Source of the DNA: Candidatus Poribacteria bacterium
Lineage (GTDB): Bacteria; Poribacteria; WGA-4E; PCPOR2b
Direction of reading: 5' to 3'
DNA: 64,000 bases
Assembly (NCBI GenBank): GCA_965215015.1
Contig: OZ244042.1
Span: 3,392,001 to 3,456,000 of the forward strand
This document shows, in pieces, positions 1 through 64,000 of the stretch. The position numbers and the translations under genes were made by a program. Each line of letters begins with the position of its first letter. Position 1 is the stretch's first letter. The notes below the pieces were generated by a model, which had not been told where the DNA came from, searched no databases, and worked only from the letters and a program-made list of their open reading frames with translations.

Positions 1-464
1 TGTCTGACCAAAAGAATACTACTTGTAGCTAGGGCGTGTCGACATCTTGCTGTCGCCAATTCGGCAAGGACTGTGAGCATCAGGCGATTTGCCAAAAACT
101 GAGAAAGTTGTCCCCAATCGTTTCCAGTCAAATCTCAACAGTTTGTAGGTCGAGATTCATATCTCGACACCTTAATGTTGCCTTGAATCCCGATCGCAGC
201 ATCGGGGTCAATTTTGGAAAATTGACCTACTGAAGTCCGAAATCGCCTTCGGTTACTCTGAATCTTGATCTTGTGGGAGTGTATTAGGAGGGGTTCAATT
301 TGTCCAATGTCAACAGAACCTAGAAACGTGAATATTCCATTCGTAGAGAAGGTACATCAGGAAACTCAAATCTCACAAGGTTGATATTGGGTTAGGTTCG
401 GACTGAGCTATCGCATTGTCCGTCGGTGGGGAAAGGGATTTTGTATATGTGCCGCGATGGAGAT

Positions 465-1238
465 TTAGGAATGACCTGAATCGGAGATGGGTTCTTCGGA
501 GGAAACATCATCAGGAGAGGGAGGTGGAATATAAAGAATGAGTCTGCAACTTCCACAGCGGATGAATTGCTCATACTTGCGAGTCTCCTGTAGTGTCTGT
601 GGTGGAATCGTGAGATGACAATTTCCGCACGCATTTTCAACAACTAGTGAAACCAGTCCTTTGCGATAACGTTTGAACCGGGCTTGATACTGGTCCATCA
701 ACCCCGGATCAATCTGGTGGGAAAAGTCCTTTTGTTTTCCACCCCATTTTATAATTTCTGCTTTAAGGTCTTTTGCCTCCTGTTCGTATTCGGCCTTCTG
801 TGCGTTATGTTTTTGCTGCGCGGCATCAAATTCCTTGTGTCCTTGGCTGAGTTCTTCGTTGAGCTGATCTATTCTCAACATTGCTGATAAAATCTCATCT
901 TCTATATCTGCTTCCTTTGCTTCGATAAAACTAATCTCTTTATCTAGTGCTTGGTATTCTTTGTTGCTCTTCACCTCCCGCAATTGTGCTTGGTATTTGG
1001 TACGCTGCTCACCCTCCATTTCAAGTTCTGCCGTTTTAGACTGCTGCACTTTCTCTGCATCAGCTAGTTGCGTCTGTTTCTCCTGTAGTTTTTGTTGATG
1101 GGTCTGAAGCTGCTCACCCACTTTCTTAATCTTGAGTGGAACTGACTTGAGCTTATTATTTAGCGTCAAGATTTCGGCATCAATCTGTTGAAACTCGTAT
1201 AATAGCCGTAGTTGTTCCTGTAAATCGAGGTTAGGCAT
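465..1238 (-). CDS. Coiled-coil protein with C-terminal C4 zinc ribbon (CT398/DUF164-like)
   Basis: Long heptad-rich coiled coil followed by CGNC..(20)..CGSC. ATG at 1238 overlaps the tatC stop. Confidence 0.85.
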   Translation of the reverse strand: MPNLDLQEQLRLLYEFQQIDAEILTLNNKLKSVPLKIKKVGEQLQTHQQKLQEKQTQLADAEKVQQSKTAELEMEGEQRTKYQAQLREVKSNKEYQALDKEISFIEAKEADIEDEILSAMLRIDQLNEELSQGHKEFDAAQQKHNAQKAEYEQEAKDLKAEIIKWGGKQKDFSHQIDPGLMDQYQARFKRYRKGLVSLVVENACGNCHLTIPPQTLQETRKYEQFIRCGSCRLILYIPPPSPDDVSSEEPISDSGHS

Positions 1239-2058
1239 AAGTTTCAGGCTCCTGTTCTGCAAGAAAGGCGAAGAAAATCCCTAGCTGATATAATAAGATA
1301 AGTGGAATCGCCAGTAATAACATAGACAGTAGATCCGCCGGTGTCAACAGCGCGGCTGCAACAAAGATAAACATGATGGCATATCGCTGTCGTTCTCGGA
1401 AACCCTGAGCGTTAATGACACCAATGCGGGACAGAAATGCCATAACAATTGGGAGCTCAAACGCAACACCGAAGGCTAGCACCATACCGGTTGCAAAACT
1501 CACATACTTATCAATGCTCCATAGGTTCCCAACGCCTACATCAGCGAAGAGACCCGCGGCAAATTGGACGACAACGGGTAGGACGATAAAGTAGGCAAAA
1601 ATTGCTCCAACAAGGAAGAAGAAAACGATAGTTAGAAAGAGTGGAAGCGCGAACTTCCGCTCCTGCTGTGTTAAAGCAGGAAAAACAAATGCCCACAACT
1701 GATAGAGCACAACGGGCGATGCAAGCAATACCCCAAAGGTAACAGCAATCTTGAGAAAAGCCATAATCGCTTCGCCGGGCCCGGGTTTATTAAGTTGAAC
1801 CGTGCTCACTGCCTCTGCTCTCAAGGCAATCGACAAGAAGGCCGTAAATGAACCGTCGGCCCCTACGCTTCGATCTATCCAATTCGCTAATTGGGCGTTG
1901 AGTGGTATGTCAACAGGTCGCCTTATAATTTTCACCGCTGGGTCCTTGAACCACAGGCTTATAAGTATACATACCGCTATCGCAATTAGGGAGATAATAA
2001 TCCGTCGGCGGAACTCTTCAAGATGACCGAGAAAGGACATTGATGCATCAGAAGCCAT
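1231..2058 (-). CDS. tatC: Twin-arginine translocase subunit TatC
   Basis: MSFLGHLEEFRRRI N-terminus, FVFPAL, AFELP, LLTPAD, multiple TM helices; next to tatA. Confidence 0.97.
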   Translation of the reverse strand: MASDASMSFLGHLEEFRRRIIISLIAIAVCILISLWFKDPAVKIIRRPVDIPLNAQLANWIDRSVGADGSFTAFLSIALRAEAVSTVQLNKPGPGEAIMAFLKIAVTFGVLLASPVVLYQLWAFVFPALTQQERKFALPLFLTIVFFFLVGAIFAYFIVLPVVVQFAAGLFADVGVGNLWSIDKYVSFATGMVLAFGVAFELPIVMAFLSRIGVINAQGFRERQRYAIMFIFVAAALLTPADLLSMLLLAIPLILLYQLGIFFAFLAEQEPETYA

Positions 2059-2066
2059 GCTGATAA

Positions 2067-2273
2067 CTAAACCGTCTTATTCGCAGGTTTAGTCGAATCT
2101 CGGTCCTCTTTATCAATTGATTCGACAATGTCGTTCTGAATCTCTTTGCCGGCGTTCCTAAATTCCCGAATCGCCTTTCCAAGTGAACGGCCCATATCTG
2201 GCAAACGCTTCGGGCCGAAAACCAGGAGCGCGATGATAAGGATAACAATCAGTTCTGGTGCTCCCAATCCCAT
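2067..2273 (-). CDS. tatA: Twin-arginine translocase subunit TatA/E
   Basis: MGLGAPELIVILIIALLVFGPKRLPDMGRSLGKAIREFR signature; GGAGG RBS. Confidence 0.97.
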   Translation of the reverse strand: MGLGAPELIVILIIALLVFGPKRLPDMGRSLGKAIREFRNAGKEIQNDIVESIDKEDRDSTKPANKTV

Positions 2274-2473
2274 TGTAATTCCTCCGAAAGAATGCAGGTT
2301 ATGAGGTGGAAGGTCTATGGCACCTCACTATTTTAAGCCCCTCCGCCCTAGAACAGTAATATTATACTGTATGCTCTTCGGAATTGCAATTGTTTTGTCA
2401 TGAACAATAGAAGTTTCTGATTCGCTTGATTTCGACTGCCACATCCAACGGGAGCAGGCGCAGGGTGCCCTAT

Positions 2474-4561
2474 TCACCATATAAACCGATACATCGGCTT
2501 TTCTATCAACACACCAATCAACGCCCACACGCCGCCGACGAGAAATTCGCCGAGTATCAATCCGAGAAAGAACGGTGCTAGACTGCGAAACGTCTTTAAG
2601 CCGCCAAAGCGTAGGATACACCACTTAATCACCCAACTGATGAACACCGAAAACCAGAAGAAATTGACCGCCCATGTGCCGGAGATGCCGTATCCGACGG
2701 GATATAAGGGCCACCAAATAAAACGGGTGCGTACGGCGGTAAGTAAGAAGGTGAAGGCGACTCCGAAGCCCATTGCCAAGATTGACAGAACATCGACAGA
2801 TGCCGGATTGGTAAGCCAACTTTGGGTGCGTCGAAAGATGGACCCATACCAAACCTCCCATGCGCCGGATTTGTAACCGATGTGCAGCGAAAACCAGAAC
2901 GAAGCCAATGGGCTAAGAACGACTGTAAGCAGTATGGCGTATCCGACTCGACGTGACGACACCCCCGCACGCTCTGCGAGTTTCAGTGCTTCTAGCTGGT
3001 GCGGCATGGCATTGCCCCGATAGGCGCGATTAAAGCAATACACAAGCGAGAACAGGGTGAGACTTCTTGCCCCTAGGCGTCGCATACCGAACATCTTTGG
3101 GAGTAGCACATCGGGGCCCATCGCACGTAGGTCGTGGATGGGTGGTCCTAATTCCGCACGGATGCGAGTGATAACGGTTACCGTTGTGAAGTGGATGACG
3201 AAAACGAGAACGGCAACCCAGAGGGGTAGACCTGCTACCGCCCAAAAACCGACCAATAGCATGAAGCCGATGATCAGTCCGAGTACAGCCGTGCGATAGG
3301 AGATTGGTTCGTTAGCTTCTATGTATCGGCTTGACGGGTCCCCCTGTTCCGATTCCGTACTCTGGGAACTAGGAGGCCTATGAGGAGAACCTCCCCGCCA
3401 TGCGGTCACGAGTACGGTTCGCAAATGACGGCGCGCTCCCCACAGTGTAAGAATCAGTACGCCAACACAAACGCCGAATGACTGATCAAAGATAAAGGGA
3501 AAACCGGGTATCTGCTGAAACCCGAAGATGCTCCCCATAATCATTTCAAATTTCCAGAATACGTAGAAGAACCAGAAGGTGAAGGAGAGATCGAGGGGTA
3601 TAAAATATCCCATTCCAATGGCGAAAGGGAAAACAACGACCGGCGTCCAACCGATAGCATTCCACGGTTTGGTGGTAAAAAATGGGCGCAGGTCAAAGAA
3701 TTCGCCACCGAGTCCGGGAATAATAGGAAATAAAAAGTGCAGTCCATTGATAAGATCCATGCCGCCGGCGAGAATAAGCCCCGCCCACATTAATCGATTC
3801 CGAAAAAAGTCCGTTGTGGTTATTTGCTGCGGGAGCTCGATAATTGGATAGCTCAGTCGCTCTGCTTCAATCCACTGTTTTCGCAGGATGGCGTTGATGC
3901 AGAAAGCGGTGAAGAGGAGAACGATGATAAACCCAGACCACGCCAGGACGGGTTGCCACCATAGCTGAAGATTTTCAGGGAGGTAAAGGCTGGATTCCCC
4001 AACGAAATAGGGCGTAATGCTTTTTTTATCGGTCAATGCTAACCAATCGGGGAGGTAGTGGTGAAACAGTGTGGCCCATTCGTTTTCCTCATTTGACATC
4101 CAGCCAACGACCGCGATATTGGTGACAACAACTTGGAACAGGTCATGCCCGCCGATTGCGGAGGCGACGGAGAGCATTGCATAGAGCGTCAATAATTCGC
4201 CTTGTGTCAATGCTAAGTGTGGCGAAAACCGAGTCAGCCAAAAGTTCACTACCACCACAAACACGAAAATGAAAATCACATTGAAAAAGAGCGACATGGT
4301 CGTTGGGAGACCTTGTTCCCACCGCAACATCGCAAATAGCCAGTAGTTGTTGATAAGGATGAGTCCTAGACCGAGCCAGATTGTACTCCAACGAATCTGT
4401 GGTTGTTGGGATTGGGGTGTCGAATATTTGGCTTGGGGGTTCAATGCGATTTCTCTTGGACTTATATTAGTTCTCGTGGGTGGGTTTCTCTCGGAGACAG
4501 AAACCTCTTGAGAATACGTTCCTTGTGGATTATAATATCCGATGTAATCAGTGAGTAACAC
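2474..4561 (-). CDS. Large polytopic membrane protein (DUF6785/DUF6784-type putative peptide transporter)
   Basis: About 15 TM segments; motifs LRKQWIEAERLSYPI, TRIRAELGPP, WWPLYPVGY, PFFLGLILGE. Start uncertain. Confidence 0.75.
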   Translation of the reverse strand: MLLTDYIGYYNPQGTYSQEVSVSERNPPTRTNISPREIALNPQAKYSTPQSQQPQIRWSTIWLGLGLILINNYWLFAMLRWEQGLPTTMSLFFNVIFIFVFVVVVNFWLTRFSPHLALTQGELLTLYAMLSVASAIGGHDLFQVVVTNIAVVGWMSNEENEWATLFHHYLPDWLALTDKKSITPYFVGESSLYLPENLQLWWQPVLAWSGFIIVLLFTAFCINAILRKQWIEAERLSYPIIELPQQITTTDFFRNRLMWAGLILAGGMDLINGLHFLFPIIPGLGGEFFDLRPFFTTKPWNAIGWTPVVVFPFAIGMGYFIPLDLSFTFWFFYVFWKFEMIMGSIFGFQQIPGFPFIFDQSFGVCVGVLILTLWGARRHLRTVLVTAWRGGSPHRPPSSQSTESEQGDPSSRYIEANEPISYRTAVLGLIIGFMLLVGFWAVAGLPLWVAVLVFVIHFTTVTVITRIRAELGPPIHDLRAMGPDVLLPKMFGMRRLGARSLTLFSLVYCFNRAYRGNAMPHQLEALKLAERAGVSSRRVGYAILLTVVLSPLASFWFSLHIGYKSGAWEVWYGSIFRRTQSWLTNPASVDVLSILAMGFGVAFTFLLTAVRTRFIWWPLYPVGYGISGTWAVNFFWFSVFISWVIKWCILRFGGLKTFRSLAPFFLGLILGEFLVGGVWALIGVLIEKPMYRFIW

Positions 4562-4583
4562 TGCGCCAAGTCTTCTAGGCTAT

Positions 4584-4611
4584 ATTATAGCTGTTTCCCT
4601 CGCATTGTCAA
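4584..4611 (-). promoter_or_regulatory. Sigma70-type promoter for the DUF6785-type gene
   Basis: Minus strand reads TTGACA-16 nt-TATAAT (perfect hexamers). Confidence 0.7.
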
Positions 4612-4628
4612 CATTTTACACCAGGTCT

Positions 4629-5628
4629 GTTACCCCCCTTCGTCCCCCCGCAAGCGGGGGGATGGCAAGCGGAGGGATGGCATACGGGGTATGCCGACTC
4701 CCTTAAAAACGCTGGTTGAATTGCGCGCCTACAAACAAGTGCGTAACTCCTAAGAAACTAAAGTCAATTATTTCGTTTCACTCATTACGCTCCACGCAGG
4801 AGGTATCGTCATTGAAACCGAAAATTTTTATTACCCGTCCGATCCCAGAAAAAGCCTTGATTCAGCCGACAGTCGTAGGCACGCGGCGCGTGCCGTTACC
4901 CCCCTTCGTCCCCCCGCAAGCGGGGGGATGGCAAGCGGAGGGATGGCATACGGGGTATGCCGACTCCCTTAAAAACGCTGGTTGAATTGCGCGCCTACAA
5001 ACAAGTGCGTAACTCCTAAGAAACTAAAGTCAATTATTTCGTTTCACTCGTTACGTTTCACGCAGGAGGTATCGTCATTGAAACCGAAAATTTTTATTAC
5101 CCGTCCAATCGCAGAAAAAGTCTTGATTCAGCCGACAGTCGTAGGCACGCGGCGCGTGCCGTTACCCCCCTTCGTCCCCCCGCAAGCGGAGGGATGGCAT
5201 ACGGGGTATGCCGACTCCCTTAAAGACGCGGGTTGAATTGCGCTACTACAAGCTCAAGTGCGTAACTCCTAAGAAACTAAAGTCAATTATTTCGTTTCAC
5301 TCGTTACGTTTTACGCAGGAGGTATCGTCATTGAAACCGAAAATTTTTATTACCCGTCCAATCGCAGAAAAAGTCTTGATTCAGCCGACAGTCGTAGGCA
5401 CGCGGCGCGTGCCGTTACCCCCCTTCGTCCCCCCGCAAGCGGAGGGATGGCATACGGGGTATGCCGACTCCCTTAAAGACGCGGGTTGAATTGCGCGCCT
5501 ACAAACAAGTGCGTAACTCCTAAGAAACTAAAGTCAATTATTTCGTTTCACTCATTACGCTCCACGCAGGAGGTATCGTCATTGAAACCGAAAATTTTTA
5601 TTACCCGTCCGATCCCAGAAAAAGCCTT
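4629..5628 (+). repeat. Tandem repeat, about 3.8 copies of a 253-266 bp unit containing palindromes plus the RBS and first codons of the downstream dehydrogenase
   Basis: Units start at 4629, 4895, 5161 and 5414 (GTTACCCCCCTTCGTCCCCCCGCAAGCGG). Each contains AGGAGG..TTGAAACCGAAAATTTTTATTACCCG. Confidence 0.95.
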
Positions 5629-6538
5629 AGCAATGATCGAGGCAGAATGTGAAGTTGATATATGGCCTACGAGTGAGATTCTGCCCCCGACTGCGGAGCG
5701 GCTGCCGGGTCTTGATGGTCTAGTTACTTATAGTCATGAACCCGTAACAGCCGAGATGATCGCTAGCGCGCCAAATCTAAAGGTAATTTCTAACGTCGGT
5801 GTCGGATATAATCACATTGACGCAGAGGCAGCGAAGGCACAGGGCGTTGCGGTTGGCAACACGCCCGGCGTGCTGAGCGAAACCACCGCCGATACGACTT
5901 TCGCGCAACTCCTCGCGGCGGCGCGACACCTTGTCCCCGCCAGTATCTATGTTCAGGAAAAGTGCTGGACATGCTACGATCCGAATATCTTCCACGGCTA
6001 CGACGTGCATCACGCAACGCTCGGCATCATCGGCATGGGCAGAATTGGTTATGAAGTCGCCAAAAGAGCGTTGGGATTCGATATGCGGGTTCTGTATTAC
6101 AAACGGAATCGCCGCGAGGACTGGGAAGCGGAGTTGGGCATTGAATATGCTAGCTTTGATCGTTTGCTCGGAGCATCTGACTTTATAACCCTGCATGTCC
6201 CGATGACGCCGGAGACCCATCACCTGATTGGTAAGGAAGAGTTTCAAAAGATGAAGCCTACGGCAATCCTTGTGAATATTGCGCGGGGACCGGTGGTGGA
6301 TTCGGCGGCACTGTACGAGGCGTTAAAAACGGGGGAAATCGCACGCGCTGCACTCGATGTGACAGATCCAGAACCCATCCCGACGGACGACCCACTGCTG
6401 ACGCTCGACAATGCTTTGATCTTTCCACATCTTGGTAGTTCGACCTTACAGACCCGCACGCGGATGGCGACGATGGCCGCTGAGAACTTGCTGGCTGGGT
6501 TAAAAGGAGAACCGCTGCCCTATTCTGTGTTCGGCTAA
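5582..6538 (+). CDS. D-isomer 2-hydroxyacid dehydrogenase (glyoxylate reductase/D-glycerate dehydrogenase)
   Basis: TTG start after AGGAGG (LKPKIFITRPI); GIIGMGRIG, NIARGPVVD, LDVTDPEP, PHLGS. Confidence 0.93.
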   Translation: MKPKIFITRPIPEKALAMIEAECEVDIWPTSEILPPTAERLPGLDGLVTYSHEPVTAEMIASAPNLKVISNVGVGYNHIDAEAAKAQGVAVGNTPGVLSETTADTTFAQLLAAARHLVPASIYVQEKCWTCYDPNIFHGYDVHHATLGIIGMGRIGYEVAKRALGFDMRVLYYKRNRREDWEAELGIEYASFDRLLGASDFITLHVPMTPETHHLIGKEEFQKMKPTAILVNIARGPVVDSAALYEALKTGEIARAALDVTDPEPIPTDDPLLTLDNALIFPHLGSSTLQTRTRMATMAAENLLAGLKGEPLPYSVFG

Positions 6539-6791
6539 TTTTGCACTGTCACGTCAGGCGAAAAATGTGCTGCGCTACCCAAGATCCCGATGATGCTAAG
6601 ACACGTGCGAAAGCAAGATTAGCACTTCTGAAAGCGCGATCCGAATATAAAAAATAAGGGAAGTTATTCGCCTCCTAAGGGAAGACGAGACGGAGACAAC
6701 AGATTCGTGAATCTTGGTTTCGGGATATGACTGCCGGTTATGGTTACAAATGTTGAGCCTCGCGCTAACGATCCACCTTTTGGAGGTTACG

Positions 6792-7790
6792 ATGGTTGCA
6801 AAGCATATGCCCGAACACCATCGGGCATTAGATCGATCGCTGTTAAAGATTCTCCCATTAGCTGAACGGGAACATAAAATGACGGTTGCGGACCTCTACC
6901 CTTTGGATGCGGAGACGCCGCCGTATGAAAACGATGATTTGCGGATAGTGGTGGATCGGATGATTCAAGCCCATTGGGGCGGGAAACAGGTAATATGGAT
7001 GATGGGTGCACACGTCATGCGGCGGGGCAATTCGCGGTACATCATCGATCTGATGGAACGTGGTGTCCTCACACACATAGCAACAAACGGTGCCGGTGCC
7101 ATCCATGATTTTGAACTCGCCCTGATTGGCGCGACGCTGGAGGATGTGGAGCGGTATATCTGGGACGGAAAGTTTGGTAACTGGGAGGAGACTGGACGTT
7201 ATATCAACGACGCAATCACTCGCGGCTATCGCGACGAAATCGGTTTCGGCGAGGCGATTGGTCGGTTCATTCAAAATGAGGAGTGCGGTGTCAAGTTTCC
7301 ACACCAGGAGATCAGTATGTTTGCGGCGGCATATCGTTTGGGGGTTCCAATGACTGTGCATAAGGGGATTGGTTACGACATCATTGACCAACACCCCGCT
7401 GCCGATTACGCTGCAATGGGCTACACAACTGGTGAGGACTTTCTGCGCTTGGCTCACAGCGTCTCGAAATTAGAAGGAGGCGTGTTTCTGAACTTAGGTT
7501 CTGCGGTGATGGGACCAGAGGTTTACCTCAAGAGTCTGTCGATGGCGCGAAACATCGCCGCGCAGCGTGGAAAGGAGATCCGGCATTTCACCACAGCTAA
7601 TTTTGACTTGATCGAATTCTCCGATTTCCGGGAGGAGGGCAGGCCGACAGATGCCCACTACTACCACCGTCCCAAGAAGACAATCTTGGTCCGCACTGTG
7701 AAAGATGGCGGTGAGAGTTACCATATTTCTGGGGATTTTAATCGTACCGTTCCGAAGCTATATTCCCACATCACGAAGGCTTTGGGCTAG
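6792..7790 (+). CDS. Deoxyhypusine-synthase-like fold hypothetical protein
   Basis: GGAGG RBS; MMGAHV, ATNGAGAIHDFELA, GGVFLNLGSAVMGPEVYLK motifs. Confidence 0.6.
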   Translation: MVAKHMPEHHRALDRSLLKILPLAEREHKMTVADLYPLDAETPPYENDDLRIVVDRMIQAHWGGKQVIWMMGAHVMRRGNSRYIIDLMERGVLTHIATNGAGAIHDFELALIGATLEDVERYIWDGKFGNWEETGRYINDAITRGYRDEIGFGEAIGRFIQNEECGVKFPHQEISMFAAAYRLGVPMTVHKGIGYDIIDQHPAADYAAMGYTTGEDFLRLAHSVSKLEGGVFLNLGSAVMGPEVYLKSLSMARNIAAQRGKEIRHFTTANFDLIEFSDFREEGRPTDAHYYHRPKKTILVRTVKDGGESYHISGDFNRTVPKLYSHITKALG

Positions 7791-7854
7791 CACGCTTAGC
7801 CTGTGTGGTTGATAACACTTCATTGCTAATCAAAGATAACTGAATCCTGCGCTT

Positions 7855-9621
7855 TTGAAAGTGCCGAGTAAAAATGGCATGACACATCTAAGTTTCCGTT
7901 TCCCGATAATCAGCACATCTCTCGTTTCATGCCTAAGGCGATTGGGTTATATATCTATCGCGCTGATCTGTATCGGCTGCACTGGAAGCAGCAGTAGGGA
8001 TCAGCATACGGTTTCGATTGCCGATCTGCGGTCACAGCTCCAGCCATTGAAGCGGGTGGGTGTCTATGCAGGTTTCGATCTAAAAGCCCATGTGCTTTAC
8101 ATGGGGAATGACTCCATAGAACGGTGGATGCGTTTAGATCAAGGAGGGGACAAAATTCGGACCATCCGCTACGCCCGCAAGCCTTCAGGACAGAGCTATA
8201 TTGATCGGGCGAGCGAGGAATTTCGATTTCGGATTGGGGAGATTGTCTTTTCTGGGAATAGCGACCTGCTGACTTACAAGGATTATCAGATTGTCCAAAA
8301 AATTGGCGGGAGCAAACGGGTTACGATTCAATTCACGTATGCTTCAGGCGAGGCAACGGAACCGATTTTTTATCTGTGGATTCACTACGAGATTTATCCG
8401 GATCTGCCGTTGATTCGCAAGTGGTTGACGATTCAGAATCTGACGGATTCAGCGTTTTTTGTAGAAGATGTGACAATTGAGTCTTTGCCTCTGTTCGCTG
8501 GGACAGCGGACAGCGTTCAAATCTGGCGGTGCGGAATTTCGGGGGTCCTAGAGGAGCCATTGCCAATACCTTGGGAAGGGGGCACATCGGAGGCGTTTAT
8601 TCTAGTGGGTGATACCGGTATTGATGGCGGCGTGGTGTTGGGGAATGAGAGCGCAGGTCTCCTCAAACACTACGCGGTCTACTCAGATCGAGAGACGGTG
8701 TCGATTGGTTTGAGGCCGACAACAGCTATCAATGGGACTGAAATCCGGGTGCCACCGGGGCAGTCGGTGAACAGTCCCAAGGTCTGGACGATGCTTGTTG
8801 AAGGTGGTCTCCAAGCTACAATTGAACAGATCATTCAGAACCCCTTGGTGTATGTTCCACCATATTCTAAAGGTGTGGAATTACAAACCCTTGAAACTCG
8901 ATGGATAACGCTGGAAGCTGAGTGGGAAGAGTCAATAGGATTAATATATCCTGGAGATTGGATTGCCCTCGATTATGATTGGAACATCGAATACCTACAA
9001 ACAGTAAAGCGGATAAGCCAACGGGTGCATGAAGGTGGGGGCAAATTCGGGATTCGTCTCCCAATTGCTGAGATTCACACAGCGGTTTTAGACCGTCCGG
9101 GCTGGCAATTGGTGCCGATTTTCCAGGGGCGTGTAGTGCCGGAAGGTAACGATACGGAGGAAGAAGGGCAACAAGGGGGAGCGGAAGCGCAGCAGTCCAT
9201 CGCTCACGAGGTAGACCCAAGAACCCCCCTCGGTCCTCCCGCAAGCAGGGGGAAGGAAGTGCAACAGTCTACCACTCACGAGGCAGACCCGGTGATTTAT
9301 TGTGTTTTGAGTGATTACGGTTACTACCTTACACAGGCAGTAAAAACGTTGCTTGAAGAGACAGAAGCGGATCTGCTCATCTTGGATCGCCCGATTTTGG
9401 GTTCACAGAGCAACCTTTTAAAAGGCTGCGATGCACTGGGGCATCAGCATTATACACGCGCTGAGTCGATTAGGATAATTTATCGATGGCTTTTTGAGTT
9501 TGCCGACCATCTGCATCGGGAATACCCGGCGTTGCAATTGGGGATTACAGCGAGTGCCTATGGGGTCAAGCAGCCGGATGCTGCCTGCCTCGCGCATTTT
9601 GACCTGTTCTTCGATCCGTGA
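7855..9621 (+). CDS. Hypothetical exported protein, distantly GH36 alpha-galactosidase-like
   Basis: Possible lipobox (LICIGC); YEIYPDLPLIRKWLTIQN, HEGGGKFGI and C-terminal LHREYPALQL resemble GH36 architecture. Catalytic motifs look degenerate. Confidence 0.5.
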   Translation: MKVPSKNGMTHLSFRFPIISTSLVSCLRRLGYISIALICIGCTGSSSRDQHTVSIADLRSQLQPLKRVGVYAGFDLKAHVLYMGNDSIERWMRLDQGGDKIRTIRYARKPSGQSYIDRASEEFRFRIGEIVFSGNSDLLTYKDYQIVQKIGGSKRVTIQFTYASGEATEPIFYLWIHYEIYPDLPLIRKWLTIQNLTDSAFFVEDVTIESLPLFAGTADSVQIWRCGISGVLEEPLPIPWEGGTSEAFILVGDTGIDGGVVLGNESAGLLKHYAVYSDRETVSIGLRPTTAINGTEIRVPPGQSVNSPKVWTMLVEGGLQATIEQIIQNPLVYVPPYSKGVELQTLETRWITLEAEWEESIGLIYPGDWIALDYDWNIEYLQTVKRISQRVHEGGGKFGIRLPIAEIHTAVLDRPGWQLVPIFQGRVVPEGNDTEEEGQQGGAEAQQSIAHEVDPRTPLGPPASRGKEVQQSTTHEADPVIYCVLSDYGYYLTQAVKTLLEETEADLLILDRPILGSQSNLLKGCDALGHQHYTRAESIRIIYRWLFEFADHLHREYPALQLGITASAYGVKQPDAACLAHFDLFFDP

Positions 9622-9732
9622 TTCGTCTCATGCGTCACATTTTTGTCGGAGGATGCGAATATCGTCTACATATTTGCCATTTGTTCATGTTAAAAAATCG
9701 TGCGGCAGCCCCCAAGTTTTTTTCGGCAAGCG

Positions 9733-9757
9733 CGGGCGGGGAAACCCTGCCCCTACA
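9733..9757 (-). repeat. GTAG-family REP-like palindrome
   Basis: Minus strand TGTAGGGGCAGGGTTTCCCCGCCC hairpin. Confidence 0.6.
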
Positions 9758-9891
9758 GTCCTCTTCGTATTTTGCACTCTCTTTTGACCTGAGTCTTGCT
9801 ATTTTTGCGTTGGTCAACGAATTCAATCGCTCTATCTTGGAAAAAATGATTGATAGCCATGCGGAGGGTTCCCGATCCGTGTTATCCGTTT

Positions 9892-11009
9892 AATCCGTGA
9901 TTCAGACAATAAGGAGGCCCCTTCCTCAGACCTATCTCGTCGTTTAGATGTGAACGTGAGTCACCTCCTCCTGTGAATCCCTTCATCCTGAAAATCCTGA
10001 TTCAGACAATAGGGAGGCTCCTTCCTCAAACCTATCTCGTCGTTTAGATGTGAACGTGAGTTATCTCCTCCTGTGAATCCCTTCATCCTGAAAATCCTGA
10101 TTCAGACAATAGGGAGGCTCCTTCCTCAAACCTATCTCGTCGTTTAGATGTGAACGTGAGTTATCTCCTCCTGTGAATCCCTTCATCCTGAAAATCCTGA
10201 TTCAGACAATAAGGAGGCTCCTTCCTCAAACCTATCTCGTCGTTTAGATATGAACGTGAGTCACCTCCTCCTGTGAATCCGTTCATCCTGAAAATCCTGA
10301 TTCAGACAATAGGGAGGCTCCTTCCTCAAACCTATCTCGTCGTTTAGATATGAACGTGAGTCACCTCCTCCTGTGAATCCCTTCATCCTGAAAATCCTGA
10401 TTCAGACAATAGGGAGGCTCCTTCCTCAAACCTATCTCGTCGTTTAGATATGAACGTGAATCACCTCCTCCTGTGAATCCCTTCATCCTGAAAATCCGTG
10501 ATTCAGACAATAGGGAGGCTCCTTCCTCAGACCTATCTCGTCGTTTAGATGTGAACGTGAGTCATCTCCTCCTGTGAATCCGTTCATCCTGAAAATCCTG
10601 ATTCAGACAATAAGGAGGCTCCTTCCTCAGACCTATCTCGTCGTTTAGATATGAACGTGAGTCATCTCCTCCTGTGAATCCGTTCATCCTGAAAATCCTG
10701 ATTCAGACAATAAGGAGGCTCCTTCCTCAAACCTATCCCGTCGTTTAGATATGAACGTGAATCACCTCCTCCTGTGAATCCCTTCATCCTGAAAATCCGT
10801 GATTCAGACAATAGGGAGGCTCCTTCCTCAGACCTATCTCGTCGTTTAGATATGAACGTGAGTCATCTCCTCCTGTGAATCCCTTCATCCTGAAAATCCT
10901 GATTCAGACAATAAGGAGGCCCCTTCCTCAAACCGATCTCGTCGTTTAGATATGAACGTGAGTCATCTCCTCCTGTGAATCCGTTCATCCTGAAAATCCT
11001 GATTCAGAC
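9892..11009. repeat. Tandem array of 11 near-identical 100-101 bp units plus a partial twelfth
   Basis: TTCAGAC recurs at 9901, 10001, 10101, 10201, 10301, 10401, 10502, 10602, 10702, 10803, 10903 and 11003. No ORF of 60 aa or more in the track. Confidence 0.97.
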
Positions 11010-11065
11010 GGTAGCTTTTTCGCTTCCGAGCGAGTGTCAAGACTTTTGTCAGGCGAAGGTACCCC

Positions 11066-14000
11066 CTAATTCCCCTTCAAGCTACTCGCTTTCTGCAGCC
11101 GTGCCTCCACAAGATGAATAACCGCCTCATACACACCATCCCTTTCCCCTTGTGTGAGATTGAGAGCATCGAAAATAAGCGTGTCAAGGGCGCGACGGTC
11201 GGGTTGTTGTATTTCATCAAAGATGGGAAGAATTTCTCGCGTTTTTATTGTTTCATAGCATTGATAAATTTCACTTTCCACACAACGTTCTTCTAATATA
11301 GGAAGCGTTTTTAACCAATAAACATTTGTATAAATAACTCCTTCGCCCAGATTGGTGATTCCTTCAGTTTCAATTAGCACAGGGATTATGGTACTGTTTA
11401 GATAAGCACGTGTCACCAAATTTTCTTCCTTAAATTTTATTAAGAAGAATCGCTTATCCCCAAAATAATTGCCTACGTTTTCAAAACAACCAAATCGATC
11501 ATTGTAGGCATCCGACCATAACATATCGGGATATTCCCGTTCACCCAAATCGTACCACCGCGCCCTGCTTCGACAACTCGGTCTCTGATCAAACCCCTCA
11601 GACTCACCCCACTCAATATATTCCAACGCAGCGGTCCCTAACAGATTGGCTTTATCCGCACCGCACATAAATAGCTTGAACTTCAACTGAGTTGGATCGA
11701 TAAGAATACTTTTACACTCTCGCGGGCTTTTGATGACAGGCTTCAGGAACTCCTCCTCAATCCCCCATTCCTGAATCCGCTGATCATTGAAATAGAAAAA
11801 CTGGTTTGCTCCTGTCAGGGTACCCAAACGGACCTCAGCGATATCCCCCAAACGCACCAGCTTATCCTTCCCCTTCTCCAGTATCGTCCAGTAGATGTCC
11901 GGAGCGCGGAGATACTTCCCGCCCCACTTATCGCCTGTATACCTCGTTCGAGGAACACCCTCATCGATGCCCCCTCCCAAAAGGGCCACTTGCGAGATCG
12001 GAAAGATACGGTGTTCGGGGGTATTGCGCCGTTCATTTGCCTCCTCGACCTCCTCAAAGAGGACCGCATCTAAAACCCCCTCAAACGGAGTTTTGAACAT
12101 AACAAACCGCGCCATCTGCGCCAATCCTAACTCAGATTTTTCATCGGGGGAGGAAAAGAGGCAGATAACTGTGTTCACATCAGCCGAAGCGAAGGAACGC
12201 CGAGCCTGATTATCGATAATCTGCTTGATGTGACAATGCTTGACGGTAAACTCCTGAAGATCCTTGCCGTAGCGGACATCAAGCCACGAATTGGAGGTGA
12301 TGAAACAGAACGCCCCTTGCGGATTCAGCAGAGAAAGCCCGTGAAAATAGAAGTAGATGTAGAGATCGCTTTTCGCATCTAGCTTGTGAGAGACCGCAGC
12401 CGACGGATTATCCTGTGTAATATCTTTTTCGCGTCTGTAGCGAAAGAAGCGCGGAAAGGCTTGATACACCGAACGGGCAAGTTTCGCTTTGTACGCCTTT
12501 TTATTTTCCCTCGTGACCTGTTCGCGCGGGATTTTCGGATCGGCGATGCTCTCGTGTCGGACATACGGCGGGTTGCCGATGACGATATCAAAACCGCCCT
12601 TTTCACCCGTGAAGATTTCGACGAAGGCGATGTCCCAGACAAACGGCACACCCCCCGCCCTCACCAGCGCGCTGCGAGCCGCTTCAAGCCGATAGAGGGC
12701 TTCGGTCAAAGTTTCAATCTGCTGTCGCTGCAGCTCCAGTTGACGGTCAGGGTTATCTTCGACGGTCCCATCAAGCCGCATCTGCCGCTCCTGGGGACCG
12801 TCGATTTGCTGTCGTAGCCTCTCAATTTGCTCTTCAATGTTTTTGGTGCGAGTATCAATCAGTTCACGAAAAAGTCGGAGCTCCTCCTGTGCCAACTCCT
12901 CTTCAGATCGATACGGACAATTGGCGTCGTTGTTGAAAAACTGTAACTTGGCGTTTTTCAAACGGGTGATCCGGCCCTTTAACGCGCGCGGCATACCGAT
13001 AAACGCATCGCGGAGGGTGGAGAGGTTCATGCCACCAATCTCTTGGACGAGGCTATCGCCGCATCGGATGTTGAACGAGAAGTGAGGCAGCAACGGTTCA
13101 TTCTGCAGATGCAGCGCTTCACGGGAAAATTCCGCATCGATGACCAGAGCGAGCCACAGCCGTAACTCCGCCACATGACACGCCCACTCCATCACGTCCA
13201 CACCGTAGAGGTTTTGACCGATGATGCCTTTCTTGCGGTCAAAGCTGGATTCCAAGCGTCCAACCCCTTGATTGATTCTATCGCGCAGGTCATCGAGGAT
13301 GTGCAGCATCCCAACGAGGAAAGAACCTGAGCCGCAGGCAGGATCCACGAGCGCCAGCCTTTTTAGGTGGGTGTCGAGGGGGTCCCACAGCTGCGCCGCT
13401 GCGAGTTTCCCATCTGCTTCTGCTTTATCGTCCGGATGAAAGGCAAAGAGCACCTCGTAGAGGAGGGGTTTATGTTCCTGTCCTAAGTGGTTCGTCAAGT
13501 GGTCCACCAGCGCGAGACGGCACATCAGATCAATCTCTGTGCGGGGGGTGTAGAAGATGCCAGCGTCCCCACGTTCATTCGCTTCAGCCGAGACATTGAC
13601 GAGGCTTTCATAAACCTTTCCGATCATCTCCGGATCGACGGCGACCTCCTGATCGAGGGGGCTATCTTCAGCGATGGTGAAGTTGTACTTTTCAAGAAAA
13701 TCAAAAATCGCCTTGAAACGGTGATCAGAAATCTGGAAATCGTGTGCTCCATCGAGGGTATTCTCCCTAAACAGCCCTCCGTTGAGATAAGGGGCTAACG
13801 CCAATGCCTCTCGGATGTGGTCGGGGAAATGGCGATGCCCGCCGTGAAACCTGTTATTGAACGCCTCAAAGAATAGGACGTTGAGCCAGCGATTGACAAA
13901 CGAATTGGTTGGCTCCCTTGTTGCTTGGTAGCTCTCCCAAAACGAGCGGAGAAACTCGGTATCTTCACCGAGCCACCGTTTGCGCTGAATAAAGTAGAGG

Positions 14001-14671
14001 AACATGCAACGGTTGAGGAACTGTAACGCATAATCGTGCGCCCAGCGATAATCTGCGGTCTGACCAGCCAAGTCCTCCTGAAGGACTTGGAAAACGCGTT
14101 TATAGTCTTCAAAGAATCGCTTTGTGACGTCCTCGACATCGAAGGCTGCTTCATGACGGATCTGAATTTCGAGTGGCGACAGTGCTTCCGTATCGGGACC
14201 GATAGATGCCAAGTCAAGCATCGCAATCCGTTCGGACGCGGTGCGGAGTTTCTCATAAGGGCTAATTGTGATGCGGCGGAATAGGCGGCGTCTGTCGAAG
14301 TCGTCTGCGTCGTATTTGACATTGACAAAGTGCCAATCCGTTTGGTCTCGGTTGCTGAAAACGAACAGCGTATAGGGGTGATTTTCGAGGAGTTTAGAGA
14401 TGACAGGTCGTTCAGCGGTCAGCAGCAGGCGGTCTGAGTTGAGACGGGCATAGATGACCTTAAAAGCGTCGTCTGTTCCGCCCGTCGCAAAAAGCACTGG
14501 ATCGTCGGCGAGGGCGTTTTTAGCGGTGTCGGTCCAGCCCTGGCGGGCAATCCCGTCGTTTTGACGGTCGTAGTTTAACTCCGTCCAGAACAGCTTCCGG
14601 AGGGGTTCAATTCCACGAAAGTTCTTGAGAATGCTAAAGATGTTCTGTTGATGGTCGAGGTCGTGTAGCAT
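11066..14671 (-). CDS. N6-adenine DNA methyltransferase with C-terminal target recognition domain (Eco57I/Type IIG-like)
   Basis: Motif I LVDPACGSGSFL, motif IV GFDIVIGNPPYV, YTPR, DLYIYF, FITSNSWL; 1201 aa. Confidence 0.92.
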   Translation of the reverse strand: MLHDLDHQQNIFSILKNFRGIEPLRKLFWTELNYDRQNDGIARQGWTDTAKNALADDPVLFATGGTDDAFKVIYARLNSDRLLLTAERPVISKLLENHPYTLFVFSNRDQTDWHFVNVKYDADDFDRRRLFRRITISPYEKLRTASERIAMLDLASIGPDTEALSPLEIQIRHEAAFDVEDVTKRFFEDYKRVFQVLQEDLAGQTADYRWAHDYALQFLNRCMFLYFIQRKRWLGEDTEFLRSFWESYQATREPTNSFVNRWLNVLFFEAFNNRFHGGHRHFPDHIREALALAPYLNGGLFRENTLDGAHDFQISDHRFKAIFDFLEKYNFTIAEDSPLDQEVAVDPEMIGKVYESLVNVSAEANERGDAGIFYTPRTEIDLMCRLALVDHLTNHLGQEHKPLLYEVLFAFHPDDKAEADGKLAAAQLWDPLDTHLKRLALVDPACGSGSFLVGMLHILDDLRDRINQGVGRLESSFDRKKGIIGQNLYGVDVMEWACHVAELRLWLALVIDAEFSREALHLQNEPLLPHFSFNIRCGDSLVQEIGGMNLSTLRDAFIGMPRALKGRITRLKNAKLQFFNNDANCPYRSEEELAQEELRLFRELIDTRTKNIEEQIERLRQQIDGPQERQMRLDGTVEDNPDRQLELQRQQIETLTEALYRLEAARSALVRAGGVPFVWDIAFVEIFTGEKGGFDIVIGNPPYVRHESIADPKIPREQVTRENKKAYKAKLARSVYQAFPRFFRYRREKDITQDNPSAAVSHKLDAKSDLYIYFYFHGLSLLNPQGAFCFITSNSWLDVRYGKDLQEFTVKHCHIKQIIDNQARRSFASADVNTVICLFSSPDEKSELGLAQMARFVMFKTPFEGVLDAVLFEEVEEANERRNTPEHRIFPISQVALLGGGIDEGVPRTRYTGDKWGGKYLRAPDIYWTILEKGKDKLVRLGDIAEVRLGTLTGANQFFYFNDQRIQEWGIEEEFLKPVIKSPRECKSILIDPTQLKFKLFMCGADKANLLGTAALEYIEWGESEGFDQRPSCRSRARWYDLGEREYPDMLWSDAYNDRFGCFENVGNYFGDKRFFLIKFKEENLVTRAYLNSTIIPVLIETEGITNLGEGVIYTNVYWLKTLPILEERCVESEIYQCYETIKTREILPIFDEIQQPDRRALDTLIFDALNLTQGERDGVYEAVIHLVEARLQKASSLKGN

Positions 14672-14729
14672 AGGGAGTCTCCATCCATGAGTTGATAGTA
14701 CCTTAGACTAATAGGAGTTACACACGTGA

Positions 14730-15522
14730 GTTTGTGTCGCGCATTCATCGCGCCTCTTTAACAGTTTGTAGTAGTGCAATTCATTGCACGTCAAAAGTCA
14801 GCAGGGGAAGCCCCCCACTTACGGGAGCTGTTTGTAGTAGTGCAATTCATTGCACGTCAAAAGTCAGCAGCGGAAGCCCCCCACTTACGGGAGCAGTTTG
14901 TAGTCGCGCATTCATCGCGCCTCTTTAAGGGAGTCAGCATCCGCCATATGCTCTATGTACCCTCCTTCCCTCCTTAAGCCCCCCACAGGCAGGGGGCATG
15001 CCCCCTCCCCCTGCTTGCGGGGGGACCGAGGGGGGTTCTTACCCCCCACTTCCGGGAGCCGTTTGTAGTCGCGCATTCACCGCGCCTCTTTAACGGAGTC
15101 AGCATCCACCGTATGCTGTATGTACCCTCCTCCCCTCCTTAAGCCCCCCCCACAGGCAGGGGGCATGGCCCCTCCCCCTGCTTGCGGGGGGACCGAGGGG
15201 GGTTCTTACCCCCACTTGCGGGAGCCGTTTGTAGTAGTGCAATTCATTGCACGTCAAAAGTCAAGAGGGGAAGCCCTCCACTTACGGGAGCAGTTTGTAG
15301 TCGCGCATTCATCGCGCCTCTTTAAGGGAGTCAGCATCCACCGTATGCTGTATGCCCCCTCCTCCCCTCCTTAAGCCCCCCCACAGGCAGGGGGCAGGCC
15401 CCTCCCCCTGCTTGCGGGGGGACCGAGGGGGGTTCTTACCCCCACTTGCGGGAACAGTTTGTAGTAGTGCAATTCATTGCACGTCAAAAGTCAGGAGGGA
15501 AAGCCCCCCGCTTACGGGAGCA
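14730..15522. repeat. Mosaic BIME-like array of two REP modules (order B'-A-A-B-B-A-B-A)
   Basis: A (66 bp, GTTTGTAGTAGTGCAATTCATTGCAC...) at 14764, 14830, 15227, 15457. B (about 165 bp, GTTTGTAGTCGCGCATTCA...) at 14896, 15061, 15293. Confidence 0.92.
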
Positions 15523-15596
15523 GAATGAGCAGCATTAGCCGCTGTGATTCGCAGCACCAGTCCCCGGGTTGTATTGCGATTGCCCTCTGTTCCCTG

Positions 15597-16874
15597 TTAT
15601 GCTGCCAAAGCCTTAAACGCCGCATCAGTTAATCGCGTTAATTCTGCTGGCGAGATAGTAAAGGCGGGCATGATATAAACGACATCGCTAAATGGCCTGA
15701 GCCACACACCCTCCTCTATAAACCGCTGCCGGAGTGCACGTATATATTCTCCACTTGTGTTGGATAGCTGAACAACACCGATAGCTCCCTTTACTCTTAC
15801 ATCGGTGACATTCTCCAGTTTATAGCACGGCTTTAGTTCTTCCTGTAATTGTGTTTCAATCGCTTGAATCTGTGCGATTCGGGGTTCCTGTTCAAACAGA
15901 TCGAGTGAGGCATTGGCAGCGGCACATGCGATTGGATTCGCCATAAACGTGGGACCGTGCATCAGCGCGGTTTCTAGCCGATCTGAGAGGAAGCCTTCAA
16001 ATACCTCCTCCATGGCTAACGTCGCAGCCAATCCCATCATGCCGCCGGTGAGTGCCTTGCCCAGACACATAATATCGGGTGTGATACCGGCGGCCTCGCA
16101 GGCAAACATAGAGCCGGTGCGCCCGAACCCGGTAGCAATTTCATCGGCAATAAACAGTATGCCGTGGTTCTTACAAAGTTGATGGATTTCGGCAAGTACT
16201 TCAGGGAAATGGAACTTCATTCCGCCCGCTGCCTGGACCAAAGGTTCAATAACAAGCCCTGCCACCGTTTCGCTAATCTCCTTTAGGGATTCTGCAAACG
16301 TAGTCAAATCCGCCCCGTTGTTGGGGATATCGAAAATATACTGTTTCGGCATGTAGTGATTCAACGCTCGGTGCATCCCCGTTTCGGGATCGGCGAGCGA
16401 CATACCGCCCATGGTGTCCCCGTGATAGCCATTCCGAAAACAGATAAACTTGCGCTTGTCCGGCTCCTGTCGGTTAGACCAAAACTGTGCTGCCATCTTC
16501 ATCGCTACTTCAACGGCTGTTGAGCCGGAGTCAGAGAAGAAGACGCGACTTAATCCCTTTGGTGTGATGGTAACGAGACGATGGGCGAGTGTGTAAGCCG
16601 GTTCATGGGCAAGCCCCGCAAACATGACATGTGACAGCGTATCCAGCTGTCTTGAAATCTGTTTTGTCAGATGGGGATGTTGGTATCCGTGGCAGGCGCA
16701 CCACCATGATGCAATCCCATCAATTAATTCTCTGCCATCGGCTAGGGTTATCCGTACACCGCTAGCAGAGACGACCGGCAGGGGCAACGGTTCGGTCTGC
16801 ATCTGCGTATAAGGCAACCAGATGTGGTTGAATCCTGCTGTTTCCCACTCAGGGGGGAGGTAGGATTTAGGCAT
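15597..16874 (-). CDS. bioA: Adenosylmethionine-8-amino-7-oxononanoate aminotransferase
   Basis: HIWLPYTQM, DGIASWW, SGSTAVEVAMKMA, YHGDT, FIADEIATGFGRTG, GKALTGG, HGPTFMANP. Confidence 0.96.
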   Translation of the reverse strand: MPKSYLPPEWETAGFNHIWLPYTQMQTEPLPLPVVSASGVRITLADGRELIDGIASWWCACHGYQHPHLTKQISRQLDTLSHVMFAGLAHEPAYTLAHRLVTITPKGLSRVFFSDSGSTAVEVAMKMAAQFWSNRQEPDKRKFICFRNGYHGDTMGGMSLADPETGMHRALNHYMPKQYIFDIPNNGADLTTFAESLKEISETVAGLVIEPLVQAAGGMKFHFPEVLAEIHQLCKNHGILFIADEIATGFGRTGSMFACEAAGITPDIMCLGKALTGGMMGLAATLAMEEVFEGFLSDRLETALMHGPTFMANPIACAAANASLDLFEQEPRIAQIQAIETQLQEELKPCYKLENVTDVRVKGAIGVVQLSNTSGEYIRALRQRFIEEGVWLRPFSDVVYIMPAFTISPAELTRLTDAAFKALAA

Positions 16875-16966
16875 GTTGCACTTTAAGTGGAAGTATCCCC
16901 ATCAATTTCCAAGACATTGTGAGCAATTTTTTTTAGCTGCTGGTGTGGTGTTTCCCTGCTAAAAAT

Positions 16967-17005
16967 AAAAAAGCGGAACCCGGAGGGCTACTCCAGATTC
17001 CGCTT
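16967..17005 (-). terminator. Rho-independent terminator of the ferredoxin-fusion gene
   Basis: AAGCGGAA..CGGAG/CTCC..TTCCGCTT stem followed by a T run on the minus strand. Confidence 0.75.
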
Positions 17006-17027
17006 CGTGGGTGCGGAATTATCCGAA

Positions 17028-18263
17028 CTATCCCTTTATCTTCGCGTAATGGACCGGGCGTTCAATAACGAGATCTTCAACCTTCCCTGATTTCGGAACA
17101 ATGATTTGCAACACTTTATCCCGCAACATTGCTTGAAAGTTTTCGGGTTGTGCTTCGATGCGAAACACATTATTGAATCCGAGGGGAAATGAGCTGATAC
17201 GCCCAGCGACTTCGGTAAACCGGGGGTCCTCCAACTTGGTCTCCACAGCGACTGTGCCATCTCCAAGACTCACCTGATATGTGTAATCCGGCATCCGATC
17301 TGGGAGATTATACTTCCGCTTATATGTAGAGTCAGGCACCCAGCGAGGGAACTCAATTTCGATGATATAATGGTCAACTTCTTCTTCCATCCGGTTTAGC
17401 ATCCCGTAACGGCGATAGCGCTCCCGAACATCCTCCTGATAAATGGGGCCATCAGTGAGAACAGCACCCGGCATGGTTGAACGCGGAGAAGTAGGTTCCG
17501 TTGCTAGCACCGGCCGCAATGCTGGCAACAATAGGCGAGCGACCAGCGATGGGATCCAACCGTATATCGAAGCCCCATATCGAGACGGTTCTTCGCTGTC
17601 CGTTGTGGTGAGATCGTCTCTAAATCGATAGAGCCCCTCAAGGACCGCTAAGGCGACGCCGAGGAAAATTGCAAAGTTTCCTTTGCCGGTGAACAGCGCA
17701 GATTCTATATTCCCCCCGGAAAAAAGGAGGAAAAGCACAAGCGGATAGAGTGTCAAATTAATGAGGCTGTTAATCCCCGTTGAGACTGCTGCACTGAAGA
17801 TGACCGGGTTCTGAGCCATCTCCTCAAGTTCACGCTTAAATTTTGCGTCGAAGGCACCGAGCACAAGCTGGGAGAGCATAACAAACGGACGCAATACGGG
17901 GCGAATCGAAGACTTGGGAGACTCAATAGTTTGCACAAATTCTTCGATTCCAATTTTATCTTCGTCTGCTGCAGCTGCGCCATCTTCCCCTGCCGCTGCC
18001 CCTGCTTTTGTCGGTTTAACAAAATCCTCAAAGAATTTCTCATTTAATTCAATATAAGATGTCCACTGCTCTGGTACATCGTCAAGTATGAAAATTGCGG
18101 TGACCGGACACGCGGGTTCACATGCCGCGCAGTCAATACATTCGGCGGGGTTAATATAGAGCTGCTTTTCCCCATCTTTTGTATGAATACAATCAACTGG
18201 ACACACATCAACGCACGCCGTATCCATGACGTCAACACAAGGTTCGGCAATTACGTAAGCCAT
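17028..18263 (-). CDS. 7Fe-type ferredoxin fused to a membrane segment and a C-terminal HSP20-like domain
   Basis: N-terminal PCVDVMDTACVDVCPVDCI..CIDCAACEPACP, then hydrophobic helices, then EEVDHYIIEIEFP...VLQIIVPK. Confidence 0.75.
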   Translation of the reverse strand: MAYVIAEPCVDVMDTACVDVCPVDCIHTKDGEKQLYINPAECIDCAACEPACPVTAIFILDDVPEQWTSYIELNEKFFEDFVKPTKAGAAAGEDGAAAADEDKIGIEEFVQTIESPKSSIRPVLRPFVMLSQLVLGAFDAKFKRELEEMAQNPVIFSAAVSTGINSLINLTLYPLVLFLLFSGGNIESALFTGKGNFAIFLGVALAVLEGLYRFRDDLTTTDSEEPSRYGASIYGWIPSLVARLLLPALRPVLATEPTSPRSTMPGAVLTDGPIYQEDVRERYRRYGMLNRMEEEVDHYIIEIEFPRWVPDSTYKRKYNLPDRMPDYTYQVSLGDGTVAVETKLEDPRFTEVAGRISSFPLGFNNVFRIEAQPENFQAMLRDKVLQIIVPKSGKVEDLVIERPVHYAKIKG

Positions 18264-18545
18264 TTCTATCTCTCCTCAGACCCATAATCTTTTCGGTTGT
18301 CTACGGTTTCGGAAAATTTGGGCACACAAATTATACCACAATTCCATAGAGATTTGCAAATGCACATTTGAAGCTATAAGTTACGCACCCTTGATGGAGC
18401 TCCACTGTAGCCCCCCGGTTCATCGAGCGTTGGAAATTGTGCTGCGGCGATGAATCACCGAACTACAGGGTTTTGAGCCTTCAACTGCGTAAGTCCTATG
18501 GAGCTATAAGTAAAGAAATCGACAACCCTTCAGAACCGGTTTCCG

Positions 18546-19601
18546 TTATTCGTCAATCTCAAGCCGTACTTCCTTCCCTGTCTCCGCGCTCAGGAGCAGG
18601 GCTTCCATCATCTGTTGTACGATAAGCCCGTGGCGGAGTGGGGCTGCACACGGTTTACCATCCAAGATGCTGTCAATAAAATGCGCGGCGATATTATCCC
18701 AAGATTCGAGCCCTGCGGGTGGCTCAACATTGATGTCTTGGGTGGCACCGTTTTCCATACGGTAGAGTGTGAGTGGACTGAGTTTAGCTCCCGCTTCTGT
18801 GCCAAACAACTCCATCTGAAACTCGCCCGGTTGGTGCGATGCCCAGAAGCTCTCGACCTGTAAACCGGTGCCGTTCTCAAAGCGGATGAAACCGCCCCCG
18901 TAGTCGTCCGATGCGTACTGCTCGTAGAACGATTTAGGCGGAGGCGTGCCGGTCGAATATCCCAATCCGTAGGGGCCAAACTTCGCTCCGGCAGTCCCTA
19001 ATACGCCAACGGGTTTGGGCATGCCCAGCACCCACCATACAGCGTCAAGGACATGCACGCCCATATCCCGAAAAGCCCCGCCCCCCTTCTGGATGAACCC
19101 GAGGCTCCAAGTCGGGATTCCGTTTCTTCGGATACTGCGGGATCTTGCGTAGTAGAGTTCACCAAAATATCCCTGTCGTTGAAGATTCCCGAGATATTGG
19201 CAGTCGCGGCCGAAGCGGGTAGAAAGAGACATCATGTTTACAACCCCTGCCGCCTCCGCCTCAGCGACCAGATTCTTCGCTGCTGCTTCTGAGTCGGCGA
19301 GCGGTTTGGTCACCATAACATGCTTCCCATTTCGCACAGCCTCCAATGCAACGGGGACATGCCATTGATTCGGTGTTCCGACAAAAACGGCATCGATTTC
19401 CGGATCCTTACACATCTGCTTGTAGTCGGTGTAAAATTTGACTTCTTCCGGCAACTCCTCTGCAAATTCCTGCATACGCTCTTCGAGTAGATCACAGAGT
19501 GCGACTACCTGTCCACGCGGATTTGCTGACAAGGCACGTCCGTTGGGTTTGCCGATGCCCATACCAACAACTGCAACTCGTACTTTATCGGTAGCTGTCA
19601 T
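18546..19601 (-). CDS. Gfo/Idh/MocA family oxidoreductase
   Basis: VAVVGMG, GKHVMVTKPLA, GGGAFRDMGVHVLD. Confidence 0.92.
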   Translation of the reverse strand: MTATDKVRVAVVGMGIGKPNGRALSANPRGQVVALCDLLEERMQEFAEELPEEVKFYTDYKQMCKDPEIDAVFVGTPNQWHVPVALEAVRNGKHVMVTKPLADSEAAAKNLVAEAEAAGVVNMMSLSTRFGRDCQYLGNLQRQGYFGELYYARSRSIRRNGIPTWSLGFIQKGGGAFRDMGVHVLDAVWWVLGMPKPVGVLGTAGAKFGPYGLGYSTGTPPPKSFYEQYASDDYGGGFIRFENGTGLQVESFWASHQPGEFQMELFGTEAGAKLSPLTLYRMENGATQDINVEPPAGLESWDNIAAHFIDSILDGKPCAAPLRHGLIVQQMMEALLLSAETGKEVRLEIDE

Positions 19602-19862
19602 CCAATTTCCTCCAATCTGATTTGTGCGACTTTTTCATTTTTCCCCATAGTTTCGTCCGTTTACGTTCATGGGTATTGAATGGGTTAAACTCTAGCATAT
19701 TGCATGTTCTATTTCAACAAGAATTTTAGCAATAACCGAGGTTGCTGCCCCCGTGCTTTTTTTTAAATCTTGTCTTTTTTCAAATTTTATCGGTATATAT
19801 TAAACAGTTGAAATTATCATCCGCCCTTCTCATCCAAATTACCATCCAGACTGGAGGTAAAC

Positions 19863-20250
19863 ATGGAAAGATCAGATGAAGCTTTGATGCTTCAACTTCA
19901 AACTGGCAATTCGGCTGCATTTGAGATATTGGTCAAACGGTGGGAAAAACTGCTGCTGAGTTACTGCTATCGAGCTGAATCAGGTAATCGCCCGAAACGA
20001 GCAGCTGAAGCGAATGGGCGTGCCGATAAGGGAGCGCATACAACGCCTCACGCGGTTCGCTGCAGAAATAGGCAATTCCATAGCAACGGAGAAGCGTATG
20101 GCTGAACTCCATCTGGGACTGCTTCGTGAAAATACCGAGCTGAAGGTCGAGATTGACCGATATATGCATCAACATGTGATGCTGCCTCTCCCACATTACT
20201 TGTTGGGGTTAAGTGAGGAGGATTACCAGTCCCTTCTACATGGACACTAA
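19863..20250 (+). pseudogene. ECF sigma factor 5' fragment joined out of frame to an unrelated 3' gene fragment
   Basis: GGAGG RBS then MERSDEALMLQLQTGNSAAFEILVKRWEKLLLSYCYR (ECF region 1.2/2.1-like). The similarity stops there; another frame runs on to a stop at 20250. Confidence 0.65.
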
Positions 20251-20451
20251 CATGTGGGCAATCGCCCGACGATGCCCCTCCCTTCCCTCTATTTTTCGGT
20301 CTTCTTGTCTATGAAGGCCTTAGCATTGCTTAGACTCATTTCCATTGTGATCACTTGTGAGACACCAAGCCAACCGTTGGAATTGACTACTGTTTTTCAC
20401 ACATAAACACTAAAGAAGGGAGCCATCGGTATTAGTCCTGATCTTTGACTG

Positions 20452-22140
20452 CTATCTATAGAGCAGTTTCCGTAACGATTGTCTGCCGAGTAGATATGAT
20501 ATTATCCACACACCAATGAGGATACTCAGAATAAACGCAATCGTGAGTTGTTGTGGGGTGGCAAGTAAGCCGCTCTGTTTTCCCCCCAAGATTTTCATTT
20601 CGCTAAGGACAACGATTTGCAAGATTATGATGGGTCCACTGAGCAATATTAGGTTAGCAATGATTGTGACCAAAAGCGTCGCAAGTCGGAGAACTGGGCG
20701 CCTGCTGGAATCTCGATCGGTTTCTCCGATTTCTGCGACCCAAGGCAGTGTTCCCATCGCCGTGTTGAACGCTGTAGCTGTAGCTGTGATCAGTGTAGTC
20801 ATCAATAGGATTGGCAGCCATAGCTGCAGGGGTATCCGAAACAGGATTAGTATGACCAAAACCCACACTTCTGCGTAAGCAACTGCACAGAACGTCCCAA
20901 TCAAAAGTTTGCTCTTGAACAACAACGTCGGTGAAATCGCACTTGATTTTAAGAGCCACCACGTTTTTGCCTCTGCTTTGCAGCCCCCCCATGAGAGTCC
21001 GGCTGTTATTATCACGCTGTAGATCATAATTTGAACGGCTATCGCTGCTAAGTTCGGCAGATGAAGACTATAGTCAATTTCATCATCAGCTCGTATCTGA
21101 TAAACTGTGGCAACTATCGGTATCAACTGGAGGAGGGTTAGTACTACAATCATCATCACGCGTCCCTTGTGTCGGAGGAAAACGTGGAAATCTTTTGCCA
21201 TCATTGAGCGGATTTTGCCTTGACCTAGAAAGGCAGCACTCCTCCGCTTCTTGCCGTTCCGTCCCGGATTTACTTCTACACGCCTAGCGTATTCCCAGCT
21301 CCGGTGGTAGATTTTGGAAGCCAATAACATACTTAAAAACGGTATGACTATGCTTGCAATGGCCAGTTGGAGCCCCCACCGTAGCGGTTGGGTTCCCGAT
21401 TCGGGGAGCCAGCTCATCATGAACTTCGCTGTCCACAGATGGGGATACCAGTCCGAGGTGGAGAGTTTTAATTGTTCGAGGAGAAATGTGGCAATCTCAT
21501 CTGACCGCTCAAATGTAAGGATACTGAACGCGAGGAAAAATCCAGCGGCAGCACCGATAATTGCGCCAACGATTTTTAAGAATTTTATCATTCGCTGTGA
21601 AGAGAAAAAGCGTGTAACCAACATCATTACGATCACAACATCCGTCACGATGATGACGAGTAAGCAGAAGCAGGCCGGAACGAGTCCAAGGTAGAAATGC
21701 CACGGCAGACCGAAGAGTCGTCCAAATGCGATCCACGGAGGAAACAGCCACATCACCATGCCGAATAAACTCGATGCAATAAGTTGAACTAACTTAAATC
21801 CGAAAACTGTTGATGGAGATAGCGACGACAGTAGCAGTGATGTATCTGCGGCTTCGTAGAACTGTTTAATTGTGTCCTCCATTGCGCTTTTCACCAAAAT
21901 GAACACACCGAAGCCCATGCAAATATTGATCGCGTGTAGTATGGTTTGTCTATCGGCGTCAGGCCGCTGTTTCACCACTTTGAAGACGGTAAGTCCTATC
22001 AGGTATAATGCAGTCATCAGCACAAGGAGACCGATGATTTCTGCGACCTTTTTCCGTCTCTCGTCTGAGGCGTATTGAATATTATTTAACCAGCCCTGCC
22101 AACTGGCTTTGAGTAAGATTGATAGTGTGTGCATAGCCAA
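20452..22140 (-). CDS. Putative ABC-2 type exporter permease
   Basis: About 13 TM segments; DTSLLLSSL, MMAKDFHVFLR, WWLLKSSAIS..LFKSKL. Confidence 0.75.
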   Translation of the reverse strand: MAMHTLSILLKASWQGWLNNIQYASDERRKKVAEIIGLLVLMTALYLIGLTVFKVVKQRPDADRQTILHAINICMGFGVFILVKSAMEDTIKQFYEAADTSLLLSSLSPSTVFGFKLVQLIASSLFGMVMWLFPPWIAFGRLFGLPWHFYLGLVPACFCLLVIIVTDVVIVMMLVTRFFSSQRMIKFLKIVGAIIGAAAGFFLAFSILTFERSDEIATFLLEQLKLSTSDWYPHLWTAKFMMSWLPESGTQPLRWGLQLAIASIVIPFLSMLLASKIYHRSWEYARRVEVNPGRNGKKRRSAAFLGQGKIRSMMAKDFHVFLRHKGRVMMIVVLTLLQLIPIVATVYQIRADDEIDYSLHLPNLAAIAVQIMIYSVIITAGLSWGGCKAEAKTWWLLKSSAISPTLLFKSKLLIGTFCAVAYAEVWVLVILILFRIPLQLWLPILLMTTLITATATAFNTAMGTLPWVAEIGETDRDSSRRPVLRLATLLVTIIANLILLSGPIIILQIVVLSEMKILGGKQSGLLATPQQLTIAFILSILIGVWIISYLLGRQSLRKLLYR

Positions 22141-22334
22141 GGCGTATTGGAGAATCAGAGAATAGGATCAGCGATGTTCGATGGATTGCTGTTTGATACG
22201 TTCAGTTTTTTCCCTGTTGTGGTATCGATCGGTTTTCGCTTGATTCGGTGTGTGAAGGGTGGTATAGTGGTGGCTCGTTTATAGATTGGTTGTGCATAAA
22301 TCGAGGATTGGCTTGAGTTGAGGAGGGGATACGA

Positions 22335-23174
22335 ATGCAGATTGGAATTATGTCTAGAACCTTTGCCCGTGCAACGCTAGAGGAAGAATTGGAGGCCGTT
22401 GCAAACCGTGGGATTGACTGTATGCAATTTGGTCTTTCTAGTGCCGGTGTGACTGAACTACCAACGCATATTAATTCGGATCTGTGTGATAGAATCCGTG
22501 AAGAGATGGGTGCGCGCAACATCACAATGACCGCGCTTTCTGGCACCTACAACATGATTCATCCTGATTTACAGCAACGTGCCAATGGATTGCGGAACCT
22601 ACGTGTGTTGGCCTCGGCTTGTGACAAGCTAGGCACGTCGGTGATTACGCTATGTACGGGTACACGAGATTCCAATAATATGTGGCGACGACATCCTGAC
22701 AATGACTCGCCGGAGGCATGGGACGATCTGATAATTTCGATGCGTCAGGCTATAGAAGTCGCTGAGGAATACCAAGTCACCCTTGCCTTTGAACCGGAGG
22801 TTGCCAATGTGGTTGATTCCGCAATCAAAGCCCGTCGCATAATTGACCAGATCGGCTCCCCCTATCTGAAGGTGGTTATGGATGGCGCCAACATCTTTCA
22901 TGCCGGGGAATTGCCGCACATGCGTGAAATTCTTGATGAAGCTTTCGCGCTGCTCGGTGAGGACATCGCCTTTGCACACGCAAAGGACCTTGACCATGAT
23001 GGCGAAGCGGGGCATCTTGCCGCGGGAAAGGGGCTTTTAGATTATGATCAATACCTGTCATTGCTCAGCAACGTTGACTCCGACGTCCCAATCGTTCTTC
23101 ACGGGCTCAGCGAGGCAGAGGTAGACGGGTGTGTTGCCTTCCTGCGTGAAAAGATAGAAGCCATCAACGGGTGA
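22335..23174 (+). CDS. Sugar phosphate isomerase/epimerase (TIM barrel)
   Basis: LAFEPE, VMDGAN, HAKD, GKGLLDY. Confidence 0.9.
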   Translation: MQIGIMSRTFARATLEEELEAVANRGIDCMQFGLSSAGVTELPTHINSDLCDRIREEMGARNITMTALSGTYNMIHPDLQQRANGLRNLRVLASACDKLGTSVITLCTGTRDSNNMWRRHPDNDSPEAWDDLIISMRQAIEVAEEYQVTLAFEPEVANVVDSAIKARRIIDQIGSPYLKVVMDGANIFHAGELPHMREILDEAFALLGEDIAFAHAKDLDHDGEAGHLAAGKGLLDYDQYLSLLSNVDSDVPIVLHGLSEAEVDGCVAFLREKIEAING

Positions 23175-23395
23175 AACGTAATGGGTAAGAAGTTCATTAT
23201 AGGTTCATTAGTTCATTGACATGCTGAACGTTATACGTATTGCCCTGTTGGAGTTTTAGGCGGCGACTTAGGTAAATCTATAGATGCGAAGTGCGTTGAC
23301 GGAATATGCACTCGGAAACTGTTAGAAATCGGTCGATAAGCGGATTAAAACAGAGGTTACGGCATACGGAGTATGCCTACTACTATCCGCTTGAG

Positions 23396-23833
23396 TTAAT
23401 ATCGCTGAAGTTTAGTATCAATTTTCCTTGCCCATCGATCGATACCGCCAACCAAACTTTTAACGCGCTTAAATCCAAGTTGTTGCAGCAGATGCGCCGC
23501 ATCTAAGCTGCGCATTCCTTTATGGCAGTATACAACGATTTCAGCGTAAGGGTTCAGTAAAGACGCCTGTCTCGGTAGTTCTCCGAGGGGAATCTGCTTT
23601 GCATCTTTAAGATGGACAATTTCGTATTCCCACGCTTCACGCACATCTAATAAAATAATATCGTGACCGTTATCTATCAATCGCTTGAGACTCTGAGGTT
23701 GGATTGTATGTTCAGCAGGATTAAAAGGGATAATTGCTTCTTCGGCACTTGGTGCCGCTCGAGGTACACTGCCTTTGACCGGCGCGCTCTTATTGAAGAG
23801 CTCTTGTAGTGCTTTTTTGATACTGTTTAGCAT
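23396..23833 (-). CDS. Rhodanese-like domain protein
   Basis: LLDVREAWE, YCHKGMRS, SLVGGIDRW. Confidence 0.92.
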   Translation of the reverse strand: MLNSIKKALQELFNKSAPVKGSVPRAAPSAEEAIIPFNPAEHTIQPQSLKRLIDNGHDIILLDVREAWEYEIVHLKDAKQIPLGELPRQASLLNPYAEIVVYCHKGMRSLDAAHLLQQLGFKRVKSLVGGIDRWARKIDTKLQRY

Positions 23834-23965
23834 GGGCTCTCTCCTTACATATTATCGTTATAGTATAAATTCAAAATGATAAATGCAGGTTCTCCCAAAA
23901 TGGAGAATTCCCTAATTATAATCAAAGTGATTGAAAGATGTCAAGAATTATACGTCCTTACCCGT

Positions 23966-26146
23966 CTAAAATGTCGCACTCACGCCCAACGTCGGCAGAA
24001 TGGGAAAAAGTGGTTCATCGCTCACGTCACACTCGATAAGTTTTCCTGTTGCCTCGTCTCGGATTTCGCTGAACACACGTTCATGAACGTTTGATCGGTT
24101 GTATAGGTTTAGGATCTGAACGTACCAGTTGAGCGTCCAACTCTTGTATTCGCTGGTTTTTGTAATCCTCAAGTCGAGGCTATGATACGGAGGCAACCGG
24201 TCTGTGTTGTACTCCCCAAATCCCCGTTCACAGTCCATACTACCATCAGAATCGAGAACGAGTTTATGATCCAGAGGTGTCGTCGGATTGCCGGTGTGGA
24301 AACGCCATGCGAGGTGTAGATACCAACGCAAAACAATCTGATAGCTGCCATTAAGGGAGATTGTATGGCGTTGATCGAAATCCCGATGGAATGTCTCGCC
24401 GAATAGTGGGCGATCATACATCAGGTCCTCCTCACTTGCCTTTGCAATTAAAAACGCATACCCCAAACTCCCCGTCAACCGATCCGATAGCGCGTACGCA
24501 CCAAAGAGGTCAAAGCCCTTTGCATGTCCCGAATCGGCGGGAGCAATAATCTGGGTTTGCCTGCCGAAATCCTGAATCTGCCCGCTGAGATTCGTGAGCA
24601 CTTTGTAATAACCTTCTGCCCGAACGAGGACATTTCTGCCGGAAGCGTATTCCGCCCCTATGATATAATGTATTGCTTGTCCAGCCCTGCCGACATCTTC
24701 GATCCCCGTTTCGACAGGAATCGTCATCAGGTCAATTGACTGATGGTAAAGCCCCCACGCTGTCCGCAACGTTAGATTTTCGATGGGCTTGACAGCCAAC
24801 GCGATTCGGGGACTAATCTCATATTTTTGAATATCGCTACGACGATAATCTTGGAACAGATAGCGACCACCAATATTGAGTGCTAGGTTGGGATGCAGTT
24901 GCCATTCATCTTGCAGGTATCCCTTGAGCTCCCAGCCTTTATCCTCAACTTCTGCTTCACCTCTATCAGGAGGGTTACAGTCCGGACAATGGTTCAGGAT
25001 AAACTGTCTTGTGACCTGTTGATGGAGAGGAAAAGAATAATCGTATGCCGCCCTAGACCAACGCCATTCCAATCCACCTCGAATTGTGTGGGTGTCTTGC
25101 AGGTGTGCAGTCAATTCGCTCTTTGCACCGAGAAAGCCGAAATCGCGTTTATCCACACCTTCAAGACCTTCGCGGCGATCTCGGGTCGCCAGATTATTGA
25201 AGACAAACAGATCTGACCAGACCGATTCGCTGTAGAAGTGCCGCCATTTCGCCCAGAACATTGCATTCTGATAGGTGGAATTAAGGTCATCTTCGTCATT
25301 ATCCTCATTGATGAAGTTGTCATCCCAAGCGTAGAGTGCGTTAAAGGTGAGTTTATCTTTATCGGTTAGGTCGTAGGCGATCTTGCTGTAGAGGTCTGCA
25401 TATTGTGGTCGGAGGTCTTCGTCGGCATCCATCAGCGCGAGAATCAGATCGACGTAGCCTCGCCGTGCTGAGACGAGCCACGAGCCTTTGTCCGATAGGG
25501 GCCCCTCCAACAGCGCATGTGCGTTGATTAGGTCAATCCCCAAGTTCATGGCGAACTTATCCCGATTTCCTGTTTTCGCGGTGATATCGAACACGCCTGA
25601 CATCTTATCGCCGTATTCCGCGGGGAAGCCGCCCATGAACAGGTCTGCGCGACGAATTACTCCGAGGTCAATAATCGAGATTGCGCCGCCAAAATCTTGC
25701 AGGTGATATGGCTCGAACAGCTCCATCCCGTCCAATCGCACAACGATTTCGTCCTTTTCGCCGCCGCGCAAATTAAATCGTGCACTGAAATCGTTGGCGG
25801 TCACGCCGGGGAAGATATGGGCGGCACGAAAAACGTCATTGTCAATCAGGGGAAACAGATTTATCCTCTCTTTCGATAATGAGAGGCTTGCATCCGTTCC
25901 ACTCTGAACGGTGAACTTACCGGGTGTCACGACGATTTCCTCAAGCTGTATAGGTTCTGATGCAGTTTGGGCGTGAGCCGGATTGTGAAACCCAACTGAT
26001 GAAAGGATTAAAAGGGAGGTGAAGATTGTCCTGATTAAGATTGGGATTGAGTTGATGCGTAAAGAGTTGCACATTGAGCGTAATATCAATTTCCCAAGTT
26101 TAGATATGAGTGTCGTGACGGTATGGAGACTTATGAATCTGGTCAT
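23966..26146 (-). CDS. TonB-dependent receptor
   Basis: LEEIVVT TonB box, RGG plug, GGFPAEYGDKMSGV, LQDEW, C-terminal F. Start probably later than shown. Confidence 0.9.
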   Translation of the reverse strand: MTRFISLHTVTTLISKLGKLILRSMCNSLRINSIPILIRTIFTSLLILSSVGFHNPAHAQTASEPIQLEEIVVTPGKFTVQSGTDASLSLSKERINLFPLIDNDVFRAAHIFPGVTANDFSARFNLRGGEKDEIVVRLDGMELFEPYHLQDFGGAISIIDLGVIRRADLFMGGFPAEYGDKMSGVFDITAKTGNRDKFAMNLGIDLINAHALLEGPLSDKGSWLVSARRGYVDLILALMDADEDLRPQYADLYSKIAYDLTDKDKLTFNALYAWDDNFINEDNDEDDLNSTYQNAMFWAKWRHFYSESVWSDLFVFNNLATRDRREGLEGVDKRDFGFLGAKSELTAHLQDTHTIRGGLEWRWSRAAYDYSFPLHQQVTRQFILNHCPDCNPPDRGEAEVEDKGWELKGYLQDEWQLHPNLALNIGGRYLFQDYRRSDIQKYEISPRIALAVKPIENLTLRTAWGLYHQSIDLMTIPVETGIEDVGRAGQAIHYIIGAEYASGRNVLVRAEGYYKVLTNLSGQIQDFGRQTQIIAPADSGHAKGFDLFGAYALSDRLTGSLGYAFLIAKASEEDLMYDRPLFGETFHRDFDQRHTISLNGSYQIVLRWYLHLAWRFHTGNPTTPLDHKLVLDSDGSMDCERGFGEYNTDRLPPYHSLDLRITKTSEYKSWTLNWYVQILNLYNRSNVHERVFSEIRDEATGKLIECDVSDEPLFPILPTLGVSATF

Positions 26147-26165
26147 AGCAGCCCCATCTCAACCG

Positions 26166-27284
26166 TCAAAGCCCAAGGATACGTGCGATGGTGCCGCCCA
26201 TGATCATCGCCAAGTCATCTGGGTTCAGAAAACTACAGTATCTCTCAATCCAGTGGCGGGACTGGCGGTATGTGCAAAAACGGTTCTGGAACGGCATGTC
26301 TGTCCCCCAAAGCAGGCGATCTGCGCCGATATGCTCAACCATTGCTTCGAGGGTATGCCAGACCTCTTGATAGGGGTAATCGAAGATGTCACCGATTCGG
26401 ACGGGGAAACATACTTCTAAATTGAGATTGGGATTTTGGAATGGCTCCCAGATGGCATCTGGCAGCGCGATGCCATCCCCGTCCAGAAATGCGCGCCAAG
26501 GGAAGCCGTGAGTAATGCTGCAGGTGGTGTCCGGGTAACGCTCCATCCATCGCATCAGGATGCGAAGTTCATTCAAGTAACCCGTTTGCTGCTCTGCATC
26601 GGAAAGTGGGCGTTGCTCCGCCTCTGGTCCCGTGCCCAGCGTGAAGAATATGGGAACGTTGAGGGAGGTAACCGCCTCCCAGAATGGTCGGTAAACACCA
26701 TCATCCCAAGGATCGGGACTGACTAGATAGGTCAGCGGATTGAACTTGATAGCGTGCAACCCGTGCACGGTGATAGCGGTAGTAACTTCGTCAACGACGG
26801 CCTCCATCTCATCACGGATACGCCACTCATCTACATGCGTCATTGAGCGGAGGCGGTCCGGAAACCGCTGCACACATTCCGCCTGATAGGTGCTATCCCG
26901 CCCTAGCATCGGGTTCGTGTGGAGCAGTGCCATGTCCACCTCCGCATAATCCATCTCGGAATTCAAACTGAAAGGCGTGAATTCGCAACTTCGGAGATTT
27001 GGTGGGTAGAAATGCTTGGTGTATTCGTCCCCTTCGTAGTTCCAGACCACTCTGCCGCGCGGGTGGTTAATCCGAAATCGCACGTCGGGAAGGTTGGATA
27101 AATCGCGACGCCCTTCGGGGGCAAGAACCTCTGAGGAACCGGGGACGCGGTCACGAATCCGAAACGCCGGTTGGTGGTGTATCGCATGTGCTGCCTGAAC
27201 CCACTTGAGGTGTTCTTCACTACTACCGTATCCGCGCGGACTATCCGCCGATTCAAAGCAGTATGCGTGGGAGTCGATGATCAT
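26166..27284 (-). CDS. Amidohydrolase_2 family protein
   Basis: MIIDSHAY, THG, LLWGTDMP; AGGAAGGA RBS. Confidence 0.88.
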   Translation of the reverse strand: MIIDSHAYCFESADSPRGYGSSEEHLKWVQAAHAIHHQPAFRIRDRVPGSSEVLAPEGRRDLSNLPDVRFRINHPRGRVVWNYEGDEYTKHFYPPNLRSCEFTPFSLNSEMDYAEVDMALLHTNPMLGRDSTYQAECVQRFPDRLRSMTHVDEWRIRDEMEAVVDEVTTAITVHGLHAIKFNPLTYLVSPDPWDDGVYRPFWEAVTSLNVPIFFTLGTGPEAEQRPLSDAEQQTGYLNELRILMRWMERYPDTTCSITHGFPWRAFLDGDGIALPDAIWEPFQNPNLNLEVCFPVRIGDIFDYPYQEVWHTLEAMVEHIGADRLLWGTDMPFQNRFCTYRQSRHWIERYCSFLNPDDLAMIMGGTIARILGL

Positions 27285-27423
27285 TGTATCCTTCCTTTCT
27301 GCCGTGCTGTTACCAACGGGCATCTAGGGTTGTATTGGTTCATTGGTATTAGGTTTCCCGGTGCCCGTTCAACTCAACCTACATTACGTGGATTATATGC
27401 TCAGCCAAGAGAGAACCCCGCTC

Positions 27424-28284
27424 CTACCGTATATACTGTGCGAGGAATTTTTGTGAACGCTTGAGTCCATCGGATTCTGACTCCCAAGTTTTCCAGTAAC
27501 GATAGTCTTCGAGTTCGACGCTGACAATCCCATCGAACCCTTCATCCTCAAGTCGTTGAACAACCTTGAGCCAATCTACGACGCCATCACCGGGGATGGT
27601 GTATCGCCACCAATCCTCACCAAAACCGCGTGGGGCATGGAAACTCGGTCCCAGGTTACCGTGGAGGTAGAGTGCATCTTGATCAAAATCGGTATCCTTG
27701 CCGTGGACGTGCACGACGTGCGCGGCAAATTCATTGAGCATCCGCAGGTAATCAATCCCGATGCGGACTAAATGTGATGGGTCGTAGTTCACGCCGAGCC
27801 CTCTCGGGCACGCTGCGAACATCGCTCGCAGCGTCTCAGGGGTGCAACCGAGCGCAGGACAGTGGGGGGAAGGACCGGGCCAACCTTCAACAGAAATAGT
27901 AACGTCGTTATCCGCGGCAAACTCAGCGATTGGTGGGACGGTCTCCTTCCACAGGTCAAAGGTTTTCGCCCGTCCAAGGGTTGGATCTGCTGGTGAGAAA
28001 ACGCAGAACATAAGATGGACATTGTTATCGGCTGCCGCTTGGATGGCGGCTTTTGCAGCTGCTGCCCCCGATTCTTGCTTAGCTTTATCAACGCTTAGCA
28101 GGTCGCCGATGCCCGGCATGTCTGCCGTGCCAATTGCCAATCCAGCGTCTCTTGCTGTCCCCACGATTTTAGGTGTGACTTCGCCTATATCGACAGCGTC
28201 AAAACCGTTGTCTACACACCAACGACAAAACTCATCAAAGGGCAGCTCGCGTGCTGTGCCCGGTATACGTAAACCAATTTTCAT
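27424..28284 (-). CDS. Sugar phosphate isomerase/epimerase
   Basis: VEGWP, NYDPSHL, HVHGKD, IPGDGVVDW, SVELED. Confidence 0.9.
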   Translation of the reverse strand: MKIGLRIPGTARELPFDEFCRWCVDNGFDAVDIGEVTPKIVGTARDAGLAIGTADMPGIGDLLSVDKAKQESGAAAAKAAIQAAADNNVHLMFCVFSPADPTLGRAKTFDLWKETVPPIAEFAADNDVTISVEGWPGPSPHCPALGCTPETLRAMFAACPRGLGVNYDPSHLVRIGIDYLRMLNEFAAHVVHVHGKDTDFDQDALYLHGNLGPSFHAPRGFGEDWWRYTIPGDGVVDWLKVVQRLEDEGFDGIVSVELEDYRYWKTWESESDGLKRSQKFLAQYIR

Positions 28285-28333
28285 AAAAATCTCCTTTATT
28301 GTTTGAATGATTCAACTACCCAGTTATTGAGGG

Positions 28334-29365
28334 TTATTTATTACGTTTTATCGCTCCCCACGTCGTTGCCATATTGTCTTGTGGGGAGACTGCCAGGGCC
28401 AAGGGATCATATTCATCTACCTTTGGGACGGCCCCTAGTGCTGAGAATCCGCCAAAGACGTAAATTTTGTTATTTACCTTGGAAACCGACAGTCCCCCTC
28501 TTGCCATCGGGAGCCGTGCCCCGCCCTCCGCGAGCCATGCACCGGTGTCCGGGGTAAAGATGTCTACTCTTGAGAGCCGGCTGGTGTTATCTGAAGCGGT
28601 TCCTCCGATGGTGTAGATTTTTCCATTGATGGTCTCGGCACCTAAGCCAATATTTGGGATAGGCATTTCGGGTTTGTGTGTCCATCGATCTTCAACGGGG
28701 TCATACATTTCAACAACATCAAAATACCGAATCCCGCCATGGGTTGTTTCTTTGAAGGTCCCACCCCCGAGCACATAAATCTTTTCCTCGAACACAACCG
28801 CAGCGTGACCACCTCTCGCTGTTGGCATATCCGCTTTCTGAGTCCAGGTGTCTCCTTCAGGATTGTACTGAAAAACGGTTGAGTAAACATCGTCGGGAAA
28901 GTCCCAGCCACCAATGAGATAAATCTGTCCATTGACGACACTTGTCGTCATCCGGTCTATGGGTACCGGCATCCGCTTTTTCCGGGTCCATCTATCTGTC
29001 GCCGGATCGTACATCTGGACAGTGTTAAGCGGCTCGAAAGCGATTCTGTGCCCCCCAAACACATAAATCTTACCATCAACCGCGCTCGCGGCAATTCCGC
29101 TTCTTTGCATTGGCATATCGGCTTTCTTTGTCCACATATCACCCTGTGGGTCGTATTCTTCCACGGCCGAGCGTGAGCCCCCATTGAGGCCGCCAATAGC
29201 ATAGATTTTGCCGTTGACAACGGCAGTGGCCAGTTGTGTCCTTGGTGTTGGCATGTCTGCTTTCTGAGTCCATTTCCCCTGTTTCGCGCGGCTCACCACA
29301 GGAAAATTTAACAGTCCGCATAATAATATTGAATTGGCTAGGAGGAGAATAAAACGGGTTTTCAT
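28334..29365 (-). CDS. Secreted Kelch-repeat beta-propeller protein
   Basis: Signal peptide; six Kelch repeats (KIYxxGG..YDP..W..KADMP); C-terminal AVSPQDNMATTWGAIK tail. Confidence 0.92.
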   Translation of the reverse strand: MKTRFILLLANSILLCGLLNFPVVSRAKQGKWTQKADMPTPRTQLATAVVNGKIYAIGGLNGGSRSAVEEYDPQGDMWTKKADMPMQRSGIAASAVDGKIYVFGGHRIAFEPLNTVQMYDPATDRWTRKKRMPVPIDRMTTSVVNGQIYLIGGWDFPDDVYSTVFQYNPEGDTWTQKADMPTARGGHAAVVFEEKIYVLGGGTFKETTHGGIRYFDVVEMYDPVEDRWTHKPEMPIPNIGLGAETINGKIYTIGGTASDNTSRLSRVDIFTPDTGAWLAEGGARLPMARGGLSVSKVNNKIYVFGGFSALGAVPKVDEYDPLALAVSPQDNMATTWGAIKRNK

Positions 29366-29420
29366 GTGTTTTCGCCATTTTATGGAAATCATGTGAATCC
29401 CGCTCCTTTTCTGCTGAGAC

Positions 29421-30621
29421 TCATCCTTCAATTAGATGCAAGGTGTCGCGGGTAATCATCAATTCCTCATTGGTTGGAATGACAAGCAGCTTTACAGGAG
29501 CGTCTGCTCGATGGATTGCCTTTTCCATCTCGCCTGACTGATTCTTTTCCGCGTCAAGGTGAATGCCAAGAAACCCAAGGTTCTCGCAGATTGTCGCACG
29601 GATGGATGGGGCGTTTTCGCCAATCCCTGCGGTAAAGATTAGTGCGTCCAAACCGCCGAGCACCGCCGCATATTTTCCAATATATTGTCTCACACGATAA
29701 GAGAACATCTGTAGTGCAAGTTCCGCCTGCGAGTTACCCTCCGAAACAGCCCGGAACAGGTCTCGGACATCTGATGCGACTCCTGAAATGCCAAGCAAAC
29801 CGCTCTCACGGTTGAGCATCTGATTAATAGCATCTGCAGATATCTGCCCCTCCTCCATCAGGTGAAAAATAATTGCGGGGTCAATGTCGCCAGAGCGTGT
29901 CCCCATCATTAAGCCTTCGAGTGGCGTTAATCCCATGCTAGTATCAACCGATTTTCCCTCATTGACCGCTGTGATACTACACCCATTTCCGAGATGGCAG
30001 GTAATCAGCTTGAGCGATGTTAGCGGGCGTCCGAGGATTTCTGCTGTTCGCATTGAGACATATCGGTGCGATGTGCCGTGAAAGCCGTACCGCCGAATAC
30101 CGTGCTGCTCATAAAGCGGGTAAGGAAGGGCATACATATAGGCGTAATCCGGCATCGTTTGGTGGAACGCCGTATCGAATACAGCGACGTGTGCAGCGTT
30201 TGGCAGCACTTGACGACAGGCGCGGATGCCATCCAAGTTATACGGGTTGTGCAGTGGGGCAAGGGGAATGCATTGATTAATCGCCATTTCAACGTTGGGC
30301 GTAATTAATACGGATTCGGCGAAGCGGCCCCCCTCCGTGGACGACACGATGTCCAACGGCGGCGATGTCATTGAGATTTTGGAGGATGCCCTTTCCTGTG
30401 TGGAGAAGTGTCTCAAGGATTGAGTGGAAAACGGTCTCATACTCCATTGGTGCAACGTTGGTTTGATGTGTGACATTATCATGCCGCTTATAGAAAAGAT
30501 TCTGGGATGGAGAACCCAATCGATCGACTTGTCCCTTTGCCAAACACACTTCGTCCGTCATCTCAAAGCATTGGAACTTAATAGAGGAGCTTCCGGCGTT
30601 GATTGTGAGTATTATAGGCAT
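29421..30621 (-). pseudogene. ackA: Acetate kinase split by a +1 frameshift in a G6 run
   Basis: 5' part INAGSSSIKF..GHRVVHGG; 3' part PLHN, VFDTAFH, YGFHGTSH, HLGNG, IPTNEEL. The frame shifts at 30328-30333. Confidence 0.88.
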
Positions 30622-30729
30622 GGGACATAAAGCGTGATGTGTCGGACGCAATGAGTAATCGAACTATCCCAATCAGATCGGGATTCAGGGCAGCTTGACT
30701 GTCTGAACTGTTACAAAATTCTGTTATTT

Positions 30730-32499
30730 TTACTCGACCGTTTCATCAGGATCATCAGCAGAAAGGTCCTCGCCTCGATGGAGGCGGAGTGCTAGATTTG
30801 CTGTCTGTCGTAAGGCACGGGCGGTCGGTGCGTGTGCTGCTAAGTACCGGGCGGCCGCAACTAGCGTCATCTGAGTGTGCTCTTCATCCAACTCCTCTAT
30901 TTGATGGACCGCAGCTTCAAGCATCTGGAAGGAGTGAAACTCGGCGTCTTCGCGCAACAGGACGTGCCCCAGTTTCTGGATGACCGCGGCGCGGGGATGC
31001 CCCAGTGAAAGGTAGCGGTAAACATACATGCCTGCCTCATCCACTTTGGCTTGCGTGTTAAGAAGGTTCACAAAGCCATCGAGCAGTTCATCTGCGTTTG
31101 TTGGAAGCGTATTGGTCTCCCGTCGATGTTGTGGCAGCCGTGCGGCCGGCATGTTGAACCAGCGATCAAAGTAGATTGCCACCGCGCCATGAAAAATACC
31201 GCGGGCAAGTTCTAGCGATGGAGCACGCTTTGCACACTGATGAAGGGCATTGGCGTAGGTGTAGGTGTGCAGCACAGCGATCCAGTCGCCGAACTCGTTT
31301 TTTGTGTGGAAACGAGCGATTCGCATCGCCGCCGCGTAGGCAAGTGTCTGTGTCAATTCGGTCAGCGTCGCCCCCTCCTTGAATGCCGCCTTAAGTGCGC
31401 CCACCGTGGCCAAGGGATTGTCGCCTAGCAAGACTTCGACGAGCTGTTCAGCACCATCCCACTGTTGACCTGCACCCTCGGGCACAAGTGCTTCCAATTC
31501 TTCAAATGCATCATTGAGCAAGGGAACAAAATCTATCGGACTGCGCCACCGATTCTGTTCTTCAGCCCGCGATGAACCCGCGAGGCCACTGGCGAGTGTT
31601 GGCAGAATTTCACTTGCCTTATCCCAACCGATACGCTCTAGCAGTTCAAAGCTCTTATTGATAAAATCGAGTATGTGTCCACCATCCCGGTAGAAGTGAT
31701 CCGTCGCTGCGGCGACCATCATATCGCAGACCTGTGCAGGCGTTCCTCCGGACGAAATCGCTGTCAGCAGCGTACGCTCAGCTCCGTCAGCGTTGCGGAC
31801 TTCAATGAAATATCGGAACCATTCTTTCAGGCGTTCAATCGAGTGCTTATCTGTTTCTAGAGGCATGAGTTCTACACGCGGCGGGGAAGCCGCTACCTCT
31901 TGTGAAACATGGAGTAACCCTTGATAGAGTGCAAGAACCCTATCTTCTTCTGTAAGTTGTGGAACGACATTTGCCATTGCTGTGAGGATGGTCAGTCCCG
32001 GTCCCCAGCCAGCGCGACGCCCATGTGCCCCATACAGTGCTCCAATCTCAACGATATCATCCGCTGCAGCGTGATGCGCCCGAAGCGCGATGACTGCTTT
32101 AGCGATAATCAGGTTGATGTTCTGCTCAAGTCCTTCATTCAAACGCTGTTTCCAACGCGTGGCGGGGTCATCTCCATTTGCGTGGATACTGACATAAACC
32201 TGCCCCTCCTGAATCTTAACCGGATAGGATTGCACATCGTCCGCAAACGGATCGAATGTGCAGCCACTCTCCAAATCGAACCGTGCGTGATGCCAATGGC
32301 AAATCAGAATGCCGTTGTGAATTGTCCCTTGGCTCAAGGGATACCCCATGTGCGGACAACGATTATCCACGGCACGGATTTTCCCTTCGCTATGTGTCAA
32401 GGCGACCGAATGGCCTTCGACATTGAGGGCGATAATCGATCCTTCGGGAATGTCCTCGACACGGAGGCACTGTACGAAGTCAGATGTCATTTCAGCCAT
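30730..32499 (-). CDS. Rieske 2Fe-2S domain protein with long helical C-terminal region
   Basis: CPHMG..CHWH Rieske motif; AAGGAG RBS. Confidence 0.85.
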   Translation of the reverse strand: MAEMTSDFVQCLRVEDIPEGSIIALNVEGHSVALTHSEGKIRAVDNRCPHMGYPLSQGTIHNGILICHWHHARFDLESGCTFDPFADDVQSYPVKIQEGQVYVSIHANGDDPATRWKQRLNEGLEQNINLIIAKAVIALRAHHAAADDIVEIGALYGAHGRRAGWGPGLTILTAMANVVPQLTEEDRVLALYQGLLHVSQEVAASPPRVELMPLETDKHSIERLKEWFRYFIEVRNADGAERTLLTAISSGGTPAQVCDMMVAAATDHFYRDGGHILDFINKSFELLERIGWDKASEILPTLASGLAGSSRAEEQNRWRSPIDFVPLLNDAFEELEALVPEGAGQQWDGAEQLVEVLLGDNPLATVGALKAAFKEGATLTELTQTLAYAAAMRIARFHTKNEFGDWIAVLHTYTYANALHQCAKRAPSLELARGIFHGAVAIYFDRWFNMPAARLPQHRRETNTLPTNADELLDGFVNLLNTQAKVDEAGMYVYRYLSLGHPRAAVIQKLGHVLLREDAEFHSFQMLEAAVHQIEELDEEHTQMTLVAAARYLAAHAPTARALRQTANLALRLHRGEDLSADDPDETVE

Positions 32500-32796
32500 T
32501 TTGTACACTCCTTTATTCTTGGGGAAGTTGCGAGTTGTAAATTCCAGGTCAGATCGATTTTTCACAAGCCTATCTTAGTCACTCGCTGTGAATGCAAATA
32601 GCTGCTTGCAGACTACGACGTTCATCAGGTCAATTTTAGGATAACAAGAACACAAAGTCAAGGGAAAAGATTTGATATATCCTTGCCTATTCAATCTGTA
32701 TGATCCATCTAGACGCTTTGTTGGATTTGGTAAGGGGACTTGTTGTCTGATATGGCAATGGTATCAGTAAGGGGATTTTCCAATCGAAGTTAGGCG

Positions 32797-32826
32797 TTGA
32801 CACTTTAGGTATGGGCGTGATACCAT
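32797..32826 (+). promoter_or_regulatory. Putative sigma70 promoter of birA
   Basis: TTGACA-18 nt-TACCAT with a TG extended -10. Confidence 0.5.
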
Positions 32827-32837
32827 GAAAACTCATA

Positions 32838-33638
32838 ATGACAACCAACGACATTCTATCCGGGCTGCACAATCAAACGATCGGGCGGCAGATTCAAATC
32901 TACGATCAGGTGCGCTCAACGAACGATTTGGCACTCCAATGCGGTATTGATGGCGCACAGGAGGGCACACTTATCTTAGCAGAGAACCAGACCCAAGGGC
33001 GGGGTCGGCACGGCAGAAGATGGCATGCCCCTCCTGGATCGAGCCTCCTTGTATCGGTCATCCTGCGGCACCGGCTCCGTGCAGATCAGGTCGGTTTACC
33101 TAATCTCATCGGTGCAGTTGCCATCGCAACAGCGATCGATGAGTTGACGAATCTTTCGACACGGATTAAGTGGCCCAACGATGTACTAATTCAAGGGAAA
33201 AAGGTGAGCGGTGTCTTGACGGAGTTGGAATACGATCGACATCGGCAGCCGTTTTTCGTCATGGGGTTCGGTGTCAACGTCAATACAACATGGACAAATT
33301 TGCCGGAGGAACTTCGTGCTTCCGCTACCTCTTTGCAAATAGAAAGTAATAGGGAGATGTCCCGCGTCGTGCTGCTCCAGGCTATCCTACACCGGCTTGA
33401 AGAAAACTACTTGTGCTTGAAACATAGTGATACTGAATCGATTATTGCAACCGCAAACAGGCTATCATACCGTTTTGGCGATTGGGTCCAGATTAAGACT
33501 GCTGATAGGGTCTTTCGTGGTCAAGCCGAGGTGATTGATTGGGACGGGGGGCTGCTGGTCAGAGATATAAATGGAAAACGGCGGAAATTTCTGGTTGGAG
33601 AGGTCGTCCAAGCTGGGCAGGAAACGCCGAAAAATTAG
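32838..33638 (+). CDS. birA: Biotin-[acetyl-CoA-carboxylase] ligase (no HTH domain)
   Basis: STND, QTQGRGRHGRRW, IKWPND, KKVSGVL, GFGVNVN. Confidence 0.95.
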   Translation: MTTNDILSGLHNQTIGRQIQIYDQVRSTNDLALQCGIDGAQEGTLILAENQTQGRGRHGRRWHAPPGSSLLVSVILRHRLRADQVGLPNLIGAVAIATAIDELTNLSTRIKWPNDVLIQGKKVSGVLTELEYDRHRQPFFVMGFGVNVNTTWTNLPEELRASATSLQIESNREMSRVVLLQAILHRLEENYLCLKHSDTESIIATANRLSYRFGDWVQIKTADRVFRGQAEVIDWDGGLLVRDINGKRRKFLVGEVVQAGQETPKN

Positions 33639-33661
33639 CAGTTGAAAGAAAGGATTTTATT

Positions 33662-34084
33662 ATGGCCATTGGAACAAAAAACAAAGTTATCAAAGGATGT
33701 GGTGCCCATCACATTGCTGTGCATACACGCGATTGGGAGGATTCACTGCGACTCTATCAAGACGTGCTTGGTATGGAGATTGTCGCGGAATTTGGATCGC
33801 CAGAACGTAAGATTCTCCTGCTGGATATGGGGGATGGAAGCCACATGGAGCTTTTCCAGCCGACTGCGGATGGGCCCAAACCGGGAGATCCGGCACCGAA
33901 TAACCCTGTGAACCATTTTGCGTTGACGACAACCGACATCCATGGGGCGGTGGAGCATATTCGCGAGGCGGGGTATGAGATTACGGTTGAACCGCGCGAT
34001 GTAAGCCTTGGGGAGTTACAGGTGACGATTGCTTTCTTCAGAGGTCCAAACGGCGAAAGCGTCGAGTTCTTCCAAACGAATTGA
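33662..34084 (+). CDS. VOC/glyoxalase family protein
   Basis: HHIAV, ELFQ, NHFAL, FFRGPNGESVEFFQ. Confidence 0.9.
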   Translation: MAIGTKNKVIKGCGAHHIAVHTRDWEDSLRLYQDVLGMEIVAEFGSPERKILLLDMGDGSHMELFQPTADGPKPGDPAPNNPVNHFALTTTDIHGAVEHIREAGYEITVEPRDVSLGELQVTIAFFRGPNGESVEFFQTN

Positions 34085-34233
34085 CGCGTGAAACGTAAAA
34101 ACAATTTGTTCATCAGTTCATTATGCCGTTGAGCTAGGAAGTCTGACCCACGGCTGTTGCACAATCTGCTAACATAAACTAAACGTGAGACGCGAGTATT
34201 TTATGGTCATTAATCATTGTAGGAGTTGTTTTT

Positions 34234-35475
34234 ATGCAGGTTGAAATCGCCCGACATGCCCTTGACCGCGTGCCGTTGTCAATCATCTTTGATGACTCAA
34301 CGGTGTTGGTCAACCTGAATTACTTCTTTATGCGTGACCGCAATCTTGTAGACGGGGAAAATCGTCGGTGGCAAGATGTGCCCGTTGTCCACCCGGAGTC
34401 ATTCGTCCGTGAATTCGCTGAGTGGTGCCTTGAGCACGGCGTCCGGGGAAAGTATAGCGTTGTCCCGTGTCCCGCTGCCTTGGGGCGTATTGATGAGGGA
34501 TTGCCGCTCTTTAGTAAGGCGCAGCAAGAAAGCTGGTTGCGGATGTGCAGAGAGGTCATTACCCCCGCCTACGACATCACACCTGAGATGATTACGCATA
34601 CCGTTGTGGTCGATCCGAAAACCTGTAAACCCCTGGAGTCGGGGATCTGGGAGCAGTACAATTGGAACAATCTGCCCGTCGATCAGGAGGAATTGGTGAT
34701 TGACTACATTACGACCGCCTGCCAGATTTTGGAGAACGTCGGATTAACGCCGGAAGGGGTCACTTCTCCCGGTGGGTTCGGCAATCCGCTCGACTTCTAT
34801 GCGAAGGTTGTCGGTATCGCAGCACGGGAGGTTACAGGCAACCCCACGCCCTATTTGTTCAAGCGAGTCTCCGCCGATGGGCCCGTTGAAACGCCCGTTT
34901 GGTATACGAATCGGGAGGCGGGCACAGCGGTAGGCGAGATTATCGCTTCCACCGGCGACTGGACTGGCTCGTGGACCGGCTACGGTGAGGTCAATGTCGA
35001 TAAATATATCACTGCAGACTTGCAAGGTGGACGTCTCCCCGCCGTCATTGACGCCGGTGATCCGGCGGTGCTCATTAGCCACTGGCAGGGGTTTTATGGC
35101 TTACACAACGACGACCGTCGTGGGTTTAATGCCTTCAAGACTGTCGTCCGTCGCTTGCAGGAGCGTGACCCGAATGGTGAGCGGACGCAGTGGCGCAAAT
35201 GCAGCGAGATTACAAACTACGCGTGTGCCCGGGAGATGGCTGAGGTAGTGGTGGAGGGCAATTCAATACGGCTTGACCTACCGGTGCGTGTCCCCGATTT
35301 GACGCTCCGCTTGACCGGCGTTGACATCCGAGGTGTCTCTGTGGATGGGGTAGACCTGACCCGTGCTGGACGCCGCGCTGCCTTCAAGAGCAACACCTTC
35401 TTGGCAGAGAACAATATCACCTTTGTTGCGTTCAATCCAACACATCGTCAGCCGGTTATCAAAGTTCAAGTATAG
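34234..35475 (+). CDS. Conserved hypothetical protein (polysaccharide deacetylase-like barrel)
   Basis: AGGAG RBS; IIFDD, EMITH, GVTSPGGFG, SHWQ motifs. Confidence 0.55.
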   Translation: MQVEIARHALDRVPLSIIFDDSTVLVNLNYFFMRDRNLVDGENRRWQDVPVVHPESFVREFAEWCLEHGVRGKYSVVPCPAALGRIDEGLPLFSKAQQESWLRMCREVITPAYDITPEMITHTVVVDPKTCKPLESGIWEQYNWNNLPVDQEELVIDYITTACQILENVGLTPEGVTSPGGFGNPLDFYAKVVGIAAREVTGNPTPYLFKRVSADGPVETPVWYTNREAGTAVGEIIASTGDWTGSWTGYGEVNVDKYITADLQGGRLPAVIDAGDPAVLISHWQGFYGLHNDDRRGFNAFKTVVRRLQERDPNGERTQWRKCSEITNYACAREMAEVVVEGNSIRLDLPVRVPDLTLRLTGVDIRGVSVDGVDLTRAGRRAAFKSNTFLAENNITFVAFNPTHRQPVIKVQV

Positions 35476-35973
35476 GTGAGAAATAGGGTAATGGAAAGGG
35501 AGGAACTGGATATAATTCTACTTGGTATCTGTATTACCTTTGCAGGTTTTCATACTAGCGAATCTGTTTTTCGGGGCCCTTGCTGTTCCGAAACCTATGA
35601 GATATAAAAACAAAGCATCTATTATAAATCTGTTGCCCTGTTGGAGTTTTAGGGTACTTGGGTTAGGCTGCTTTGCTGTATACATAGTACTCCGCTGGAG
35701 CGAAAGGTAAAGCACTTCAATTTTAGCAGAAAATTGATGGATTTTCAATACCTAGTGATTTGGGTTATAAGGGCATTTGGTTCTCCTTGTCGGTTGAAAA
35801 CGCTCGGAACGGAGAGGAATCTCTGAATCCCGACACCTCCCTGTAGGTGCTTGTATCCCGATCTATCGGGAAACGACTTCTCGATCGCGACTTCCCCGCA
35901 GAACCGACAGAAAGCTGAAAACTAAATACCCCTAACTGGTTTATTATAAAACCGTTGAAAAGGAGTCAGACCT

Positions 35974-37611
35974 ATGAGCGTTTCGTTTAACAATGCGCCT
36001 ATCCTGCTTACCGATGAGCAGATGCGTCAATTCATTGTCGATGGCTATATCATGCTGGAGCCGTCCGTTCCCGATGAACTACATGGAACCATCCGCAGGA
36101 AACTTGCAGACATTCTAGAGGCGGGCAGCAATCCGGGGAACAACGTGCTGCCACGGGTGCCGGAGATGCGTCATATCCTCAACAGTCCTGAAGTGCGCGG
36201 CGCATTGATAAGTACGTTGGGTGAGGGGTATATCGAACACCCGCACCGTTACTGTCATCATTTGGCAGCGGTCACCGACCCAGATCCGGAACCAGCGGTT
36301 AAATTGGCCGCAAACTGCCACCAAGATTCATACACTCCTTTAGGTAGACCCCGGCAGCACTATTCGCGTTTCGCTAGGATTATGTACTATCCGCAGGACA
36401 CGCCGATCGAATTGGGACCGACCCATGCCATCCCCGGTACACAATTCCATAAGCACCTGACCGATGAGGACCGGACGCAAGCCATTCCAATGGAAGGAAA
36501 AGCGGGCACTGTGTCGCTGACACATTTCGACGTAGGTCATGCTGCAGGTGTCAACCTCCTCAATCAACCCCGCGATATGGTGAAGTTCATTTACGTTCGA
36601 GCGTCGGAGCCTACCGCCCCATCGTGGGATTGTCAAAGCCTTCAGTGGCAGAATCCAGCTGCTATCGAAACACCGTACCATTTAGAGCTGGTGTGGTCTC
36701 ACATGTGGGACTGGTTATGTGGGAAACGCGACCGTTATGAAAGTTTCCGAAACAGTGGCATCCAATTGACGAAAAGCCATTTATCTCAATACATCAGTGA
36801 TTTGGGGAAAGATAAGAGTTTAGCTGACCGACTGAGGGCGATTTATGATCTGGCTGGACTCGGATCTGACGCCGCGGAAGCTATCCCTGTCCTGATCTCC
36901 ATGTTGGATAAAGACCATCAAGCGGCGCGGGTGGCTGCAATCTATACGCTTGGTGCGATTGGGAAACCTGCCGTTGCACCACTGATAGAGCGGTTGAGAG
37001 CAGCGGGCGATCGAGAAGCCGCGCATCCAATTCCTGAACCTTGGAACGAAGGGGCCATTTCGATGGAGGATGCAGCACACGCTTTGACCGCTATTGGAGC
37101 ACCGGCTGTGCCTGCCCTGACCGAAGCCCTTGAGTCTCAGAGTGAGTGGGTACGCATTAATGCCAGCTTTGCCTTGGGGGAATTGGATTCCCATGCAGCA
37201 AGTGCTGTATCGAGCCTAACAGCACGTTTGGGCGATGATTCGCATCGTGTTGTTCGCACCGCGACAGATGCGCTAGGAAGCATCCGTCAGGGTGCCCCGA
37301 CGTTTATCCCACATATTAACCGTTTGCTGTTAGAGGATCAGGCAGATTGGCACGCGGAGGAACGTCGTGGGTGGACAATTCAAGATCAGGTTCGTACCAA
37401 CGCAGCGATGGCCTTTACACGGTTGGGGAAGGATGCCGTAGGTGCCGAGGAGGTTTTGTTCCATGCGCTCGACGATCCGTGTGGGCATGTAGGTGCTTTT
37501 GCGATGGACGCTTTGAGACGTATTGATTCGCTGACCGCTCGACAAGCGGTTATGTCGTATTTGGAAGCCCAACGTTGGGATGAATCTATCACTGCGGACA
37601 GGCAGTTTTGA
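35974..37611 (+). CDS. Phytanoyl-CoA dioxygenase (PhyH) domain fused to HEAT repeats
   Basis: QFIVDGY, HQD, YYPQDT..GPT..IPGT, H(AA); then A..LG.IG..AVP.L repeats. Confidence 0.88.
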   Translation: MSVSFNNAPILLTDEQMRQFIVDGYIMLEPSVPDELHGTIRRKLADILEAGSNPGNNVLPRVPEMRHILNSPEVRGALISTLGEGYIEHPHRYCHHLAAVTDPDPEPAVKLAANCHQDSYTPLGRPRQHYSRFARIMYYPQDTPIELGPTHAIPGTQFHKHLTDEDRTQAIPMEGKAGTVSLTHFDVGHAAGVNLLNQPRDMVKFIYVRASEPTAPSWDCQSLQWQNPAAIETPYHLELVWSHMWDWLCGKRDRYESFRNSGIQLTKSHLSQYISDLGKDKSLADRLRAIYDLAGLGSDAAEAIPVLISMLDKDHQAARVAAIYTLGAIGKPAVAPLIERLRAAGDREAAHPIPEPWNEGAISMEDAAHALTAIGAPAVPALTEALESQSEWVRINASFALGELDSHAASAVSSLTARLGDDSHRVVRTATDALGSIRQGAPTFIPHINRLLLEDQADWHAEERRGWTIQDQVRTNAAMAFTRLGKDAVGAEEVLFHALDDPCGHVGAFAMDALRRIDSLTARQAVMSYLEAQRWDESITADRQF

Positions 37612-38346
37612 GAGGAAGGCTGATAGTGATTTTCGCTTTCTGTTTACCCGTCAAGTATTTCCGACATGTGTCTTGTATAGTGTTATGTATCCTATTGATG
37701 TTGCTTCTTAGGGTTGCACAGAATGAGGGGAAGAAGATGAAATCGTATATTCATTTCCTACCAACTGGCCAATGACACCGTTAACAGCGGCAGAGATCGG
37801 GGCGGTCTCACAATGGCGTCTCGAGGAGCTTGCTGCTGAACGCTATCCCAACAATCAATTAAAATCAGTAAGTATTACTGAACTACCCGATACTTAACAG
37901 TCCTAGGTCGGCCTGTAATAGGGTTGTATTAGCAACAGCGTACATCGAAAAGGTTTCAGAGTATAAGCTTTTACCGGAACCTGCAAAGGAAGCTTTTATC
38001 AAAAATCCTTTAGGGGTAAAACCCATTCTCCTCCGCTTGTGGGGCTTGGGGATACCCCATACGCTTTAGCGTTTTTTTACAGAAAAGGGTTTGAGTTTTC
38101 AACCCATTTAGATAGAGACGGTGTTACTGCAGCAAACGGTTAGCCGGGGTAAACTCCGCAACGGTTTTCCCGTGGCTTAATCCGCCCGGAACATTGCGCT
38201 ATAGTCCGGGTGTTTTCAATTCACCAGACACGGTTACGAGACACACCGGGTATTGAGGTGCCCCTACGGTTTCTGTTGCACGATTTCTTAACATGAGCCA
38301 ATTGGTTATTAAGCTGCGATCTCTAAGCGGAAGAAGATTTCGTGCT

Positions 38347-39519
38347 TCACCCGGGGAACGGCGCAATTGCTTTGCTTCGTAGGTAATCGACGTTCATCTC
38401 AATGCCCAAACCGGGACGGTTGGACAGATGCAGGCAGCCGTCCCTGATGTCAAGTGGATGATCCATCAACACATCATAGGCGTTGAGTTTGGCGCGGCTG
38501 GTCTCCAGCTTGTAGAAGTTCGGGACTGTCATCATCGTATGCGCTCCCGCCAGCACGTTGATAGGTCCGCTTGCATCGTGTGGGGAAATTGGCACGTAGT
38601 AAGCCTCCGCCTGCGTCGCAATTTTCTTCAACTCTGAGATACCACCCGCCCATGTCACATCTGGCATGATATAGTCGGCAAGTTCGTTTTCAAGGATCGG
38701 CACAAACTCATAGCGGGTATGGAGTCGCTCACCAACACAGATTGGCACGCTGACGTTCTGCCTGACCTGTTTCAATGCGTTGTAACTCTCGACGGGGACC
38801 GGCTCTTCAAACCAGCCGATGTTGTAAGGCTCCAACCGTTTGGCGAGCCGAATTGCTGTCGCTACATCGAACCGACCGTGGCAGTCAATGAGAATTTGGA
38901 TGCTGGGTCCAACCGCCTCCCGAATCGCAGCGATCACATTTGCGCCCTGTTCCTCTCCTGCGGCGTCCATCTGTCCACTCAAATAGCCGTTGGTTTCTTC
39001 CGGATGGTGAGGGAACGGGTCGGTCTTCAAGGCGGTGTGCCCGGTTTCTGCAATCGCTTTGCAATGTGCTGCTACACTCTCCGGATCTTTCCCGCCTCCT
39101 GGATGTGTGTAAAGGGATATCGATTCCCGGACGGGGCCCCCACCGATTAGCTCATAAATTGGTAAGCCCAACTGCCTCCCGCGGATATCCCACAACGCGA
39201 TGTCAATAGCACTGACGATATTTGACGTAGCCCCCCGTGTCCCCATGTAAGTGAACGCTCGGAAAACCTTGTTCCATATCGTCTCAATGCGCGTTGCCTC
39301 GTCGCCCTCGATTAGATTGCTGGTTTGTGCAAGCATAGCACAGACTGCTCTATTTGCTACCGGGGAGGTGCCGGTAACTTCACCCCACCCGGTGATGCCT
39401 TCGTCTGTTGAGACCTCAACGAAGACATACTCCCTTTCTCTGTCGGGAGGTTCATCGGTTGTATCCAAGTACGGTGCCTGTGATCTAACAAGCCACGGTG
39501 TCACACCGGTTATCTTCAT
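38347..39519 (-). CDS. Mandelate racemase/galactonate dehydratase-like enolase superfamily enzyme
   Basis: TDEGITGWGE, SAIDIALWDI, KTD, DCHG, WFEEP, GER, PH, PGLG. Confidence 0.92.
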   Translation of the reverse strand: MKITGVTPWLVRSQAPYLDTTDEPPDREREYVFVEVSTDEGITGWGEVTGTSPVANRAVCAMLAQTSNLIEGDEATRIETIWNKVFRAFTYMGTRGATSNIVSAIDIALWDIRGRQLGLPIYELIGGGPVRESISLYTHPGGGKDPESVAAHCKAIAETGHTALKTDPFPHHPEETNGYLSGQMDAAGEEQGANVIAAIREAVGPSIQILIDCHGRFDVATAIRLAKRLEPYNIGWFEEPVPVESYNALKQVRQNVSVPICVGERLHTRYEFVPILENELADYIMPDVTWAGGISELKKIATQAEAYYVPISPHDASGPINVLAGAHTMMTVPNFYKLETSRAKLNAYDVLMDHPLDIRDGCLHLSNRPGLGIEMNVDYLRSKAIAPFPG

Positions 39520-39821
39520 CGTTTAACTCCTCTTTTCTAGTGGGTTTGTGTTATTGGTTTATGTAAAGTAAGGTGCAAAGCATCCGCAAATTAACACAAA
39601 TCTACCCTAATAAAAAAGGAGAGATCAAAGACGAGCAACTACAAGAGTTGCTCCTACAGTCTACCCAAGACCCGAAATGTTCGGATGGGTATCCTACTCC
39701 CCGATAAATCGGTTCTGACGTTTCAAGTCCCATCGGGACTTAGAGACGCCGAGAAGCCTCGACGAGTCGGGAGATGCAAGCCCCTACGATTGCCGTTGCA
39801 CGATTTTTTACGTAAGCGGCG

Positions 39822-40574
39822 TTACTTCGCTTCCTCAGCACGGTTGATGAACTCGGCAGCACCCGCAGAGATCCACGCGCCAACGCTCGTGAATAGGAAG
39901 CGGACGCCTGCCGCAGCATATTTCGCAACATTGTCGTTGTTGGCAAGGGAACCGGCGACACGCCCTGCCGCTTGGATGCGGGCTAATGTATCATCAATTG
40001 TGTGCTGAACATCGGGGTGCTGAAGGTCGCCGATGTGTCCCATTGAAGTTGCCAGATCCGATGGTGCGACGAAGAACACATCGATGTGGTCCACCGTCAA
40101 GATTTCATCGAGGTTTCTGACAGCGATGATGTCTTCAATTAGGACGATTAGCAGTGTCTCATCGTTGGCGACTTGAACGTAATCGGGAACGGCGAACCCC
40201 TGACGGCTGGTATACATGCCCCGGTAGCCGATAGGTGCGAATTTGCCGCCATCGACTAGGTTCTGTGCTTCTTCCTTCGTGTTGACGTGTGGGACGACAA
40301 TGCCTTGAGCCCCTCGATCGAGGGTGCGATAGATCAGCCCCTGATCATTTCGGTTGATGCGAACAACGGAGGTCATTCCCCAGATGTCGCAGGCGCGAGT
40401 GAGGTTGCCGAGTTCAGCAGCATCCACGGGGCCGTGTTCGCCCTCCAGCCAAATACCGTCGAAGCCCGCGGGTCCAAAGGCATCAATGTCGTCCGGATGG
40501 GTCATACCGCCAGCGACATAAACGGTGTTACCTTCAGCCAATTTATGCTTAATTCTATTCGGTCTAAGTTTCAT
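39822..40574 (-). CDS. HpcH/HpaI family aldolase
   Basis: EGEHG, LDRGAQGIVVPHV, P.GYRG, LIED, APSDL. Confidence 0.92.
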   Translation of the reverse strand: MKLRPNRIKHKLAEGNTVYVAGGMTHPDDIDAFGPAGFDGIWLEGEHGPVDAAELGNLTRACDIWGMTSVVRINRNDQGLIYRTLDRGAQGIVVPHVNTKEEAQNLVDGGKFAPIGYRGMYTSRQGFAVPDYVQVANDETLLIVLIEDIIAVRNLDEILTVDHIDVFFVAPSDLATSMGHIGDLQHPDVQHTIDDTLARIQAAGRVAGSLANNDNVAKYAAAGVRFLFTSVGAWISAGAAEFINRAEEAK

Positions 40575-40740
40575 ATTTAATTCCCCTTGTTGTTAGTTGG
40601 TATGGCACTTGTAGAATGAATGTCTGAATCGCGAATTAGTATATTCTAAGGGCAAACCACAATTGCTCTCTTGATCTGGAGATTGGGGTTTGCGATGATG
40701 CGCTGTGCAACAACGGTAAAGTCATGGCTTTCTCTTGGTC

Positions 40741-41799
40741 TCACCTAGCATCTGCATGGCCTTTCCTTGTGGTGAGTTTCTCTGCAAGACGTTTGATTTC
40801 AGGGTTGGGGTCATAGAGTGCAAGTTCAAAAATCCCCCGATGTTGGGTTACATCTAGTGTTGGAAGCAGAGCGGCCGTTTCAAGGCGCACGCATGCCTCA
40901 CGGTCTTTCAGGCCTCGCTCAAACCAACGGGGAGCGTCCTCGACAGCGTGCTTAGCAAGCGCGGCGATCGCTGCGGCTCGAATCCGTTTGTTTTGAGATT
41001 CAGCGAATGGCAAAATGGCCTCTGGATCTCCATTCTCACAGTGGGCTATCGTTTGTAAGGCGGCGATGCGAACCTCCAGTGACTCATCCGAGAGAAACAG
41101 TGTGCACCAGTCGTAGAGATCTTCGTTTCCAAGCCGTGCCAGCGTTTTAAGACCACGGATGCGTCGTTGTGGTTTCGTGGCGGCGAGGTCATCAAGCGCA
41201 CTTTCCTCACGGGGGTCTACCTGCTCCGGAGGAGGTTCTGTTTCAACTTCAGCCGGTTCAGGAAAACAGTCGAAGCGCAAATCTTCAGGCGTGATTTCAA
41301 CCCCTTGGAAAAAGTCGGGCAGCCATTGATGCAGCTTCTGCGACAGTTCATCTGGGCGGATAGTGCTGCCGGTGCCGGAGTTGGTGCGATTTTCCATCCA
41401 ACGCGCTAGCCGATCTATTCCGGGGTGCCGCGGACTAATACCTTCGTAGGACTTGTGTTGGAGTTTATGATTCACCCATTTGGCAATATGTTCAGGCGAA
41501 TTCAGTAGTTCCAACGTAAAATGTGAACGTATCACCGTGGGTGGGACACGCCCCCGGATGGCAATAACTCCGCTGCCGCGCATAACGAGATTTTTTCCAA
41601 GGCGGCTATACAACTCATGAACATCAATTTCACAGGCAAGGACAAATGGTGAGCTACCCGCTCTGCGCGCTTTGTGTTTAGCACGACCCTGGGCATACTG
41701 CTTACTCGTAGTGAACCAGACCGCCCCCTTCCTTGGCAGAAAACCGATTTCGGCAATTCTAATCGCATTCCGTAAGGTTGTGCCGTGATAGAAATTCAT
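40741..41799 (-). CDS. HEAT-repeat protein with N-terminal ADP-ribosyltransferase-like domain
   Basis: FYHGT..GF..VWFT..YA N-terminus; C-terminal D....VR..A repeats; AGGAG RBS. Confidence 0.6.
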   Translation of the reverse strand: MNFYHGTTLRNAIRIAEIGFLPRKGAVWFTTSKQYAQGRAKHKARRAGSSPFVLACEIDVHELYSRLGKNLVMRGSGVIAIRGRVPPTVIRSHFTLELLNSPEHIAKWVNHKLQHKSYEGISPRHPGIDRLARWMENRTNSGTGSTIRPDELSQKLHQWLPDFFQGVEITPEDLRFDCFPEPAEVETEPPPEQVDPREESALDDLAATKPQRRIRGLKTLARLGNEDLYDWCTLFLSDESLEVRIAALQTIAHCENGDPEAILPFAESQNKRIRAAAIAALAKHAVEDAPRWFERGLKDREACVRLETAALLPTLDVTQHRGIFELALYDPNPEIKRLAEKLTTRKGHADAR

Positions 41800-41817
41800 T
41801 ACGCTCTCCTGTTATTC

Positions 41818-42280
41818 TTAAGATTCAAGCGAGAGCCCTTTATGAAGCGTCAATTTCATCACCAATTCCTCGCCCGTCTGATCGCCCGTGTGTTCAAAGC
41901 CTAACTTACGGTAGAAACCTTCGGGACTTCCAGTACCGGGAACATGGCTCAAGAACAGCTCCTTCGCATTCGGTCGTGTATTTACATGATCAATCAGGAG
42001 TTCAAGGGCGCGACGGCCATAGCCTTTTCCCTGATACCGGGCATCGACCATGAAACGCCATAAGTAATATTCCCCTTTGTCAGGTTGGTCAGATAGCATC
42101 AGAAAACCGACGGGGGTCTCGTCAGCGTAGATTGCGCGAAACCACGCATCCTCCGAGAAATGGGTCTGAGAAATGGGCCTGTGCAATAGAAACCGCGTTT
42201 GAAGCGACAAACTGCTCCTGCTCTTCGGTTACACGAAGATTCAGAATGGAGTTGACTGTTTCCTGTATAATCTCACGCAA
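41818..42280 (-). pseudogene. GNAT (spermidine/diamine N-acetyltransferase-like) disrupted by a 13-bp duplication
   Basis: 5' frame LREI..EQEQFVASNAVSIAQAHF; 3' frame AIYADETPVGF, YQGKGYG, FYRKLGF. Duplication at 42152-42177. Start uncertain. Confidence 0.8.
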
Positions 42281-42397
42281 ACCGACCGTAGCCTCGAGAC
42301 CAAGGGACGTTTTGGAATCGGGATTTTGTTATTTTCCTTTCGTTTGGATTTCCTGAACCTGAACGACTGGCAAATGCAGCGATCGCAGCCGCACCTC

Positions 42398-43342
42398 CTA
42401 GAGAACTGATAGCGCAGCAAACAATGCTTTGATGTACCCCACAGAATATGCCAATCCGGTGTCGCCCTCCATGCGGGGGATGTGGTCGGGGTTTAAGCAA
42501 CCGTCAAATTCGAGTTTATGCAGTTCGAGGACGATTTTGAACATATTCATGTCTCCATCGTCTAGGAGGACCTCCTCAAAAGCCCCGGCAGTCGCAAGGC
42601 TTCCTCTGACGTTGCGGAGGTGAACCATAAAAATCTTGCCTTTACGACCGTAGTTGTTGATTTCATCGAGAACAAGGGGGGTACTGCCCGCCTCACCTCT
42701 GGTGCCGCAGCAGTAGAGGTATCCGACATTTCTGCTGGGAAAGGCGTCAATTACGCGATGGAATCCCAGGCTTCCCAAAGGTGTGTCGGGATTGGGGGTG
42801 TCAGAGGGATGGATGGCGAGTTTTATATCGTACGCTTCGGCTATGGGAACAAGATGTCCGTAGACCTCGCAGAAACGTTTCCACCACTCTTCGAGCTCCT
42901 CGAAGTTTGGCGTTTCGGGAGGATTTTCCGTCAACCCCCGACTCTCTCCGCGCGATAAGTAGCCGCCGCGATGCGCGGAATTGTAGCGGGTCATCAATTG
43001 GTTAAAGGTATCCCCCCAGAATCGCTGCCTTGCGATGGGGATGGCTGCCTCTCCGAAAACCTTTAAGGCGTTACAGGTATTTTCCAGTTCTTTTTCTGCG
43101 CCCGGTAGCCCTTTCATAAATGTCTCGGTGATGTCAGGCAGGGTTACGCGGTTGATATCAAGTCCCCAAGAACGAATCTTCTTTCTGATTTTGATGACCT
43201 CATCCAAATCTGGATAGCCCTGTTCTGTGACGCCGGGGAAAGACTGACCGCTACCAAAATCGATGCAATCTGCGCCTAACTGTGTAACCTGCTTCAGATA
43301 ACTGTCCGAGAGACCTCCGTCCCAGACGGATATTTTCATCAT
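42398..43342 (-). CDS. Mannonate dehydratase-like protein
   Basis: KLAIHPSD, VHLRNVRG, DDGDMNM, PDHIP, YSVGYIKAL. Confidence 0.82.
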   Translation of the reverse strand: MMKISVWDGGLSDSYLKQVTQLGADCIDFGSGQSFPGVTEQGYPDLDEVIKIRKKIRSWGLDINRVTLPDITETFMKGLPGAEKELENTCNALKVFGEAAIPIARQRFWGDTFNQLMTRYNSAHRGGYLSRGESRGLTENPPETPNFEELEEWWKRFCEVYGHLVPIAEAYDIKLAIHPSDTPNPDTPLGSLGFHRVIDAFPSRNVGYLYCCGTRGEAGSTPLVLDEINNYGRKGKIFMVHLRNVRGSLATAGAFEEVLLDDGDMNMFKIVLELHKLEFDGCLNPDHIPRMEGDTGLAYSVGYIKALFAALSVL

Positions 43343-43564
43343 TGCTTTTACCTCCAATTTATGGAACGTGATGTGTAAAATATAATTTATTTGTACGGTG
43401 CGAACGATTCTATTTTAGAACAAAATGGAAAATTTTGAAATAAAAAAGTATGGAAGGTTTCCGATAGTCTCTGTCCATAATCTCCGAATACCGTGTGGAT
43501 CTGCCCGGTCCGTTGTGATATAATAAATTCACAACTTGAGGAACATGGCAGATTGTGTGGGCAA

Positions 43565-44152
43565 ATGATGAAAGTTAAAGGACGGATCCAGCAAAACGAT
43601 AACCCTCATAGTTACTGTCCTGAATGCTGGAGTGAGTGCATCCAACCTTATGCAGCTAAAGGCAGGGAATACTACCGATGCGAGTGTTGCGGGTATAACG
43701 ATAGCCGCCTCATTATGTTCTATCCGCAAATGCGTTACCGCATTTTACCCAACAGTGAATTGCTACACTATTCCGTCGGTGCAGTCATCGAGTGGGAGAA
43801 GAAGATTCTCCTATTCCACCGAAGATTATTCCCATTTCGTTACACAATCGTTGCTGGGCATTGGGACTTGGACGATGATACATCGGAGGCCGCCGTTGCT
43901 CGCGAGATAGAGGAAGAAGCGGGAATTGAGATCCATCCTGAAGAACCGGTGTTTGTGGAAACGCTGAAAGAACCGTGTCGTCGCGGTGCGGATTTCCACG
44001 AATGGCGATTATACCGAGCGAGGGTAGATCAAAACACGGCGACATTATCCGACGAAGCGGATATCATCGGATGGTATGCCCCTGATGAGATAAGGGGGCT
44101 TGATTTAACCATTCCGACTGAATACTTTCTGAAGAAGCTAGGGATTATCTGA
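43565..44152 (+). CDS. NUDIX hydrolase with N-terminal zinc ribbon
   Basis: CPEC..CECC; Nudix box AGH....AVAREIEEEAGI. Confidence 0.85.
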   Translation: MMKVKGRIQQNDNPHSYCPECWSECIQPYAAKGREYYRCECCGYNDSRLIMFYPQMRYRILPNSELLHYSVGAVIEWEKKILLFHRRLFPFRYTIVAGHWDLDDDTSEAAVAREIEEEAGIEIHPEEPVFVETLKEPCRRGADFHEWRLYRARVDQNTATLSDEADIIGWYAPDEIRGLDLTIPTEYFLKKLGII

Positions 44153-44165
44153 GGCGATGCGGCCG

Positions 44166-44888
44166 TTATAGCTCACCGATGCAAAACACGGTGTTTTTTG
44201 CTTCCAAGCTGCGAATTTCGGAATAGTGATACACTTGGGTAACTTCCACCCCATCTTCAATGATTGGCGTCGGTTGTTCGAGGACGAAGTCAGCAAAGTG
44301 GGGGGTGTTGAAGGCAACGTAAGCGAGGCTGAATGTCTCAATCTGTCGATCGTATCGCTTTGACAGGTCTGGAAATAGGACTATTCCTGTATCAACTTGG
44401 TAGATGTCTGCGTTTTCATCTATATTCATCGTTTTAACAGGACACTCGATAATTGCCCGCTGATGTGCGTTAGCATCCCATATCTCTGTGTGCGTCACGA
44501 TGGGCAGGCATTTTCGCGTGGCTTCAAAAATGGCTGCGTTGCTATCAAGAACTTGGACGGACGAGGCCTCTTGCACATCAAACAGGGCTCCTCCCCAATA
44601 TTCCTTCGCGGGCCTATACTCGACGTAATTATCATTGCGATAGGCGTGCCTTCTGAATACCGCCGTATGTTCTTGGCCAAAAACGGGCAGGAAGTCGTAG
44701 TTTGGATTTACGAAGAGATCCTTCTTTGCAAAAGTGTGTTCACTCTTACACGAACCGCACTGGTAGTAATCGCTGAAGCTTCCATCTGTATCGTCTATCA
44801 TGCGACATCGGGATTCGACCCAAAATCGGGGTGCATTCCCATTGCCAACAGAGCTGATAAAAGAGAGTCCATAATCAAGGCAATTCAT
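44166..44888 (-). CDS. Hypothetical protein
   Basis: Clean 240-aa ORF with AAGGA RBS; CGSCKSEH motif. Confidence 0.65.
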   Translation of the reverse strand: MNCLDYGLSFISSVGNGNAPRFWVESRCRMIDDTDGSFSDYYQCGSCKSEHTFAKKDLFVNPNYDFLPVFGQEHTAVFRRHAYRNDNYVEYRPAKEYWGGALFDVQEASSVQVLDSNAAIFEATRKCLPIVTHTEIWDANAHQRAIIECPVKTMNIDENADIYQVDTGIVLFPDLSKRYDRQIETFSLAYVAFNTPHFADFVLEQPTPIIEDGVEVTQVYHYSEIRSLEAKNTVFCIGEL

Positions 44889-45026
44889 TGCTATTTCCTT
44901 TCGGTGTGGTATGCGGTTCGTTAAATCCATTTTATCCTTACAGTGTTCATGTGTCAACAAGAATCTCCTGTTTTTCCGGATTTTTCTGTTTATCGTAGGG
45001 CCGGAACAGAAAGAAAGGGTGAGATA

Positions 45027-46130
45027 ATGACTCATAAGCAAATTAGGACAACCCTAATCACGCTTTTTGTATGTGCATTATTTTTTCAACCGAGTAAGGC
45101 TTCCGCTGAATCGAGTGAGGCAGCGCAGCTCTATGAGACCGCTTTCCGGCTGATAGTTGAAGGGGATTATGGTGAAGCGTATGATTGGCTCGACGAAGTC
45201 ATCGATAGATATCCGGACACTGTCTATGCACGGTTCGCTGAAAATCGGAAGCGGCGGTTGGAACAGTTGAATCTACCGGACATCCGGCGCAAGGAAATTG
45301 ACCAGAGCGGTCGGATTGGGACCGTGGTGTTCAGCACCTTATATTCGACATGGTTAGGAATTGGTACGGCGAGGCTGGTTGATGATACGGACGGAGCAAA
45401 GACCGTCGCTGGGGGTATGATGATAGGTGCACCGACAGGGCTTTTGACTTCTCTGGTTGCAACGCGAAACGCGAAATTGACCCAAGGTCAGTCTGCTTTA
45501 ATTAGCTTTAGTGGTTTGTGGGGGACATGGCAGGGACTGGGTTGGGCAATCCTGATCGACGAGGAGGACAATGAAAAGCCATTGATTGGCGGCGCAATGA
45601 TCGGCGGCCTGTCAGGTATTCTGACAACCTCTGTTCTCACGAGGAAAATTGACCCGAGCTCAGGAGACATGGGGATTATCAATTACGGGGCACTTTGGGG
45701 TACATGGCTATCTTTGTGTGCAGGCCAGGTCGTCGGTGTTGAGGATGGCGATGGGTTGCTCGCTTGGACACTCATCGGGGGCAATATAGGTACGATAGCA
45801 ATGGCCTCGCTTTCCTCAAAAATTGACATCACACCGGCGCGAGCACATTGGATTAATCTGGGCGGTGTTATCGGCACTACAGTTGCCAGTGGAATAGTGA
45901 TGATAATCGCTGAAAGCCATATTAGTCCGGAGGCCGCATTTACCTTCCTGATGGCTGGCGGCATTGCTGGGCTTATTACAGGCACCTACACCACCCGTCA
46001 TATTCCGTCTCCAGAAGCGCATAAGAGTCTGAGTCGGCGAGATGATTCGACACTCTGGCATCGACTGCCTCACGAGTTACAGTTAAGTCCTAACGGTATA
46101 CACGTCAATCTCTTCAGCCTCCGATTTTAG
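45027..46130 (+). CDS. Exported/membrane protein, TPR-like N-terminus plus Gly-rich hydrophobic repeats (paralog 1)
   Basis: Signal peptide; Y..A...IDRYPDT.YA; repeated G.WGTW; ends in LRF. Confidence 0.7.
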   Translation: MTHKQIRTTLITLFVCALFFQPSKASAESSEAAQLYETAFRLIVEGDYGEAYDWLDEVIDRYPDTVYARFAENRKRRLEQLNLPDIRRKEIDQSGRIGTVVFSTLYSTWLGIGTARLVDDTDGAKTVAGGMMIGAPTGLLTSLVATRNAKLTQGQSALISFSGLWGTWQGLGWAILIDEEDNEKPLIGGAMIGGLSGILTTSVLTRKIDPSSGDMGIINYGALWGTWLSLCAGQVVGVEDGDGLLAWTLIGGNIGTIAMASLSSKIDITPARAHWINLGGVIGTTVASGIVMIIAESHISPEAAFTFLMAGGIAGLITGTYTTRHIPSPEAHKSLSRRDDSTLWHRLPHELQLSPNGIHVNLFSLRF

Positions 46131-46176
46131 TCGCAGATTTTTATCTATTTAATCAGCAATTAGAAAGGATGTAGAT

Positions 46177-47325
46177 ATGCCGAATCAACTCATCAAAATT
46201 ATTATCGTAACCGTTCTTTTCCTTTTTGCACACCCGTTGTGGGCGGGTGAGATTAAATCAGAAATCAAAACACTGGAAGCACAATTAATCTATGAAGACG
46301 CCGTTAAGCAGGTTGTCGATGAGGAATATGATAAAGCACTCAGAAAACTGGATTGGATTATCTCTGTGTATCCTGAAACACGGTACGGGCAATTAGCAAC
46401 GGATAAAAGGAAAGAGGTTGCTATTTTACTTCAACAGCCCAAACCAATCAGCGGCATGAGTAGAGCGAGTTTGGTCGGGTTCGGTACCCTTTTTACGACA
46501 TGGCTAGGCGTCGGTACGTTGATTCTTTTGGAAACAGAGGAGGCGGTCCCTTATGGTCTCGTTTTAATCGCGGGGCCCTTGGGTGGATTAATCGGTTCTT
46601 TAAGTTTCACGCGGGAGAGCGAACTGAGCGATGGGCAGGCTTCACTGATGACCCTCGGAGGGACTTGGGGTATCTGGCAAGTGGTTGGGGCAGCAAACCT
46701 CGCCGATGCTGGTGAAAAGCTGACTGTGGGTGCGAGCATGGCGGGAGGGGCCATTGGACTAGCGTTGGCTGGGCGCGTCGTCAGAGATAGGGACATCAGC
46801 CCTGGCGATGTAACGTTGATTAATTTCGGTGGAATCTGGGGAACATGGTTTGCACTCTGGGGGGCTATGGCTGCTCGCGACAGGAGCGGTGATAACAGCA
46901 AATTTGTTCTTGGCAGTGCAATGATGGGTGGTAATATTGGACTAGCGACCATGTCGGCATGGGCACCAAAACTCAACATGAGTCGTGCCCGCGCCCGTCT
47001 TATTAACATCGGGGGTATTGTAGGTACACTCTACGGTTTAGGCGCGAATATTCTGCTCGACATTGAGCCGGAAGACCGGACCTTTTGGTTACTCATGGGA
47101 ATCGGCGGCATGGTTGGATTGACAGCGGGTTCCTATTTTACCCGGAACTACGACACTCCAGAGAGCTATTTCATAGAAAGTGGTGTGGGATTGCTGAATT
47201 TTGAACCCACGGAGAAGCGATGGGACTTGTCTTTCCCCACGATTACTGTTTCCCCTGTCGGCGGTGGAGGTTCGCAGGTTCCTGATATTGAATTGCGGAC
47301 ATCGTTGGTTCGGGTCCGGTTCTGA
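46177..47325 (+). CDS. Exported/membrane protein, TPR-like N-terminus plus Gly-rich hydrophobic repeats (paralog 2)
   Basis: Same architecture as the upstream gene; ends in VRF. Confidence 0.7.
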   Translation: MPNQLIKIIIVTVLFLFAHPLWAGEIKSEIKTLEAQLIYEDAVKQVVDEEYDKALRKLDWIISVYPETRYGQLATDKRKEVAILLQQPKPISGMSRASLVGFGTLFTTWLGVGTLILLETEEAVPYGLVLIAGPLGGLIGSLSFTRESELSDGQASLMTLGGTWGIWQVVGAANLADAGEKLTVGASMAGGAIGLALAGRVVRDRDISPGDVTLINFGGIWGTWFALWGAMAARDRSGDNSKFVLGSAMMGGNIGLATMSAWAPKLNMSRARARLINIGGIVGTLYGLGANILLDIEPEDRTFWLLMGIGGMVGLTAGSYFTRNYDTPESYFIESGVGLLNFEPTEKRWDLSFPTITVSPVGGGGSQVPDIELRTSLVRVRF

Positions 47326-47363
47326 TTGCGGAAGGTAGAAAGGAGCCTCACCATACAAGCGCA

Positions 47364-48578
47364 ATGAACAAGGTTGAGCAGATGCGCTCCACAATAGATC
47401 AAACGTACCCTGATTTTCCTGACAGGACTACCCTTCGGGCATTCTACGCTAGTATGTTTCTCTATTGGGGTGCGCTATATATCTACTCACCGATTCTATC
47501 GGTATACACTCAGTCGTTGAGTGCATCGTTCACGACTGTGGGAATGGTTGTTGGGGCGTACGGCTTCGTACAGATGTGGCTACGAATTCCGTTGGGGATT
47601 TGGTCTGATAGGTTGGGCCGTCGCCTGCCGTTTCTTTATGCCGGACATTTCTTCAATCTCGTCGGGTGTTTGGGACTTGCGATGGCACCGACACCGATGT
47701 ATCTCGTGATCTTCCGTGGTGTACTTGGCATTAGTGCCGCCACATGGGTCGCCTTTACAGTGCTTTTCGCTAGCTACTTTCCGCCGGATCAGAGTCCCAG
47801 GGCGATGGGTGTTGTCACGGCTATCAATGGCATCTCGCTTATTATTGTTAACGGGCTCGGGGGTCAAATCGCGCAGATGTGGGGAATGGGTGCCACATTC
47901 TACGCCGGTGCTGGTCTAGCGGCTGTGGGGCTTATAGCAACGGTGCCGATCAAGGAACATCGGACGCCGCGTCAGCCTCCGACGTTTCGACAGATATGGC
48001 GCATCATCACACACCCTACCTTGATGCTCATTGCGTCAATTACGGCACTCAATCACTACTCATTCTGGGCGACCACATTTGGTTTTATTCCGCTCCATGC
48101 GGAGAATCTGGGTGCAAGCAACTTTGTGCTCGGCATCATTGGTGTTGCGGCGTTGGTGCCCTATACTTTAACCGCTCCGATGAACCATCACTTTGCTGCC
48201 CGTTTAGGCGAAAATTGGGCTGTCTTTATAGGGATTCTAGTGATGGCGGTGACGATGCTTGTCGTTCCCCTAATCCACAATATCCCGTTACTAGCGGCTT
48301 CCCAAGGTGCGAATGGATTGGGGCGCGGTCTCGTATACCCTTTGCTGATGGGGTTGAGTATCCGTGAGGTATCTGGTGAGGACCGGGCGACAGCGATGGG
48401 GGTATATCAGGCGGTGTACGCAATCGGTATGTTTTTGGGACCAACGACCGCCGGTGCTGTTGCCGATGTGGCGGGGCTTTCTGGGGCATTCATCATTGCG
48501 GGCACAGTTTCGGTGATTGCGGCGATAGCAGCTTTAATCCTGCTCGGACGGACGAACGATTCACCAAATCGCGGATAA
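47364..48578 (+). CDS. MFS transporter
   Basis: GIWSDRLGRR motif A; 12 TM segments. Confidence 0.92.
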   Translation: MNKVEQMRSTIDQTYPDFPDRTTLRAFYASMFLYWGALYIYSPILSVYTQSLSASFTTVGMVVGAYGFVQMWLRIPLGIWSDRLGRRLPFLYAGHFFNLVGCLGLAMAPTPMYLVIFRGVLGISAATWVAFTVLFASYFPPDQSPRAMGVVTAINGISLIIVNGLGGQIAQMWGMGATFYAGAGLAAVGLIATVPIKEHRTPRQPPTFRQIWRIITHPTLMLIASITALNHYSFWATTFGFIPLHAENLGASNFVLGIIGVAALVPYTLTAPMNHHFAARLGENWAVFIGILVMAVTMLVVPLIHNIPLLAASQGANGLGRGLVYPLLMGLSIREVSGEDRATAMGVYQAVYAIGMFLGPTTAGAVADVAGLSGAFIIAGTVSVIAAIAALILLGRTNDSPNRG

Positions 48579-48601
48579 GCATCAACCGAAATTAGCACAC
48601 A

Positions 48602-49405
48602 TCACAGCTTTCCATCCGCCCGCATTTGTGCACCGTAAGCTTCAATCTCAGCTTTTTCCTCCGGTGTCAGTGTGTGGCAATCGGACAGTGCTGATGCGAT
48701 TCGGCGGAAGCGGGGCACGTCTCGCAATCCCATAATTGTTAAACCCACCGACTCATGACTGAGGACGTAGCGGTAGAATTGTTCTGGGGCCGGGGCGCCT
48801 TCACCATCGAAGAGCTTATCGTTGCGCGACGCATTCATAATCACTACGCCGGTGTTATGCTTACGTGCCTCCGGGAGCACGGTTTCCTCCGGCTCCTTCA
48901 TGGCGCAATTGTACCAGCATAGCACGGTATCAAAAAATCCGGTCGCAACCGCCTGCTGGATCTGTTCCCAATCGTGGCCCGTAACGCCGATGAAGCGAAT
49001 CAATCCTTCCTCTCGCGCTTTCTGAACCGCTTCCAGTACGCCCCCGGCTCCTAAAGCGCGGTTCCGTTCCTCTTCGGTATTTAGATGGTGGAGTTGGTAG
49101 ATGTCGATATGATCTGTTCTCAGCAGGCGCAGCGATGTTTCGAGATCTCGACGTGCCCCCTCGGCATCGCGCTGTGCGGTCTTGGTTGCCAGAGTCAACT
49201 CATGGCGCCGTCCTTGGATGGCGTTTCCGATAACCCTTTCATCATCTCCATCTCGATATGCTCGTGCCGTATCCATATAATTGACGCCACAGTCCAACGC
49301 GGCTCGATACCCATCGGCGGTTTCGCAATACGCACCGCCGGTGCCCAATCGAGTTACTACCACCCCTGTTCGACCAAGGGTCGTTTGGGGAATCAGATCA
49401 GCCAT
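48602..49405 (-). CDS. Aldo/keto reductase
   Basis: TLGRTG, DTARAY, ATKT, SLRLLRTDHIDIYQLH, GLIRFIGVTGH. Confidence 0.93.
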   Translation of the reverse strand: MADLIPQTTLGRTGVVVTRLGTGGAYCETADGYRAALDCGVNYMDTARAYRDGDDERVIGNAIQGRRHELTLATKTAQRDAEGARRDLETSLRLLRTDHIDIYQLHHLNTEEERNRALGAGGVLEAVQKAREEGLIRFIGVTGHDWEQIQQAVATGFFDTVLCWYNCAMKEPEETVLPEARKHNTGVVIMNASRNDKLFDGEGAPAPEQFYRYVLSHESVGLTIMGLRDVPRFRRIASALSDCHTLTPEEKAEIEAYGAQMRADGKL

Positions 49406-49620
49406 GAGTGTATACCTCTTCGTTTTTTTTGTCTTTGTATCTGTTATATGCCTGTCGCGCTGCCCTAATAAGAGGTTCCGTTCCGAAGCCTCCGATAAAT
49501 CGGAGGAATCCCAATCTGTCGGGAGATTCAAAGCAACTGGGACTGTGTTGGTTCATTAATTATATTTATTTTTAAGGATATGTCAAGCGAGAAAAGGGAC
49601 TTGAGGTTGTGGGAAACTGC

Positions 49621-49649
49621 TTGACATGCCACTTATCAATCGTTAAAAT
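49621..49649 (+). promoter_or_regulatory. Sigma70 promoter
   Basis: TTGACA-17 nt-TAAAAT upstream of the FmdB-family gene. Confidence 0.7.
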
Positions 49650-49714
49650 ATATCAAATCCTGACATTTTTCGCAATGTCTGTTGAAAACAACTGAGTAGA
49701 AGGAGCCTCATTAT

Positions 49715-50065
49715 ATGCCGACATACGAATATAAATGCTTGGATTGCGGCATCCAATTCGATTTGTTTCAAAGTATCACCGAAGATCCCATCCAAAAATG
49801 CCCCGAATGTTCAGGTCAGACCAAGCGATTAATTGGTGCTGGTGCCGGACTAATTTTTAAGGGGTCGGGTTTCTACATCACGGACTATCGCAGTGAAGGG
49901 TACAAGGAGGGTGCTAAAAAAGACAAAGAATCGTCATCAAGCGGTGCCGAGGATAGCAAAAGCGGGGATTCTAAATCTAGCAAGACAGAGAGCAGCGAGG
50001 CCTCCAAATCTATCAAGACGGAAAACAGTAACGCTTCTAAGTCGACTTCAGATGCAAGCACGTGA
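49715..50065 (+). CDS. FmdB family zinc-ribbon protein
   Basis: MPTYEYKCLDCG..CPECSG..FKGSGFYITDY with a Ser/Lys-rich tail. Confidence 0.93.
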   Translation: MPTYEYKCLDCGIQFDLFQSITEDPIQKCPECSGQTKRLIGAGAGLIFKGSGFYITDYRSEGYKEGAKKDKESSSSGAEDSKSGDSKSSKTESSEASKSIKTENSNASKSTSDAST

Positions 50066-50201
50066 GAGATATAATAGATAACTTCTGCATTTCGTAGGGC
50101 ACCGTCCATCGGAGGGCTCAGTGTATTACGCATAGATAATACCTTTGCTATAGACGATTTTCAGATAGGTTGACTGTGTTCATTAATCGAAAGGAGATAG
50201 C

Positions 50202-51143
50202 ATGGCCCACACACATCACCATGATGGAGAGGTAGATGGACCTCAACATAGTCATCAACATCGCTTACAGGGAAAATTCCGATTCGCAATCCTGTTGACA
50301 ACATTTGTGCTCGTCATTGAAATAGTAGGGGGGATTTTGTCGAATAGTTTGGCGTTGTTGAGCGATGCAGCGCATGTTTTCTCAGATTCTCTGTCGCTGA
50401 TTATGAGTTGGCTGGCAATCTATCTGTCAACTCGCCCGGCAACTAACTTGCGGACCTATGGTTATCATCGGACAGAGGTATTCGCCGCATTCATCAACGG
50501 GGTTTCACTGATTGTAATCTCCGTGTGGATTTTTTACGCGGCTGTCCACCGGTTTATCGAACCCGAACCTGTTAAAAGTAAAGAGATGCTGGTCGTGGCG
50601 ATTATCGGATTTATTGCGAATATGGCCATTGTTTGGCTATTTCATGGTGAAGGGCATAAGAGCCTCAATGTGCGTAGTGCGGTGCTTCATGTTATTGGAG
50701 ATGCGCTCGCCTCTGTTGGCGTCATTGTGGGCGGGGCGGTAATCTATTGGACTAGCTGGTTTATTGTCGATCCAATTCTGAGCTGCGGGATTGGTCTGGT
50801 CGTTTTGATTGGGGCGGTCAGGGTCACGAAAGAAGCGGTTCACATCTTATTAGAGGGCTCACCGAAACATGCGGAGGCCCAAAAAGTGGCAGCATGCATC
50901 AGTGCTATCGACTCGGTCAAGGATGTCCATGACATGCACATCTGGTCTTTATGCTCTAATTATTTGGCGTTGAGCACGCATGTGTCAATCGTTGAGGATG
51001 CAAGCAAATCTTCACATGAATTACTGCAGGAGATTAACGACAAGTTACAAACACATTTTGGTATTTTCCACACGACCATTCAGATTGAACAGCCGGGTTG
51101 TCCCTACGAGGGGCACCTGCTGTGTAACGCACCCCACCACTGA
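50202..51143 (+). CDS. Cation diffusion facilitator (CzcD/ZitB-like Zn/Co/Cd exporter)
   Basis: His-rich N-terminus, SLALLSDAAH, TYGYHR.E, LHVIGD, HDMHIWSL, HTTIQ. Confidence 0.95.
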   Translation: MAHTHHHDGEVDGPQHSHQHRLQGKFRFAILLTTFVLVIEIVGGILSNSLALLSDAAHVFSDSLSLIMSWLAIYLSTRPATNLRTYGYHRTEVFAAFINGVSLIVISVWIFYAAVHRFIEPEPVKSKEMLVVAIIGFIANMAIVWLFHGEGHKSLNVRSAVLHVIGDALASVGVIVGGAVIYWTSWFIVDPILSCGIGLVVLIGAVRVTKEAVHILLEGSPKHAEAQKVAACISAIDSVKDVHDMHIWSLCSNYLALSTHVSIVEDASKSSHELLQEINDKLQTHFGIFHTTIQIEQPGCPYEGHLLCNAPHH

Positions 51144-51419
51144 AACGTGATGCGTAAATGGTCATGGGTTCATTAGTCTATTGGTTCATTAATTAACTAG
51201 TGGGTGTTGGCATTTTGCTGTCGTCAGTCAATTTTAGACAATTGACCTACAGAAGCCCTTATCCAGTTAGGTTTCACTCAATCTATCTATAAGTGGCTGC
51301 TATTGAAAGGCGGAAACTCCATTGGGGTTGATAGCAATTCGTATGTAACCGTTCAACCCAACCTACGTACCTGTCAAATGTCAACAGAACCTAATGTACC
51401 AATGGACTCTTGAATAAGA

Positions 51420-52592
51420 TTAATACGACCGGGGCAGGTCCAACTCGTGGGTGGCAAGATAGGCAAGCACTAGGTTGTTGTTGACCGGCGCGACTTGATA
51501 GAGCCGTGTTTCCCGAAACTTACGCTCTACATCATATTCATCGACAAAGCCGTAACCGCCGTGCGTGTCAAGGCAGATGTTGGCTGCCTGCCAACTTGCC
51601 TCAGAAGCGAGCAGTTTTGCCATATTTGCCTCTGCCCCACAGGAGGCATTGGCATCGAATAGCCAAGCCGCTTTGTAGCGAACCAGATCTGCTGCAACCG
51701 TCGCTGCATAAGCACGGACGATGGGAAACTGCACCCCTTGATTGCGACCAATGGGAGCTCCAAAAACTTCGCGGTCGCGGGCGTAGGCACACCCCCGATC
51801 GATAAACCAATAGCCGTCACCGATAGCTTCTGCTGCCAGCAGGATGCGCTCGGCGTTCCAACCATCAATGACGTAGCGGAAGCCCCTCCCCTCTTCGCCG
51901 ATTAAACTATCGAGTGGCAGCCGTAGATTGCGGAACCAGACTTGGTAGGTTGCGTAGTTGAACATGGTGCGGACAGGCTGCACCTCTAACGCTCCTTCTT
52001 GGCAGCGTGCATCGCGCAAGTCGATTAAGAACAGGCTAAGTCCCTCTGTCCGCTTGTCCACCGCTTCCCGGGGGGTTGTGCGTGCCAACAGCAGAAGCAG
52101 GTCTGATTGCTCGATGCGGCTGGTCCAGTTCTTATGACCGTTAACAATGTATGCGGAATCCTCACGTCGAGCGAAGGTGTGGATACTAGGGGTATCAGAG
52201 CCGGCTTCCGCCTCGGTGACCGAGAATGCTTGTAGCCGGAGTTCGCCGTTGGCGATGGATGGCAGCCAACGTTCCTTCTGTACATCGCTGCCGTGTCGAA
52301 GTAGTGCACCCATGAGATACATCTGTGCATGAAACGCCGCCGCGTTACCGCCGGAACGGTTAATCTCCTCCAAAACGATGCTTGCCTCCGTTACACCCAA
52401 GCCGAGCCCGCCGTATGCTTTGGGAATCAGAATCGAGAGAAAGCCAGCTTCTGTGAGTCTTTCGACAAAGGCTTGCGGATACGCGCGATCTCGATCGGTT
52501 TCACGCCAGTAGGTATCGGGGAATTGGGTGCAGAAATCGCGGATGCGCCCTCGGAGTACCTCGTGCTCAGGGGAGGACTGAAAATCCATCAT
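51420..52592 (-). CDS. Acyl-CoA dehydrogenase
   Basis: YGGLG, FSVTEAEAGSD, NGHKNW, NAERI, R.VFG.PIG..Q, HGGYG. Confidence 0.94.
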   Translation of the reverse strand: MMDFQSSPEHEVLRGRIRDFCTQFPDTYWRETDRDRAYPQAFVERLTEAGFLSILIPKAYGGLGLGVTEASIVLEEINRSGGNAAAFHAQMYLMGALLRHGSDVQKERWLPSIANGELRLQAFSVTEAEAGSDTPSIHTFARREDSAYIVNGHKNWTSRIEQSDLLLLLARTTPREAVDKRTEGLSLFLIDLRDARCQEGALEVQPVRTMFNYATYQVWFRNLRLPLDSLIGEEGRGFRYVIDGWNAERILLAAEAIGDGYWFIDRGCAYARDREVFGAPIGRNQGVQFPIVRAYAATVAADLVRYKAAWLFDANASCGAEANMAKLLASEASWQAANICLDTHGGYGFVDEYDVERKFRETRLYQVAPVNNNLVLAYLATHELDLPRSY

Positions 52593-52865
52593 ATACACCT
52601 TTCTAGTTGAAGGGTTGTCAACATTCTGCTAGCCCTGACGTTACTAGCTTTCATCTTATCACACACCTCATGGAATTACAAGATAGATCTTGAAGTTAGT
52701 GCACCGCCTATGATGGCTCTATATACCGAATATGTAATACGTGATGCGTAAAAAAAATTGTATGTATTACGCATTATGTTTTAGTGAAGTAGGTAGCGTC
52801 TATTGAATTAGCGAGGGGAGTTGAGCTATAATTCAGGGACAGAACCTGTGGGAGCGTCACAAATT

Positions 52866-55322
52866 ATGTTCAAACTGCTATCCAAAAGCTTTCTCTTTCA
52901 CTTTATACTTTGGTCGTTGATGGTTGTGGTTTTACAGCCCGTCCTCCTCGCGTCAGAGAGTCAATTGATACGATGGCCCCCAATTATTTGGCCAACACTG
53001 ACGGAAAACCTGATCGATGAGGATGGAAGGAAAGTGATTAGAGTATACCTGCCGCCAAGCTATGATTTTACCGAAAAACGTTATCCGGTTATCTATGTGT
53101 TACACGGATTCGGCGGAGATTCAAATAGTCTAACCCGAAAAATGAAGTCGGCGATGGACCGCATGATCTTCGGCGAGAAGATTCAGGAAGCTATCGCTGT
53201 GTTTGTTGATGGCTCGAATCGGTTCGGCGGGAGTCAGTATCTCAGTTCTCCAACTATTGGCGATTACGAAACGTACATCAGTAGGGATTTGGTCAATTTC
53301 ATTGACAGGCAGTACCGGACGATACCCCACCGGGACAGTCGCGGAATTACAGGGTTTTCGATGGGCGCGTACGGCTCAATGCACCTCTCCCTTAAATATC
53401 CGGAGGTATTCGGTGTGGTTGTTGCCCAAGCCGGTACTTATAAATTTGACGATGATTTGATAGAGTCTTTTACGGAGAAGGGTGGCGTTGTCCTAACTCT
53501 GATGGAGCCGCTGAAACAGAAATCTGGGGACGAATTTTGGAATGCACTGGAAGACTTAGCCAATTCGGACGCCTTACGGAGGGGGAGCCTACCGTTTCGT
53601 AGCGGTCTTGCGTATCTAGCGGGGGTCGCTTCCAATCCTGACAAACCTCCCTGTTATCTAGATTTGCCATATAGGTTAAGGACGGGGATTCCTCCTTGGG
53701 AGCGAGACGAGGAGGTTTGGGAGCGAATTGTTGAGAATGATATCATCCATGAATTAGACCGATACCTCAACAGATTAGAGCAGAATCCGCAACGACCGGT
53801 GCGGTTGAATGGAATCAAGTTGGTCCATGGGCTTGAGGACGAGACAGCGTTACCTAGACAGGCGGAAGCATTGGATCAAAAGTTGACGGAGCTTAGAATT
53901 GAACATGAGCTTGTGACACATGGTGGTGGGCACACATTCATCGCGGAGGAATCGCTGCAATTTATGGCGAAACATCTGGCGTTTGAACCACCGCCTGCTA
54001 CCCCGGACGGTTCTGGCACCGCTTCGGTTTCACCATATGCTGTCGCTGCATATAGCACTGGCAACGAAATTGTTATTACTTATACCGCTGGAGGCATGAT
54101 GCGCGGTGGTGCCCTTACGGTTTATATTCCATCGGGTTGGACACCGCCGCAGAAGGTTCCGGGCCTTCCCGGGTACACGACCGTGACCTCAACTGGCATC
54201 ATCGACGAGGTAACATTTACTAATCAGAGGATTCAGATCGATACTAAGGCCCTCATGCCCGATGACACGGTTACTCTTGTTTATGGGAATGGTGGGGGTA
54301 ATTCAGGAATAACCGCACCGGCGGATCGAGTTTCCACCTTTATTGTCGCTGCCGCCTCAACATCGGACGGTACGTTGACACTGATTAAACAGAGCCCAGT
54401 TCTCGAAGTTTACCTGCACCCGTGGGATGTGAATGGTGATGGGATGGTGGGTGTTCTTGACCTGGTTATCGTCGGAGCTGAGTTTGGACGAATGGTCGAT
54501 GGGGTGATTTTCGGGTACAACCCGGACGTGAACCGGGATGGGATTGTGAACGTATCTGATCTTGTTGTGGTCGGATCGCATTTTGGAGAGACCATCGGTA
54601 GCCCGGCGGCACCTGATTTCTCATCCGTCCCTATATCGGCAACAATCAAATTCGAGAACCCCCAGTTTTTGGGAGATCACATCCTGCTTGACCTGATAAT
54701 TGACACAACTGTGCCCATAGTAGGTTACCATATCCGGATGGCACCGGAGGGGCTTTTAAGGGTTGATCCAAACAGAAGCGATAGCGATGTGTTTCGTTTG
54801 GAGGAGGACACTCAGGCCGGAACGTTGGTGGGTGCCAAACTTGGTGTGGGACAGCCATGGCTCGGGCGGGTGCGGCTCGCTACACTGGAATTGGAAACTA
54901 GTAGTTCGATAGATTCGGCGCAATTCTTGAACCCTACAGTCTCTGTCAAGGCAGCGCATCTCGTCTCCGTGGACGGGCAGCCCATCCGCGTTGGGGTGGA
55001 GCCGTTCTTCATGGATAAGTTGCGCCCTTATCAAACGCGGGTGTTCCCCAACTATCCCAATCCGTTTAACCCGGAGACATGGATTCCCTTCCAATTGCAT
55101 AAGGCGGCACATGTTCGCATCACTGTTTATGATATTTTGGGGCGTAAGGTTCGGAGATTCGACTTGGGGTATCAGGCCGCAGGTTACTACAAAACGCGCG
55201 AGCGGGCTGTGTATTGGGAGGGTTGTAACGACATGAACGAGCGGGTCGCTAGTGGGGCTTACTTCTATCGTCTGGAAGCGGGTGATTTTGTCGGTACGCA
55301 CCAAATGGTTGTGTTGAAATGA
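52866..55322 (+). CDS. Secreted alpha/beta-hydrolase (esterase) with dockerin-like and FlgD/secretion-tail domains
   Basis: VYLPPSY, YPVIYVLHG, GFSMG; DVNGDG..DL twice; NYPNPFNPETWIPFQL..YFYRL. Confidence 0.88.
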   Translation: MFKLLSKSFLFHFILWSLMVVVLQPVLLASESQLIRWPPIIWPTLTENLIDEDGRKVIRVYLPPSYDFTEKRYPVIYVLHGFGGDSNSLTRKMKSAMDRMIFGEKIQEAIAVFVDGSNRFGGSQYLSSPTIGDYETYISRDLVNFIDRQYRTIPHRDSRGITGFSMGAYGSMHLSLKYPEVFGVVVAQAGTYKFDDDLIESFTEKGGVVLTLMEPLKQKSGDEFWNALEDLANSDALRRGSLPFRSGLAYLAGVASNPDKPPCYLDLPYRLRTGIPPWERDEEVWERIVENDIIHELDRYLNRLEQNPQRPVRLNGIKLVHGLEDETALPRQAEALDQKLTELRIEHELVTHGGGHTFIAEESLQFMAKHLAFEPPPATPDGSGTASVSPYAVAAYSTGNEIVITYTAGGMMRGGALTVYIPSGWTPPQKVPGLPGYTTVTSTGIIDEVTFTNQRIQIDTKALMPDDTVTLVYGNGGGNSGITAPADRVSTFIVAAASTSDGTLTLIKQSPVLEVYLHPWDVNGDGMVGVLDLVIVGAEFGRMVDGVIFGYNPDVNRDGIVNVSDLVVVGSHFGETIGSPAAPDFSSVPISATIKFENPQFLGDHILLDLIIDTTVPIVGYHIRMAPEGLLRVDPNRSDSDVFRLEEDTQAGTLVGAKLGVGQPWLGRVRLATLELETSSSIDSAQFLNPTVSVKAAHLVSVDGQPIRVGVEPFFMDKLRPYQTRVFPNYPNPFNPETWIPFQLHKAAHVRITVYDILGRKVRRFDLGYQAAGYYKTRERAVYWEGCNDMNERVASGAYFYRLEAGDFVGTHQMVVLK

Positions 55323-55617
55323 TGCAAATTGCGATGTAACCTATAATGCTATACCCTTGTCGCTCCGCTGGGGCTGTGTTGGTTCATTAGTTCATTGATT
55401 CGGCAAGATTCATATCTCGACAAAACATCCGGACTATAGCGCAATGTTCTCGGTATTTTCGATTTTGGAAAATTGACCTATTAGGAATCATCGTTGAGGT
55501 TTGTCTAAGATAGGGGCAACTTGGGTTTTACAACCCCTCTCCCTAAATGGCTTGGATTTGCCAATCCAAACCGAGTGCTGCGGCTAAATAGCACGCAAGC
55601 AGTACACCGAATTAGTC

Positions 55618-56769
55618 CTAATCTTCCGTCGCGCTTAAAGGTAATGGTGTTTTCGCCAATTCTGGGTCTAAGATGCGAATGTCTGCCGCCGCTTTCTGTT
55701 CAGTTAGCCAGGCTTCCCTTCGTTTTCGCAGCTCTTCCCCGATAAGTTTGTTCTGGATTTCTTGGCTAACTTCTGGGTATGCTTTCTGGCGGGCTGGTTC
55801 TTTTTTGAGCATCTGAGCGATGAGATATCCCTCGGGGGTCGGAATAGGTTGGCTCACTTCATTGATGTCCAAATCAGCAATTACTCGCTGAATCTCTGTA
55901 TCGGCCGGGATCACCTGTGTTTCGTCCACAACCTGAAGGAGCGGGTTATCAGGGTAAACTTGCTGGATCTCCTGAAAGGTTGCTCCTGCTTGTAACTGGG
56001 AAGCGATGGTTTCAGCAAGTGTCTTGGCGTGGATTTGCAGATCTGCTGCATCGTCAGATTCGGCTGCATTATCAGATTTCAATTTGACCAAGATATACCG
56101 AAATTGAATCTGCGCGGGTTCAAGAAATTCTAATTGATGTTGCTCAAAATATTGGGGTGCCTCTTGATTAATCTGTTTGTCGTCAATACTGCTGCGAAAT
56201 TGGCGGATGGTCAGTTCCTTTACAATTAAGATAGTCCTCACCCGTTCCTCTACTTCCCGATATTCTAATCCTAGTCGCTTCAGATCTTCCAAGAATAGTG
56301 CCTCGTTGCTATATAAGGATTTCAGTCCTTGAATTTCTGTATTCACCTTTTTTCCCCAACTCCAGAGCAGAATTCCGATATCGTCTGCCTTCTGTAACAT
56401 CAATTCTTGCTCGATGAGTGTTTCTAAAATCGCTCGCTTGACTGTATTCGGGGGATTCTTAATTTCTTGGATATTTAGCGCGTTTTCCTGTTCGCCTAGT
56501 ATGATTAGCGGATTATTGATAACGGCAATAAGGATTAGTTCGGTCTCTAATTCGTGTAGTGTGATTGGCTGATCGTTGACGACAGCGACCACGTAGTCAA
56601 TGATTCTTTCTCTGGTAAATCCGCTTGATATGCCTATTAGGCTAGCGATGAAGGAAAAGTAGAGTGAAACGTGGAATGCGATGCGTAAGGCGTAAGGAGA
56701 ATGCAAAACGTCAGTGTGTTTCTTGCGCCTCTTTCCTTGGCTGTCGACTGAGTGTCCAAGCCCTTCCAT
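55618..56769 (-). CDS. SurA/PrsA-like peptidyl-prolyl isomerase chaperone
   Basis: DYVVAVVNDQPIT, L.TLIEQEL, GATFQE, VSQPIPTPEGY; AGGAGG RBS. Confidence 0.82.
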   Translation of the reverse strand: MEGLGHSVDSQGKRRKKHTDVLHSPYALRIAFHVSLYFSFIASLIGISSGFTRERIIDYVVAVVNDQPITLHELETELILIAVINNPLIILGEQENALNIQEIKNPPNTVKRAILETLIEQELMLQKADDIGILLWSWGKKVNTEIQGLKSLYSNEALFLEDLKRLGLEYREVEERVRTILIVKELTIRQFRSSIDDKQINQEAPQYFEQHQLEFLEPAQIQFRYILVKLKSDNAAESDDAADLQIHAKTLAETIASQLQAGATFQEIQQVYPDNPLLQVVDETQVIPADTEIQRVIADLDINEVSQPIPTPEGYLIAQMLKKEPARQKAYPEVSQEIQNKLIGEELRKRREAWLTEQKAAADIRILDPELAKTPLPLSATED

Positions 56770-57389
56770 CTTTGTCCTCCTGCCCGTATTCGATTCTTGA
56801 AAGGTGCTTTGGATTCGATTTGGTCATCCTGTTTGTTGTGTATAACGGATGCTGCGGCTCATCCGATACCAATTCCATCGTAAAATTATATTCGTTCGAT
56901 ATCTACCTGTCAATTAGAAATTTTCACGGTTAGGGCTATTTAGTTTTCGGTTTTCTCTCTGCCTGAGCCGTGTGTTGGGATTCCCAAATGTCCCGTAGGC
57001 CGGGCATCTTGCCTGACTCATGCGCCAATGAACCGAGTATCGGGAGTTGGAAATCCCTTCCACAAGAGAGCTAAATCCGCCATTTCACAGTTGATAGAAT
57101 TGACCGACTGTGCTATCATATAATAGCACAGGTTGCTGCCTGTCGCCCTTTGCTGATGCTGCGATCGGGATTCAGAACAACTGAGGTTTTTTGTTAGTTC
57201 ATTGGTTCATCAGTTCACTGGTTGATTAATTGTGGGGATTGGGTTTTGCTCTCATTATTCGTAAGAACGTGGTGTTGAAAGGCTGGAACTTTATTGTCCT
57301 TGATAGCGAGACACTTTCAATCGTTCAACCTAACCTACAATACTATCCTATAGCGCGACAATTTCGGTTTGGAAGAGAGGTGGAAGGTT

Positions 57390-59786
57390 GTGAAAAACTC
57401 TGATCAGCCCATCTCAAAAGAATTGTTGAAAACATTGGATACAATTCAGCAGCGTGTGCTGTGGCTGGCAACGCTTATTATTCACTACGCGAACAACCTG
57501 CGTTCCAATCCAGATCAGACGAAGGTCGGCGGCCACCAGGCCTCTTCGGCATCGGTGGTTTCGATCTTGACAGCACTCTATTTCCATTTTCTTCAAGCCG
57601 GTGACCGTGTTTCTATCAAACCGCACGCTTCGCCGGTTTTTCATGCGATCCACTATCTGCTGGGTCAGCTGCCAAAAAAATACCTGACCATGTTTCGATC
57701 ATTTGGGGGGCTGCAGGCTTATCCAAGTCGAACGAAGGACCCGGACGCCGTCGACTTTTCGACCGGATCTGTAGGACTGGGCGCGGTTGCGCCGGCTTTT
57801 GGGGCATTAGCCCATCGCTATGTGCTCTCGCATTTCGGTCACGTGAGTTCGCGGCGTTTCGTGGGGGTCATTGGTGACGCTGAGCTGGACGAGGGGAATG
57901 TGTGGGAAGCTATCTTGGATCAAGCCCTCACCGGTTTGGACAACCTGCTGTGGATTGTCGATCTCAACCGCCAAAGCCTGGACCGAATCGTGCCCGGCAT
58001 TCGCGCGCGGCAACTTGAGCGTCTATTTGAGGAGAGTGGTTGGCAGGTACTTGAGGCAAAGTATGGTCGGCGGCTTCGGGAGCTCTTTGAACGCCCTGGC
58101 GGTGCCGCCTTGCGCCTGCGAATTGATGAAATGAGCAATGAGGAGTATCAGGCCCTCATTCGGCTCCCCGGTGCGGAACTCCGCTCTCGGATCATTGATT
58201 GTCAGGGCATCGATAATGCTGAAATCGCCGCAGTGATTCAGGATATCCCGGATGAAACGCTGCCATCGGTGTTAAGTAACTTAGGTGGACATGACTTGGA
58301 AGAACTGCTTACAGTACTGTCGCAGACTGAAGCGGAACCAGAAAAGCCGACGATTATCTTCGCTTATACGATTAAAGGTTGGGGAACCCCTATCGCTGGG
58401 CACCCGCTCAATCATTCGATGCTCCTGAGTGAGGAACAGATAGCGGACTTGCGCGAGGGCTTGGGTGTCTCTGCCGGCGACGAGTGGGAACGGTTTGATC
58501 CGGGGTCATCTGCGGGTCAACTCTGTCTGGCGGTCGCCGGTCGACTTTTTCCTCGCAATCCTGCACCGCCGGTAACCCTTTCCGCTGATGATGTGCCGAC
58601 GGCACTCTCTCTTCCCACCCAAGGATTTTTGAGTACGCAGCAGTCTCTGGGGCGGCTGCTGATGCGTCTAACTCGTGTGCCGAAGTTGGCGGATCGGATT
58701 GTCACGACTTCGCCGGATGTATCGGTGTCTACCAATCTCTCGGGGTGGATTATCAAGACGGGTGTGTTTGCGCCGCAAGAATTGCCTGACTATGAGAGCG
58801 AAGCGAACCAACTCCGAAGCTGGCGGCATGGACCGTGGGGGCAGCACATTGAATTGGGAATTTCGGAGATGAACCTCTTCACGTTGCTGGGGATGCTCGG
58901 CTTGTCGGCTGAACTGTGCGGCCAACATGTTATCCCGATTGGCACCGTCTATGATCCATTTGTGTGCCGCGGCCTTGAAGCACTGATTTATGCCCAGTAT
59001 TCGGGGGCGAAATTTATTTTCGCCGGGACACCGTCGGGGATCACGTTGTCGCCGGAGGGGGGTGCCCATCAATCCACCGTTACGCCTTCACTCGGCGCGG
59101 AGATACCGAGACTCAACGCCTATGAGCCGTGTTTTGCACAGGAGTTGGAGTGGATACTGTTGGACGCGCTCCGTCAATGTTGTGACCGGGAGCGGGGACG
59201 CTCGACCTACCTTCGACTGTCCACCAAGCCGATTGATCAGGCGTTGCTCACACCGGCTTTAGAGCGTCTAGGAGCTGATGAATTGCAGCACCAGGTGTTG
59301 GCTGGTGGATACCGCTTAGTGGATTGGCGCAATGCGGATCCAGTTGCGCCAAGAGAGCGACTGGTTCATATTGCGACAACTGGCGTCATGATTTCAGAGG
59401 CTATTGAAGCTGCGAACATTCTTCGCCAGCAGCGGGTGGCAGTCAATGTGCTGAATATGACTAGTCCTCGCCGATTGTTTGAGGCGTGGCAGGCGATGCG
59501 ACAACTTCCCGAACGTCCGCACGGTGGAGGGGAGATCTCCACTCCGTTTGACTGGTTGATTCCAACCAATGAGCGGCACGCACCGATTGTTACTGTCCAC
59601 GATGGTGCCTCCCACGCTTTATCTTGGTTGGGGAGTGTCTACGGGGAGTTGGTTATCCCTCTCGGTGTGGACGAATTTGGGCAATCGGGGGACCGCTCTG
59701 AACTCTATCGTCACTTTGGGATTGATGCCGAGGGTATTGCGATGGCGGCGGTAGCGGCATTAAATCGCTGTGGTCTGTCTGTTTGA
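57390..59786 (+). CDS. Pyruvate dehydrogenase E1 (AceE-type, transketolase-like)
   Basis: KVGGHQASSAS, KPHASP, STGSVGLG, GDAELDEG, NRQSLD, ELGISEMN, EGGAHQS, FGQSG. Confidence 0.9.
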   Translation: MKNSDQPISKELLKTLDTIQQRVLWLATLIIHYANNLRSNPDQTKVGGHQASSASVVSILTALYFHFLQAGDRVSIKPHASPVFHAIHYLLGQLPKKYLTMFRSFGGLQAYPSRTKDPDAVDFSTGSVGLGAVAPAFGALAHRYVLSHFGHVSSRRFVGVIGDAELDEGNVWEAILDQALTGLDNLLWIVDLNRQSLDRIVPGIRARQLERLFEESGWQVLEAKYGRRLRELFERPGGAALRLRIDEMSNEEYQALIRLPGAELRSRIIDCQGIDNAEIAAVIQDIPDETLPSVLSNLGGHDLEELLTVLSQTEAEPEKPTIIFAYTIKGWGTPIAGHPLNHSMLLSEEQIADLREGLGVSAGDEWERFDPGSSAGQLCLAVAGRLFPRNPAPPVTLSADDVPTALSLPTQGFLSTQQSLGRLLMRLTRVPKLADRIVTTSPDVSVSTNLSGWIIKTGVFAPQELPDYESEANQLRSWRHGPWGQHIELGISEMNLFTLLGMLGLSAELCGQHVIPIGTVYDPFVCRGLEALIYAQYSGAKFIFAGTPSGITLSPEGGAHQSTVTPSLGAEIPRLNAYEPCFAQELEWILLDALRQCCDRERGRSTYLRLSTKPIDQALLTPALERLGADELQHQVLAGGYRLVDWRNADPVAPRERLVHIATTGVMISEAIEAANILRQQRVAVNVLNMTSPRRLFEAWQAMRQLPERPHGGGEISTPFDWLIPTNERHAPIVTVHDGASHALSWLGSVYGELVIPLGVDEFGQSGDRSELYRHFGIDAEGIAMAAVAALNRCGLSV

Positions 59787-59788
59787 TG

Positions 59789-60523
59789 TCACTGTATCGT
59801 TAGCGGCATGACGTTGGACTCAAGCGTTGCTGAACCCCGGTAGGAATCCAATAGAAGATAGGGTCCGTCCTGTTTTCTTGCCTCTTCGTGCTCCAAGCCT
59901 TCAATCTCTCTCTCCAAATTGTGAATCACCCGTTCCTTCATGTCGTCAGGTATGCTAGCGTTTGCTTGTACTATCCGAATTTCGTTCTTTATCTCCTGCA
60001 CCTCTGGCAATTCGGGCGAAAAGATCTCCCGATAGACTTTCAACTCTATAAGTACTTGCAATGTATAGTCTCCCGGTCCTAGTTTGTAATAGGTCCACAA
60101 GTTTTTCAATATTGCCTGCCTTGTTTCCCCTGCCTTGAGTTCGGTTCCTTGGATACAACTTGTCACCTTGTCTTTCCACATCACGGTTTTGGTTTTCGCT
60201 GGGAATGTGATCGGCGGTTTGGGGGCGATAACCTGCCCCAGATTATTTTTGACCACCAATTTCGTGAATGCTCCCCTGGTTGCAACGGTGGCATATGGTA
60301 CAAGTAGATCAAACTTCCCCACCTGAATCGTTATTTCAAGGGGAACTGGTTCGTTAAATGTGTAATTCGGTTTCACCGATGATAAATGAAGCTCTGCAAG
60401 GGAGGCCGGGGTCGCTGCTGCTTCCGGAGCAGGATTGATTTCGGTCTTTCCTGTTGTACCACTCAGGCAGCCAGTGGTATAGAGACTCCATAGGGTTAGG
60501 CATATTAGAAGTCGGGTTGTCAT
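59789..60523 (-). CDS. Hypothetical lipoprotein
   Basis: AGGAG RBS; signal peptide with TTGC lipobox. Confidence 0.7.
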   Translation of the reverse strand: MTTRLLICLTLWSLYTTGCLSGTTGKTEINPAPEAAATPASLAELHLSSVKPNYTFNEPVPLEITIQVGKFDLLVPYATVATRGAFTKLVVKNNLGQVIAPKPPITFPAKTKTVMWKDKVTSCIQGTELKAGETRQAILKNLWTYYKLGPGDYTLQVLIELKVYREIFSPELPEVQEIKNEIRIVQANASIPDDMKERVIHNLEREIEGLEHEEARKQDGPYLLLDSYRGSATLESNVMPLTIQ

Positions 60524-60817
60524 GGTGTTCTCCTGTTAGTTTGGATGAGAAGAAAAACATCCACAAATCTACGCGAATTTTCGCTAATAGAATTTTTCAG
60601 CCCCCTTTTCATCGGGTCAATGGTTGTAACTGCGGGACGGTTTTCCGAAGGATATACCCGAAATTGTCCTTTCAGTCCCCTTTTCATTGGGTCAATGGTT
60701 GTAACTACAGGCGAGCGTGCTGCGATTAATTACTGGATGAACTTTCAGTCCCCTTTTCATCGGGTCAATGATTGTAACTTGGCGAGTTTGGGTTGACGGC
60801 ACTCGCCAGCCGTAAGA

Positions 60818-61252
60818 TTATTCTTCTATGAAAAAGATATCGGGGTTGACTTTGAGAAAATCACAGATTTTGAGAAAATCCTCAATCTTGATTGTCTCTG
60901 GCGTTTTCATTTTGAAGGACATTGCTGCCTTCGTTAGCCCGATGTGTCGCCCGACCTCAATCTGCTTCCGCGCTTGGACAGCCTCGCGAAAAACGTTTGT
61001 ATCAAGTTTCATTCCGCACCTCGCCTGTGGCGCTGCATTTTCGGGCGTGCCGTCGCCGGATGCGATAAAGCGATCGGGGTTAGCGTTGATAAAATCACAG
61101 ATTTTGAGAAAAACCCCGACCTTGATTTTTTCGGGCGTCCTCATTTTAAAGGACATCGATTCTGGAGTTAGCCCGATATGTCGCGCAACTTCGTACAGCT
61201 TCCGCGGCGACTTCTTGACTGCCCCGCGAAAGCTGGCGGTATCCAGCTTCAT
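60818..61252 (-). CDS. Tandem helix-turn-helix protein (two Cro/XRE-like domains) encoded inside the CRISPR array
   Basis: AGGAGGT RBS; two repeats MKLDT..EV.RHIGLT...MSFKM.TPE.IK...FLKICDF...NPD.F. Confidence 0.82.
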   Translation of the reverse strand: MKLDTASFRGAVKKSPRKLYEVARHIGLTPESMSFKMRTPEKIKVGVFLKICDFINANPDRFIASGDGTPENAAPQARCGMKLDTNVFREAVQARKQIEVGRHIGLTKAAMSFKMKTPETIKIEDFLKICDFLKVNPDIFFIEE

Positions 61253-61509
61253 TCTGCACCTCCTGTGAGCCCGGCCTCCGACAGGAGGTCGGCGAAATGG
61301 GAACTCGGCGGTGGGGGTTCAGGAATGTCAACAGGGTCGTTTCCCTCCACCAGACCGAGGGCGACTAAAATGCTGCCCTTCTCCCGTTCAACGCCGTCTA
61401 CGAAGAGATACAGTTCGCTCGAACGGCGCTTGTATGTCCATTCCCTAAGAATGGCCTGCGGCCCAAGGGCATGGATTGTGGCGCACCCCCCGGATTGCAG
61501 CTCTAACAC
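61249..61509 (-). CDS. Small ORF (86 aa, possibly the 3' part of a phage gene) inside the CRISPR array
   Basis: GTG starts 1 nt after the repeat; its stop overlaps the HTH start (ATGA). Confidence 0.55.
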   Translation of the reverse strand: MLELQSGGCATIHALGPQAILREWTYKRRSSELYLFVDGVEREKGSILVALGLVEGNDPVDIPEPPPPSSHFADLLSEAGLTGGAE

Positions 61510-63232
61510 GCTTTCAGTCCCCTTTTCATCGGGTCAATGGTTGTAACTAGGCAAAATACTCACTATCAACTTTATCCATTACCTCTTTCAGTCCCCTTTT
61601 CATCGGGTCAATGGTTGTAACAACACGACGGATGGGATCACAACAGTCCAAACAGGACTTTCAGTCCCCTTTTCATCGGGTCAATGGTTGTAACATCGAA
61701 CGCAAGATACGAGAGATCTTTGAAAGCGAACTTTCAGTCCCCTTTTCATCGGGTCAATGGTTGTAACTTCTGCGATACAATCGTTGCAGGGCGACGTTTC
61801 GGCTTTCAGTCCCCTTTTCATCGGGTCAATGGTTGTAACTTATCGAATGCGGGTTACGCGGGGACTCAGGTGGCGTCTTTCAGTCCCCTTTTCATCGGGT
61901 CAATGGTTGTAACTCGGAGACTGGGAATGGAAGTACAACACTGAATGTAGCGCTTTCAGTCCCCTTTTCATCGGGTCAATGGTTGTAACTGGGTTCTGGG
62001 GGAGAGAATGGATGTTGACGAGCTGTCTTTCAGTCCCCTTTTCATCGGGTCAATGGTTGTAACTAATGCAGCTACGATTGATCAAGGTGGTCAATCGTAT
62101 CTTTCAGTCCCCTTTTCATCGGGTCAATGGTTGTAACTAAAAGTCCAAGGCTTCACGGACGAAGAACGGGCGCCTTTCAGTCCCCTTTTCATCGGGTCAA
62201 TGGTTGTAACACAAACCAGTCCACGAAATAGACGCCATCGCCTGCTTTCAGTCCCCTTTTCATCGGGTCAATGGTTGTAACCAAACGCCGAGCGTCGGGG
62301 CAATCGCATCCGCTTGTCCTTTCAGTCCCCTTTTCATCGGGTCAATGGTTGTAACTCGCTTGACGACGGTTCATACGACCATCCGCCCACGCTTTCAGTC
62401 CCCTTTTCATCGGGTCAATGGTTGTAACGTTTTCGACCCTCGCTTACCACCCCGAGCCGTCAAGCTTTCAGTCCCCTTTTCATCGGGTCAATGGTTGTAA
62501 CCATCTCAAATCTCCTTTTGCCCTTGAGGGCGATTGTGCTTTCAGTCCCCTTTTCATCGGGTCAATGGTTGTAACCTTGAACCACCGACGGAGGTGAGAC
62601 GGCGGAGCGTGCTTTCAGTCCCCTTTTCATCGGGTCAATGGTTGTAACTGGGGAGGACGAGGACAGCGTCCTCAAGGCCGTCACTTTCAGTCCCCTTTTC
62701 ATCGGGTCAATGGTTGTAACTGAAAATTGCACTGGTATGCGACGCCCGAAAAGATCTTTCAGTCCCCTTTTCATCGGGTCAATGGTTGTAACATAGCAGC
62801 GTGAATCAGATCAGACAAAGTCGTCCTCTCTTTCAGTCCCCTTTTCATCGGGTCAATGGTTGTAACTGCTAGGCAACGAGTTCATCGCCAAGAAGTCCGG
62901 GACTTTCAGTCCCCTTTTCATCGGGTCAATGGTTGTAACTAACTTTCATTGCTGTTCTCCGTTCCTCTTAAAAGCTTTCAGTCCCCTTTTCATCGGGTCA
63001 ATGGTTGTAACCTGGAGAGCAAGAGTGTCTCGGAAACGGGTGAAGCGCTTTCAGTCCCCTTTTCATCGGGTCAATGGTTGTAACTGTTGATGAACTTGAC
63101 GGCAAACGCCCGTACATCGTCTTTCAGTCCCCTTTTCATCGGGTCAATGGTTGTAACTTCTATCAGTGCAGCCTTTTGGGCTTGGATAATAGAGACTTTC
63201 AGTCCCCTTTTCATCGGGTCAATGGTTGTAAC

Positions 63233-63345
63233 CGATTACGGGCAGCACCCATGGATCACTCCAGAACGCATGAAATATCTGTATTTGTGAAGTATATTCT
63301 CTATCATCACATGAAACGCCTCCACATTCAAGTAAAAAGTGTATA
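63233..63345 (-). promoter_or_regulatory. CRISPR leader (boundaries approximate)
   Basis: AT-richer non-coding stretch next to the non-degenerate array end, downstream of cas4. Confidence 0.6.
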
Positions 63346-63502
63346 TCTCCAGCGCGGCTTGTGTTCATCGCCATCCGTGGGGGTATGCCTGTCGCTTTCG
63401 CAAATCCCTTTTCTGTGGTTTTGTCCGTCCATTCGATCGTGGAGATCAGGGGGAGTCGGTCGCAAATCCGTCTCCCTGCTCATTGTAGCAATGGTTGAAA
63501 TA

Positions 63503-63530
63503 CGGGCAAGCACAAGGCTTGCCCCTACGG
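63503..63530 (-). repeat. GTAG-family REP-like palindrome between cas4 and the leader
   Basis: Minus strand CCGTAGGGGCAAGCCTTGTGCTTGCCCG. Confidence 0.65.
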
Positions 63531-63675
63531 AGGACATTAATCCCTTTTGTGTTGGATGGCGGTTGGAACGCTTTACGGGTAGATTTGATACGAAATCAGG
63601 AACGCGGATCTACGTTCTCTATTTTTTTTCGCAAATCGCCCTATCTTTTCCTCAGAAACTCAATTTGCGATTTCT

Positions 63676-63999
63676 TCACAACACATCGGCACAGAATCGA
63701 CGAAATTCGCACTCGACGCATTTTCCGCGCTGTGGTGTCGGTGGGGGCATCCGTTCGTCTGAGAGTATACTCCTTATCTGCTGGATGGCGTGACGGGTCT
63801 TGCGCCGAAGTGTCTCTGAAATTGGAACTGCTGTGATGCGCTGTGTGGGGATTCGATAGATAAACCCTTGAGACACTAATTGACCGAGACATTCCTCCAC
63901 CATCAGCGCGTAGGCTGTCAACTGGTATTTCGCGTTCAGGTTGAGCCTCTGGGTTGTGGATTTAAACTCGACTGGGAATGCTTCATCTTTGGTCTGGAT
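63676..63999 (-). CDS. cas4: CRISPR-associated exonuclease Cas4 (5'-truncated by the window edge)
   Basis: The frame is open to the edge: FPVEFKS..KYQLTAYALMVEE..KCVECEFRRFC (RecB EXK, QxxxY, C-terminal Cys cluster), next to the array. Confidence 0.93.
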   Translation of the reverse strand: MQTKDEAFPVEFKSTTQRLNLNAKYQLTAYALMVEECLGQLVSQGFIYRIPTQRITAVPISETLRRKTRHAIQQIRSILSDERMPPPTPQRGKCVECEFRRFCADVL

Positions 64000-64000
64000 G

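What the first reader, a model, noticed from the sequence alone, without database searches (positions are those of the whole stretch)
60779..61510. 732-bp giant CRISPR spacer carrying an intact, translatable HTH regulator gene
Seen: between two full repeats (60742-60778 and 61511-61547) lies 732 bp instead of 34-39 bp. It holds two ORFs coupled by an ATGA overlap: 86 aa, and a 144-aa tandem Cro/XRE-like HTH protein with an AGGAGGT RBS. Both are on the minus strand, in the same sense as the predicted pre-crRNA. I see no transposase, terminal inverted repeats or target duplication, and both flanking repeats are full length. It sits at the old end of the array with 23 newer spacers on the leader side, yet the HTH frame is unbroken. 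Inference: a phage- or plasmid-derived gene block captured as an oversized spacer and expressed from the CRISPR leader, released by repeat cleavage as a roughly 770-nt mRNA. The array would then act as a gene-capture and expression cassette, giving for example repressor-type immunity, cas autoregulation or an Aca-like hijack.
Basis: partly seen in the sequence, partly recalled or inferred. Interest (0 to 1): 0.92.

Follow-up and report, generated by a model that had tools for sequence, protein, structure and literature searches.

The report
Foreign gene fragment inside CRISPR array
One slot of a bacterial CRISPR array holds, instead of a normal 36-base spacer, a 732-base piece of foreign DNA carrying half of one gene and a whole phage-type repressor gene; how it got there and whether it is used are open, and similar oddities sit at the old end of related arrays.

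Summary
One type I CRISPR array has 27 repeats of 37 nt at 60594-63233 and is transcribed on the minus strand from a cas6-cas3-cas7-cas1-cas2-cas4 operon. Its third unit from the old end is 732 bp, flush between two full repeats. Public reads support both junctions, and the block sits at single-copy depth.

One correction: the "86-aa ORF" is not a gene. It is the C-terminal 78 residues of a ~180-aa protein, cut off at the repeat. Its family was found in none of 175 other genomes of the phylum. The fragment has 59% GC against 49% for the genome. The 144-aa gene is intact. It encodes two Cro/CI-type HTH domains joined by a linker, and it has one 75%-identical 144-aa homologue.

So the block is a fragment of a foreign two-gene operon, not an ordinary spacer, an IS element or a native locus. 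How it was captured is unresolved. Candidates are array-element recombination, an oversized Cas1-Cas2 integration, or a trimmed larger insertion.

Expression could not be tested. No internal promoter-like site was found, and the gene has a strong Shine-Dalgarno (SD) site.

Oversized units also sit at the old ends of arrays in G003, G005 (IS elements), G021 and G022 (an intact gene). Interest is moderate.

The parts
60594..63233 (-). CRISPR array: 27 repeats of 37 nt and 26 units, old end at low coordinates
   Evidence: Weak Rfam CRISPR-DR32 match on the minus strand (28.3 bits, below the gathering score of 48).
60594..60778 (-). Three oldest repeats (60594-60630, 60669-60705, 60742-60778; 2, 1 and 1 mismatches) with two normal spacers of 38 and 36 nt
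60779..61510 (-). 732-bp oversized unit: a fragment of a foreign two-gene operon, flush between full repeats
60780..60808 (-). 8-bp inverted repeat (TGGCGAGT-13 nt-ACTCGCCA) in the 39-nt tail after the HTH stop codon. It is terminator- or operator-like and unique in the genome.
   Evidence: The 89-nt stretch that contains it folds at -20.7 kcal/mol, z -1.78, 8 of 200 shuffles fold as well. One occurrence in the genome.
60818..61252 (-). Intact 144-aa gene: two Cro/CI-type HTH domains (about residues 1-65 and 80-144) joined by a disordered linker
61258..61264 (-). Shine-Dalgarno AGGAGGT, 5 nt before the ATG of the HTH gene
   Evidence: read
61249..61509 (-). 5'-truncated gene fragment (the '86-aa ORF'): equals residues 103-180 of the 180-aa homologue P0011. 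Its stop codon overlaps the HTH start (ATGA).
   Evidence: 59.4% GC.
61511..61547 (-). Exact-consensus repeat on the leader side of the oversized unit
63234..63675 (-). Leader region, with a promoter-like site TTGCCC-16-TACAAT (TG-extended) at 63509-63482
   Evidence: a consensus match only
63676..64000 (-). 3' part of cas4, the last gene of the minus-strand cas operon, which continues past the window end

Best explanation
The 732 bp are a fragment of a foreign, most likely phage- or plasmid-borne, two-gene operon. The operon is a ~180-aa gene of unknown function, translationally coupled through an ATGA overlap to a tandem Cro/CI-type HTH repressor.

The fragment became lodged between two repeats of a type I CRISPR array by a non-canonical event. 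The route I think most likely is recombination between the array and an invading element. The homology could have come from the repeat, or from two neighbouring spacers that matched the element about 0.7 kb apart. Either way the ends of the fragment would fall at arbitrary places in the donor, here in the middle of a gene. That step is inferred, not shown. The array then gained 23 more spacers at the leader end.

The first gene is dead: its promoter, start and about 100 codons are missing. The HTH gene is whole. It has a strong ribosome-binding site and no recognisable promoter of its own. If it is expressed, that would be by read-through of the pre-crRNA from the leader promoter, and Cas6 cuts in the flanking repeats would release an RNA of about 770 nt. 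That too is inferred.

The default reading is a tolerated passenger at the little-used old end of the array, where related arrays also collect non-spacer DNA. A host function for the HTH is possible but has no evidence.
For: Real and single copy. Both junctions and the depth are supported by reads.

One array, not two.
- The repeat on the leader side of the block is exact consensus. Mismatches rise only towards the far end (1, 1, 2).
- There is no second array with this repeat in the genome.

Fragment of a larger operon.
- The ORF86 frame runs open into the repeat.
- It aligns to residues 103-180 of the 180-aa P0011: 45 of 78 identical, pairwise E 8e-32, database E 3.3e-19.

Foreign.
- The P0011 family matched only G000 among 176 genomes of the phylum.
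- There is no paralogue of either ORF in the genome.
- ORF86 GC is 59.4% against 49.3% for the genome, with 1.06% of windows as high.

The HTH is a real, rare gene family.
- A 144-aa homologue is 75% identical over 100% of the length.
- 8 proteins reached E<=1e-3 among 1.84 billion representatives: the query itself, one 1154-aa repetitive protein that I regard as spurious, and six proteins of 65-186 aa, four of them 65-68-aa single-unit proteins.
- The profile matched 10 of 176 phylum genomes, G000 included.
- The AF2 model has mean pLDDT 79 and shows two helical domains plus a linker.
- The best PDB fold matches are P22 c2 repressor, TP901-1 CI/MOR, HipB and SinR, with TM 0.6-0.7 per domain. 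Viral matches are named HTH or CI repressor.
- A single-unit relative lies next to an HK97-type capsid gene on G014 contig C2.

Not an IS. No transposase, no terminal inverted repeats and no hidden repeat were found.

No minus-strand promoter-like site lies inside the block. There is one in the leader.

Precedent for arrays exchanging DNA with phages. The prophage PhiAP1.1 integrates into CRISPR repeats, ends up flanked by them, and moves spacers (bioRxiv 10.1101/2020.10.09.333658; abstract and passages read).

Relatives. Oversized units without a full-length repeat (G003's holds a half repeat) lie within the last 5 repeats of the old end in G003, G005, G021 and G022.
Against: The capture route is not demonstrated.
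- No donor sequence could be recovered, so no protospacer ends, PAM or att core can be examined.
- Recombination on 36-37 bp of homology is inefficient.
- The flush, full-length repeats on both sides are just what Cas1-Cas2 integration with repeat duplication would give.
- The base after the repeat is T, as in 17 of 27 repeats.

Expression is untested. No RNA run was available.

Two promoter-like sites lie on the opposite strand inside the block, at 60793-60821 and 60852-60879.

That the HTH frame is intact says little. The time since capture is unknown and may be short.

The relatives' interruptions are heterogeneous and share no sequence: IS elements, a copy of part of the cas locus, an intact paralogue. 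They need not share a mechanism with this one.
Confidence: 0.5

Rival explanations
1. Oversized prespacer. Cas1-Cas2(-Cas4) integrated a 732-bp DNA fragment at the leader-proximal repeat, duplicating the repeat as for any spacer. 23 later acquisitions then pushed it towards the old end.
For: - Full-length repeats lie flush on both sides.
- The block's ends fall at arbitrary donor positions, one of them in mid-gene.
- Its internal position fits polar growth of the array.
- Its first base after the repeat is T, as in 17 of 27 repeats.
- The cas1, cas2 and cas4 genes next to the array match their families over nearly the full model length.
- In 4 of the 10 same-genus genomes aligned at that site (a repeat-spanning match in 4 of 20 searched), a repeat-bearing segment of roughly 50 nt by my alignment, longer than any spacer here, lies at a non-CRISPR site between direct duplications. 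This might be ectopic integration.
Against: - The 25 normal spacers are 34-39 nt, as expected from a ruler mechanism (established knowledge of Cas1-Cas2, recalled).
- I found no paper that describes spacers of hundreds of bases. The searches 'unusually long spacer' and 'oversized spacer' each returned 0 papers.
- The PAM cannot be checked without the donor.
Confidence: 0.2
2. Trimmed remnant. A larger element, either a prophage or integrative element that used the repeat as its attachment site or DNA inserted into a spacer, was later cut down by deletion or aberrant excision to 732 bp.
For: - Prophage integration into CRISPR repeats, with aberrant excision that removes or moves repeat-spacer units, is documented.
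- Repressor-type HTH genes are typical of temperate elements.
- Homology to P0011 cannot be traced into the last 9 nt or so next to the repeat, and the other end has a 39-nt non-coding tail. Spacer remnants totalling about one spacer are therefore not excluded.
- G005 shows that mobile DNA (two IS elements) does land in these arrays.
Against: - No integrase, transposase or structural-gene remnant was found.
- The 39-nt tail holds an 8-bp inverted repeat, which is unlikely in a random spacer.
- The reading needs a deletion end point within a few bases of a repeat.
Confidence: 0.17
3. Two separate arrays flank an ordinary chromosomal locus. The three low-coordinate repeats would be an independent mini-array.
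For: - In G003 the interruption is partly a 96%-identical copy of the native WYL/WCX regulator gene of the cas locus.
- In G022 the embedded gene is a paralogue of a chromosomal gene.
- Orphan repeats exist elsewhere in this genome.
Against: - The truncated gene's family matched in none of 175 other genomes of the phylum. The HTH protein itself matched 1 of 40 relatives, on a capsid-bearing contig; the HTH profile matched 9 other genomes of the 176-genome phylum set.
- The gene is cut at the repeat.
- The repeat next to it is exact consensus, not a degenerate terminal repeat.
- ORF86 GC is atypical for the genome.
Confidence: 0.05
4. Misassembly that joins unrelated DNA through the repeats.
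For: Repeats are classic assembly traps.
Against: - An independent unitig runs from repeat to repeat at the same depth as the flank (X1).
- Contigs from two other studies cross the left junction with 0 mismatches.
- No alternative joint was reported (all).
- The right junction is covered only in X1, 29 nt into the repeat.
Confidence: 0.02

Closest known systems
Canonical CRISPR spacer (Cas1-Cas2 product)
   Same: It lies flush between two full direct repeats, in register with the array. It is of foreign origin. It sits at an internal position that fits polar growth.
   Different: It is 732 bp against 34-39 bp for the other 25 units. It carries a whole gene with a ribosome-binding site. The PAM cannot be tested.
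Prophage integration into CRISPR repeats (PhiAP1.1 in Streptococcus pyogenes type II-A; bioRxiv 10.1101/2020.10.09.333658, abstract and passages read)
   Same: Foreign DNA is bounded by CRISPR repeats inside or at the end of an array. A phage-type regulator is present.
   Different: There is no integrase and no phage body, only 0.73 kb instead of about 40 kb. One end cuts a gene. The system is type I.
IS or transposon insertion into an array (seen here in G005: two DDE transposase elements)
   Same: It interrupts an array near the old end.
   Different: No transposase, terminal inverted repeats or target duplication were found. The insert is in sense with the array.
Spacer-guided recombination between phages and CRISPR loci (Varble et al. 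2019, staphylococci; recalled. I saw only the phrase 'recombination between phages' counted once in each of the papers listed.)
   Same: It would explain phage DNA joined to an array exactly at spacer or repeat boundaries.
   Different: That work described hybrid phage-CRISPR molecules and transduction. It did not describe a stable gene-sized unit inside an array.
Operons of a small gene plus an HTH gene on mobile elements (acr-aca, toxin-antitoxin, phage immunity modules)
   Same: It is a two-gene operon with a 4-nt overlap and an XRE/Cro-type HTH as the second gene. One family member in G047 is itself followed by an overlapping 86-aa ORF.
   Different: No known Acr, Aca, toxin or antitoxin family was matched. 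HipB matched only weakly (E 0.0018 in NCBIfam, 0.006 in the PDB search). Aca11 came only at rank 43 by fold. The G047 partner had no Pfam hit. The tandem double HTH is unusual.
Integron gene cassettes (analogy only, recalled)
   Same: Genes sit between short repeated recombination sites, co-oriented behind one promoter.
   Different: No integron integrase or attC was found. The repeats are CRISPR repeats. Only one to three such units occur per array.

Membership tests
Type I CRISPR-Cas locus with array | cas3 helicase-nuclease, cas7, cas6 and the adaptation genes cas1, cas2 and cas4 next to a repeat-spacer array | tested here: met
   NCBIfam and Pfam hits on L009: cas3_core 1.5e-57, DevR/Cas7 6.9e-28, Cas6 8.4e-18, cas1 1.8e-69, cas2 1.7e-13, cas4 2.7e-37. 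The subtype was not settled. The 601-aa and 236-aa ORFs had no family hit.
Canonical spacer | Flanked by full repeats, in register | tested here: met
Canonical spacer | Length within the array's narrow range | tested here: not met
   732 nt against 34-39 nt for the other 25 units
Canonical spacer | Protospacer in a foreign element next to the system's PAM | not testable with these tools
   No donor DNA was found in the viral, metagenome or genome collections. No protospacer for any spacer was found in 28 family genomes, so the PAM is unknown.
IS element / transposon | Transposase gene | tested here: not met
   No transposase family in Pfam, NCBIfam or PHROGs
IS element / transposon | Terminal inverted repeats and target-site duplication | tested here: not met
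   No inverted repeat joins the two ends. The only flanking direct repeat is the CRISPR repeat itself.
Prophage integrated in a CRISPR repeat | Integrase and phage genes between repeat-derived attL and attR | tested here: not met
   Only two ORFs, and none is an integrase. The repeat flanks are present.
XRE / Cro-C1 HTH (Pfam HTH_26) | Profile match above the curated cut-off | tested here: met
   32 bits against 22, E 1.5e-7, two stretches
XRE / Cro-C1 HTH (Pfam HTH_26) | Helical lambda-repressor-like fold | tested here: met
   AF2 pLDDT 79. P22 c2 TM 0.68 per domain with probability 1.00, although no PDB hit reached E<=0.001 (0 of 473). 3 BFVD hits reached E<=0.001.
acr-aca operon | HTH belongs to a known Aca family; upstream gene inhibits a Cas effector | tested here: inconclusive
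   There was no sequence match to an Aca chain in the PDB. Aca11 came at Foldseek rank 43, E 0.25. The upstream protein has no family, and its model was unusable at pLDDT 35.6. Activity cannot be tested here.
Type II toxin-antitoxin pair | Recognisable toxin family next to an HTH antitoxin | tested here: not met
   P0011/ORF86 had no hit in Pfam, PHROGs or PADLOC. The HTH gave only weak HipB-like hits.

The most novel reading that the evidence does not exclude
In this bacterial family CRISPR arrays double as a gene-capture and expression platform. Gene-sized DNA would be installed flush between repeats, either by the adaptation integrase or by repeat-directed recombination. It would be transcribed from the leader promoter and cut into single-gene mRNAs by Cas6, much like integron cassettes.

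The captured tandem HTH would then serve the host, for example as a repressor that silences the immunity or anti-CRISPR promoter of the phage it came from.

Hints that do not exclude this reading:
- G022 has consecutive repeat-flanked units, two of which carry a complete, RBS-preceded, co-oriented gene.
- The G022 embedded 619-aa gene is intact, while its paralogue elsewhere is split over at least two frames.
- The units in G003, G005_b and G021 also hold co-oriented ORFs.
Probability: 0.12. Interest if true: 0.9.

Novelty: new variant of a known kind. Interest (0 to 1): 0.52.

Why it matters
CRISPR arrays are thought to take up only short pieces of DNA of fixed length. A stable, read-supported unit twenty times that size shows that arrays can acquire and keep gene-sized foreign DNA. 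The unit is bounded exactly by repeats and carries an intact phage-type regulator in sense with the crRNA precursor.

If the route is Cas1-Cas2, it relaxes the ruler model. If it is spacer- or repeat-guided recombination, it is a natural trace of phage-array DNA exchange. If the gene is expressed, Cas6 would be processing an mRNA.

Even on the dull reading it matters for annotation. Array finders split or mis-score such loci, and an 'ORF' that starts at a repeat can be a truncated gene.

The family-wide pattern gives a concrete, testable system. Oversized units sit at the old ends of the arrays, and orphan repeats have been inserted upstream of a class-I aminoacyl-tRNA synthetase (aaRS) gene.

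Tried and rejected
Donor and context searches that found nothing useful:
- The search for related loci with the HTH protein in genome contigs and viral contigs.
- The same tool with alignment A1 in viral contigs; the tool judged the alignment too poorly conserved.
- P0011 and alignment A2 in viral contigs and metagenome contigs.
- A degenerate DNA pattern for GSILVALGLVE in metagenome contigs. It gave 1 hit, L030, which is an out-of-frame chance match inside another gene.
- The same pattern in viral contigs gave 0 hits.

Whether those homologues sit in phages, or next to repeats, is therefore unknown.

Function of the truncated gene:
- Pfam, NCBIfam, PHROGs and PADLOC gave nothing at the thresholds asked; the only PHROG line for P0011 was phrog_6231 at E 0.42, and NCBIfam was run on ORF86 only.
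- The AlphaFold model of P0011, built from a 2-row alignment, was unusable (pLDDT 35.6), so I did no fold search on it.
- The ESM Atlas gave no usable hit.

Expression: no RNA holder was listed for this stretch, and all four runs laid were contigs. Nothing can be said on transcription.

Operator hunt: the tail's inverted repeat is unique in the genome, and its half-sites do not cluster in the leader or cas region. This is a weak test, because the operon's own promoter region is missing.

PAM inference: a search of 28 other genomes of the family with the array DNA found only repeats, orphan repeats and mini-arrays, and no protospacer. Two spacers have partial matches in the own genome (28/37 and 30/36), too few to define a PAM.

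Literature:
- 'unusually long spacer' with 'CRISPR array': 0 papers.
- 'oversized spacer': 0 papers.
- 'interrupted array': 0 papers.
- 'within the CRISPR array' plus ORF plus inserted: 14 papers. The two I opened were irrelevant.
- The CRISPRDetect paper treats long 'spacers' as decayed repeats. I tested that here and rejected it.
- Supplements were not consulted.

Rejected ideas:
- An attP inside the truncated gene. The frame hits a stop 8 codons into the repeat, and P0011 has no repeat-like peptide.
- A RelE-type toxin partner in G047. That was my impression by eye, and Pfam gave no hit.
- Homology between G000's flanking 244-aa lipoprotein and G003's embedded lipoproteins. There is none.
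- A shared sequence among the oversized units of different genomes. There is none by blastn or tblastx.

G065's 239-bp unit may simply be decayed repeats (14/37 and 6/22 mismatches), so I dropped it from the count of oversized units.

For G002, G015 and G018 I relied only on genome-wide pattern hits with at most 3 mismatches. More diverged trailing repeats could have been missed there.


Full report
WHAT IS THERE

The window ends in a CRISPR array. It has 27 copies of a 37-nt repeat at 60594-63233, with start-to-start spacing of 71-76 nt. A search of the whole genome, one 5.94-Mb contig, found this repeat with up to 3 mismatches only here. 24 copies are exact. The three at the low-coordinate end carry 1, 1 and 2 mismatches.

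Just beyond the window, on the minus strand, lies a cas operon. In transcription order it holds:
- cas6 and cas3;
- a 601-aa ORF without a family hit;
- cas7;
- a 236-aa ORF without a hit;
- three unrelated ORFs: a 121-aa ORF without a family hit, a 141-aa ORF with collagen-like-adhesin hits, and a 177-aa nucleoside 2-deoxyribosyltransferase;
- cas1, cas2 and cas4.

cas4 ends at 63676, and a promoter-like site lies at 63509-63482. The array is therefore read on the minus strand. Its leader is at 63234-63675, and the degenerate repeats mark the old end.

Between the repeats at 60742-60778 and 61511-61547 lie 732 bp instead of the 34-39 nt of the other 25 units. Two older spacers lie beyond the block, and 23 newer ones lie towards the leader.

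IS IT REAL?

The 732 bp hold no decayed repeat. The best match to the repeat has 20 of 37 mismatches on either strand, within the 14-21 range seen in 300 random genome windows.

Public runs hold the stretch, and I laid four of them on it:
- In X1 a 799-nt unitig runs from repeat to repeat (60741-61539) at depth 358.5, equal to the chromosomal flank at 362.2.
- In X5 and X6, from two other studies, contigs cross the left junction without a mismatch (60618-60831 and 60748-60935).
- X8 holds inner parts of the block.
- No joint that skips the block was reported.
- The right junction is covered only in X1, 29 nt into the repeat.

X1 may be the sample the genome came from, so the independent support rests mainly on X5, X6 and X8. 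Misassembly is very unlikely.

WHAT THE BLOCK ENCODES

Both ORFs are on the minus strand.

The 144-aa ORF (60818-61252):
- It has AGGAGGT 5 nt before its ATG.
- It matches Pfam HTH_26 above the curated cut-off, in two stretches.
- Its two halves are 61% identical to each other, and at the DNA level a 143-nt stretch is 78% identical.
- The AlphaFold model has mean pLDDT 79. It shows two helical domains (about 1-65 and 80-144) and a disordered linker at 66-79.
- Foldseek ranks P22 c2 repressor, TP901-1 CI/MOR, VanU, HipB and SinR first in the PDB, with TM 0.6-0.7 per domain and probability about 1. None of the 473 matches reaches E<=0.001.
- In BFVD it ranks proteins named HTH or CI repressor first, with 3 at E<=0.001.

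The family is rare:
- Among 5.8 billion clustered proteins of similar length there is one homologue, P0002. It is also 144 aa, 75% identical over 100% of the query.
- A full HMMER scan of 1.84 billion representatives gave 8 proteins at E<=1e-3: the query itself, a 1154-aa repetitive protein that I consider spurious, and six proteins of 65-186 aa, four of them 65-68-aa single-unit proteins.
- A profile of the family matched 10 of 176 genomes of the phylum, G000 included. The contexts are mixed. One lies on a contig of G014 that ends at 40,275 bp, about 600 nt from an HK97-type major-capsid gene with two small ORFs between. One lies next to a DUF3987 protein. Three are fused to long repeat proteins. 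One in G047 is followed by an overlapping 86-aa ORF with no Pfam hit.

The '86-aa ORF' (61249-61509) is not a gene in its own right:
- Its GTG is one base from the repeat, and the frame stays open 8 codons into the repeat.
- It has no family hit and no homologue of similar length.
- A search among longer proteins found P0011, 180 aa. ORF86 aligns to its residues 103-180 with 45 of 78 identical and no gaps.

So about 100 N-terminal codons, the start and the promoter of this gene are missing, and the break coincides with the repeat junction.

The P0011 family matched in no other of the 176 genomes of the phylum. Neither ORF has a paralogue in the genome. The fragment's GC is 59.4% against 49.3% for the genome, and only 1.06% of 261-nt windows are as high. 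The HTH gene is average at 48.7%.

The stop codon of the fragment overlaps the HTH start (ATGA), so the two genes formed one operon. After the HTH stop come 39 nt that hold an 8-bp inverted repeat. It is unique in the genome. The 89-nt stretch containing it folds at -20.7 kcal/mol, z -1.78.

WHAT IT IS NOT

- It is not an IS. No transposase was found. No terminal inverted repeats were found. The only flanking duplication is the CRISPR repeat.
- It is not a prophage. It has two ORFs and no integrase.
- It is not a native locus between two arrays. The gene family is absent from the relatives searched, the gene is cut at the repeat, and the adjoining repeat is exact consensus rather than a degenerate terminal repeat.

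HOW IT MAY HAVE GOT THERE (INFERRED)

Three routes give a foreign fragment flush between full repeats.

(a) Recombination between the array and an invading element. The homology could be the repeat itself, since some elements carry repeat copies. It could also be two neighbouring spacers that match the element about 0.7 kb apart in the same orientation, which is what primed adaptation in type I systems tends to produce (recalled knowledge). A double crossover would replace the intervening repeat with the element's DNA, and the fragment's ends would be the old spacers. As a documented case of phage-array DNA exchange, a prophage integrates into CRISPR repeats and carries spacers with it on excision (bioRxiv 10.1101/2020.10.09.333658; abstract and passages read).

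(b) Integration of an oversized prespacer by Cas1-Cas2. This explains the flush repeats most simply. It also fits the T that follows 17 of 27 repeats, including this one. It conflicts with the tight 34-39-nt length control seen in the same array. I found no paper that reports spacers of this size.

(c) A larger insertion later trimmed. This is possible because up to about 9 nt at one end and 39 nt at the other are not shown to be donor-derived.

I could not recover donor DNA, so the choice among these routes rests on priors. I give (a) a modest lead.

WHAT IT MAY DO (INFERRED)

The block has no promoter-like site on the coding strand. The scan found 6 sites in 60400-63800 against 2.8 +/- 1.7 expected by chance. 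Two of them are antisense sites inside the block. The scan listed one terminator-like site on the minus strand between the leader and the block (62160-62143, 5-bp stem; a consensus match only).

If the pre-crRNA reaches the old end, the HTH gene is co-transcribed, and its strong SD site would allow translation. The operon includes cas6, so cuts in the flanking repeats would release an RNA of about 770 nt. None of this could be tested, because no RNA data were available. The intact frame is weak evidence for selection, since the age of the capture is unknown.

RELATIVES

The repeat family occurs in 10 of 41 relatives, G000 included. I inspected arrays in G002, G003, G004, G005, G011, G014, G015, G018, G021, G022 and G065.

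Oversized units without a full-length repeat (G003's holds a half repeat) lie within the last five repeats of the old end in four of these genomes:
- G003: a 2222-bp unit. A 5'-truncated WCX-domain regulator fragment abuts a repeat. It is a 96%-identical copy of the full gene upstream of cas6. The unit also holds a half repeat and two lipoprotein genes, and all are co-oriented with the array.
- G005: a 2121-bp unit with two DDE-transposase elements in antisense, which is an ordinary IS insertion. There is also a 367-bp unit with an 81-aa ORF.
- G021: a 432-bp unit.
- G022: three consecutive units. One is 213 bp. One is 1909 bp and holds a complete 619-aa LRR/GHL15/dockerin gene with an RBS, starting 40 nt after one repeat and ending 9 nt before the next. 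One is 233 bp and holds a complete 61-aa ORF, with AAGGAGG starting 6 nt after the repeat.

The 80%-identical paralogue of the G022 gene elsewhere in that genome is split over at least two frames, while the embedded copy is intact. The units share no sequence with each other.

So interruption of the old end is recurrent in this family but heterogeneous. It partly supports the dull reading, that junk is tolerated where crRNAs matter least. It also leaves room for the bold one, that genes are deliberately carried between repeats.

VERDICT

Foreign origin and the 'giant spacer' anatomy hold. Capture by the spacer machinery, expression and function are not shown.

This is a new variant of a known kind of event, foreign DNA lodged in a CRISPR array. 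It is unusual because it is flush with the repeats and carries an intact, sense-oriented phage-type regulator.

Noticed in passing
L031 4148-4184 (= G000:C1:3255148-3255184, outside the window): A solitary CRISPR-like repeat (4 mismatches) sits between a genus-wide conserved promoter (TTGACA-17-TACCAT) and a class-I aminoacyl-tRNA synthetase gene. It is flanked by a 42-45-nt direct duplication of the start of a short Ile-rich ORF, which I read as a leader peptide. A repeat is present at this site in G000, G014, G016 and G002. The six other genomes I aligned have an empty site, and the remaining genus matches were split around the repeat region. The duplicated segment ends in the same 9 nt (GACTGAAAG) as the repeat. 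It is seen at chromosome depth in run X1.
   Followed up: partly
L032 about 4190-4281 (= G000:C1:846245-846281, outside the window): Two partial repeat copies lie about 25 nt apart behind a promoter-like TTTGCA...TACACT. This may be a crRNA-like mini-array. Orphan repeats and two-repeat mini-arrays also turned up in many same-genus genomes.
   Followed up: no
L014 3037-5465 (G022): Three consecutive oversized units lie flush between repeats at the old end of a large array. Two hold complete, RBS-preceded, co-oriented genes of 619 aa and 61 aa. The 619-aa gene's 80%-identical paralogue elsewhere (L046) is broken into at least two frames.
   Followed up: partly
L013 2601-4822 (G003): A 2222-bp interruption of the array starts with a 5'-truncated WCX-domain regulator fragment that abuts a repeat. 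The fragment is a 96% copy of the gene upstream of cas6, about 14 kb away. A 'repeat, 21-nt spacer, repeat' motif is duplicated on both sides of the interruption.
   Followed up: partly
L049 4955-7075 (G005): Two DDE-transposase elements (DDE_Tnp_1 type and an HTH plus DDE_3 type) are inserted in antisense in the old end of the array.
   Followed up: yes
62282-62318 and 62867-62902: Spacers 14 and 22 have partial matches in the organism's own chromosome (28/37 at G000:C1:1348145-1348181; 30/36 at 1173754-1173789). These may be relatives of former targets, such as prophage remnants.
   Followed up: no
63474-63505: A 32-nt stretch in the leader is 72% identical to the 3' part of the + strand repeat and overlaps the promoter-like site. 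G014 has a comparable repeat-like match about 400 nt upstream of its first repeat.
   Followed up: no
L009 3575-5050 (window 66575-68050 equivalent, outside the window): Three ORFs sit inside the cas operon between the putative cas5 and cas1: a nucleoside 2-deoxyribosyltransferase (Pfam 6.9e-23), a collagen-repeat protein and a 121-aa ORF without a hit.
   Followed up: no
60594-63233: The base after the repeat on the + strand is T in 17 of 27 cases. That base is the last spacer base, A, in crRNA sense. Either the repeat is effectively 38 nt or prespacers are trimmed with a base preference.
   Followed up: no
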